Virus record (IMG/VR): IMGVR_UViG_3300018019_000008
DNA from: an uncultured virus (IMG/VR IMGVR_UViG_3300018019_000008)
Taxonomy: Duplodnaviria; Heunggongvirae; Uroviricota; Caudoviricetes
DNA: 20,000 nt
Direction: 5' to 3' (one strand)
The position numbers and the translations under genes were made by a program. Below the pieces are notes generated by a model. That model worked only from the letters and a program-made list of their open reading frames with translations. It did no database searches and was not told where the DNA came from. Positions 1 to 20,000 of this stretch are shown here, piece after piece. How positions within the stretch are numbered: position 1 is the stretch's first letter; each line of letters starts with the position of its first letter.

Positions 1-1
1 A

Positions 2-3000
2 TGTGTAAACCGCGCTATAAACTGGTGGGTTATTTATGTCTGTGTTTGCTATAGTGAAAAGAACTTCTGGGAGTGCATTTCCATATTGGACACCGTTAAA
101 TTCTACTTGTATTGTAGCTTTGTAATGAGTGTTAGATAAAATACCGCACATAAATTTAGCTTTACCGTTAGTAATCATAGTCGATACTGGAACATATAAC
201 GCCTCATTGTATCCCCCTTCACCATAAGGAGCACCAGTATAGTAATCTGACGCTTGAGCAGAAAAACAAGCATATACATAGAATTCTCCTTTTGCTACAC
301 AAACTATTCTAAAGAAGAACCCTGTTCCGTATCCAAGATAAGCACTTTCGCCGTTAGCTGTATTTACTCCTGAAGATGGATTAGACATCATTCCAACATC
401 AATATAATCTCCTATATTCCATATAGTACCACTACTGCCTGACTTGCTATATGGCGGATTAGCTGGTTCATAAACTTCAAAGGTTGTAGTAAACTTTGGC
501 TCTTGTGTTAATGGAATATCAGTTGCTTGTCCCTGTAAATTGTTTCCACCAGCATCGAAACATTTGTTACTATATCTTGCTTCTTGCCATACTATTCCTA
601 TGTTAGTTTTATCTCCACCCCAGATAGCGCAATTAGAAGTATCGGCTTTCCATCCAGCGTCATTACTTGGTGAATAACCACTTGGACCGTTTGTTTGTGG
701 GAACCATTGTGGGTCACTTGAACCTTGACCTGTAGTTACTTCCTCGTTTTTCGCCGTTTTACTAAAGAGAGTTGATAATTTGTCTGGATTAACTTTATTC
801 GATTGTGCTCCTTCAGCCGCCCAATCAGTTGCGATAACACCCATTATTCCCAATGTCTTCAATTGCTTATAAACATCTTTCCAAACATTGCTGATGTCGA
901 GATAAGGTGCCTGACAAGTTAATGTTATGTTTTCACCATTTTCATCAACTTTTGCTTCGGTATTCCAAATTCTATATGCGCTTGTTAGGTTGTTTGGAAT
1001 TGCATTAGGTACTAACCCAGACAGAACATCATTAAGTACAACGTCATCTCCAACATCGTAAATATTGGGGTTTGAAGAGTTAAAACCATGTTCATATGTG
1101 TCTCTTCCTATTTTACATGTTATTGCATTCTTTCTTTTCGGGCTTGCATCAATCTTCAATCTAACTTTAGCATATCTATCAGCGATTCTGCCACCAGCAA
1201 CTTGTTTCTGGGTGAAAATATCTTCGAAGAATCCCTGAATTTCATCCATAGCTTCTGAATCATTTGACCATATTGAGCTAGAATCTTCTTGATTCTTTCC
1301 TTCGCCACTTCCTATTACTTGAACTCTTTGATAAGTATCTCGTGAAGTTCGCTGGTATTTAACTGATTGCATATTTGTTCCTGTTACAAACGAGACAGAA
1401 GTGGACTTGTCGCTTCCTACTCTTGGACCCATATGGAAGTCTCCGATACAATTAAGAGGGTCATGAACTGATGGAGATTCTATCCACCATTCAAATGGCA
1501 AATAATCGTCATTTACCATCGTACCTATATCGAAAAGAATGTCCATTAATCTGTTTTTTGGAATGTTGGTTGGACCAATCATGAAAAGGTCACCTTGCGT
1601 ATATCCCGAAGGATTTCCCGTTTGCTCGCTGTATGATATGAGATTTAAGTCAATATCAGCATCAGCTAAATAGATATATGGACCCCCGCTATAAACAGGT
1701 CCAATGTATGCGTAACAAATCCCGTTACCAACTCCATCTCCGCCGTCAGGAGTATATAAAAGAATTACATCATTTTGTTTAGGAGCATAAACCCCGTTAG
1801 TTGCATCGACACGCCATTCATAAACGTAAAAAGGACTTTCATATGTACCTATGTCAACATAATTGTTCTGTCCATCATCAATAAGTATTCCTATAAAATT
1901 TTGTGGAGCAAAAGAATTAGCATAAACTTGCAATCCTAAATCTGTATTAACAGTTGGACTATATGTTTGACTATAATCAATGTTAAAGTTTCCTTCTATG
2001 AAACTAGCGTATGCAGAAGAAACATACATATGGTCGATTGGATTAGTAAATGTAGTTTCTGTAGGATAAGGAGAAGTAGGAATCCCACTACCATTAAACG
2101 GAATTATATTTCCAGTAGATATTGGAGTAATCGAATTATCTCCCTCAATAATTAACAATCCATATGTTCCTTGAATAAAGGAGACAGTAATAGTTTGAGA
2201 ATAAGTGCCTGAAAGATTACTATATACCCCAACAATACCATTACTGCTAATACCCCAGAAATATACAATCCAAGTTCCAGTATAAGAATTAAGGTCTATT
2301 TCAAACCATTCCTGAGTTAAACTTCCGTTTGCAAAGATAACTTTAACTAAATCGGTTGTATTTGTATCTTGCAAAGTTGAAGTATCTAGAATTAAACTAA
2401 AATTATTATAGAATTTTACGTTACCTTGCGAAGTTGTTAGTATTGTTTCTCCCGCATTTACCTGAGCATAAGTAGCGGTATATTCCTCTGCCGTACCTGT
2501 TTCTGTGAATTCTATTTTATATTCCTTTGTTTTTTGTACTGCTGAAGGGTCTGTTACGTTATTTGGTAGTAATGCTTCATCCCATCTTACCCAATACTTT
2601 ACGGGGTCCGTTCTATAGATGTAGGTTTGAGTAATTTCCCATCCATGATTATAATTATCGCTTTTAGATTCGCTGATTGATGTTCCCAATCCCGCCGCTG
2701 GGTCAGCATAGATTTTTACATTTGTCATATTTCGTGGGTGCCAGCTATGTAAAATATCTGGATAAATATTTTGAAGGTGACACATAGCTTGGTTAGCAGT
2801 AGTGTAAGAATGAACAAGCGGATTTTGTAGAGTAATTGTGTTTCCATTTACCGATTCTATAACATTGATTTCACAATTTGTTGGATTGCCATTCGGGTCG
2901 AAAGTATCCATGATTCCTATATTCATACTTGGTTGGAAGAAGGCATTTGGAGCACTCGAAAGAACTATTGTTGATGAGCCTTTAGATGCATTTGAAGCCA

Positions 3001-6000
3001 AAGTTATAGGTTGATATGTATTAACTAAAGTTATTTCTGGTCCAAGTCCAGCAGATATAACTCCTAAAGTGTATGTTTCTGATTGAGTATTTATATCCAT
3101 TGCATCGAGAAAAGTAGCGTAAGTAGAACCACTTCCATATACTTGTAAATTCGGGTCATACTCAGCTTCAAAATCAACTGTATCTATAGTTCCAGCATTA
3201 TTGAGGGAAGTAAATTGAGCGAGTAAAACTGGTGTGCCGCTGGTAATATTGTACAGTTGTACATATCCAGAACCAGCAGAAAGAGAAGCTATTAACCTAA
3301 TTTGAATCCATGTACCATTAATAATAGGGAAATCAGTCCAACTTGTACCCCATTCTCCATTTAGAACAAGATTACCATTTTCCATAAGGAAAAATCTCAT
3401 GTATTGTTGATTGGAATTTGCATATAAACTGGTTTCAACTCCAACAACGGCGGCGCAAGATGTCATATTTGGATTTGGACGAGCGACAGATGAACTATTA
3501 TAAAGTTTCAATAGATTAATCCAACCATAAGATAAAGTTCCATTGAAGTTAAGTAAAACTTGCCCGATTTGGAATTGAGCATATGCTGGATTACCTGATG
3601 TTTCAATGCTTCCAACAATAGAAAACTTTACTTGTGCGCTCATCCAATCATCGTAAGATGTCAAATATGAAGATATGTCAGTTGGTGCAAACAAGTTTGC
3701 CCAAGATGTGCTTGAAAATTGATTTCCAGAATCAGCAACTTGTACCCAACTACCTGAGTGCGCTACCCATAAGAATGCTTGAACCCGTATATTTTGTATA
3801 GCACCGTTTCCGCCTATGTTATTTTGGATTCTTGCTGATACGTTAAAGTGACAAGGACTTGTAGGTACACATGCAGTACCATTCGTACTGAAAGCATTAG
3901 CTAAGTTATCAAATGTGCAATAGTCAGCAGAAGCCCATGTAGGAACTACAGTACCTAAAACATAAATATGGTTATCATCTTCATCACTACTTGTTCTAAC
4001 ATATGGTGCCGTACCAGCCGTAAGCCAATGGTTACTACCAGCCTGATTCCAAGTAGCCGCCATTACATTGCCATTTTTGCTCTGATTATGCGGTGGCGGA
4101 GCACGAACCCAAGCATCTACTTGAACAAAAGATGTGGGATTAATATCTTCCTCAAAATACCATTTTTGACCGTTAGCAGTACATTGTATTTGTTGGCATC
4201 CAGTTCCTTGTATTTGTTGTGTAGTGTTTGTTGAGTCTTGAGCGTTTCCACCAAAAGTGCTCCAAGTATTGGCTGTACTTGATTGAGCAGTAAAATCATC
4301 AATCCATACTCCATAACCATCAAAAGATGCTGTGTCGATGAAGATATTTACAACTTGTTTCGTATTGTTTGTCCAAGCATTTGCTTTAGCATCCTCAAAA
4401 ATCCAACCAGTTTGAGTAGAAACTATAACAATGGGAGATAATGTATTGTCGCTATAGACTAAATAATACTGGAATCGTTTACCTTGAACTTGACCTCTAT
4501 GCCAGAACCCTAAACTTGTACAATTATTATACACTACAGACGGATTAAAGTTTGCTGATTGTGTAGCTGTACATTCTTCAGGAACATTAAAACTAGATTC
4601 TGTGCATGGCATATATAAGTCCCATATTCCGCTATGTGCATTAGTGCCATCATTATAAATTTCGGCATTAGAAAGAAGCCATCCCGTACTATCGCCAGTT
4701 TCAAAGCCGCCGTTAATAAATTGTTGTCCGCCACTTGTAAAAGCGTCCATATTATTGGAATAAATTTCTGCTAATCCCTCAAAAGCATAAGATATTGCCA
4801 TATAACGATATGTAAATGTATCCCCAGCATTAGTAATTGGACAACTCCAAATTAATTCACTTTGTTTCATAGTTCCAGCATTATAGATATAATATGTAAG
4901 GGTTGTACCACTTCTTATAACCTGAACCCAATATGTAGTACCTATAGAAAGATTACTTATTCCATTAACAAACGTTCCAGCGAAATATGTTTCTGTACCA
5001 TAACTACTGCCTTTATATCTAACTTCTGGGTATAATACCCCGCCTATGTTAATAATATCGAAAGTAGTGAAAGCACCAGCTTCTTGCTCTATTGTGTAAA
5101 AGTTTGCTATTTGATTAGCCAAACACCACGGTATAAATGCTGGCGCATTATGTGGAGATGTTGATGTAGAACAAGGTTGAGAAGTTCCTATATTAAAGGC
5201 AAAACTTTCATTAATAGTTCCGTTTATAGGACCAGTTTCAGTTGCGTTTATTCCTTGTCTGTAGAAATATGCAATTTTACTTGAATTATCGCTTTGATAA
5301 GAATAAAACGTAAGTTGGTCTTGTCCAGCATCTAAAGCAAGATAAGGTGGGTTTGGTGTTGATGCCTCATAGAGAGTATAGCCATTAAAAAGTTCTAGTC
5401 CACCCGAAGTTGTAATATGATAAGCGGCTGGAAATGAATTAATATGCTCTCTGCTTTCAAGATAAACCCCCATACATGGGATTTCATTAAATTGTATATT
5501 AACCCAATCTGGATTATGACCAGAAGTTTTAGTAGGATTTGGGTAAATAGTTCCGCCACTTGCATATCCAACTTGGAGATAACAGTAACGAATGTAAGTA
5601 GAAAGAAGACCTAATTCTACGAATTTTATTCTCGCGTTATTTACATCGCCAACATTCGTAAGAACATGTGAAAGGTCAATAGTATATATTCTCCAAGCTA
5701 ATTTATTTATGTCATAAATACTTCCAAACGTGAGACTTGCAAGCGCATTACTTCTTCCAATCATCTCTCCCATATCAGACCAATCTCCATTAGAAGCAGT
5801 ATATACAAGAACTTCGCAATCAGATTGAATGAATGGATTTAGAGTAAAGTCCCCCGCTGACCATATTACAAGAGTACAACTATTAACCGCTGTAGCATTA
5901 TCTGGGGAAGCATATGGGGGCATAGGCTTACCATTTGGATTTTCCCAAAGAGGATTAACTGAGAAAGTAATGGAAGCATTAACGTTAATATTAGATTGAA

Positions 6001-6769
6001 TATAACTTGTTGGTCTTGTTCCAAGAAGGATACTGTCATTTGCATAAGGAGCGGTGCCTATTTCATCCCATCCGCTATTTTGCATAACTGCTCCAACTAC
6101 TCCTTCATAACCGTGATATTCATCTGTAGGTTGACTTATTTCAAAAGGAGTCCCAGAATTTGACCAAATCATATCTCTTTTTCTTAAAACAGTAGTGTTT
6201 ATATCGCCATATCCTTCTTGATTATCTGGACCTCGACCACCTTCTAAAGCTATGAAATTGGAAATGTCAATTCCCCATCCTTCTTTATTATAAGGATACA
6301 TTGATTCAGCAGTAGTAGAAGTATCGCTTGGAACTTGTGGTAAATCTGAACGCGGAGTCCAGAGTAAAAACTTCATCAACTCAACTGGATTAATATTTCC
6401 GAAAAATCCTTTGGTTTCTGGAAGTGGATTATTAAAGTTTTCTACATACTTTCGCCAGAGCAAAAGTGTAAGGTCTCGTCCACCAAGATTAAGGAATCGT
6501 CCATCTTCATCCCAATCAATTTCTATATCTTCAACGAACCCTACCCATTCTTGATTTCCATCACGCACAAATTGAATTAGGTCATTGAAAGTAACGTTAG
6601 GGTCATACTCAATTGTAGCTGTAAATTCTGGGGGAGAATCCATTCTAACTTTCTTTTTAACATCAAATGTTGTCCACTTACGCGGGAGTCCCCAATTAGG
6701 ACTTGGAGTCCCAACAATATTAGCTTGATGAGCTATATAAACTGTCCATGTTTTTCCAGATTCAGGCAT
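2..6769 (-). CDS. Giant tail-tip / baseplate-hub (Tal-like) protein with inserted adhesin or carbohydrate-binding domains, >=2256 aa, 3' end outside the window
   Basis: ATG at 6769 gives MPESGKTWTVYIAHQ...FTATIEYDPNVTFNDLIQFVRDGNQEWVGFVEDIEIDWDEDGRFLNLGGRDLTLLLWRK, a hub-like N-terminus. The same frame is coding at the window edge (...LPEVLFTIANTDINNPPVYSAVYT). Absence from the ORF track fits a frame with no stop in the window. A hub-like second half (YQRVQVIGSGEG...YDVGDDVVLND) lies at about 880-1560, and a CBM-like motif (FINGGFETGDSTGW) at about 4700. It lies downstream of the tape-measure-like gene. Confidence 0.8.
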   Translation of the reverse strand, partial: MPESGKTWTVYIAHQANIVGTPSPNWGLPRKWTTFDVKKKVRMDSPPEFTATIEYDPNVTFNDLIQFVRDGNQEWVGFVEDIEIDWDEDGRFLNLGGRDLTLLLWRKYVENFNNPLPETKGFFGNINPVELMKFLLWTPRSDLPQVPSDTSTTAESMYPYNKEGWGIDISNFIALEGGRGPDNQEGYGDINTTVLRKRDMIWSNSGTPFEISQPTDEYHGYEGVVGAVMQNSGWDEIGTAPYANDSILLGTRPTSYIQSNINVNASITFSVNPLWENPNGKPMPPYASPDNATAVNSCTLVIWSAGDFTLNPFIQSDCEVLVYTASNGDWSDMGEMIGRSNALASLTFGSIYDINKLAWRIYTIDLSHVLTNVGDVNNARIKFVELGLLSTYIRYCYLQVGYASGGTIYPNPTKTSGHNPDWVNIQFNEIPCMGVYLESREHINSFPAAYHITTSGGLELFNGYTLYEASTPNPPYLALDAGQDQLTFYSYQSDNSSKIAYFYRQGINATETGPINGTINESFAFNIGTSQPCSTSTSPHNAPAFIPWCLANQIANFYTIEQEAGAFTTFDIINIGGVLYPEVRYKGSSYGTETYFAGTFVNGISNLSIGTTYWVQVIRSGTTLTYYIYNAGTMKQSELIWSCPITNAGDTFTYRYMAISYAFEGLAEIYSNNMDAFTSGGQQFINGGFETGDSTGWLLSNAEIYNDGTNAHSGIWDLYMPCTESSFNVPEECTATQSANFNPSVVYNNCTSLGFWHRGQVQGKRFQYYLVYSDNTLSPIVIVSTQTGWIFEDAKANAWTNNTKQVVNIFIDTASFDGYGVWIDDFTAQSSTANTWSTFGGNAQDSTNTTQQIQGTGCQQIQCTANGQKWYFEEDINPTSFVQVDAWVRAPPPHNQSKNGNVMAATWNQAGSNHWLTAGTAPYVRTSSDEDDNHIYVLGTVVPTWASADYCTFDNLANAFSTNGTACVPTSPCHFNVSARIQNNIGGNGAIQNIRVQAFLWVAHSGSWVQVADSGNQFSSTSWANLFAPTDISSYLTSYDDWMSAQVKFSIVGSIETSGNPAYAQFQIGQVLLNFNGTLSYGWINLLKLYNSSSVARPNPNMTSCAAVVGVETSLYANSNQQYMRFFLMENGNLVLNGEWGTSWTDFPIINGTWIQIRLIASLSAGSGYVQLYNITSGTPVLLAQFTSLNNAGTIDTVDFEAEYDPNLQVYGSGSTYATFLDAMDINTQSETYTLGVISAGLGPEITLVNTYQPITLASNASKGSSTIVLSSAPNAFFQPSMNIGIMDTFDPNGNPTNCEINVIESVNGNTITLQNPLVHSYTTANQAMCHLQNIYPDILHSWHPRNMTNVKIYADPAAGLGTSISESKSDNYNHGWEITQTYIYRTDPVKYWVRWDEALLPNNVTDPSAVQKTKEYKIEFTETGTAEEYTATYAQVNAGETILTTSQGNVKFYNNFSLILDTSTLQDTNTTDLVKVIFANGSLTQEWFEIDLNSYTGTWIVYFWGISSNGIVGVYSNLSGTYSQTITVSFIQGTYGLLIIEGDNSITPISTGNIIPFNGSGIPTSPYPTETTFTNPIDHMYVSSAYASFIEGNFNIDYSQTYSPTVNTDLGLQVYANSFAPQNFIGILIDDGQNNYVDIGTYESPFYVYEWRVDATNGVYAPKQNDVILLYTPDGGDGVGNGICYAYIGPVYSGGPYIYLADADIDLNLISYSEQTGNPSGYTQGDLFMIGPTNIPKNRLMDILFDIGTMVNDDYLPFEWWIESPSVHDPLNCIGDFHMGPRVGSDKSTSVSFVTGTNMQSVKYQRTSRDTYQRVQVIGSGEGKNQEDSSSIWSNDSEAMDEIQGFFEDIFTQKQVAGGRIADRYAKVRLKIDASPKRKNAITCKIGRDTYEHGFNSSNPNIYDVGDDVVLNDVLSGLVPNAIPNNLTSAYRIWNTEAKVDENGENITLTCQAPYLDISNVWKDVYKQLKTLGIMGVIATDWAAEGAQSNKVNPDKLSTLFSKTAKNEEVTTGQGSSDPQWFPQTNGPSGYSPSNDAGWKADTSNCAIWGGDKTNIGIVWQEARYSNKCFDAGGNNLQGQATDIPLTQEPKFTTTFEVYEPANPPYSKSGSSGTIWNIGDYIDVGMMSNPSSGVNTANGESAYLGYGTGFFFRIVCVAKGEFYVYACFSAQASDYYTGAPYGEGGYNEALYVPVSTMITNGKAKFMCGILSNTHYKATIQVEFNGVQYGNALPEVLFTIANTDINNPPVYSAVYT

Positions 6770-6780
6770 TTTCTATTCTC

Positions 6781-7164
6781 CTACCTATATTTCTTTCTAT
6801 ATTCTTTATTTTCATATCGTTTTATCCAATTGCAGTTAGCACAAAGAAGTTGATAATCCTTACTACCAAGTTTAATTTGTTCAAGAATATAATAAAAATA
6901 AGTTGCACAACCATTCTTAAAATGGGTTCTTTCTTTATTTCCGCCGCCGTTAATATGGTCAATCTGTAATGCTCTCCAATCTGTCATTCCATCAGGAACA
7001 GCACAATTAAGATTAGAACACTTACTACCGAGTAGTTCAATAATTTTCATTCTTATTTCATGAGTTCTTTCTCGCTGTTGTTTTGCTCGTTCTTCTCTAT
7101 GATTTTTATTATATCTTTGCATATTGTTTAATCCATCATTTATTTTTCTACTCATATTTATCAA
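6781..7164 (-). CDS. HNH-like endonuclease, free-standing
   Basis: CSNLNC...LQIDHINGGG...YQLLCANCNWIKR: Zn-binding HNH signature with a basic N-terminus. Close paralog of 12514..12879. Confidence 0.8.
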   Translation of the reverse strand: MINMSRKINDGLNNMQRYNKNHREERAKQQRERTHEIRMKIIELLGSKCSNLNCAVPDGMTDWRALQIDHINGGGNKERTHFKNGCATYFYYILEQIKLGSKDYQLLCANCNWIKRYENKEYRKKYR

Positions 7165-7166
7165 CC

Positions 7167-7991
7167 TTAACGATTGTTCATTGCGATAGTCCTTGATTGC
7201 TTTTTCATAATGTCATTCATGTCATCCTTATCCATCTTTGTATTCATTGTTTCAACGTTCATCGATGCATCTATAACTGTAGTTCCGCCCATTCCACCCG
7301 CCGCCGCTGGTGTACCTGTATGTGGATTATACACGACTTCGCCTTCATGAAGCATTGCTAAACCAGTATGAGGAACGCTCATAGTACCCATTTGATATGA
7401 TGGTGCTCCACCGCCTAACACGCCAGAAGCCGCTAAACCAGCCGCCGCCGCGCCGCCAGCCAAACCACCTACCATTGCTAACCCCATTGTTGTGATGTTT
7501 TCCCATGTAAATAACAGAATAAGAGCCGCTACAATACCCATTATTGCGGCGATAACTGCATCAGCCCACTTTGGAAAACTTTGAAGCGCATAAGACATAA
7601 TCATGAATACAGCAAAAGCCGCACCTATTGAAATAGCTAAGGATTGATATGACAAATCCATACCAAAAACAGTTACAGTATTTTGCATTTGCGCCATAGA
7701 GAGAGCTTTTGTTATTCCAGCAACCATAGACATAATACCCATTATCTGCATGAAATTACCAGTTAATGAAAGCATTTTTCCGCCAGTACCGCCTATTTGT
7801 TGCCCTAAAACCGTAAACATAGTTCCAGCCATTAAAGCGGATTTACCCATTTCTATTTGTGCTAAAGCCATATTCTTTTGTTGTGTTATCATTCCATCTA
7901 ACTGTTTCATCGCACTCATAAGTATAGCAGTTGTATAGTTTGTTGCTCTCAAAGTAAGCCAGACAGTTCTTAAATTAGTTGTTGCCGCCAT
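7167..7991 (-). CDS. Short tape-measure-like tail protein (274 aa)
   Basis: Ala/Gly/Met-rich helical protein with hydrophobic segments. The C-terminal motif YQMGTMSVPHTGLAMLHEGEVV resembles tape-measure C-termini. It lies between the tail chaperone and the hub gene. Confidence 0.65.
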   Translation of the reverse strand: MAATTNLRTVWLTLRATNYTTAILMSAMKQLDGMITQQKNMALAQIEMGKSALMAGTMFTVLGQQIGGTGGKMLSLTGNFMQIMGIMSMVAGITKALSMAQMQNTVTVFGMDLSYQSLAISIGAAFAVFMIMSYALQSFPKWADAVIAAIMGIVAALILLFTWENITTMGLAMVGGLAGGAAAAGLAASGVLGGGAPSYQMGTMSVPHTGLAMLHEGEVVYNPHTGTPAAAGGMGGTTVIDASMNVETMNTKMDKDDMNDIMKKQSRTIAMNNR

Positions 7992-7997
7992 TTTTCA

Positions 7998-8444
7998 TTA
8001 CTCCTGAGTATTTACTCCCATTTCGGTCAAGGCTTCATCGACAGCCATTTCAATATCTTCCGCATAAACCATATAAGCATCATCGAGGAAAGGGTCTCCC
8101 TCATAAAACATTCCGTTTCTCATTAAATGTCCATCATGAACAAGCATGGCATAATCGGATGTCGGTTTGCCACTTAATGGGTTAACAATGCTAGGGTCGC
8201 CCGCGTAAACTGAAGCGTTGAAAAAATCATTACCTGAACTTATGGCACCGCCCTCAAGATTTATACTACTTGATAAAGCTCCTGTTTCTTTTGGGCAATA
8301 ATCAATCGCCAAAGCCTTAACGTTTTCCATAATTTCTTGAAGCTCTTCTGCAACAAAAACTGGTAGCTCTTCATTTATATAAACTAGAGTATCCTCTACT
8401 TGTTGAGTAGTTCCGTCATCTGTTACTCCCATACTTATACACAT
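7998..8444 (-). CDS. HK97 gp10-like tail/neck component (true start possibly 8432)
   Basis: Motifs AIDYCPKETGALSSSI, DYAMLVHDGH and GDPFLDDAY match the P-x-x-T-G-x-L / YA..VE.G / PFL pattern of the HK97 gp10 family. Confidence 0.75.
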   Translation of the reverse strand: MCISMGVTDDGTTQQVEDTLVYINEELPVFVAEELQEIMENVKALAIDYCPKETGALSSSINLEGGAISSGNDFFNASVYAGDPSIVNPLSGKPTSDYAMLVHDGHLMRNGMFYEGDPFLDDAYMVYAEDIEMAVDEALTEMGVNTQE

Positions 8445-8446
8445 TT

Positions 8447-8635
8447 TTATCTTCTCCTACCACTTCGTATAGGTTGTGAATTGTATTTGTCTCTATCGTT
8501 TTTGGCTTTAATGTACTCTAATATTAAGAGCTTGTCTGCCATTGACGGACACCGACTATCTAACTCGCTGAAACTGCAATGAAGGAACTCACAGACTACC
8601 ATTAGGTTGAATCCGTAGTTCGAGGCTAAAAATTT
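8447..8635 (-). CDS. -1 frameshift extension of the tail assembly chaperone (gpGT-like)
   Basis: Heptamer A-AAT-TTT at 8635..8629. The -1 frame is open for 60 codons (LASNYGFNLMVVCEFLHCSFSELDSRCPSMADKLLILEYIKAKNDRDKYNSQPIRSGRRR*) and fills the gap to the next gene. Confidence 0.7.
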   Translation of the reverse strand, partial: KFLASNYGFNLMVVCEFLHCSFSELDSRCPSMADKLLILEYIKAKNDRDKYNSQPIRSGRRR

Positions 8636-9087
8636 CCGACCATGATTCCTAGTTTCCGATATGCATCAAATATGTATATCGTAAACATTTCTTGGAATAC
8701 TAAGTCAGTATTTTCTCGCCAATATGCCGCATCATGCTTCGGTTTTGCAATTAGCTTTTCCATCATATCGAATGAATGATTCTTATACTTTTCCTGAAGA
8801 GCTTCTGGTATTTGAGTTGGGTCTTTATATGGTAGCAATTCAGTTGGAGTCATATCTTCCCACTCTTTAGCGGAAGGTCTTCGAATCCAACATAATGGCT
8901 CACCAGTATTAGGGTCTAACATTGGGTCAAGAATGTCATGGAAACGTTTTATGTTTGCATCAAGCTCTTCAGCATTTTGTGTCATTTTCTGCTTTGCAAG
9001 TTCCATCTTTTTGATGTCTTCAGCTAATTGTTCGGGTGTCCTTTTATATCTTTCGATTATTGCTAATTTTCTTTGTTCGGATGCCAT
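8626..9087 (-). CDS. Tail assembly chaperone (lambda gpG-like)
   Basis: 153 aa, upstream of the tape-measure-like gene, ending in the slippery site A AAT TTT immediately before TAG. Confidence 0.6.
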   Translation of the reverse strand: MASEQRKLAIIERYKRTPEQLAEDIKKMELAKQKMTQNAEELDANIKRFHDILDPMLDPNTGEPLCWIRRPSAKEWEDMTPTELLPYKDPTQIPEALQEKYKNHSFDMMEKLIAKPKHDAAYWRENTDLVFQEMFTIYIFDAYRKLGIMVGNF

Positions 9088-9090
9088 GAT

Positions 9091-9106
9091 TTAATCATCT
9101 GATTAA
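9091..9106. promoter_or_regulatory. Palindromic operator-like site TTAATCA-N2-TGATTAA (copy 1)
   Basis: TTAATCATCTGATTAA between the promoter and the start of the tail chaperone. Confidence 0.65.
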
Positions 9107-9121
9107 TACTATGCTAATCGA

Positions 9122-9138
9122 GTATATAAGCCTTATGG
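9122..9138 (-). promoter_or_regulatory. BRE+TATA promoter of the tail operon
   Basis: CCATAAGGCTTATATAC on the minus strand. Confidence 0.7.
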
Positions 9139-9171
9139 TAACACTTATTGTATTAAAATATATTAAAAATG

Positions 9172-9546
9172 TTAAGGACGAACTTTTTTTCTTTTTAAAA
9201 ATCGATGATGCAATAACCCGTGGCATTTCGCACATAAAGTTATGGTTTTCAAAGGTGAATAACTAATCTCATGACATAATAAATTTTTGGTTGAACCACA
9301 AACTTCACAATTAGGCTTCAATTTCTTAAAGCCATTTGCATCTTGTTGTTCATTAGCCAATATCTGTAATTTTTCTGATATATCTTTTGGAGTTTGAGAA
9401 ATTATTTCAAGTTTTAATTTTGCATATTGTTCTTTTGAGAAGAAGTGTTTTCGGCATTTTTCTGAGCAAAATTGTTGTATTCCAGCCCTATAATTAGGAT
9501 TTTGAATAAATTCCTTTTTACATTCTGGATTTTGACATATTAGCAC
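9172..9546 (-). CDS. Zn-finger / HNH-like protein
   Basis: N-terminal CQNPEC...FCSEKC; C-terminal CEVC...LLCHEISY...LCAKCHGLLH. A TATA box lies upstream at about 9580-9595. Confidence 0.65.
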   Translation of the reverse strand: MLICQNPECKKEFIQNPNYRAGIQQFCSEKCRKHFFSKEQYAKLKLEIISQTPKDISEKLQILANEQQDANGFKKLKPNCEVCGSTKNLLCHEISYSPLKTITLCAKCHGLLHHRFLKRKKVRP

Positions 9547-9616
9547 GTTTTATCACTATTTATATTTATGTTAGTCGTAATATATAAACTTTTCTATTAT
9601 ATCTAACACTTTCTGT

Positions 9617-9633
9617 CCATAAGATTTAAATAG
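9617..9633 (+). promoter_or_regulatory. Archaeal BRE+TATA promoter
   Basis: CCATAAGATTTAAATAG, a copy of the recurring 17-bp motif. Confidence 0.8.
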
Positions 9634-9649
9634 GAGAAGCGTATTCTAA

Positions 9650-9665
9650 TTAATCAGGTGATTAA
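9650..9665. promoter_or_regulatory. Palindromic operator-like site (copy 2)
   Basis: TTAATCAGGTGATTAA over the predicted start site and RBS of ORF 9668. Confidence 0.65.
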
Positions 9666-9667
9666 GT

Positions 9668-10138
9668 ATGATTACAAGAAAAATGCAAAAATTTCTTGAG
9701 GAAATAGAACAACATCCTGAACTAATGAAGAAAATAAAATATTGCGTTTACATGAATCGAATCCAGAAAAGGCTCGAACGCGAACTTGATTCAACACTTT
9801 GGTTAGCAGTCCATCACCCGAAAATCCTCTTAGATGAGGAAAAAGAATGTATGGACATAACTGGAAAAATAAGTTCTCATCGCCGATTGAAAAAACTACT
9901 TTTAATTGTAAAAGCTGTAAATCCTAAAATGGAAGTTGAACTTGTTCTTAAAAATCTAGAGTTTCCAGAAAAAGAGCCAGTAACACAGGGAACCGTAGCT
10001 GACCTTTACAAACTCAAAGGCAAATGTCCAAAATGCGGAAAAGAACCTTGTGAATGCGATAAAATGGAAGCAAAACTTCAAGAAGTTGTTCAGCAATCTC
10101 AACCAGAAGAAGGTACTAGACTACCTCGACCTAACTAA
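9668..10138 (+). CDS. Hypothetical protein with C-terminal CxxC...CxC motif
   Basis: 156-aa ORF with its own promoter (9617-9633) and a GGTGA RBS; contains CPKCGKEPCEC. Confidence 0.65.
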   Translation: MITRKMQKFLEEIEQHPELMKKIKYCVYMNRIQKRLERELDSTLWLAVHHPKILLDEEKECMDITGKISSHRRLKKLLLIVKAVNPKMEVELVLKNLEFPEKEPVTQGTVADLYKLKGKCPKCGKEPCECDKMEAKLQEVVQQSQPEEGTRLPRPN

Positions 10139-10826
10139 TTTCGTGTTTTTCTTCTACTCTATACCACGGGCAACCGTTAGTACCAGCACTACGTTTTCTC
10201 ATTGGACGATAAGGACACCACTTGCATTCTATTCGTTTAGGTTGTAACATTTCTGGTTTTTTCTGTTCTACTGCATCGAGTATTGTGCCCACTTGATAAA
10301 TGGCACCATCGAGAAATAATTGACGTTCTTCTTTATTCATGCTAATTTCCCAGACCGACATGCTGAAACTTATAACGTTGAAAACCATTAGGTAACCTAA
10401 ATCAACATCGAGAACGCCCATTGCGATTCCCAATTGTTCAATCCATTCCTGTGGAATGTCTGCTTTACTATAGATTTTTTTACGGGTTGTTTTTGACTCA
10501 ATTGGATAACGTATCTTCGAACCGCTTTCTACGCCATAAATGGCATCTATAGTGACTGCAATTCCATGAAGGTCATGCTGTTCTTCTTGAGCGTCAAAGT
10601 TTTTATGAAGAGCAATGTGAGCTAAAGTTCCAATGAGCAAAATGCCTACGTTTTGGCTATCATAAATAGCATTAATCAGTCCAGTTAACCGCCAATATCC
10701 TTTCAAAGGACAAGCTATAGCGTCAGACCGATGCATACCGCCTCGTTGTTTTTGGTCATGGCTGAAATCCCTCATAATAATCTCAGCAAATTTTTGGACC
10801 ATTTCGGATTTATGTTCTATTTTCAT
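10131..10826 (-). CDS. Cas4-like PD-(D/E)XK nuclease (solo, viral type)
   Basis: N-terminal CPLK, GTLAH, TIDAI...IESKT, QL, and C-terminal CKWCPY...C: RecB-like motifs with four potential Fe-S cysteines. AGGTGA RBS. Confidence 0.75.
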   Translation of the reverse strand: MKIEHKSEMVQKFAEIIMRDFSHDQKQRGGMHRSDAIACPLKGYWRLTGLINAIYDSQNVGILLIGTLAHIALHKNFDAQEEQHDLHGIAVTIDAIYGVESGSKIRYPIESKTTRKKIYSKADIPQEWIEQLGIAMGVLDVDLGYLMVFNVISFSMSVWEISMNKEERQLFLDGAIYQVGTILDAVEQKKPEMLQPKRIECKWCPYRPMRKRSAGTNGCPWYRVEEKHEIS

Positions 10827-10914
10827 GTATTTTCACCTTACAATCATAACAAAGATTATCTTCCCAATCGGTAACAGTTCCGCCGCAACCTAAGCATATA
10901 TGAGCTTCTACCAC
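10810..10914 (-). CDS. Small Zn-finger protein (34 aa)
   Basis: GTG start gives MVEAHICLGCGGTVTDWEDNLCYDCKVKIHENRT*. Two CxxC motifs; it fills the gap between the terminase and Cas4-like genes with short overlaps. Confidence 0.5.
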   Translation of the reverse strand: MVEAHICLGCGGTVTDWEDNLCYDCKVKIHENRT

Positions 10915-12521
10915 AGATTCGCACCGCTTTCTTTAACTTGAGAGAATGGACTACCTTCGCCATTGTCAACTTCATCATAATAGCTGATAGCATAAATCAT
11001 TGCATCCGCCGAGTGGTCATCTTGCTTGCGGATTTTACCAGTTTCATCATAGGTTAAGTTTCTAAGGCTTCGCATCAAATCCTCGTTATCTTCATGTCTT
11101 GGAATCCGTAGTTTATGACGCTCGACATATTTCTTGAGAGTAGCAACATATTTATACTTCTCATTTCCGCCTTCCGCGCCCGTAAATAATTCATGAACAC
11201 CAGCTTCAACCCGTTCGGCGAGCCAGCCATTAAGTGCCCATTCTCGCGGGTCAGGACGAATAACTTCAACTTGCCATCTGGTAGCAAGTTCAACCGCTAA
11301 GTCTAACTTTTCTTGGTCTGTTAAACCAATGGTCTCATGGGCTTCCAATACGAAAACCCAATCTCTAAATTGACCGAGAACAACATAAGCAGTAGGGCTT
11401 CCTCTGCCCCAATCTATACCTAATACTCGGTTATGAACGTATTCGTTTAATGCCGCCATTGTGTCTGTTGGCAAATCGTCCATTTTCATTCCTTCCTGAA
11501 GTAAAACTCTTTGTAGAAGTTCAAGGCATTTTCCAGCTTCGTATGGACGGCATTCATCACACGCGGCTTTGCAGAATGCAACACCTAAATCTGCTGGGTT
11601 AAAGACCAGACCAGATGATGTGTTAATACCACCGAGAGCTTCAACTAACCATTCAGAGTTAGAACACTTCTTTCTAAGAATCTCAATATTTAAGTCTGGC
11701 ATCCACGGAACATTTGACTTCCAATGTTTCGGGTTTGTGTCTTCGTAAATCTTATATGGGTCTGTTTCATCAGTAACGCCAGCGTCATTAACATGTCTGG
11801 CGATTGCCCATTGATAACGTTTATAGCCTAACTTTTCTGCATCATTCCAAGTTATCAAGAAATCTCCGTGAATAAAGTGCGCTGTTGAACTTTGAATAAT
11901 GTGTATATCTGGGCTTGTAGAAACTTCCCAAATTGCTGATTTAATAAACTTTCCGCCACCAGCTTCTTCACCAGCCGCTTGTTCATCTATAATTAAGTCA
12001 TAAGTGTGTGGACCTCGAACTGAAGTTCCTGAGCAAGCATGAAATTTAGCTTCTCCCTCAGAGAACGTAGTTGTTGTTTTTTGAATGTTCTTTAAAGTGT
12101 AACCTTCTAAGACCGTGTTATTCCGAATCCAGCCTTGAATATAAGACGCAATTTTGTCTGACTGCTCTTGAGAACCACCCATACATGAAATGCTGTACAT
12201 GTCGTGAGTAAATATTCGCCACATAATATAGATGGCTAAAACGAAAGTCTTACCTGAGCCACGCCCAGCCGAAATGATTACAAGTCTAACGCCATGAAAT
12301 GCTAAGTCTTCTAAAAATTCTTTCTGTCCATCTGAAAGAACAAGAGGACCGCCTGTATTCGGGTCTGTTCTTAAAATTTGATAAGCGAATTTTACTGGTC
12401 CCTCAACCTTCCAAAATTCACGCCATTTTCTATAATCTTCAAGCTCTATGATGTCTTTCTTCTTGAATTTCTGAAGTAACTCAGTTTCCTTATCGAACAT
12501 TCCCTTCGGGAACTTAGCCAC
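10908..12521 (-). CDS. terL: Terminase large subunit
   Basis: LSDGQ Q-motif, Walker A SAGRGSGKT, Walker B LIIDE, motif III SSTA, and RNase H-like nuclease motifs LGIDWG and DDHSADAMIYA. Confidence 0.93.
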   Translation of the reverse strand: MAKFPKGMFDKETELLQKFKKKDIIELEDYRKWREFWKVEGPVKFAYQILRTDPNTGGPLVLSDGQKEFLEDLAFHGVRLVIISAGRGSGKTFVLAIYIMWRIFTHDMYSISCMGGSQEQSDKIASYIQGWIRNNTVLEGYTLKNIQKTTTTFSEGEAKFHACSGTSVRGPHTYDLIIDEQAAGEEAGGGKFIKSAIWEVSTSPDIHIIQSSTAHFIHGDFLITWNDAEKLGYKRYQWAIARHVNDAGVTDETDPYKIYEDTNPKHWKSNVPWMPDLNIEILRKKCSNSEWLVEALGGINTSSGLVFNPADLGVAFCKAACDECRPYEAGKCLELLQRVLLQEGMKMDDLPTDTMAALNEYVHNRVLGIDWGRGSPTAYVVLGQFRDWVFVLEAHETIGLTDQEKLDLAVELATRWQVEVIRPDPREWALNGWLAERVEAGVHELFTGAEGGNEKYKYVATLKKYVERHKLRIPRHEDNEDLMRSLRNLTYDETGKIRKQDDHSADAMIYAISYYDEVDNGEGSPFSQVKESGANLW

Positions 12522-12879
12522 ACTCCTTATTTATGTATCGTTTTATCCAGTTACAATTTGAACAAAGTAATTGATAATCCTTTGAACCAACTTTAATTTT
12601 TCTTATAACCATTCCATAAAAACTATATCTGTTTTTATGTTCTCTTAATTCTCTTACTCCACCGCCATTTACGTGGTCAATTTGAAGACATCGTGTATCG
12701 TTTAAAAAATCGCCGTGATTCAAGTTATATGGATTAGAACATTTGCCACCAAGTAATTGAATTATTATTTGTCGTCTTTTTCGAATCATTTTTTTGTTAC
12801 GTTCAGAATTTCCTCTAAGACGTTCTTCACGATGCCTCAAATAGTAATCGTGATTGATAGTAGTTTTTTCTTTCGACAT
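12514..12879 (-). CDS. HNH-like endonuclease adjacent to the terminase
   Basis: LQIDHVNGGG...YQLLCSNCNWIKR; overlaps the terL start; paralog of 6781..7164. Confidence 0.8.
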   Translation of the reverse strand: MSKEKTTINHDYYLRHREERLRGNSERNKKMIRKRRQIIIQLLGGKCSNPYNLNHGDFLNDTRCLQIDHVNGGGVRELREHKNRYSFYGMVIRKIKVGSKDYQLLCSNCNWIKRYINKECG

Positions 12880-12884
12880 ATAGA

Positions 12885-13358
12885 TTACTTCGATGGATTT
12901 TTCAACATAGCAAGATATAGTCTCAATTCGGACTCTTCATGCATAGCAAACTTTGAAAGTAAACGTCTATCTCCAAGAGCTTTTTGTCTGACTCGATATA
13001 TAGCACTAACTTTTGCAATATCGAGCTTATCCTGACAAGCATCAAAGTCTTTCTTGGCATCATCCATGATTTTTTGGATTTCATCATCTATTTTTTCCAC
13101 AGATAAAACACGGTCTGTTCGGGCTTTATGGATTCTATCAAGAAGTTCTTGAATTCTCTTCTCGTCACTTGGCAATTCCTCTCGGATGAGCTTCTGTAAA
13201 CCTTCCTGTGAAAAATGAATTTCAATATCATTCGTGTCGTCAGTTGCTATCAATGGCTTACCGTCCGCGTCAGTTAGGTTTGCTACGAGAATAATATCTT
13301 TTGTATTCGCGTCTTTTCTATATGCTTTTATGTGTGCAAATTGCATTCTAACATCCAC
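12885..13358 (-). CDS. Hypothetical helical protein, possibly terminase small subunit (position only)
   Basis: 157 aa with a coiled-coil-like C-terminal half. First gene of the terL operon, behind the promoter at 13387-13403. Confidence 0.45.
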   Translation of the reverse strand: MDVRMQFAHIKAYRKDANTKDIILVANLTDADGKPLIATDDTNDIEIHFSQEGLQKLIREELPSDEKRIQELLDRIHKARTDRVLSVEKIDDEIQKIMDDAKKDFDACQDKLDIAKVSAIYRVRQKALGDRRLLSKFAMHEESELRLYLAMLKNPSK

Positions 13359-13386
13359 TTCTGAATAGTAATAAGTGTACAGACCC

Positions 13387-13403
13387 CTATTTAAATCTTA
13401 TGG
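13387..13403 (-). promoter_or_regulatory. BRE+TATA promoter of the terminase operon
   Basis: CCATAAGATTTAAATAG, identical to 9617-9633. Confidence 0.8.
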
Positions 13404-13513
13404 TAAATGTAATACGAAGGCTAAAAATTATACGTTTTTTGTTATTCCCAATGGATAGATTTAAATACCGCGATTCACTTTTAGCTAATCATTAACAAGA
13501 AGAAAGTGATAAT

Positions 13514-13999
13514 ATGGTAGGTGGAACTTCATATACTAGTCCTCTAACTGGCGCGGTGTACGGACCGTTCCGATGCGTAAACATGGTCATACAAATTGTT
13601 GGACCAACAAATACTTTTACAGTCGGTGTTGTTGAAGGTGCAGACATAACCATAGGATACAAAGGCGGACCTGAACCAATTTATGGAACAAGAATACCAG
13701 TACAATCGGCTGGTAGCTTTGAAGTAACTTTTAGTCTAACCAGATGGTACTTCGCGGACGATACCCAAAGAGACCTATTATTGAACTTGATGGAAGGAGA
13801 AATAAACTTCTCAATGAGCGGCAGTCTATATGACGCAAGCGGCAATGCAATCGCAAACTCAACTATAACGATAACAGGTTGCAGAATCTACAAATACAGA
13901 CCAAGAACAAGTGGAGCAGATGACATAATTGGTGAAGAAGCAAGCGGCTCAGGAACAAATTGGGACATATCGGGATTCATCCAAGAAAGTACGCCATAA
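13514..13999 (+). CDS. Tail tube (major tail) protein-like
   Basis: 161-aa beta-rich protein with a tube-like pattern (VGVVEGADITI...EPIYG...GSFEVTFSLTRW...TITITGCRI...DIIGEEASG). Own TATA box at about 13459-13467. Confidence 0.65.
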   Translation: MVGGTSYTSPLTGAVYGPFRCVNMVIQIVGPTNTFTVGVVEGADITIGYKGGPEPIYGTRIPVQSAGSFEVTFSLTRWYFADDTQRDLLLNLMEGEINFSMSGSLYDASGNAIANSTITITGCRIYKYRPRTSGADDIIGEEASGSGTNWDISGFIQESTP

Positions 14000-14019
14000 G
14001 ACGGAAATTTCCTTAATTT

Positions 14020-14226
14020 TTATTCTTTTTTTAGGATACCCGCTAAATATAAAATCTCTAAATATTCGTTGGCAACACGTACCGAGACACTTTCCTCATA
14101 ACAGAAAAGTGCAATTATTTCTTTATCCGATTTGTTTTCTTTTTCTTTCATCATCTTAGCTAGTTTGTTAATTCGAGCATGACGGTCAGACGAGCCTTTG
14201 CGTAAAGGCGGATATAAGCCACTCAT
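14020..14226 (-). CDS. Small HTH/winged-helix-like protein
   Basis: SDKEIIALFCYEESVSVRVANEYLEILYLAGIL resembles an HTH/wHTH; last gene of the dUTPase operon. Confidence 0.5.
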   Translation of the reverse strand: MSGLYPPLRKGSSDRHARINKLAKMMKEKENKSDKEIIALFCYEESVSVRVANEYLEILYLAGILKKE

Positions 14227-14312
14227 TTTCTCATTTTTCCTATTTTAATACATGCGTAACAAATTGCAAAATAGACAGAAAGCCCAATTATCTGCTCAAT
14301 CCAGATAGCCAT
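14223..14312 (-). CDS. Small membrane peptide (29 aa)
   Basis: MAIWIEQIIGLSVYFAICYACIKIGKMRK*. It abuts the dUTPase stop (TGAATG) and overlaps the next start (ATGA). Confidence 0.5.
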   Translation of the reverse strand: MAIWIEQIIGLSVYFAICYACIKIGKMRK

Positions 14313-14645
14313 TCAATAGTTTGTCTCCTGTCTTTTATAGTTCTCGGCGAGTTTAGTCTTGTAGGCTTCGAATAATTCTTCAACAGTTACATTATCTTCA
14401 AGCATGAGAAGCATAAAGAAATGAAAAACATCAACCATTTCTCCTACACGTTTTTCCCTTGTTGGAAGCGGTTTCTTAGACCACCATTTGAATGTTTTAC
14501 CGTTAGCGGCTTCTTGTTCTGCCATTAGTTCGACAGCTTCAACCATCATGGCTACGCTCACGAGAAACTTGGTGAAATCAAATCGGTCCTTAAATTTTTC
14601 TTGAAATTCATTTTGCAATCTCAACATTTCTTCAAATTTATCCAT
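14313..14645 (-). CDS. Dimeric (all-alpha) dUTPase / MazG-like NTP pyrophosphatase
   Basis: MLRLQNEFQ, VEAVEL, FKWWSKK, EMVDVFHF and YKTKLAENYKRQETNY match the dUTPase_2 pattern. Confidence 0.85.
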   Translation of the reverse strand: MDKFEEMLRLQNEFQEKFKDRFDFTKFLVSVAMMVEAVELMAEQEAANGKTFKWWSKKPLPTREKRVGEMVDVFHFFMLLMLEDNVTVEELFEAYKTKLAENYKRQETNY

Positions 14646-14675
14646 TTAATCGCCTACAAAACAATGTTTAAAGAG

Positions 14676-14692
14676 CTATATAAACGTTACGG
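14676..14692 (-). promoter_or_regulatory. BRE+TATA promoter of the dUTPase operon
   Basis: CCGTAACGTTTATATAG. Confidence 0.75.
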
Positions 14693-14965
14693 TGTCACGG
14701 AAACCTATCAGCACCCTACTTTCAAGCAAAGGACATAGGCTTATTTTGCTCGCCACGAGTCATTTCTGTAGCCTATTTCTCTGTGGCACCATTCGATGCT
14801 TCATCTGGGATTCAGACCATGACTATGAATATCACGGCTGGCGTTTCAGAGGGCAAAGCTGGCTAGGTACTGCCCTTAAAACTCGTCAGTTAGGCTTTCC
14901 CTAGTAGCGTATGCCCTCTCACTACCAACCAATGACTACGATGTTTCTCAGCCAGATATTTCCTA

Positions 14966-15027
14966 CGGCGGGGGCTGGATTCGAACCCGCTTTCCACCTG
15001 AGTCCTTGCCACATGAACGACCCTACC
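14966..15027 (-). ncRNA. tRNA-like element lacking the anticodon arm
   Basis: Acceptor GGTAGGG/CCCCGCC, D-arm GTTC-ATGTGGCAA-GGAC, T-arm GCGGG-TTCGAAT-CCAGC. Only 11 nt lie between the D and T arms; no CCA. Confidence 0.6.
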
Positions 15028-15054
15028 CTCGGAATCTGGCTTTGACTATGATTG

Positions 15055-15109
15055 ATGGGTTGAGGGGGGTCCCGCTCCATTGGTAATGGGTTGAGGCACC
15101 CCCGCTCCA
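15055..15109. repeat. Imperfect tandem direct repeat ATGGGTTGAGG-N4/5-CCCGCTCCA (2 copies)
   Basis: Copies at 15055-15079 and 15086-15109. Confidence 0.85.
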
Positions 15110-15456
15110 CCGTTCCTATGGAGTTGCTAACTGTGTATTCCACGCGGTTCATGCCTTAGATGTTCGGCTTGTCTGTGGTACACGGTGCGCCTTATAGGTT
15201 TTCCAGACCATCACGGCAACTCCCACCTGTTTTCTTTAATAGTTTACCAGCATCCTTAACCGAATACGAGAGTTAGTTCACGGTTATTCCCTAACCCACA
15301 TCGCTTCGGGGAACGCTGGCGAGTATGATAGACGCAAACAAGGTAGGCTCGCTACTCCACGAGGGAGTGTACATCATTGCTTTCAACTCTGAATACACTA
15401 TAAGGCGTATCCTTCGAGTTGACCCGCTTGCTAAGTATAGTATAATATAAGTTCTC

Positions 15457-15473
15457 CTATATAAACTTTATGG
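15457..15473 (-). promoter_or_regulatory. BRE+TATA promoter pointing into the non-coding region
   Basis: CCATAAAGTTTATATAG with no ORF downstream. Confidence 0.75.
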
Positions 15474-15914
15474 CACAATTTCCATATACAATTCAGGATG
15501 ATGAACAGGGCAAAATTGGACTTTACTTTGTCCTTTAGCTGTGTTACAATTAGAACACATTATTTGAAACCCATCTGGGTAATTATTATTCTTAAGCCAT
15601 TGATAAAAATTGCCTTTTCCTATTTCTTTTCTTTGTTTTGTTCCGCCGCCTTCTATATGGTCTATAGTTAAAAATCTAACTTCTAATTCACCACAACAAA
15701 CACATTCTCCACCATAATGTTTAAGAACTTCTATCTTATCTTTTATTCTTCTTAATCTTTGTTTTCTTATTTTAGAAATATAAGCACATTTTTCTGAACA
15801 ATATGTAAGTTTAGAAACTTGATTAATTTCATTTTCTACCTTGCTAAGTATTACTCCCTTTACTTGAACTGTTTCAAATTGCTTTTTACAAATTGGGCAT
15901 ATCTTTATTTTCAT
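15468..15914 (-). CDS. HNH-like endonuclease with N-terminal Zn finger
   Basis: CPIC...YCSEKC; CVCC...LTIDHIEGGG...FQIMCSNCN. The start is placed at ATG 15914 (MKIKICPIC) because the promoter at 15971-15987 is very close to the track's 15950 start. Confidence 0.8.
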   Translation of the reverse strand: MKIKICPICKKQFETVQVKGVILSKVENEINQVSKLTYCSEKCAYISKIRKQRLRRIKDKIEVLKHYGGECVCCGELEVRFLTIDHIEGGGTKQRKEIGKGNFYQWLKNNNYPDGFQIMCSNCNTAKGQSKVQFCPVHHPELYMEIVP

Positions 15915-15970
15915 AATCTCACTTTGCTTCTTTAAATGAAGCATTCGCATTAGAATAAATAGGGGAACTA

Positions 15971-15987
15971 ATATTTAAATCTTATGG
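15971..15987 (-). promoter_or_regulatory. BRE+TATA promoter
   Basis: CCATAAGATTTAAATAT. Confidence 0.75.
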
Positions 15988-16001
15988 TAGAATCATCATG
16001 C

Positions 16002-16334
16002 TCATATTTTTCGGTCATTGTGAGCTTGACATTCAGAGCAATACCCTTTCTTGTTGATTATCTTGTATCTTCCGCACCGTTCGCATTTCTCTGCTTCTTC
16101 TGGCAATTTAACCCAAGCGGTCCAAGTAGCGAAAACTGCAACTGTCTCATATTTGCTTCCTTCAAAGTTCTGAGCTTCTTCTTTAGTCATGTTCTTAGGT
16201 CGAACTTTCTCTTTCAAAAGCACAAGTTTATTGCGTCCATCACTCATAACGTTAGAGTTGTCTTTGACGGCATCGCATTCATACATATATGTAAAATGAG
16301 TATTGTCCTTATCTACGATTATCTCTACTTTCAT
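16002..16334 (-). CDS. Hypothetical protein with C-terminal Zn finger
   Basis: CERC...YCSEC; GGTGGTGA RBS; promoter at 16385-16401. Confidence 0.7.
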   Translation of the reverse strand: MKVEIIVDKDNTHFTYMYECDAVKDNSNVMSDGRNKLVLLKEKVRPKNMTKEEAQNFEGSKYETVAVFATWTAWVKLPEEAEKCERCGRYKIINKKGYCSECQAHNDRKI

Positions 16335-16384
16335 ACTATCACCACCTTGCTACTACTACAACAATAAAAGAAAATAGGGAACTA

Positions 16385-16401
16385 CTATATAAACTTTACG
16401 G
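16385..16401 (-). promoter_or_regulatory. BRE+TATA promoter
   Basis: CCGTAAAGTTTATATAG. Confidence 0.75.
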
Positions 16402-16405
16402 TTAA

Positions 16406-16792
16406 TTATAATTCGTCTTTATCAACTGTTTCGCCTTGTGCTGTCAAATTGTTAGCCTTGATAATATAATCAAAATATCCAAAAAATGAACCGTCAGTTT
16501 TATTTACCCTTTTTCGTAATAAAACTAAATCTACTGGCATATTTTCCATAAGAGCTTTTTGGAGTATTTCAACTACACCAAATGTTTGGTTTTCATTTCG
16601 TAGAGATTCTGCTGATTTATGATTAAATTTTATTTCCCAATCACTTCTTAAGATGGAAGCAAATTTATGTCCTTTTGTTCTTTCATCTATATAATCTACG
16701 TTTGCAATCTCTATAAGGGTAGTATGTCTGCAATCTACAGAGATAATTTTAGCTGTTACTCGTTCTAATTGTTTTCTTCCCAATCCAATCAC
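16406..16792 (-). CDS. Hypothetical protein
   Basis: 128-aa ORF with promoter at 16850-16866 and an AGGTAGGTGA RBS-like element. The start may be the TTG at 16783. Confidence 0.6.
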   Translation of the reverse strand: MIGLGRKQLERVTAKIISVDCRHTTLIEIANVDYIDERTKGHKFASILRSDWEIKFNHKSAESLRNENQTFGVVEILQKALMENMPVDLVLLRKRVNKTDGSFFGYFDYIIKANNLTAQGETVDKDEL

Positions 16793-16849
16793 CTACCTTT
16801 TCCAATCCAATCCAATGTACCGAAGTACAATAAAGAAAAAGAGAAACTA

Positions 16850-16866
16850 GTATTTAAATGTTATGG
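16850..16866 (-). promoter_or_regulatory. BRE+TATA promoter
   Basis: CCATAACATTTAAATAC. Confidence 0.75.
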
Positions 16867-16904
16867 AACGGGAAGACCCCTGACCTTTAATGTTGAGGGT
16901 CATC

Positions 16905-17111
16905 TCAACGGGTTGTGGTCTTCACCGCTCCATTACAGTAGTAACAGTTATCTGTTGGTTCGAGATGTTCATTTCCTCTATGGTGTTGGTGATGCCGCCC
17001 TTTGTTAGGTTTTCGGCTCATTGGTCCATAGTTATATCGGAAGAATATTCTTCCGCATCGTTGACATTTTACTTTGATGTTTGCTCCCATATGACGCACC
17101 GTCCTACCCAT
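16905..17111 (-). CDS. Small Zn-ribbon protein
   Basis: CQRC...CYYC with a His-rich linker; co-oriented with its neighbours. Confidence 0.55.
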   Translation of the reverse strand: MGRTVRHMGANIKVKCQRCGRIFFRYNYGPMSRKPNKGRHHQHHRGNEHLEPTDNCYYCNGAVKTTTR

Positions 17112-17176
17112 GAACTGTCAACCCGCGCCAAACGAGCGACATGGTTCAACTACCGATTAATGGGTATTATGGGCTG

Positions 17177-17389
17177 TCATTTGGTTGACTCCTTGATACG
17201 CTTTATTTCTGAGGGAGATTGGTCGTTATTTTGAGTAATTAATTCTTTTTCGTCAGGTCCAACACCTAATCCAGCAGATATACTGCATTGTTGATTCATT
17301 GCTCGCCAAAGGTCTTCGCTAGAACGGTCAGGGGGGTTAATAGGAACTTCTTTTCTAGTCGGGTCTCGTTTATTTTCAAAGAAAGACAT
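17177..17389 (-). CDS. Hypothetical protein
   Basis: 70 aa; AGGTGA RBS overlapping the upstream stop. Confidence 0.55.
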   Translation of the reverse strand: MSFFENKRDPTRKEVPINPPDRSSEDLWRAMNQQCSISAGLGVGPDEKELITQNNDQSPSEIKRIKESTK

Positions 17390-17397
17390 ATTATCAC

Positions 17398-17697
17398 CTA
17401 TGGTCTCGGCGAAGCGTGTTCTCCCGCTTGTGAAACTGGTTCTGGCGGTTCATACTTTGCCACTTGTGCTTCAAGGTCTTTTATCCTAGCAAGATGAGAT
17501 TTGATTTCATTATTTTTGTTATCAAGCATGTAAATCTGGTTTTTAATAGTGTCATTTTGACTATTAATGATAACCTGTTGGTTAGAAATAGCGTCTGCTT
17601 GAACTTTAAAAAGCGGAACAATCATATTTACTAAATCTTGTTTATGTTGTTCTACCAATGCCTGAATTTGAGCTTGAATATCGTTTACGTTAGGCAT
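17398..17697 (-). CDS. Coiled-coil protein
   Basis: Gln/Asn-rich heptads. The start is likely ATG 17697 (MPNVND) given the promoter at 17727-17743. Confidence 0.65.
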   Translation of the reverse strand: MPNVNDIQAQIQALVEQHKQDLVNMIVPLFKVQADAISNQQVIINSQNDTIKNQIYMLDNKNNEIKSHLARIKDLEAQVAKYEPPEPVSQAGEHASPRP

Positions 17698-17726
17698 AGT
17701 ATCCCCATTATACAATGGTCAAACAC

Positions 17727-17743
17727 CTATTTAAACTTTATGG
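17727..17743 (-). promoter_or_regulatory. BRE+TATA promoter
   Basis: CCATAAAGTTTAAATAG. Confidence 0.75.
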
Positions 17744-17759
17744 TTAATCAACTGATTAA
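17744..17759. promoter_or_regulatory. Palindromic operator-like site (copy 3)
   Basis: TTAATCAACTGATTAA abutting the BRE at 17743, between divergent promoters. Confidence 0.65.
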
Positions 17760-17815
17760 ATAAGTGTCAGTTCATGTTTGTGAACTTTGTGATTTTGACA
17801 AGCATGGAGATTATA

Positions 17816-17832
17816 CCATAACATTTATATAG
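17816..17832 (+). promoter_or_regulatory. BRE+TATA promoter of the RNA/tRNA cluster
   Basis: CCATAACATTTATATAG. Confidence 0.75.
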
Positions 17833-17859
17833 GAGACTGCTATTATAACTAACACACTT

Positions 17860-18035
17860 GAAGTGGTCTAACATGATGGCAACATCAATAGTCTATAATA
17901 TTCGTTTTAAGCGGTGTATCGGAGAAGACGCACCAGCGGACCACATAGGTAAATTTAGAACGACCCAACAGTAATCCAAAAAAGCCTAAACCGTTGCCAT
18001 CGAAATAAGGTTTGATTTGCTGGTTGGTCTTTTGT
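17860..18035 (+). ncRNA. Candidate pseudoknotted structured RNA leading the tRNA cluster
   Basis: Follows the promoter at 17816-17832. Pairings: GTGGTC(17863)/GACCAC(17939) and GATGGCAAC(17875)/GTTGCCATC(17993), plus a long stem at about 17962-18029. Confidence 0.5.
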
Positions 18036-18096
18036 CGCATTGGGGTTTTGGGGTAACAACGAACAAAGCGTATTTCCCTGAAACAGACATCTTTGA

Positions 18097-18218
18097 AGTG
18101 TGGTATCTCTAACGGAAGGAAGCAAGTCCTTGAACAACCAAGTTCGGGAGCTTACGCCTCTGAACAATTCGTTGGGGGATAGCTTGCGGCGTGGGTTCGA
18201 CTCCCACCCACACAACCA
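18097..18218 (+). tRNA. tRNA-Gln(UUG) with a 47-nt BHB intron at 37/38 (intron 18134..18180)
   Basis: CAAGT-CCTT-GA|A-CAAC...GTTG-GGGG-AT|A-GCTTG forms a strict BHB. T-arm GTGGG-TTCGACT-CCCAC; encoded CCA. Atypical A1.A72 and C33. Confidence 0.85.
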
Positions 18219-18270
18219 CTAACTCTTCTAATAGACTTGTAGCTTAATGGATAGAGCCTTATGCTTCTAA

Positions 18271-18287
18271 CCGATAAGTTTAAATAC
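18271..18287 (+). promoter_or_regulatory. BRE+TATA promoter at the 5' end of the tRNA-Arg intron
   Basis: CCGATAAGTTTAAATAC, starting at intron nt 2. Confidence 0.7.
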
Positions 18288-18320
18288 TTGTTGTACCATT
18301 ATATACTATGGTGATAAAGC

Positions 18321-18782
18321 ATACCAATACTCGACAAAGACAAGAAACAAGAATATGATAGAAATTGGGCATATAATAAACGTCATGGATTACCAACAAG
18401 AACAACAATAAAGTTACCAGAAAATGTTCGAATTGAACGTCAAAAGTTAACAAAGAAAAAATATAAAGAAAACCGCATTAACTTACGAAAACAACAATTA
18501 ACAAAAAAATTCGGAGAACGATGCCCAATTTGCAATGACAATTATTGTCTTCAAATTCATAAAAAAGATGGAAGCCCTCATATATCATGGCAATCAATGA
18601 ATAATGCAGAATTTTCATTGTTACTTTCATCAGATGATTATGTTCAACTTTGTTTCAATTGTCATAAAGCAGTACATTGGTGTATGTATTATCTTGGTAT
18701 GTCATGGGAACAAATAAAAAAACTTGTAATTCTTCCAGTTATTGCAACTGCAATAGAAATGAAGAATAAGTACCATGCGTAG
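18321..18782 (+). CDS. Intron-encoded HNH-like endonuclease (153 aa, probable ATA start)
   Basis: The frame is open from ATA 18321 (preceded by GGTGA and an in-frame TAA): (M)PILDKDKKQEYDRNW...FGERCPICNDNYCLQIHKKDG...YVQLCFNCHKAVH. The track shows only the C-terminal 61 aa. Confidence 0.7.
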   Translation: MPILDKDKKQEYDRNWAYNKRHGLPTRTTIKLPENVRIERQKLTKKKYKENRINLRKQQLTKKFGERCPICNDNYCLQIHKKDGSPHISWQSMNNAEFSLLLSSDDYVQLCFNCHKAVHWCMYYLGMSWEQIKKLVILPVIATAIEMKNKYHA

Positions 18783-18891
18783 TCAGGAAGTAACATAAGA
18801 GATGAGGGTCCGAGTCCTTCCGCCTGTGCCATAGTTAACCTCAATCGTGTTAATCATTTATATATGATTGACCTTGATTAACGTCAACTGT

Positions 18892-18917
18892 GCCGATGTA
18901 GCTTATGTGGTAGAGTA
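18892..18917 (+). tRNA. 5' part (nt 1-26) of an interrupted tRNA-Thr-like gene
   Basis: GCCGATG-TA-GCTT-ATGTGGTA-GAGT-A; TATA box (TTTATATA) about 27 nt upstream. Confidence 0.65.
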
Positions 18918-18918
18918 A

Positions 18919-18935
18919 CCGAAAGACTTAAATAG
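18919..18935 (+). promoter_or_regulatory. BRE+TATA promoter at the 5' end of the tRNA-Thr insertion
   Basis: CCGAAAGACTTAAATAG. Confidence 0.7.
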
Positions 18936-18967
18936 TAGTTTACAATATTATATTACGGTGATAAACT

Positions 18968-19393
18968 ATGGATGAATTTAATAAAGACCAATTACGATAT
19001 AAAGACCCAGAGAAACGAAAACAATATCAAAAAGATTACGCTAAAAACAATAAAAAGAACTACTATAAATTACATCCTGAATATAAAAAAATAGCGGCAG
19101 ATAAGAAAAAAGCGTTGTTAAGAAAAAAGAAACGCAAAATTGTAGAATTGCTCGGTGGTAGATGCTCAAATCCTAACTGTGCTTGTCCAGATGGATATTC
19201 AAGATGTATAGCGGCATTAGAACTTCATCATCCAGACGAAACAACTAAAAATGAAAACTTCAATAACTATCTTGCTATGTCTATGGAAAGAATAATAAAA
19301 GAAGTATTGCCTATAGTAGTATTGTTTTGCTCAAATTGCCATCAAGAACATCATAATCCAGAACTATGCCGCTTTAGCATAACAGAAATGTAA
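18968..19393 (+). CDS. HNH-like endonuclease inserted in the tRNA-Thr-like gene
   Basis: LLGGRCSNPNC...ALELHHPD...LFCSNCHQEHH; own promoter at 18919-18935 and GGTGA RBS. Confidence 0.8.
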   Translation: MDEFNKDQLRYKDPEKRKQYQKDYAKNNKKNYYKLHPEYKKIAADKKKALLRKKKRKIVELLGGRCSNPNCACPDGYSRCIAALELHHPDETTKNENFNNYLAMSMERIIKEVLPIVVLFCSNCHQEHHNPELCRFSITEM

Positions 19394-19438
19394 GGGTTCT
19401 GTAAACCTTTGATGGGTGTGCAACTCACCCAAGCGGCT
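19393..19438 (+). tRNA. 3' part A of the tRNA-Thr(UGU)-like gene
   Basis: AGGGT-TC-TGT-AA-ACCTT, TGAT, GGGTG-TGCAACT-CACCC, AAGCGGC-T. Begins within the HNH stop codon; no CCA. Confidence 0.65.
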
Positions 19439-19500
19439 CTTTAAACCGCAAACTTTATTAACAACCAACGAGATAGTAATAAAACAAGAAGTGAAAAACT

Positions 19501-19581
19501 ATGAACTGTTCAGATTGTAAAGAACTATATAAAGAACGAAAACAAGAACCACCGTGTAAGAGTTGTCCTATAAATGGATAA
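19501..19581 (+). CDS. Micro Zn-finger peptide (26 aa)
   Basis: MNCSDCKELYKERKQEPPCKSCPING*; follows the promoter-like element at 19446-19462 and overlaps the next start. Confidence 0.5.
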   Translation: MNCSDCKELYKERKQEPPCKSCPING

Positions 19582-19948
19582 TGAGTGGGGAGTTGGAATG
19601 CCTGAAAGTTTATACCTTGACGAATTTGCTCGTCAACTGTACTATGTCTTTCAAGCAACACCATATATGGTTGGTTCATCAGTTCATAAGAAAAAATGGC
19701 GAGATGTTGACATAAGAATACTCCTAACAAAAAAGGAATGGGATAAATTTGGATTTGGTAAAGTTGGAGAAGAACATCAAAACGGAAAGTGGTGTGCATA
19801 TTGTATGGCATTTAGCGAATTAGGTAGAAAAATAACGGGATTACCAATAGATTTTCAGATACAAGAGTTGGATGATGCTAACAAGAAATATCAAGGACAA
19901 AGAAATGCTTTAATTTTTAAACTATCATCTGATTGCATTAATAAATAA
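19574..19948 (+). CDS. Minimal nucleotidyltransferase (pol beta superfamily)
   Basis: YMVGSS...RDVDIRILL (hG[GS]...DhD) with a third carboxylate in LPIDFQIQ. Confidence 0.75.
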   Translation: MDNEWGVGMPESLYLDEFARQLYYVFQATPYMVGSSVHKKKWRDVDIRILLTKKEWDKFGFGKVGEEHQNGKWCAYCMAFSELGRKITGLPIDFQIQELDDANKKYQGQRNALIFKLSSDCINK

Positions 19949-19999
19949 CGGGTTTTGTAAACCTGTGAAGAGAGGTTCAAACACTCTCCTTCGGCTCCA
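19948..19999 (+). tRNA. 3' part B of the tRNA-Thr(UGU)-like gene
   Basis: (A)CGGGT-TT-TGT-AA-ACCTG(T), GAGAG-GTTCAAACA-CTCTC, CTTCGGC-T-CCA. Begins at the nucleotidyltransferase stop codon and has no 5' half of its own. Confidence 0.65.
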
Positions 20000-20000
20000 A

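Follow-up and report, generated by a model that had tools for sequence, protein, structure and literature searches.

A candidate structured non-coding RNA with a conserved core and a lineage-specific tail in a putative tailed virus of small-genome archaea

RNAs of the GOLLD and ROOL type are ornate molecules that self-assemble into RNA-only multimers, the HEARO or IscB omega-RNAs are encoded next to an IscB-type protein with RuvC and HNH parts, and the pRNA of phi29 is a structural RNA that the virus encodes as part of its packaging motor. To our knowledge, hardly any archaeal virus has been described as encoding a structured non-coding RNA, and we know viruses of small-genome archaea only from metagenomes. 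GOLLD and ROOL are ornate RNAs of large size that occur in bacteria and phages (10.1101/2024.12.08.627333; PMC5737381). The region described here comprises about 730 nt (positions 14700-15432) of a 20,000-nt stretch of DNA from an uncultured virus (hereafter the window), and is on balance best explained as a virus-encoded structured non-coding RNA gene with its own promoter, a conserved core and a lineage-specific tail. In the best-supported reading the conserved unit is the core of about 145-205 nt, and the 730 nt of the window are this core plus the tail. Like GOLLD and ROOL, as these are generally pictured, the region is long, GC-rich, free of ORFs and preceded by a promoter, and is found in a tailed virus. 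In addition, a relative of the virus (L010) carries a tRNA array at this place, and a tRNA gene is located 4 kb away in the window (tRNA-Thr, 19368-19439, the sole tRNA found there by ARAGORN). Unlike them, the region does not match the covariance model of either family even at E ≤ 10, its host is most likely archaeal, only about 205 nt are conserved with the rest being lineage-specific, and it is known here from sequence alone.

The resemblance to HEARO and the IscB omega-RNAs consists in a structured RNA beside a gene with an HNH domain. This gene (15468-15950, minus strand, likely start at 15914) lies 5' of the region and matches PHROG HNH families (best E 5.4e-12). Unlike an IscB-type protein, its product of 148-160 aa is of the phage type, matches PHROG HNH families only and lacks a RuvC part. 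The gene also lies on the upstream instead of the downstream side, the two other copies of the RNA do not have it as a neighbour, and no Rfam family matches the region. The original prediction had named this HNH protein as a possible partner of the RNA. This proposal does not hold, because no HNH gene adjoins the copies in a complete viral genome (G303) and in a viral contig that binning had assigned to an archaeal metagenome-assembled genome (MAG; G001:C78), and because HNH genes are scattered across these genomes. The common neighbour of these two copies is not an HNH gene but a resolvase-like ORF convergent on the RNA, which is 33% identical between them (E 7.6e-19) and whose relatives have been named Holliday junction resolvase by JGI. 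Concerning the pRNA of phi29, the region would likewise encode a small structured viral RNA with its own promoter, near the terminase genes in the window. There is no sequence or model similarity to it, however, and the copy in G303 lies 10 kb from the gene of the terminase large subunit (TerL). In general, no family of Rfam 15 (including GOLLD, ROOL, HEARO, OLE, raiA, RNase P, SRP, tmRNA and the group I/II introns) reached its gathering score in the 20-kb window. At E ≤ 10, pieces of 1.1 kb, 371 nt and 446 nt gave only chance-level matches far below the gathering score (SNORD19B, the ToxT thermometer and Acido-1). The Rfam models matched nothing in the G001:C78 copy and only tRNAs in L094, the record of G303, and ARAGORN found neither a tRNA with default settings nor a tmRNA in the region.

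The window has a GC content of about 36% and the gene set of a tailed virus, with TerL at 10908-12521 on the minus strand, and genes for a neck protein, a Cas4-like nuclease and four or more HNH endonucleases; one ORF, longer than 2256 aa, did not match any family. TerL has no relative among 50,697 phage records (tblastn), and a single-protein search of IMG/VR gave no match. Ninety relatives are present in metagenome protein collections and 53 loci were obtained from JGI metagenome contigs. In a collection of species genomes, TerL relatives with 55% and 52% identity belong to a MAG termed 'uncultured archaeon', and a distant one (24% identity) to a Methanomassiliicoccales MAG. The genomes in the phylum of the 'uncultured archaeon' MAG have sizes of 0.3-1.3 Mb. 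A 17-nt motif, which reads aCCRTAAnnTTTAWATAg in the orientation of transcription, matches the window 12 times with up to three mismatches versus 1.17 matches expected, a number that none of 200 shuffles reached. Its TTTAWATA box precedes most genes of the window and is mostly found about 20-50 nt 5' of the first ATG, and the motif has what we take to be the form of an archaeal BRE/TATA promoter. Based on the TerL relatives in archaeal MAGs, the small genomes of that phylum and the form of this motif, we infer that the window derives from a tailed virus of small-genome archaea. The label 'phage' would thus be wrong for it, because the host is archaeal and not bacterial. One of the matches (15457-15473, minus strand, with the TATA box TTTATATA at 15458-15465) points into the region. 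The motif that had been seen here as a consensus promoter is real and recurrent, but it is not a sigma-70 consensus, for which a scan of the minus strand finds nothing at this place, and belongs to the archaeal TTTAWATA type. A clean BRE/TATA consensus from the window should also help in annotating this group of viruses.

The conserved part is the 5' core of about 205 nt (15232-15436, minus strand), whose 5' end would be near 15434-15436. A relative was found in G303, a complete 112-kb IMG/VR virus with direct terminal repeats and a TerL that is 56% identical. BLAST aligns the region, in two collinear blocks (E 1.5e-4 and 9.5e-4), to a GC-rich (0.43-0.49) and ORF-free stretch of that genome, so that GC enrichment is seen in both viral copies. 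The blocks identical between the window and G303 are GCAARCGGGnCAnCUCGAAGG, CCUUGUUUG, UCGCCAGCGUUCCCCG and UCGGUUAAGGAYGYUGGUAAAnUAUUA, and they are parted by indels of 3, 18 and 25 nt, which are not all multiples of three. A covariance model of the core trained on these two sequences (R1) scores 251 bits on the window and 220 bits on G303, values that are high by construction. Among 118 genomes of the order to which the MAG belongs, R1 returned one credible match, G001:C78:819-934 (24.9 bits, E 8.8e-4 per genome); a match in another genome (G010) was rejected because it lies inside a 691-aa ORF. The G001:C78 contig belongs to the virus group of G303, as its PolB-like ORF is 49% identical to that of G303. 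A second covariance model (R2) scores 85.5 bits at 15232-15331.

The core family is rare and comprises three sequences in all. R1 detected nothing further in 48 sources (583 kb), which included 33 of the 53 TerL-linked loci and the complete G304 genome, and R2 returned only its own training sequence and two matches with broken helices from 151 genomes at the level of the phylum and 118 at that of the order. A credible host copy was thus not found by either model in the archaeal genomes searched. BLAST of the region against 301 and 118 small archaeal genomes gave only matches to tRNA 3' ends and chance hits in coding genes. The region has no blastn match in 50,697 phage records and no blastn or nhmmer match in the 53 TerL-linked metagenome loci (375 kb), a set that reaches about 7 kb from TerL and that RNA genes farther away, as in G303, would escape. 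Four pattern scans of IMG/VR with the conserved blocks returned G303 as the only relative. A 16-mer scan of IMG/VR yielded 84 loci, and among the 80 examined only L094 is related, whereas the others either represent an unrelated coding gene or belong to a group of phage loci with tRNA arrays. The spurious ORF of the G303 copy, searched as a protein for further homologues, did not produce candidates either. The core therefore looks like a new and rare viral non-coding RNA, as had been predicted, in that no Rfam family covers it and that its 5' part of about 205 nt is kept in two other contigs together with promoter, helices and indels that do not respect triplets. In the literature searched, no title or abstract opening describes such an RNA. 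A catalogue of structured-RNA candidates from viruses, published in 2023 (PMC10690425), does not contain the contig number of G303 in the supplementary files searched, but may list it in three others.

The core would be closed by a helix P1, whose 5' strand (GCAAGCGGGU, 15422-15431, minus strand) pairs with a 3' strand (ACCUUGUUUGC, 15334-15344) that contains CCUUG in all three copies. RNAalifold applied to the window and G303 predicts ten pairs, one of which is changed on both sides (U-A to A-U) and one on a single side (G-U to A-U). In G001:C78, five compensatory pairs may be read from an alignment made by hand, which MAFFT does not reproduce and for which the minimum free energy (MFE) fold favours a nearer alternative partner. 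When the cores are folded in isolation, P1 is absent from some of the MFE structures. Within P1, the MFE folds show a hairpin P2 of variable length and sequence (15383-15422, minus strand), and G303 has a longer and different hairpin at this position. A further conserved structure is the P4 domain (15246-15320, minus strand). It consists of P4a with 10 bp (15311-15320 with 15246-15255), an asymmetric internal loop with a C opposite UUAA (15256-15259), P4b with 5 bp (15305-15309 with 15260-15264), and a variable terminal hairpin beyond. P4a, the C opposite UUAA or AUAA, and P4b are kept in all three copies, and the terminal hairpin has 40, 15 and 19 nt, respectively. Variable hairpins between conserved helices are typical of structured RNAs. 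Across the three sequences, 95.6% of the 45 cells of P4 are paired versus 18-49% if the partners are slid by one to three columns. Three of the 15 pairs are changed on both sides, and one of them is A-U, G-C and C-G in the three sequences. In addition, both Y positions of conserved block 3 still pair with the invariant 5' strand. With only three sequences the covariation is necessarily weak, and shuffled controls do at least as well in 20-61 of 500 trials. On the 3' side of P4 follows a conserved tail, (A)AAnUAUUA (15237-15245, minus strand), where the G001:C78 gene ends in T6; there is no T-run in the window.

In independent archaeal transcription units, the RNA starts about 25 nt downstream of a BRE/TATA box and ends at an oligo-T terminator. 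In all three copies, a TTTAWATA or TATA-like box precedes P1 or the first block by 20-23 nt, and two of the three have oligo-T after the RNA (T6 in G001:C78 and T5/T6 in G303; none in the window). By its sequence, the region has the appearance of such an independent unit. The G001:C78 gene is minimal, with a TATA box, about 145 nt and then T6. The RNA would thus be transcribed on the minus strand from the BRE/TATA-type promoter at 15458-15473 with a start near 15434, and would fold into the closing helix P1, the variable hairpin P2 and the 3' stem P4a/P4b with its invariant C opposite the UUAA/AUAA loop. The UAAAnUAUUA tail would end the core, and the minimal form in G001:C78 would represent a complete small RNA of about 145 nt with an oligo-T terminator. 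Transcription in the window and in G303, which have no terminator at the end of the core, is expected to run into an extension of about 520 nt and about 290 nt, respectively. Most likely, the core would act in trans as the scaffold of a ribonucleoprotein, with a host or viral protein binding at the invariant loop. Because this loop is a candidate protein-binding site, the core RNA could provide a handle on the biology of an uncultured virus and its host. A conserved, promoter-driven core with modular 3' extensions would constitute a new RNA family.

The GC-rich 3' extension of about 520 nt (14693-15231, minus strand) is lineage-specific. It has no match in the 53 related loci or in the 583 kb searched with R1, and its local alignment to the G303 extension scores 21 versus 23.9 +/- 3.1 for shuffles, which means that the two are not similar. 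It contains neither an internal promoter box nor a run of five or more T before the promoter of the next gene (14676-14692, with the TTTAWATA box at 14677-14684). This gene (14313-14645, minus strand) encodes a MazG/dUTPase_2-like NTP pyrophosphohydrolase (Pfam PF08761, E 1.5e-12, profile positions 2-84; PHROG 173, E 4.9e-18). The block mazG - o14020 - p13514 - o12885 - TerL is syntenic in relatives, a mazG homologue is present in eight of the 53 related loci, and the sequence upstream of mazG varies; in L010 it contains 12 tRNA genes (ten found by ARAGORN and two more by Rfam). With no terminator before mazG to define the 3' end of the RNA, the tail could be mere read-through. In a less likely alternative, only the core of about 205 nt would be functional and the 3' part of about 520 nt would be read-through over decaying acquired DNA, such as remnants of tRNA genes or other GC-rich foreign sequence. 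The extension has no homologue, the minimal member in G001:C78 stops right after the core, the 12-tRNA array of L010 sits at the same place upstream of mazG, and the extension includes a tRNA-like piece whose T stem has a mismatch and whose acceptor strand lacks a partner, all of which would fit this reading. Against it, a GC content of about 0.50 is held over the whole stretch in a genome of about 0.36. As had been noted originally, the region is clearly richer in GC than its surroundings, with values of 0.445-0.525 over 14601-15400 versus 0.28-0.39 in the flanks. G303 independently has a GC-rich extension of about 290 nt before its T5/T6 terminator. Furthermore, the region has no similarity to the tRNA array of L010, for which reason a decayed tRNA array was rejected as its source, and the tRNA-like piece is on the strand opposite to that array.

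This piece (14966-14990, minus strand) resembles a tRNA 3' end with T arm and acceptor strand, and 22-25 nt of it match the 3'-terminal part of tRNA genes from small archaeal genomes with 92-96% identity. Like tRNA-like structures and other mimics of tRNA 3' ends, it has a T arm with a UUCGAAU loop and the 3' strand of the acceptor plus a G. Unlike them, it lacks a cloverleaf, has a G-A mismatch in the T stem and is part of the non-conserved extension. It is not a tRNA according to ARAGORN or Rfam, a 5' acceptor strand that would match is missing, and a 24-mer pattern derived from it had no match in IMG/VR. The piece lies within a domain (14951-15040, minus strand; 15031-15040 with 14951-14963) that is closed by a 7-bp complementary block already named in the original prediction and that folds with a z-score of -1.93.

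Folding of the whole region bears on the same alternative from both sides. The minus strand of 14650-15460 (811 nt) folds with -268.9 kcal/mol (z -3.73; none of 20 shuffles is as stable), and the plus strand with -238.3 kcal/mol (z -0.87; 5 of 20 shuffles). This strand asymmetry counts against a decaying tail, as does the excess of perfect inverted repeats, of which those with at least 7 bp number 18 versus 10.6 +/- 2.9 and those with at least 8 bp six versus 2.5 +/- 1.3 in 60 dinucleotide shuffles. In favour of a non-functional tail, the local z-scores are ordinary except for one hairpin. The mean over 150-nt windows is -0.61 inside the region versus -0.22 outside, and the only outlier, 14776-14925 (z -3.55 on the minus and -1.30 on the plus strand), corresponds to a long imperfect hairpin of 105 nt at 14831-14936 (minus strand). 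This is the only strongly stable local element (117-nt fold, z -4.83; none of 200 shuffles is as stable). Hairpins had been placed at about 14813-14890, and a strong one is indeed present, its true span being 14831-14936. The four complementary blocks of 7-10 bp reported before are all exact Watson-Crick pairings, but their number is only modestly above chance and they are not conserved. A 10-bp inverted repeat, for example, arises in 6 of 60 dinucleotide shuffles. The reported pairing of this length links the variable P2 loop, which holds its arm 15398-15407, to the 3' extension, and the G303 RNA has no equivalent long-range pairing of at least 9 bp. The interlocking pairings and pseudoknots that had been proposed are thus without comparative support.

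A single ornate RNA of 730 nt is unproven. It appears improbable to us, although less so than the readings that follow, that the transcript functions over its whole length of about 740 nt as one large ornate RNA, which would make it an archaeal-virus counterpart of GOLLD and ROOL in small-genome (DPANN-like) hosts. It would then combine a core of about 200 nt with fast-evolving modules, including a mimic of a tRNA 3' end that engages tRNA-handling enzymes or defences of the host. In the favoured explanation, a conserved core with a lineage-specific tail, the extension would also add structured modules specific to the lineage, namely the 105-nt hairpin and the tRNA 3'-end mimic, and would belong to the same RNA.

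We give little credence to a function at the DNA level, as a replication origin or a packaging (pac/cos) region with repeated protein-binding sites. The position 2.2 kb upstream of TerL would suit a packaging site, and there are repeats: a tandem motif of 20 nt, UGGAGCGG-N5/6-CCUCAAC, occurs twice at a spacing of about 30 nt (15090-15109 and 15059-15079, minus strand), and three ATGACTATGA-like copies are spaced by about 110 nt. However, these repeats fall into the non-conserved part, and the homologue in G303 is 10 kb away from TerL and on the other strand. A DNA element would explain neither the compensatory and G-U-preserving changes in P1 and P4, nor the strand asymmetry in folding, nor the promoter box before and the terminator after the core in the other copies.

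Even less can be said for a decayed protein-coding gene from a GC-richer donor. The region is a GC-rich insertion relative to the relatives, it shares a motif with the 3' end of a zinc-ribbon ORF, and blastx against 6142 ORFs of related loci gave one weak match of 18 aa (E 0.006). The absence of a credible ORF, however, stands as originally described, since the longest frame from a start codon has at most 76 aa and each of the six frames is interrupted by 10-21 stops of all three kinds. None of the 12 open frames of at least 35 aa matches Pfam or PHROGs at E ≤ 0.1. The conserved blocks are also read in different frames, as seen for a 16-mer shared by the window and G303, and the conserved part is found at a fixed distance from the TATA box and does not have a start codon. 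The least credible explanation is a self-splicing intron or other mobile RNA element travelling with an HNH homing endonuclease, for which the HNH gene directly upstream, the lack of the region at this place in relatives and the split genes of relatives (e.g. TerL in three pieces in L046) could be cited, and which is contradicted by the lack of any group I/II model match at E ≤ 10, by the missing flanking exons, given that the match of mazG to PF08761 begins at profile position 2, that this gene is preceded by a promoter box of its own and that the ORF on the 5' side is a complete HNH gene, and by the other two copies, which have no adjacent HNH gene.

Several further identities were considered and rejected. 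A split or intron-containing tRNA was obtained only with badly paired acceptor stems when ARAGORN was relaxed to 80% and introns were allowed. An origin from RNase P, SRP or rRNA was suggested by the look of some motifs, but none of the models matched. Candidates for an antisense role are chance matches of 11-14 nt within the window or within G303, and the host sequences that might suggest mimicry of CRISPR repeats are coding. A role as a cis-acting leader is unlikely, because in two of the three copies the RNA is not followed by a gene on the same strand. The pattern of the tandem motif has five matches in IMG/VR, which are not alike beyond the motif and are about as many as expected by chance in a rough calculation. 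A third and looser copy of the motif is present in the window at 16892-16932, inside the zinc-ribbon ORF at its 3' end.

The 17-nt intergenic motif aCCRTAAnnTTTAWATAg, written in the sense of transcription, has 12 matches in the window, against 1.17 expected, and is mostly located about 20-50 nt 5' of the first ATG. Example sites are at 9122-9138, 13387-13403, 14676-14692, 15457-15473, 15971-15987, 16385-16401, 17727-17743, and 17816-17832. The motif resembles an archaeal BRE/TATA promoter consensus of this virus. A near-consensus sigma-70-like site (TTGACC-16-TATAAT, 11/12) is present on the plus strand at 15419-15446, overlapping the RNA gene at its 5' end, and probably has no role in an archaeal host.

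In L010, a TerL-linked metagenome contig whose TerL is 80% identical to that of the window, the genomic neighbourhood that the RNA has in the window is taken by a tRNA array. This array (57-3034) comprises 12 tRNA genes, ten detected by ARAGORN and two more by Rfam, which are located upstream of a mazG homologue and on the strand opposite to TerL. The window itself contains a tRNA-Thr (UGU) at 19368-19439 according to ARAGORN, and the Rfam tRNA model reached its gathering score nowhere in the window. Phage tRNA arrays are also met among the 20 IMG/VR loci that share a 20-nt identity with the most conserved block of the core, as found in the copy of G303, a complete 112-kb virus (L088, L092, L095, L097, L102, L109, L113, L119, L121, L122, L124, L130, L132, L139, L145, L150, L157, L164, L165, and L167). 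In all four loci checked with Rfam (L092, L119, L139, and L157) the match lies within such an array, and in L139 it is opposite in strand to the tRNAs, in an uncalled gap of about 220 nt between two tRNA genes. The 20-nt match in these loci may be due to chance or may mark an unrecognised tRNA-like gene.

The ORFs that are convergent on the RNA gene in G303 (L080:666-1097) and in G001:C78, a viral contig binned in an archaeal MAG (L192:942-1433), are homologous (33% identity, E 7.6e-19), and their relatives have been named Holliday junction resolvase by JGI. A homologue of these ORFs was not found in the 20-kb window. The window encodes five HNH-like endonuclease ORFs (6781-7164, 9172-9546, 12514-12879, 15468-15950, and 18968-19393), to which G303 has at least ten tblastn matches, and these ORFs appear to be free-standing homing endonucleases dispersed between genes. 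In L046, a relative, the TerL match (1252-4794) is split into three parts (1252-1491, 2422-2877, and 3886-4794) separated by gaps of about 1 kb each, which suggests inteins or introns within the terminase gene. Among the UniRef relatives of TerL, one is called 'putative homing endonuclease' and contains PF14528.

The open-ended ORF at 2-6769 (>2256 aa) has no match in Pfam or PHROG. In relatives, a conserved counterpart of its N-terminal part (31-56%) comes immediately behind the neck and tail-completion genes. The 150 nt at 16801-16950 have strongly negative folding z-scores, -4.46 for the plus strand and -3.08 for the minus strand, and overlap a small CxxC...CxxC zinc-ribbon ORF (16905-17111, minus strand) at its 3' end. 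The UGGAGCGG...CCUCAAC motif, of which the RNA has two copies, occurs here a third time, at 16892-16932 (three matches, none expected).

Follow-up and report, generated by a model that had tools for sequence, protein, structure and literature searches.

Does the nuclease gene inside this viral tRNA gene belong to an intron that is removed by host proteins, or has a mobile cassette landed in a tRNA? The question is raised by a stretch of 20,000 nt (the window) from an uncultured virus of the Caudoviricetes (IMG/VR record IMGVR_UViG_3300018019_000008), in which a tRNA-Arg(UCU) gene is divided by 523 nt that include an HNH-family reading frame. Our main reading, to which we assign a probability of roughly 0.7, is that this tRNA is interrupted at position 37/38 by a member of a family of HNH-bearing, protein-spliced BHB introns in an archaeal tailed virus. 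The initial annotation had joined the two tRNA halves at the canonical 37/38 site and had placed a BHB across the junctions. Direct reading of the sequence confirms both claims and gives the following features, in which carets mark predicted cuts and L005 to L009 are related metagenome loci:

18233-18831, plus strand: tRNA-Arg(UCU) gene, interrupted, with the insert at the canonical 37/38 site
18233-18269, plus strand: exon 1 (tRNA positions 1-37), homologous to the 5' exons of L007 and L008
18270-18792, plus strand: intron, 523 nt, with an identical copy in L005 and L006
18793-18831, plus strand: exon 2 (tRNA positions 38-73 plus CCA)
18259-18276, plus strand: 5' strand of the BHB (anticodon stem TTATG, helix CTTC, bulge TA^A, outer helix CCGAT), predicted cut after 18269
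18782-18798, plus strand: 3' strand of the BHB (outer helix GTCAG, helix GAAG, bulge TA^A, anticodon stem CATAA), predicted cut after 18792

Exon 1 reads as a D arm (GCTT/GAGC), the anticodon-stem strand TTATG and the loop bases CTTCTA, and exon 2 supplies an A, CATAA, the T arm (GAGGG/CCTTC) and a 3' end terminating in G-CCA. When the junctions are set out in a register table, the anticodon stem TTATG/CATAA is paired at 5/5 positions and the central helix CTTC/GAAG at 4/4, with a 3-nt TA^A bulge on each strand. The outer helix CCGAT/GTCAG is paired at 4/5 positions, one of them a G.U; it is weak, the weakest within the Arg(UCU) set. A random 4-mer would pair fully with CTTC with a probability of 0.0056 if only Watson-Crick pairs are counted and 0.010 if G.U is allowed, while an outer helix paired at 4/5 positions or more has a chance of 0.042, so that both helices together would be expected at about 0.01 x 0.04. 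The entire BHB geometry is found at 94 of 5,778,000 position pairs within the window.

The intron also carries what is needed to express its own gene, as the initial annotation had claimed in naming a promoter, a ribosome-binding site and a 153-aa HNH-like ORF; an archaeal-type promoter, GGTGAT and a 153-codon HNH-family frame are all present:

18271-18286, plus strand: internal BRE/TATA-type promoter CCGATAAGTTTAAATA, the genome promoter motif in a variant one base longer
18279-18286, plus strand: TATA-type box TTTAAATA, inside the insert
18310-18315, plus strand: GGTGAT ribosome-binding site, 5 nt ahead of the ATA codon
18321-18782, plus strand: HNH-family ORF, 153 codons plus TAG, first codon ATA

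The same promoter module forms the 5' end of the L007 and L008 introns and recurs at 18919-18934 in the second HNH cassette of the window, whose HNH gene has an identical GGTGAT ahead of its ATG. Outside the ORF, the intron consists of 51 + 10 nt, that is, 61 noncoding nt.

The ORF matches two HNH families of PHROG (phrog_2255, E 1.2e-5; phrog_3106, E 1.4e-5), while a Pfam search found no HNH match at an E value of 0.01 or below. Five homologues share 51-61% identity with it, and across 30 sequences the residues G65, C68, C71, H80, G84, H87, C111, C114, H115, H119 and W129 are invariant; we read H80 as the putative catalytic His of the HNH. The ORF is under purifying selection across lineages (dN/dS 0.13-0.25 in the four pairs with finite dS), and the C-terminal KNKYH is retained by relatives whose codons differ synonymously. 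About 255 family representatives are obtained at an E value of 1e-10 or below, and P0001-P0003, P0005 and P0009 make up a clade that has the KNKYH tail. For the protein model, predicted with a pLDDT of 79.5, Foldseek returned zero matches at an E value of 1e-3 or below; the best match in a second structural look was the phage T5 HNH enzyme SciA (Z 5.9, rmsd 5.7, 84 residues aligned), followed by the HNH domains of Cap5 and Cas9 at Z of about 3. A PDB sequence search with the HNH family profile gave rows at chance level.

Whether the paired ends are kept around the ORF in homologous loci bears directly on the choice between a spliced intron and an inserted cassette. The comparison is made among metagenome loci, with three independent lineages having usable DNA, and covariation is assessed qualitatively. 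In all five loci with a relative of the intron HNH (L005 to L009), the insert that carries it ends in GAAGTA directly before exon 2 of tRNA-Arg(UCU), with GAAGTAA at the intron 3' end conserved in L006, L007, L008 and L009, and the 5' junction CTTCTA is present in 4/4 of the loci that reach that side. In L007 and L008, tRNA-Arg(UCU) is likewise interrupted at 37/38 by an insert with this HNH family. Covariation is seen in the anticodon stems, which read TTATG/CATAA in the window, TCTTG/CAAGA in L007 and TTATG/CGTAG in L006. The outer helix of the L008 tRNA-Arg(UCU) intron, TCTACTG/CAGTAGA, is unrelated in sequence to that of the window and makes 7 consecutive pairs (8/9 in register), a 7/7 match that has a chance of 7.5e-5; in L007, 6/9 outer-helix positions are paired in register. 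The anatomy of the element is thus conserved in relatives together with covarying strands, and the BHB, the loss of which around the ORF would according to the initial annotation have pointed to a cassette in a dead tRNA, is maintained.

Two further HNH introns occur in L008, one of 504 nt in tRNA-Thr(UGU) and one of 343 nt in tRNA-Arg(UCG), and their central helices (TCTG/CAGA in the case of tRNA-Thr) match their own anticodon loops. The outer helix of the tRNA-Arg(UCG) intron is paired at 9/9 positions, and for the spliced form of this tRNA ARAGORN, at default settings, returns a tRNA-Arg joined at 37/38. The intron ORFs of the window, its relatives and these sister introns of L008 align as a single family. 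The intron scan also gave false joins of neighbouring tRNA halves, which were removed by eye; the new joins kept were L008 2126/2470 and L008 2549/2654 only. Because the BHB shape is kept in three different tRNAs of related viruses, the element has the look of a selfish intron that host proteins would remove.

The alternative that survives best, and one that we still consider improbable, is that an HNH cassette, free-standing as are five others in the window, was put into a tRNA gene or now lies in a dead one, that nothing is spliced, and that the pairing of the ends is a remnant or an accident in the window copy. It draws on the second HNH cassette (HNH-2, 18919-19393), which lies 650 nt downstream between flanking tRNA fragments with no BHB: scans around 18919-19393, 18919-19949 and ORF3 gave none above chance, since 136/300 random scans did equally well. 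HNH PHROG matches were obtained for 6/21 scanned ORFs of the window, and four further HNH genes stand between ordinary genes. With the wider family alignment (A5), 10 loci were retrieved from IMG/VR, 4 of them already seen and 6 distant; the distant homologues adjoin tRNAs rather than interrupt them, and in 9 of the 10 loci, which were scanned, no enclosing BHB-split tRNA was found except chimeras of separate tRNA genes. A cassette would also account for the weak outer helix, the poorly paired acceptor stem (4/7) and the ATA start codon of the window copy. What it does not explain is that the exact register persists, through compensating changes, in the window and in L006, L007 and L008, and that L008 has the same element in three well-formed tRNAs, its tRNA-Arg(UCU) acceptor stem being paired at 7/7. 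Over 1551 nt, L006 departs from the window only by a 2-nt indel, a patch in exon 2 (4 substitutions in 6 nt, 18795-18800) and a 432-nt insertion, and both substitutions of the patch that fall in the stem preserve pairing, as G.U. The free-standing cassette would describe at most the present state of the window copy, not the kind of element.

It is conceivable, to a much lesser degree, that the paired ends work in DNA and are not an RNA splice signal: the cassette would be transposon-like, and its ends would serve as terminal inverted repeats or as a hairpin recognised by a nuclease. Such ends are inverted repeats by definition, and the 432-nt insertion of L006, which carries another HNH gene, is flanked by an 8-nt direct repeat and looks like it bears the footprint of a DNA insertion. 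However, a DNA-level role gives no reason why a pair of offset 3-nt bulges should keep a spacing of exactly 4 bp, why host loop bases 32-35 should form an arm in the tRNA-Arg and tRNA-Thr introns and in the ORF-less tRNA-Gln and tRNA-Trp introns, or why the junctions should restore an anticodon loop of the standard 7 nt. A self-splicing group I (or group II) intron is hardly credible, and group I identity (core P3-P9) was rejected: phage group I introns commonly carry HNH genes, and a group I intron encoding I-Ssp6803I interrupts a bacterial tRNA-fMet gene according to PMC1995217, but no Rfam intron family was found at gathering thresholds, no group I or II model matched positions 17500-20000 at E up to 10, and 61 noncoding nt are too few for a catalytic core.

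While the BHB-intron reading is preferred for the family, the window copy itself seems to be ageing. In the joined tRNA the D, anticodon and T arms form, but the acceptor stem, AGACTTG versus CGCCTGT, is paired at 4/7 positions, or 5/7 in a shifted register; among 28 tRNAs called in related arrays, 24 have 7/7 acceptor pairs and 4 have 6/7. The joined tRNA escapes ARAGORN at default settings and is reported, with the register shifted, only once the threshold is lowered to -ps80 or -ps90. A better acceptor partner (CAAGTCT or ACAGGCG) was sought in the window and L005, and none was found; possibly the mismatch was left by recombination between alleles of two types. None of the ORF codons ahead of codon 93, itself past the predicted catalytic His80, is ATG, GTG or TTG. 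Its ATA codon aligns with the M of 'MPFKD' in 4/5 homologues (P0001, P0002, P0003 and P0005), and the remaining homologue, P0004, starts two columns later than these. Since the acceptor stem is mismatched and no default call is made, splicing of the window copy may yield no usable tRNA. The 'dead tRNA' that had been raised as an alternative is thus disfavoured by the homologous loci as an account of the element, while the acceptor stem and the noncanonical ORF start together suggest that the window copy may be in such a state.

If the family is spliced as its anatomy suggests, transcripts from the promoter of the tRNA array would contain both intron ends, which would pair across 523 nt as a helix, a 3-nt bulge, a 4-bp helix, a second 3-nt bulge and a helix. 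The host splicing endonuclease EndA would then cut after 18269 and 18792, and RtcB would ligate the exons and probably circularise the intron. The HNH gene would be expressed from the promoter and ribosome site of the intron, and its product would presumably cleave intron-less tRNA alleles of co-infecting relatives, whose repair would copy the intron in (homing). Cleavage, ligation, circle formation, nuclease activity and homing are all predicted here from the sequence. Of the earlier proposal of a protein-spliced BHB tRNA intron with an HNH homing-type gene, the spliced-intron part is strengthened by the conserved, covarying BHB and by the lack of a group I core; for the homing part the case for mobility is indirect, as a search for intron-less tRNA-Arg(UCU) relatives returned none from collections that are poor in relatives.

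Among the loci compared, no presence/absence polymorphism of the Arg(UCU) intron itself was found. A neighbouring HNH cassette is polymorphic, being present in L006 and missing from the window, a sign of cassette traffic. An exact 5'-exon pattern gave 0 matches, and a degenerate D-arm pattern gave 1, in an unrelated tRNA-Arg(UCG) array (L011). The conserved intron 3'-end pattern was found in 78 IMG/VR and 27 genome stretches, none of which encodes a relative by tblastn. Nothing was found with the HNH alignment profile in genome contigs, with blastn of the window against a phage collection, or, for relatives of the terminase, in IMG/VR; HNH-2 as a query gave one weak locus.

The window appears to be part of an archaeal tailed virus with a tRNA array. 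It encodes a terminase large subunit (phrog_2, E 1.8e-22) and a neck protein, and the nearest Atlas clusters of the terminase are mixed, comprising viruses, Nitrososphaerota, Bathyarchaeota and Planctomycetota. Two further features belong to the array region:

17816-17831, plus strand: archaeal-type promoter motif CCATAACATTTATATA, which would drive the tRNA array and the unspliced pre-tRNA-Arg
18097-18218, plus strand: tRNA-Gln(UUG) with encoded CCA and a 47-nt BHB intron (18134-18180) at 37/38

Against an expectation of 0.15, the promoter motif CCRWAASNYTTAWATA is found 11 times in the window, a number reached in 0/200 shuffles. The 47-nt intron is conserved in L007, and the tRNA-Trp of L008 carries a 104-nt intron at 37/38; both are ORF-less BHB introns. 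Together with the BRE/TATA motifs and the GGTGAT sites, such introns lead us to infer an archaeal host. The leader between promoter and tRNA-Gln (17858-18096) is conserved, and a fold test gave z = -1.1, so structure is unsupported there.

Archaeal rRNA BHB introns reportedly encode LAGLIDADG homing endonucleases, such as I-DmoI and I-PorI. The present element resembles these in its protein-spliced BHB, its endonuclease ORF, the presumed homing at the DNA level and the expected circularisation of the excised intron. It differs in that the host gene is a tRNA interrupted at 37/38 rather than an rRNA, the enzyme is HNH rather than LAGLIDADG, the genome is that of a tailed virus rather than a crenarchaeal chromosome, and the intron has its own BRE/TATA promoter and ribosome site. 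Homing-endonuclease genes in archaeal BHB introns are described in PMC6125680. The initial annotation knew of no described example of the present arrangement, and a search of open-access papers likewise found no ORF-bearing or HNH-bearing BHB tRNA intron.

Two other systems are similar in part. The HNH enzymes of the phage T5 tRNA region are said to be free-standing nucleases. Like the intron HNH, free-standing phage endonucleases have small genes that spread into viral tRNA arrays, but these lie between tRNA genes, where splicing is not needed; HNH-2 and the extra cassette of L006 look like this type. PMC13096335 places one, SegB, in the tRNA cluster of phages T4/T6. The Synechocystis tRNA-fMet intron also combines a homing-endonuclease gene (I-Ssp6803I) with interruption of a tRNA, but, according to PMC1995217, it is a self-splicing ribozyme with a PD-(D/E)XK enzyme in a bacterium. 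The viral intron has no ribozyme core, and its removal would depend on host proteins.

On how archaeal tRNA genes come by their introns, a 2014 review (PMC4033280) sees mounting support for a role of viruses or transposable elements in recent gains. This locus and its relatives would offer snapshots of that process, with one nuclease family found in three different tRNAs, each time at the canonical site, splice-signal arms that fit the host loop of each intron, and cassette differences between near-identical genomes. Endonuclease-bearing BHB introns would then be known in tRNA as well as rRNA genes, with HNH as well as LAGLIDADG enzymes, and in viruses as well as cells. Natural BHB introns of 340-520 nt with internal promoters would also make the separation limits of BHB halves and the translation of circles testable. 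PMC11620839 indicates that intron endonucleases can decide competition among co-infecting phages, and those of archaeal viruses could do likewise.

A broader view, which we regard as speculative and rather doubtful, is that HNH-bearing BHB introns are an actively homing class that moves among archaeal viral, and perhaps host, tRNA genes. A move to a new tRNA would then need only four intron bases to be re-matched to the new anticodon loop, the excised circle would be the messenger for the nuclease, and decay of the ORF would leave short ORF-less introns at 37/38. Were this so, the class would be a source from which archaeal tRNA introns still arise, and the nuclease could also be a weapon against co-infecting viruses.

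Canonical archaeal 37/38 tRNA introns share with the HNH intron the position, the h-B-H-B-h' geometry and the use of loop bases 32-35 in the central helix, but they are short and without a protein gene, whereas the HNH intron has 523 nt and a 153-codon ORF. The neighbouring tRNA-Gln intron is an ordinary example of the canonical kind. Its register reads CAAGT, CCTT, GA^A, CAAC on the 5' side and GTTG, GGGG, AT^A, GCTTG on the 3' side, and ARAGORN at default settings recognises the tRNA-Gln spliced in silico from the window, from L006 and from L007.

Judged from its sequence, the 523-nt insert at position 37/38 of tRNA-Arg(UCU) is a real HNH-carrying intron of the bulge-helix-bulge (BHB) type, the shape cut by the archaeal splicing endonuclease, in the genome of an archaeal virus; its splicing, circle formation and homing we infer. 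The anatomy proposed for this gene in the initial annotation proved correct to the base when the sequence was re-read:

18233 to 18269: exon 1, with the D arm, the anticodon-stem strand TTATG and the loop CTTCTA
18279 to 18286: TTTAAATA, inside the intron
18310 to 18315: GGTGAT, inside the intron
18321 to 18782: open frame, inside the intron
18793 to 18831: exon 2, with A38, CATAA, the T arm and the end ...G-CCA

With ^ marking the predicted cut, the 5' junction reads TTATG CTTC TA^A CCGAT and the 3' junction GTCAG GAAG TA^A CATAA, in which the anticodon stem pairs at 5/5 positions, the central helix at 4/4 and the outer helix at 4/5, with two 3-nt bulges. Given the composition of the window, a random 4-mer would pair with CTTC at a frequency of 0.006 to 0.010, and an outer helix this good would arise by chance at 0.042; the full BHB geometry is satisfied at 94 of 5,778,000 position pairs of the window.

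A search with the intron HNH protein returned five database proteins (P0001 to P0005) of 51 to 61% identity, and a metagenome scan gave five loci encoding relatives, with protein identities of 100% (L005 and L006), 51% (L007), 46% (L008) and 70% (L009, which reaches the 3' part only). The initial annotation had considered that homologous loci might not maintain the BHB around the ORF; the BHB is kept, and junctions and stems pair in L006 to L008. At all five loci ...GAAGTA closes the HNH gene and tRNA-Arg(UCU) exon 2 comes next; ...CTTCTA precedes the HNH insert at the four (4/4) that reach the 5' side. The anticodon stems vary yet pair, as TTATG/CATAA in the window, TCTTG/CAAGA in L007 and, with two G.U pairs, TTATG/CGTAG in L006; that of L008 tRNA-Arg(UCU), TCATG/CGTAG, forms 4/5 pairs with one mismatch. 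The outer helix of L007 has 6 pairs in 9 register positions, and that of L008, TCTACTG/CAGTAGA, is unrelated in sequence to the window's and forms 7 consecutive pairs (8/9 positions), the chance of a 7/7 match being 7.5e-5. The acceptor stem of L008 tRNA-Arg(UCU) pairs at 7/7 positions, and ARAGORN favours a shifted loop for this tRNA.

One 3.5-kb stretch of L008 contains three HNH-bearing introns, together with an ORF-less intron in tRNA-Trp(CCA):

L008 140 to 546: HNH-bearing intron of tRNA-Arg(UCU)
L008 624 to 1127: intron of tRNA-Thr(UGU), 504 nt, with a 149-aa family member
L008 2127 to 2469: intron of tRNA-Arg(UCG), 343 nt, with a 96-aa family member
L008 2550 to 2653: ORF-less intron of tRNA-Trp(CCA), 104 nt

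The register in tRNA-Thr(UGU) is AGAGT TCTG TA^A TGA ... TCA CAGA AT^A ACTCT, and the joined tRNA, with 7/7 acceptor pairs, is called as tRNA-Thr by ARAGORN at -ps90. The scan behind the tRNA-Arg(UCG) intron demanded a central helix and stem, and then a joined product called by default ARAGORN with position 37/38 as its junction; the intron's outer helix, GAACAACAG/CTGTTGTTC, for which the scan did not select, pairs at 9/9 positions. In two of the L008 introns the stop codon overlaps or lies past the 3' splice site. Since each central helix in these introns is matched to the loop of its own host, the central helix follows the loop of the hosting tRNA, behaviour that an RNA splice signal, unlike a DNA repeat, would be expected to show. 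Further along (L008 3040 to 3290), a promoter motif is followed by about 250 nt whose end resembles that of a tRNA, with a T arm, an acceptor strand and CCA; no tRNA was called there, and the segment may be another interrupted tRNA.

The ORFs of these introns form a single family in alignment, in which G65, C68, C71, H80, G84, H87, C111, C114, H115, H119 and W129 are invariant (n = 30); its representative clusters number 558 at E <= 1e-3, 255 at <= 1e-10 and 15 at <= 1e-30. PHROG HNH profiles match the window's intron ORF at E of about 1e-5, and a Pfam search with it gave no match. An AlphaFold model built from six sequences reached a pLDDT of 79.5; Foldseek found no match to it at E <= 1e-3, and the best-scoring structure in a second comparison was phage T5 SciA (Z 5.9, rmsd 5.7, 84 residues), with the HNH domains of Cap5 and Cas9 next at Z near 3, a likeness of the model that is suggestive only. 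Between lineages dN/dS is 0.13 to 0.25 (four pairs with finite dS, synonymous sites being near saturation), and the Arg(UCU) clade preserves its C-terminal KNKYH despite synonymous codon changes.

The window's own copy shows wear. Its acceptor strands, AGACTTG and CGCCTGT, form 4/7 pairs, or 5/7 in a shifted register, no better partner strand was found nearby, and ARAGORN calls the joined tRNA only at a lowered threshold. Among 28 called tRNAs of related arrays, 24 have 7/7 acceptor pairs and 4 have 6/7, a count limited to tRNAs that ARAGORN could detect, each scored at the best of five 3' trims. No ATG, GTG or TTG occurs in the HNH frame before codon 93, by which point the conserved His80 has been passed. 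The frame opens with ATA, in the column where four homologues (P0001, P0002, P0003 and P0005) have the M of MPFKD...; the fifth, P0004, starts two columns later. Both the weak acceptor stem and the ATA start are common to L005 and L006, which are separate assemblies of an almost identical virus. The window's 5' acceptor strand pairs better with the 3' strand of L009 (5/7, by hand) and its 3' strand resembles the L007/L008 type, so recombination between allele types may have left the mismatch as a scar.

Several features bear on the virus and its host:

10908 to 12521, minus strand: terminase large subunit (phrog_2, E 1.8e-22; Pfam Terminase_6C, E 5.4e-7)
Elsewhere in the window: a neck or tail-completion protein and a dUTPase-like enzyme
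9617 to 9632, 13388 to 13403, 15972 to 15987, 17816 to 17831 and 18919 to 18934: example sites of the promoter motif CCRWAASNYTTAWATA
18097 to 18218, just upstream of tRNA-Arg: tRNA-Gln(UUG) with encoded CCA and a 47-nt BHB intron (18134 to 18180) at 37/38, its geometry as in tRNA-Arg

The strongly conserved 16-nt motif CCRWAASNYTTAWATA, a BRE-like stretch plus TATA box, occurs 11 times in the window against 0.15 expected, a number reached in 0 of 200 shuffles, and the copies whose flanks were read lie upstream of ORFs or the tRNA array; from general knowledge of archaeal promoters, we read them as predicted archaeal-type promoters. The unspliced tRNA-Gln gene of the window was missed by ARAGORN and Rfam, and default ARAGORN calls its in silico spliced form in the window as well as in L006 and L007. 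Its intron is a 49-nt version in L005 and L006, and the core ...GCCTCTGAAC... is kept in L007 and L008. Since ORF-less BHB introns in viral tRNAs are sensible only with a splicing host, these introns, the promoter motif and the GGTGAT sites point to an archaeal host. Terminase neighbours in the Atlas are of mixed taxa, and no sequence similar to the window was found in the phage collection. PHROG HNH profiles match 6 of the 21 ORFs scanned in the window, all small HNH genes. Between the array promoter and tRNA-Gln, about 240 nt (17858 to 18096) share 75% identity with L007 515 to 790 and hold the long-range complementary pairs GTGGTC/GACCAC and GATGGCAAC/GTTGCCATC; with no Rfam match and a fold z-score of only -1.1, this may be a leader or unknown RNA. 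On the minus strand, a frame open for at least 2256 aa (2 to 6769) runs off the window; neither Pfam nor PHROG gave a match for it.

Homing-endonuclease BHB introns of archaea are known from rRNA genes, where they encode LAGLIDADG enzymes. The initial annotation knew of no described mobile, protein-spliced tRNA intron with an HNH homing enzyme, and our search of open-access full texts found no description of an ORF-bearing BHB tRNA intron. Among known systems are homing-endonuclease genes in archaeal BHB introns (PMC6125680), a homing endonuclease within the group I intron of a bacterial tRNA-fMet (PMC1995217) and tailed viruses of archaea that carry many tRNAs as well as RNA ligases (PMC8651126). 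The HNH-carrying BHB tRNA intron would be a variant of the known archaeal BHB introns with homing-endonuclease genes.

Across 1551 aligned bases the window and L006 are identical apart from three differences, which we read as signs of movement: a 2-nt indel in the tRNA-Gln intron; four clustered exon 2 substitutions (18795 to 18800, 6 nt), two of them in the stem, where pairing is preserved; and a 432-nt insertion in L006 after the T arm, with a third HNH gene. Besides that gene, which encodes 118 aa, the extra cassette (L006 1088 to 1519, after window position 18820 or 18828) contains a promoter; copies of the 8-nt direct repeat CGCCTGTG flank it at the tRNA-Arg 3' end. A second cassette lies downstream in the window:

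18893 to 18918: tRNA 5' fragment that stops after the D arm
18919 to 18934: promoter motif
18968 to 19393: second HNH gene
19368 to 19439: complete tRNA-Thr(UGU) (Rfam, 49.8 bits), its first 26 nt overlapping the end of the second HNH gene
19574 to 19948: ORF3, 124 aa, no family match
about 19950 to 19998: 3' tRNA fragment ending in CCA

If joined, the two tRNA fragments would form 6/7 acceptor pairs; no BHB above chance was found around this cassette. ORF3 is absent from L009, where the D stem of tRNA-Thr shows a compensating pair relative to the window. The distant members of the family in IMG/VR extend into tRNA-Ala(UGC) or end at it and do not lie inside it, which together with the second cassette argues that the HNH family occupies tRNA arrays in at least two ways, only one of them with a BHB. 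These distant homologues (L001 2971 to 3303, L003 about 3001 to 3372 and L004 2989 to 3120) lie in large contigs; their frames have no clear start codon and run into the 5' half of tRNA-Ala(UGC), and the contigs carry 14 to 24 tRNAs per 6 kb.

Follow-up and report, generated by a model that had tools for sequence, protein, structure and literature searches.

The window, i.e., the whole 20,000-nucleotide stretch of viral DNA analyzed here, carries near its 3' end an array of tRNA genes and open reading frames (ORFs) (Table 1). At the tRNA-Thr locus, a 5' tRNA fragment, an HNH endonuclease gene (HNH-2), a complete tRNA-Thr(UGU), a second cassette, and a 3' tRNA fragment follow one another, and a tRNA-Glu gene starts after a 5-nt spacer. 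We call the complete gene A and the tRNA represented by the two outer fragments B. The 5' fragment reads GCCGATG-TA-GCTT... and ends in TAAC, which is repeated at the start of the 3' fragment. The latter contains the full anticodon arm (UGU), a T arm with TTCAAAC, the acceptor 3' strand, and CCA (19997-19999). An earlier note on this DNA had listed a tRNA-like 5' piece, an HNH gene, a Zn-peptide gene (here the CxxC ORF), one further gene (here the 124-aa ORF), and a CCA-ended 3' piece; all of these are present in the sequence and the ORF list, as is the GTAA that it placed at either end of the first (HNH) cassette.

Table 1. Features of the tRNA-Arg and tRNA-Thr loci in the window.
Feature	Position	Strand	Basis or details
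tRNA-Arg(UCU) exon 1, positions 1-37	18233..18269	+	Sequence
523-nt insert at 37/38 with hBHBh' motif, promoter, and HNH-1 (18321-18782)	18270..18792	+	BHB script, fold, PHROG
tRNA-Arg(UCU) exon 2, positions 38-76 with CCA	18793..18831	+	Sequence
tRNA-Thr(UGU) B, 5' fragment	18892..18918	+	Acceptor 5' strand, D arm with GG, to position 26/27
HNH cassette 2 promoter and leader	18919..18967	+	TATA-like TTAAATAG 18928-18935, GGTGA 18957-18961, ATG 18968
HNH-2 homing-endonuclease gene (predicted), 141 aa	18968..19393	+	ORF and PHROG matches
Complete tRNA-Thr(UGU) A	19368..19438 (ARAGORN: to 19439)	+	ARAGORN, Rfam
A trailer and second-cassette leader	19439..19500	+	Sequence
Second-cassette cargo: 26-aa CxxC...CxxC ORF (19501-19581) and 124-aa ORF (19574-19948)	19501..19948	+	ORFs
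tRNA-Thr B, 3' fragment, positions 27-76	19949..19999	+	Sequence, ARAGORN on join

A is a whole, conserved tRNA gene of another allele type than B. ARAGORN run on the window identifies a contiguous tRNA-Thr(tgt) at 19368-19439, and the cloverleaf scores 49.8 bits against Rfam RF00005 (gathering score 29; E = 3.5e-8), covering positions 1-71 of the 71 in the model; the acceptor stem (GCCGCTT/AAGCGGC) forms 7/7 pairs. The HNH-2 ORF continues into A, such that the first 26 nt of A (19368-19393) are the 3' end of the ORF and its stop codon TAA occupies tRNA positions 24-26. The earlier note had described a single 5' part that could go with either of two 3' parts, but the first of these (part A) makes up the final two thirds of this gene; since part A lies inside a complete tRNA, the locus holds one complete gene nested in one split gene. 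In L005, a 91% relative, the orthologue of A scores 52.5 bits and is identical at 68 of 72 positions. At D-stem pair 13:22, the window has T:A and L005 has C:G, so that between the two sequences compared the structure is kept by a compensatory change. The tail of the HNH ORF that overlaps A differs in both frame and length between L005 and the window, indicating that the RNA, not the peptide, has been kept. A has no encoded CCA (present in 8/10 ARAGORN tRNAs of L003), a D loop without GG, and a T loop reading TGCAACT. This elbow, with A-G in the D loop and TGC in the T loop, is of the L005 type: it occurs in 4/4 L005 tRNAs and, in the L003 array, in A alone among the 10 ARAGORN tRNAs. Because of the non-canonical loops and the missing CCA, we infer a function for A only from its conservation.

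The 5' fragment belongs to B, and the two B pieces are an exact fit: the former breaks off at position 26/27 and the 3' piece resumes at 27, with no gap and an overlap of TAAC only. When 18892-18918 and 19949-20000 are joined by script, the product is a default-threshold ARAGORN tRNA-Thr that is detected up to ps106, the same as A, whereas a scripted join of the 5' fragment with part A is detected only up to ps92. The acceptor strand of the 5' fragment pairs 6/7 with B, which has CCA, and 5/7 with A, in agreement with the counts in the earlier note. In L005, the 5' fragment is identical to that of the window at 25/27 positions and lacks 2 nt of the D stem, whose loss breaks that stem, and the 3' remnant of B (41/45 identical) begins in the anticodon loop, with nt 27-31 (the 5' strand of the anticodon stem) missing. 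That the B pieces form a cloverleaf as good as that of A in the window could mean that the insertion is recent or that the pieces are under selection. Altogether, it is likely that a single gene B was interrupted at 26/27 by ~1030 nt comprising the HNH cassette, tRNA-Thr A, and the second cassette.

HNH-2 appears to be a free-standing member of a homing-endonuclease family, with predicted activity. Two PHROG families annotated “HNH endonuclease” match it, phrog_3106 (E = 1.3e-12) and phrog_2255 (E = 1.8e-12), and the alignment conserves the CxxC...CxxCH..H motif; the Pfam HNH model stays below its threshold on this protein. Homologues in L005 and L006 share 86-91% and 53-57% identity, respectively. 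Alignment against IMG/VR and species genomes also gave weak partial matches in L009-L013 (27-44% over 34-108 residues), of which L012 alone has a tRNA nearby. The HNH-2 cassette is present in all four loci that span the site (window, L003, L004, and L005). The promoter motif ATAANNTTWAAATA occurs eight times in the window versus 1.95 expected, and none of 200 shuffles reaches eight. A common origin of the ends of the HNH-2 and HNH-1 cassettes was considered but is not proposed: the likeness at the 5' end is a promoter consensus of many genes, and that at the 3' end is short.

The second cassette carries a small zinc-ribbon ORF (26 aa) and the 124-aa ORF; the latter has a GS...DxD motif, and its stop codon adjoins B position 27. 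The “nucleotidyltransferase” label given to this ORF in the earlier note is not established: no Pfam family matches at E ≤ 5, a PDB sequence search found nothing relevant, and a Foldseek search with the AF2 model (mean pLDDT 70.8) returned no match at E ≤ 1e-3, with the small nucleotidyltransferases 1ylq, 2rff, and 7ae2 among the weak rows only. Homologues with 53% and 42% identity lie on two IMG/VR contigs with no tRNA close by. The second cassette is missing from L005, where A runs straight into CTTTGTAAACC... of B. In the window, TTTAAACC (19440-19447) looks like a B-type anticodon-loop remnant (TTTGTAAACC minus GT) and also like a TATA box. A TTT(GT)AAACC repeat surrounds the second cassette, and the history of the locus needs at least three steps. 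The short repeats around the cassettes (TAAC, GTAA, CGCCTGTG, and TTTGTAAACC) measure 4-10 nt, and no recombinase or integrase family was found in or beside the cassette ORFs with Pfam or PHROG.

Comparison with related loci shows which parts of the array are shared and which move. In L005, the 5' fragment is followed by HNH, A, the B remnant, and two tRNA-Glu genes, and the block from the 5' piece of B through its 3' piece is better conserved between the two viruses than its flanks (86-94% vs. 49-79%). Inside the block, beyond the two B fragments, the promoter and leader are 90% identical, HNH 86%, and A 94%; outside, the spacer is 49% identical, the two tRNA-Glu genes 67% and 79%, and the HNH-1 tail 74%. 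Over ~1560 nt, the near-identical strain L004 is identical to the window except for an AA indel, four substitutions at 18795-18800, and a 432-bp HNH-3 cassette flanked by CGCCTGTG, located at tRNA-Arg exon 2; the substitutions lie ≤25 nt from this insertion. In L006, a tRNA-Cys 5' fragment is followed by an HNH gene and a complete tRNA-Cys, which the ORF enters by 28 nt; L003 has the same tRNA-Cys without the HNH gene. In the IMG/VR locus L015, likewise, an HNH gene (phrog_2255, E = 1e-20) lies between a 23-nt 5' fragment of tRNA-Phe and, after it, a complete tRNA-Phe. Thus, cassettes of the family of HNH-2 come and go at tRNA sites among close relatives: HNH-3 is in L004 and not in the window, the tRNA-Cys HNH is in L006 and not in L003, and the tRNA-Arg insert is absent from L006. 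A separate observation comes from L014, in which the tRNA following an HNH gene has a ~50-nt insert whose splice register could not be fixed.

The alignment of related genomes, suggested in the earlier note as a check, thereby revealed cassette variation but no empty site for B. An intact, uninterrupted B-type tRNA-Thr is present in 0/15 loci retrieved (L006 and L007 do not show one), and two exact B strings had no match in IMG/VR. As no intact B-type relative was found, the empty site for the HNH-2 cassette is one that we infer rather than observe. Searches with the large terminase (TerL) found no relatives in IMG/VR, in species genomes, or, by tblastn, in cultured phages, and positions 17800-20000 had no blastn match among phages. 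Signs of co-conversion of flanking markers accompany the cassettes: the HNH-3-side substitutions, the identity of the HNH-2 block, and the donor-type elbow of A.

Upstream of the tRNA-Thr locus, the insert in tRNA-Arg(UCU) has a canonical BHB motif of the archaeal type, at a site where its removal would rebuild the anticodon loop. We defined a BHB as two 3-nt bulges with a 4-bp helix (H) between them, flanking helices, and a register restoring the tRNA. The tRNA-Arg site, the sole position to qualify among 19,970 scanned, has H with 4/4 Watson-Crick pairs (18264-67 with 18787-90), outer and inner helices of 5/5 and 4/5 pairs, and bulges at 18268-70 and 18791-93, each TA|A. An unconstrained MFE fold of the 599 nt of tRNA-Arg plus insert contains H together with the 3' bulge and the anticodon stem. 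HNH-1 has ATA in place of the expected ATG and a PHROG HNH match at E = 1.2e-5. An orthologous tRNA-Arg, intact and intron-less, lies at 8438-8513 of L006. The BHB-type insert points to an archaeal host, so that the host of this tailed virus is probably an archaeon.

A spliced tRNA-Arg would have a fitting anticodon stem but an acceptor with only 4/7 pairs; ARAGORN recognizes the scripted join as a tRNA no further than ps90. Exon 2 has the acceptor strand CGCCTGT, which is the L006 allele and not the partner of exon 1 in the window, and 18801-18860 is 98.3% identical to L006, compared with 68-82% for 12 of the 16 remaining blastn matches. Exon 2 thus looks to have been converted to an L006-like allele. 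Searching the window, L003, and L004 for the partner strand of the exon 1 acceptor (AGACTTG) gave no copy in a tRNA context.

Taken together, these data suggest that homing-endonuclease cassettes invade the viral tRNA array, and that B was probably split by nested cassettes with A as its replacement. The best reading of the B halves is that they are relics of invasion, not a split tRNA. In the mechanism that we propose, HNH-2 would cut the B-type tRNA-Thr DNA of a co-infecting genome without the cassette. A may be spared from cutting by its different D-arm and anticodon-stem sequence, and repair would copy the cassette along with A. The B relics would then flank the element as exons do and act as homology arms, with A supplying tRNA-Thr, and the B halves would never be joined at the RNA level. 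The cassette mRNAs seem to have neither a 3' UTR nor a terminator of their own, and processing of the tRNA downstream probably defines where they end.

An alternative that overlaps with this explanation, adding selection on the fragments, is that the B halves are kept because they are functional, either as homology arms for homing or as RNase P/RNase Z handles that define and stabilize the 3' ends of cassette mRNAs. In its favor, the B fragments are more similar between the window and L005 than the adjacent functional tRNA-Glu genes, and every cassette ORF that we inspected terminates near or within a tRNA piece: HNH-1 stops 10 nt upstream of exon 2, HNH-2 stops within A, the 124-aa ORF stops next to B, and the L004 HNH-3 stops 1 nt upstream of a repeated acceptor strand. 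The same holds in L006, where the HNH ORF near 8778 is the one that enters tRNA-Cys, another HNH ORF, with its end at 10378, lies just 2 nt upstream of tRNA-His, and the stop of an endonuclease VII ORF adjoins tRNA-Val. These ORF ends are compatible with the role in mRNA 3' processing that the earlier note had also raised. By eye, no terminator-like sequence was seen between the cassette ORFs and the tRNA pieces. However, recent transfer of the whole block also predicts high identity, and the deletions in L005 break the D stem and the anticodon stem, so that tRNA-like folding is not kept there. We consider selection on the halves unlikely, though it is the strongest of the alternatives.

It is considerably less probable that B was never one gene, i.e., that two or three tandem tRNA-Thr genes were reduced by unrelated indels, the first gene losing its 3' part and the last its 5' part; decay of separate genes is also the scenario that the earlier note had set against its own reading. 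Such arrays do hold paralogues and truncated copies, including, in L006, a tRNA-Lys (31.8 bits) that is truncated at its 5' end and adjoins a Fic gene, and two tRNA-Glu plus two tRNA-Lys genes in L003, and paralogous tRNA-Thr genes would share the acceptor, which makes the 6/7 pairing weak evidence for one gene. Nevertheless, two decayed genes are improbable because the 5' fragment ends at the very tRNA position at which B starts, with TAAC shared and otherwise no gap or overlap. The B join also scores as high as intact A, L005 repeats the same breakpoint and order, and three other cassettes in relatives lie within single tRNA genes that have uninterrupted orthologues.

A genuine split or intron-containing B, from which ~1030 nt would be removed by an archaeal splicing endonuclease of relaxed specificity or whose halves would be joined in trans, is very improbable, despite the probably archaeal host and the canonical BHB around the 523-nt HNH insert in the adjacent tRNA-Arg. 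The host enzyme may tolerate imperfect motifs, given that tRNA-Ser(UGA) of L006 has a 73-nt insert at 37/38 with a relaxed motif (H 2/4), and both Thr junctions read TA|A as do the Arg intron bulges. But among nine registers for the 5'/B junction and nine for 5'/A, the central helix H reaches at most 3/4 with poor flanking helices, none combining H with flanking helices, and rescoring 5 + 5 of the registers again gave no BHB; the earlier note had likewise found none at these junctions. Besides two promoters and three ORFs, the insert contains a complete tRNA with the anticodon of B, so that B is redundant, and L005 lacks the 5' strand of the B anticodon stem and part of the D stem. For the same reasons, the non-BHB or trans-assembled split tRNA that the earlier note had offered as an option is not supported. 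A script for BHB-bounded introns that yield a default-threshold ARAGORN tRNA, run on both strands of the window and L003-L006, returned only artefacts that re-use complete tRNAs.

The following candidates were rejected: a BHB or relaxed BHB intron at the Thr junctions, by the lack of a qualifying register; a group I or II intron, by the lack of any Rfam match (none at E ≤ 1 in the whole window and none at E ≤ 10 in 17700-20000); a Nanoarchaeum-type split tRNA, by the complete tRNA-Thr(UGU) between halves that are eroded in L005 and by the lack of complementary flanks (inner helix 0-2/5 and no BHB in five tRNA-restoring registers); and integrase-type integration with att duplication, by the lack of a tyrosine or serine recombinase among the cassette ORFs.

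Several known systems share features with these loci. Archaeal rRNA introns with a BHB encode LAGLIDADG homing endonucleases, e.g., I-DmoI and I-PorI. The tRNA-Arg insert resembles them in its BHB, its homing-endonuclease gene, and the intron-less allele of a relative (L006), and differs in that it lies in a tRNA rather than an rRNA, encodes an HNH rather than a LAGLIDADG protein, has its own promoter, and belongs to a virus; the likeness does not extend to the tRNA-Thr junctions, which have no BHB. The halves of split tRNAs have complementary leaders that form a BHB, and they are the only source of that tRNA. The tRNA-Thr locus is similar in that 5' and 3' parts are encoded apart and one part could serve several partners; unlike split tRNAs, it has an intact isoacceptor between the parts, flanks that are not complementary, and pieces that are eroded in L005. 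Split tRNAs of Nanoarchaeum equitans and Caldivirga are cited in PMC4090602, which also covers the integrase-mediated integration of SSV-type viruses and pNOB8-type plasmids into tRNA genes with duplication of the att core. As in such integration, tRNA genes are the targets here and the borders carry partial tRNA duplications; by contrast, no integrase was found at the cassettes, the repeats are short, and what is duplicated is either a 5' part or an entire gene. The cassette-capture hotspot of the earlier note is supported in essence, as cassettes are present or absent at tRNA positions among relatives, but the att-like 3' duplication is not, and the mobile units are HNH homing-endonuclease cassettes.

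A precedent is T4 SegB, a free-standing homing endonuclease in a phage tRNA cluster. As described (PMC2330249), SegB spreads with adjoining tRNA genes, has its recognition site in tRNA gene sequence, displaces the markers of rival phages, and is absent from related phages. Here, too, a viral tRNA array harbors a putative homing-endonuclease gene. SegB is a GIY-YIG enzyme encoded between genes, whereas HNH-2 is of the HNH type and lies inside a tRNA gene, with both halves left and a complete replacement tRNA after it; unlike T4, this virus probably has an archaeal host. The order of a 5' tRNA-Thr fragment, a mobile element, and a complete tRNA-Thr also recurs in Caldiarchaeum subterraneum, where a 5' fragment of tRNA-Thr(GGU) lies 1.8 kb upstream of a complete tRNA-Thr with a putative transposable element between them; PMC3293823 treats this as heterogeneity of the natural population. 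The Caldiarchaeum element encodes a DNA recombinase and sits in a cell chromosome beside a complete gene with introns. The HNH cassettes of the virus, by contrast, measure 0.4-0.5 kb and showed no recombinase, and the viral locus retains a 3' remnant as well.

More broadly, and only tentatively, there may be a family of promoter-bearing HNH cassettes specialized on the tRNA arrays of archaeal tailed viruses, with two means of surviving in them. At tRNA-Arg, the cassette would sit inside an intron that is removed by the tRNA-splicing endonuclease of the host. At tRNA-Thr, -Cys, and -Phe, it would break the gene and carry a cleavage-resistant replacement copy, with the old halves as exon-like homing arms, i.e., a substitute for an intron that works without splicing. 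If true, the tRNA-Arg insert would represent a viral BHB tRNA intron that carries an HNH gene, for which we found no published case; in the open-access literature, we found neither an HNH gene in an archaeal-type tRNA intron nor tRNA halves around an HNH cassette.

The analysis removes a tempting false lead, a tripartite or alternatively assembled tRNA. In its place comes a picture of selfish nuclease genes that appear to remodel viral tRNA arrays by splitting genes, importing foreign tRNA alleles, and scrambling acceptor stems through co-conversion. BHB-type tRNA inserts also offer a cheap signal that the host of a virus is an archaeon. If the replacement-tRNA mechanism holds, it would represent a splicing-free route for a homing endonuclease into a needed gene.

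All the pieces that the earlier note listed at the tRNA-Thr locus are present in the sequence and the ORF list, and the finding is real as anatomy. The note read 19393-19438 as a separate 3' part, one of two alternatives for a single 5' part. It is instead the 3' two thirds of a complete tRNA-Thr gene (A), because the only tRNA that ARAGORN calls in the window is a tRNA-Thr(UGU) at 19368-19439, the Rfam tRNA model covers A end to end (49.8 bits, gathering score 29), its acceptor stem GCCGCTT/AAGCGGC is paired at 7/7 positions, and the HNH ORF of the first cassette (HNH-2) overlaps A, with its last 26 nt forming the first 26 nt of the tRNA. The 5' part does fit the other 3' part: a scripted join of the two fragments is called as a tRNA-Thr (B) at the default ARAGORN threshold and persists to ps106, the same ceiling as A. 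It fits A less well, as this join persists only to ps92. The end of the 5' fragment and the start of the B 3' fragment coincide at tRNA position 26/27, with TAAC at both sides. Judged from its sequence, the locus is best explained as a viral tRNA gene that underwent a nested homing-endonuclease invasion and gained a replacement tRNA.

Coordinates of features in the window
Feature	Position	Strand	Basis or remark
ORF of >2256 aa	2-6769	minus	extends past window start
Large terminase	10908-12521	minus	PHROG phrog_2, E 1.8e-22
G+C-richer blocks	14905-15425 and 16860-17240		no convincing ORF; no Rfam match at E<=5
TATA-like promoter	17818-17831		precedes non-coding stretch
Non-coding stretch, ~360 nt	17855-18218		L006 8045-8423
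tRNA-like RNA, 122 nt	18097-18218		closes non-coding stretch
tRNA-Arg(UCU) pieces	18233-18269 and 18793-18831		BHB script
tRNA-Arg insert (HNH-1)	18270-18792		
tRNA-Thr B, 5' fragment	18892-18918		
HNH-2 ORF	18968-19393		
tRNA-Thr A	19368-19438		
Second cassette (26-aa and 124-aa ORFs)	19501-19948		
tRNA-Thr B, 3' fragment	19949-19999		

Six loci matched the HNH protein in a metagenome scan. One of these, L003, is the same virus (1 substitution and 1 AA indel across the 4.96 kb in common) and extends 6 kb further. Looking beyond position 20000, as the note had proposed, we found a dense tRNA array that begins 5 nt after the CCA of B (Glu, Glu, Tyr, Ala, Gly, Lys, Lys, Pro, and others). Thus, an ordinary array opens with B, and A lies inside B. 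CCA is encoded by 8 of the 10 ARAGORN tRNAs of L003; the exceptions, Thr A and Lys-UUU, are each directly followed by a cassette. Two further tRNA-shaped genes (L003 5497-5572 and 6645-6718) are called neither by ARAGORN nor by Rfam at E<=1: one is tRNA-Cys(GCA)-like (3-bp D stem, T loop TGAAAGT), and the other is tRNA-Pro(UGG)-like (T loop TGCGACT).

The related locus L005 has the order 5' fragment, HNH gene (86-91% identity with HNH-2), complete A, B remnant, Glu, Glu. L005 does not have the second cassette. In L005, A runs straight into the anticodon loop of B, CTTTGTAAACC; in the window, the same string minus GT, TTTAAACC, follows A (19440-19447), and the full string recurs in B's loop (19954-19963), which is the leftover expected of an insertion or deletion between direct repeats. 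The L005 5' fragment is short of 2 nt in its D stem, and nt 27-31 are absent from the B remnant; the B halves are not maintained there as tRNA parts. A is identical to its L005 orthologue at 68/72 positions, with a compensatory D-stem change, and the HNH tail that overlaps A differs in length and frame. Identity to L005 within the block is 25/27, 90%, 86%, 94%, and 41/45, whereas outside it is 49% in the spacer, 67% and 79% in the tRNA-Glu genes, and 74% in the upstream HNH tail. All four L005 tRNAs (L005 750-1089) have A-G in the D loop (not G18-G19) and TGC in the T loop (not TTC), which may be a co-varying tRNA elbow change; among the 10 ARAGORN tRNAs of L003, only A has this elbow. The identity contrast, A's L005-type elbow, and the retention of A while the halves eroded point to movement of the block as a unit between virus lineages. 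The B relics of L005 retain canonical GG and TTC, and one L005 tRNA has a weak Rfam RAGATH-21 match (23.4 bits, threshold 70.3).

Other loci provide direct evidence for the mobility of such cassettes. Over ~1560 nt, L004 differs from the window only by an AA indel, by four substitutions (18795-18800), and by one 432-bp insertion (L004 1088-1519 vs window 18820-18828) that carries a promoter together with a third HNH gene. A CGCCTGTG repeat bounds this insertion at the 3' end of the tRNA-Arg piece, and the insertion and adjacent substitutions form the pattern expected from homing accompanied by a short tract of co-conversion. The 5' flank of the cassette holds a short string resembling the tRNA-Cys fragment beside the homologous L006 HNH gene, which suggests that it came from a tRNA-Cys site. 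L006 (68-82% nucleotide identity to the window in 12/17 blastn matches) has an uninterrupted tRNA-Arg(UCU), which is in two pieces in the window, and a tRNA-Cys 5' fragment, HNH gene, and complete tRNA-Cys where L003 has tRNA-Cys alone. In L015, an unrelated IMG/VR contig, an HNH gene (phrog_2255, E 1e-20) lies between a 23-nt 5' fragment of tRNA-Phe and a complete tRNA-Phe. The CCA-less tRNA-Lys(UUU) is followed directly by different cassettes in the two viruses, a 135-aa endonuclease-like ORF (phrog_93, E 1.2e-6; weak VRR-NUC match) at L003 5825-6300 and an HNH-2 homologue, then tRNA-His, at L006 9950-10380; this looks like exchange at one site. In L006, a Fic/DOC-family gene (9444-9868, minus strand; Pfam E 2e-16) overlaps the 5' end of a truncated second tRNA-Lys copy (Rfam 31.8 bits), with the complete tRNA-Lys(UUU) a short way downstream.

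We also searched for the archaeal bulge-helix-bulge (BHB) splicing motif by scripted geometry (4-bp helix, two 3-nt bulges cut after the second base, outer and inner helices). None of the allowed registers passes at the Thr junctions, in agreement with the note. A split or alternatively assembled tRNA-Thr is rejected on this result, the presence of complete A, and the erosion of the halves in L005.

The tRNA-Arg(UCU) insert has a canonical hBHBh' motif at position 37/38, with a CTTC/GAAG helix, both bulges TAA (cut TA/A), the anticodon stem as outer helix, and a 4/5 inner helix. Only 1 of 19,970 window positions qualifies as a partner for its 5' site (7 with the anticodon stem ignored), and an unconstrained fold of the 599 nt of pieces plus insert forms the stem, 3' bulge, and helix. 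The 523-nt insert contains its own promoter and an HNH gene with ATA at the expected ATG. L006 has the intact, intron-less gene (8438-8513). The acceptor stem in the window is only 4/7 paired, and the apparent cause is conversion of exon 2 to an L006-like allele (98.3% identity from ~18801 on); the gene looks like a co-conversion chimera and may be dead. L006 also encodes a class II tRNA-Ser(UGA) (12482-12643, minus strand; Rfam 43.5 bits) with a 73-nt insert at 37/38, which contains repeated GGGTGAAACT and has a relaxed BHB only (outer 5/5, central 2/4, inner 4/5).

At position 37/38, short inserts that are removed by protein-based splicing are characteristic of archaea or eukaryotes. Based on these inserts, the terminase, SD-like GGTGA, and TATA-like promoters, the host is probably archaeal. 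Neighbours of the terminase in the protein atlas are viruses, Nitrososphaerota, and Bathyarchaeota, a lead only as to host. The promoter-like motif ATAANNTTWAAATA occurs 8 times in the window (1.95 expected; 8 reached in 0/200 shuffles). It lies 20-60 nt ahead of gene starts, and GGTGA precedes several of these starts. The window also encodes a neck or tail-completion protein and a dUTPase-like protein, and 6 of 20 ORFs scanned match PHROG "HNH endonuclease" families. Neither its DNA nor the terminase has a match among 50,697 cultured phage records or in IMG/VR. The G+C-richer blocks are partly kept in L006 (95% at 15329-15392, 82% at 16903-17108), and the ~360-nt non-coding stretch is far better conserved with L006 than coding DNA. 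The tRNA-like RNA has a T arm, ACCA, and an acceptor stem, with a long branched arm in place of the anticodon arm. Its acceptor covaries (GTGTGG/CCACAC vs GTCCCT/AGGGAC), 4 of 37 predicted pairs are compensatory, and its Rfam matches are sub-threshold (tmRNA 21.7 bits, YrlA 23.8 bits).

Archaeal rRNA introns that encode LAGLIDADG enzymes are the analogue of the tRNA-Arg insert. In the open-access literature, we found no account of an archaeal-type tRNA intron with an HNH gene inside it, or of an HNH cassette flanked by retained tRNA halves. An archaeal tailed-virus survey (PMC8651126) mentions tRNA introns in passing only, and the word "homing" does not occur in a review (PMC4090602). For the Thr locus, T4 SegB is the closest experimentally studied system (PMC2330249), and the Caldiarchaeum tRNA-Thr fragment and mobile-element locus is the closest architecture (PMC3293823).

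The sequences themselves show the anatomy of the locus, how conservation is distributed, and the presence/absence polymorphisms; the mechanism is a proposal. HNH-2 would cleave B-type tRNA-Thr DNA, and allele A would escape cutting via its different D arm and anticodon stem. The first insertion would have joined through the 4-nt microhomologies TAAC and GTAA, and the B relics would afterwards serve as homology arms. Cassette mRNA 3' ends would be set by tRNA processing cuts. Because this cut would take off HNH-2's own stop codon, we speculate that HNH-2 translation may compete with tRNA maturation.
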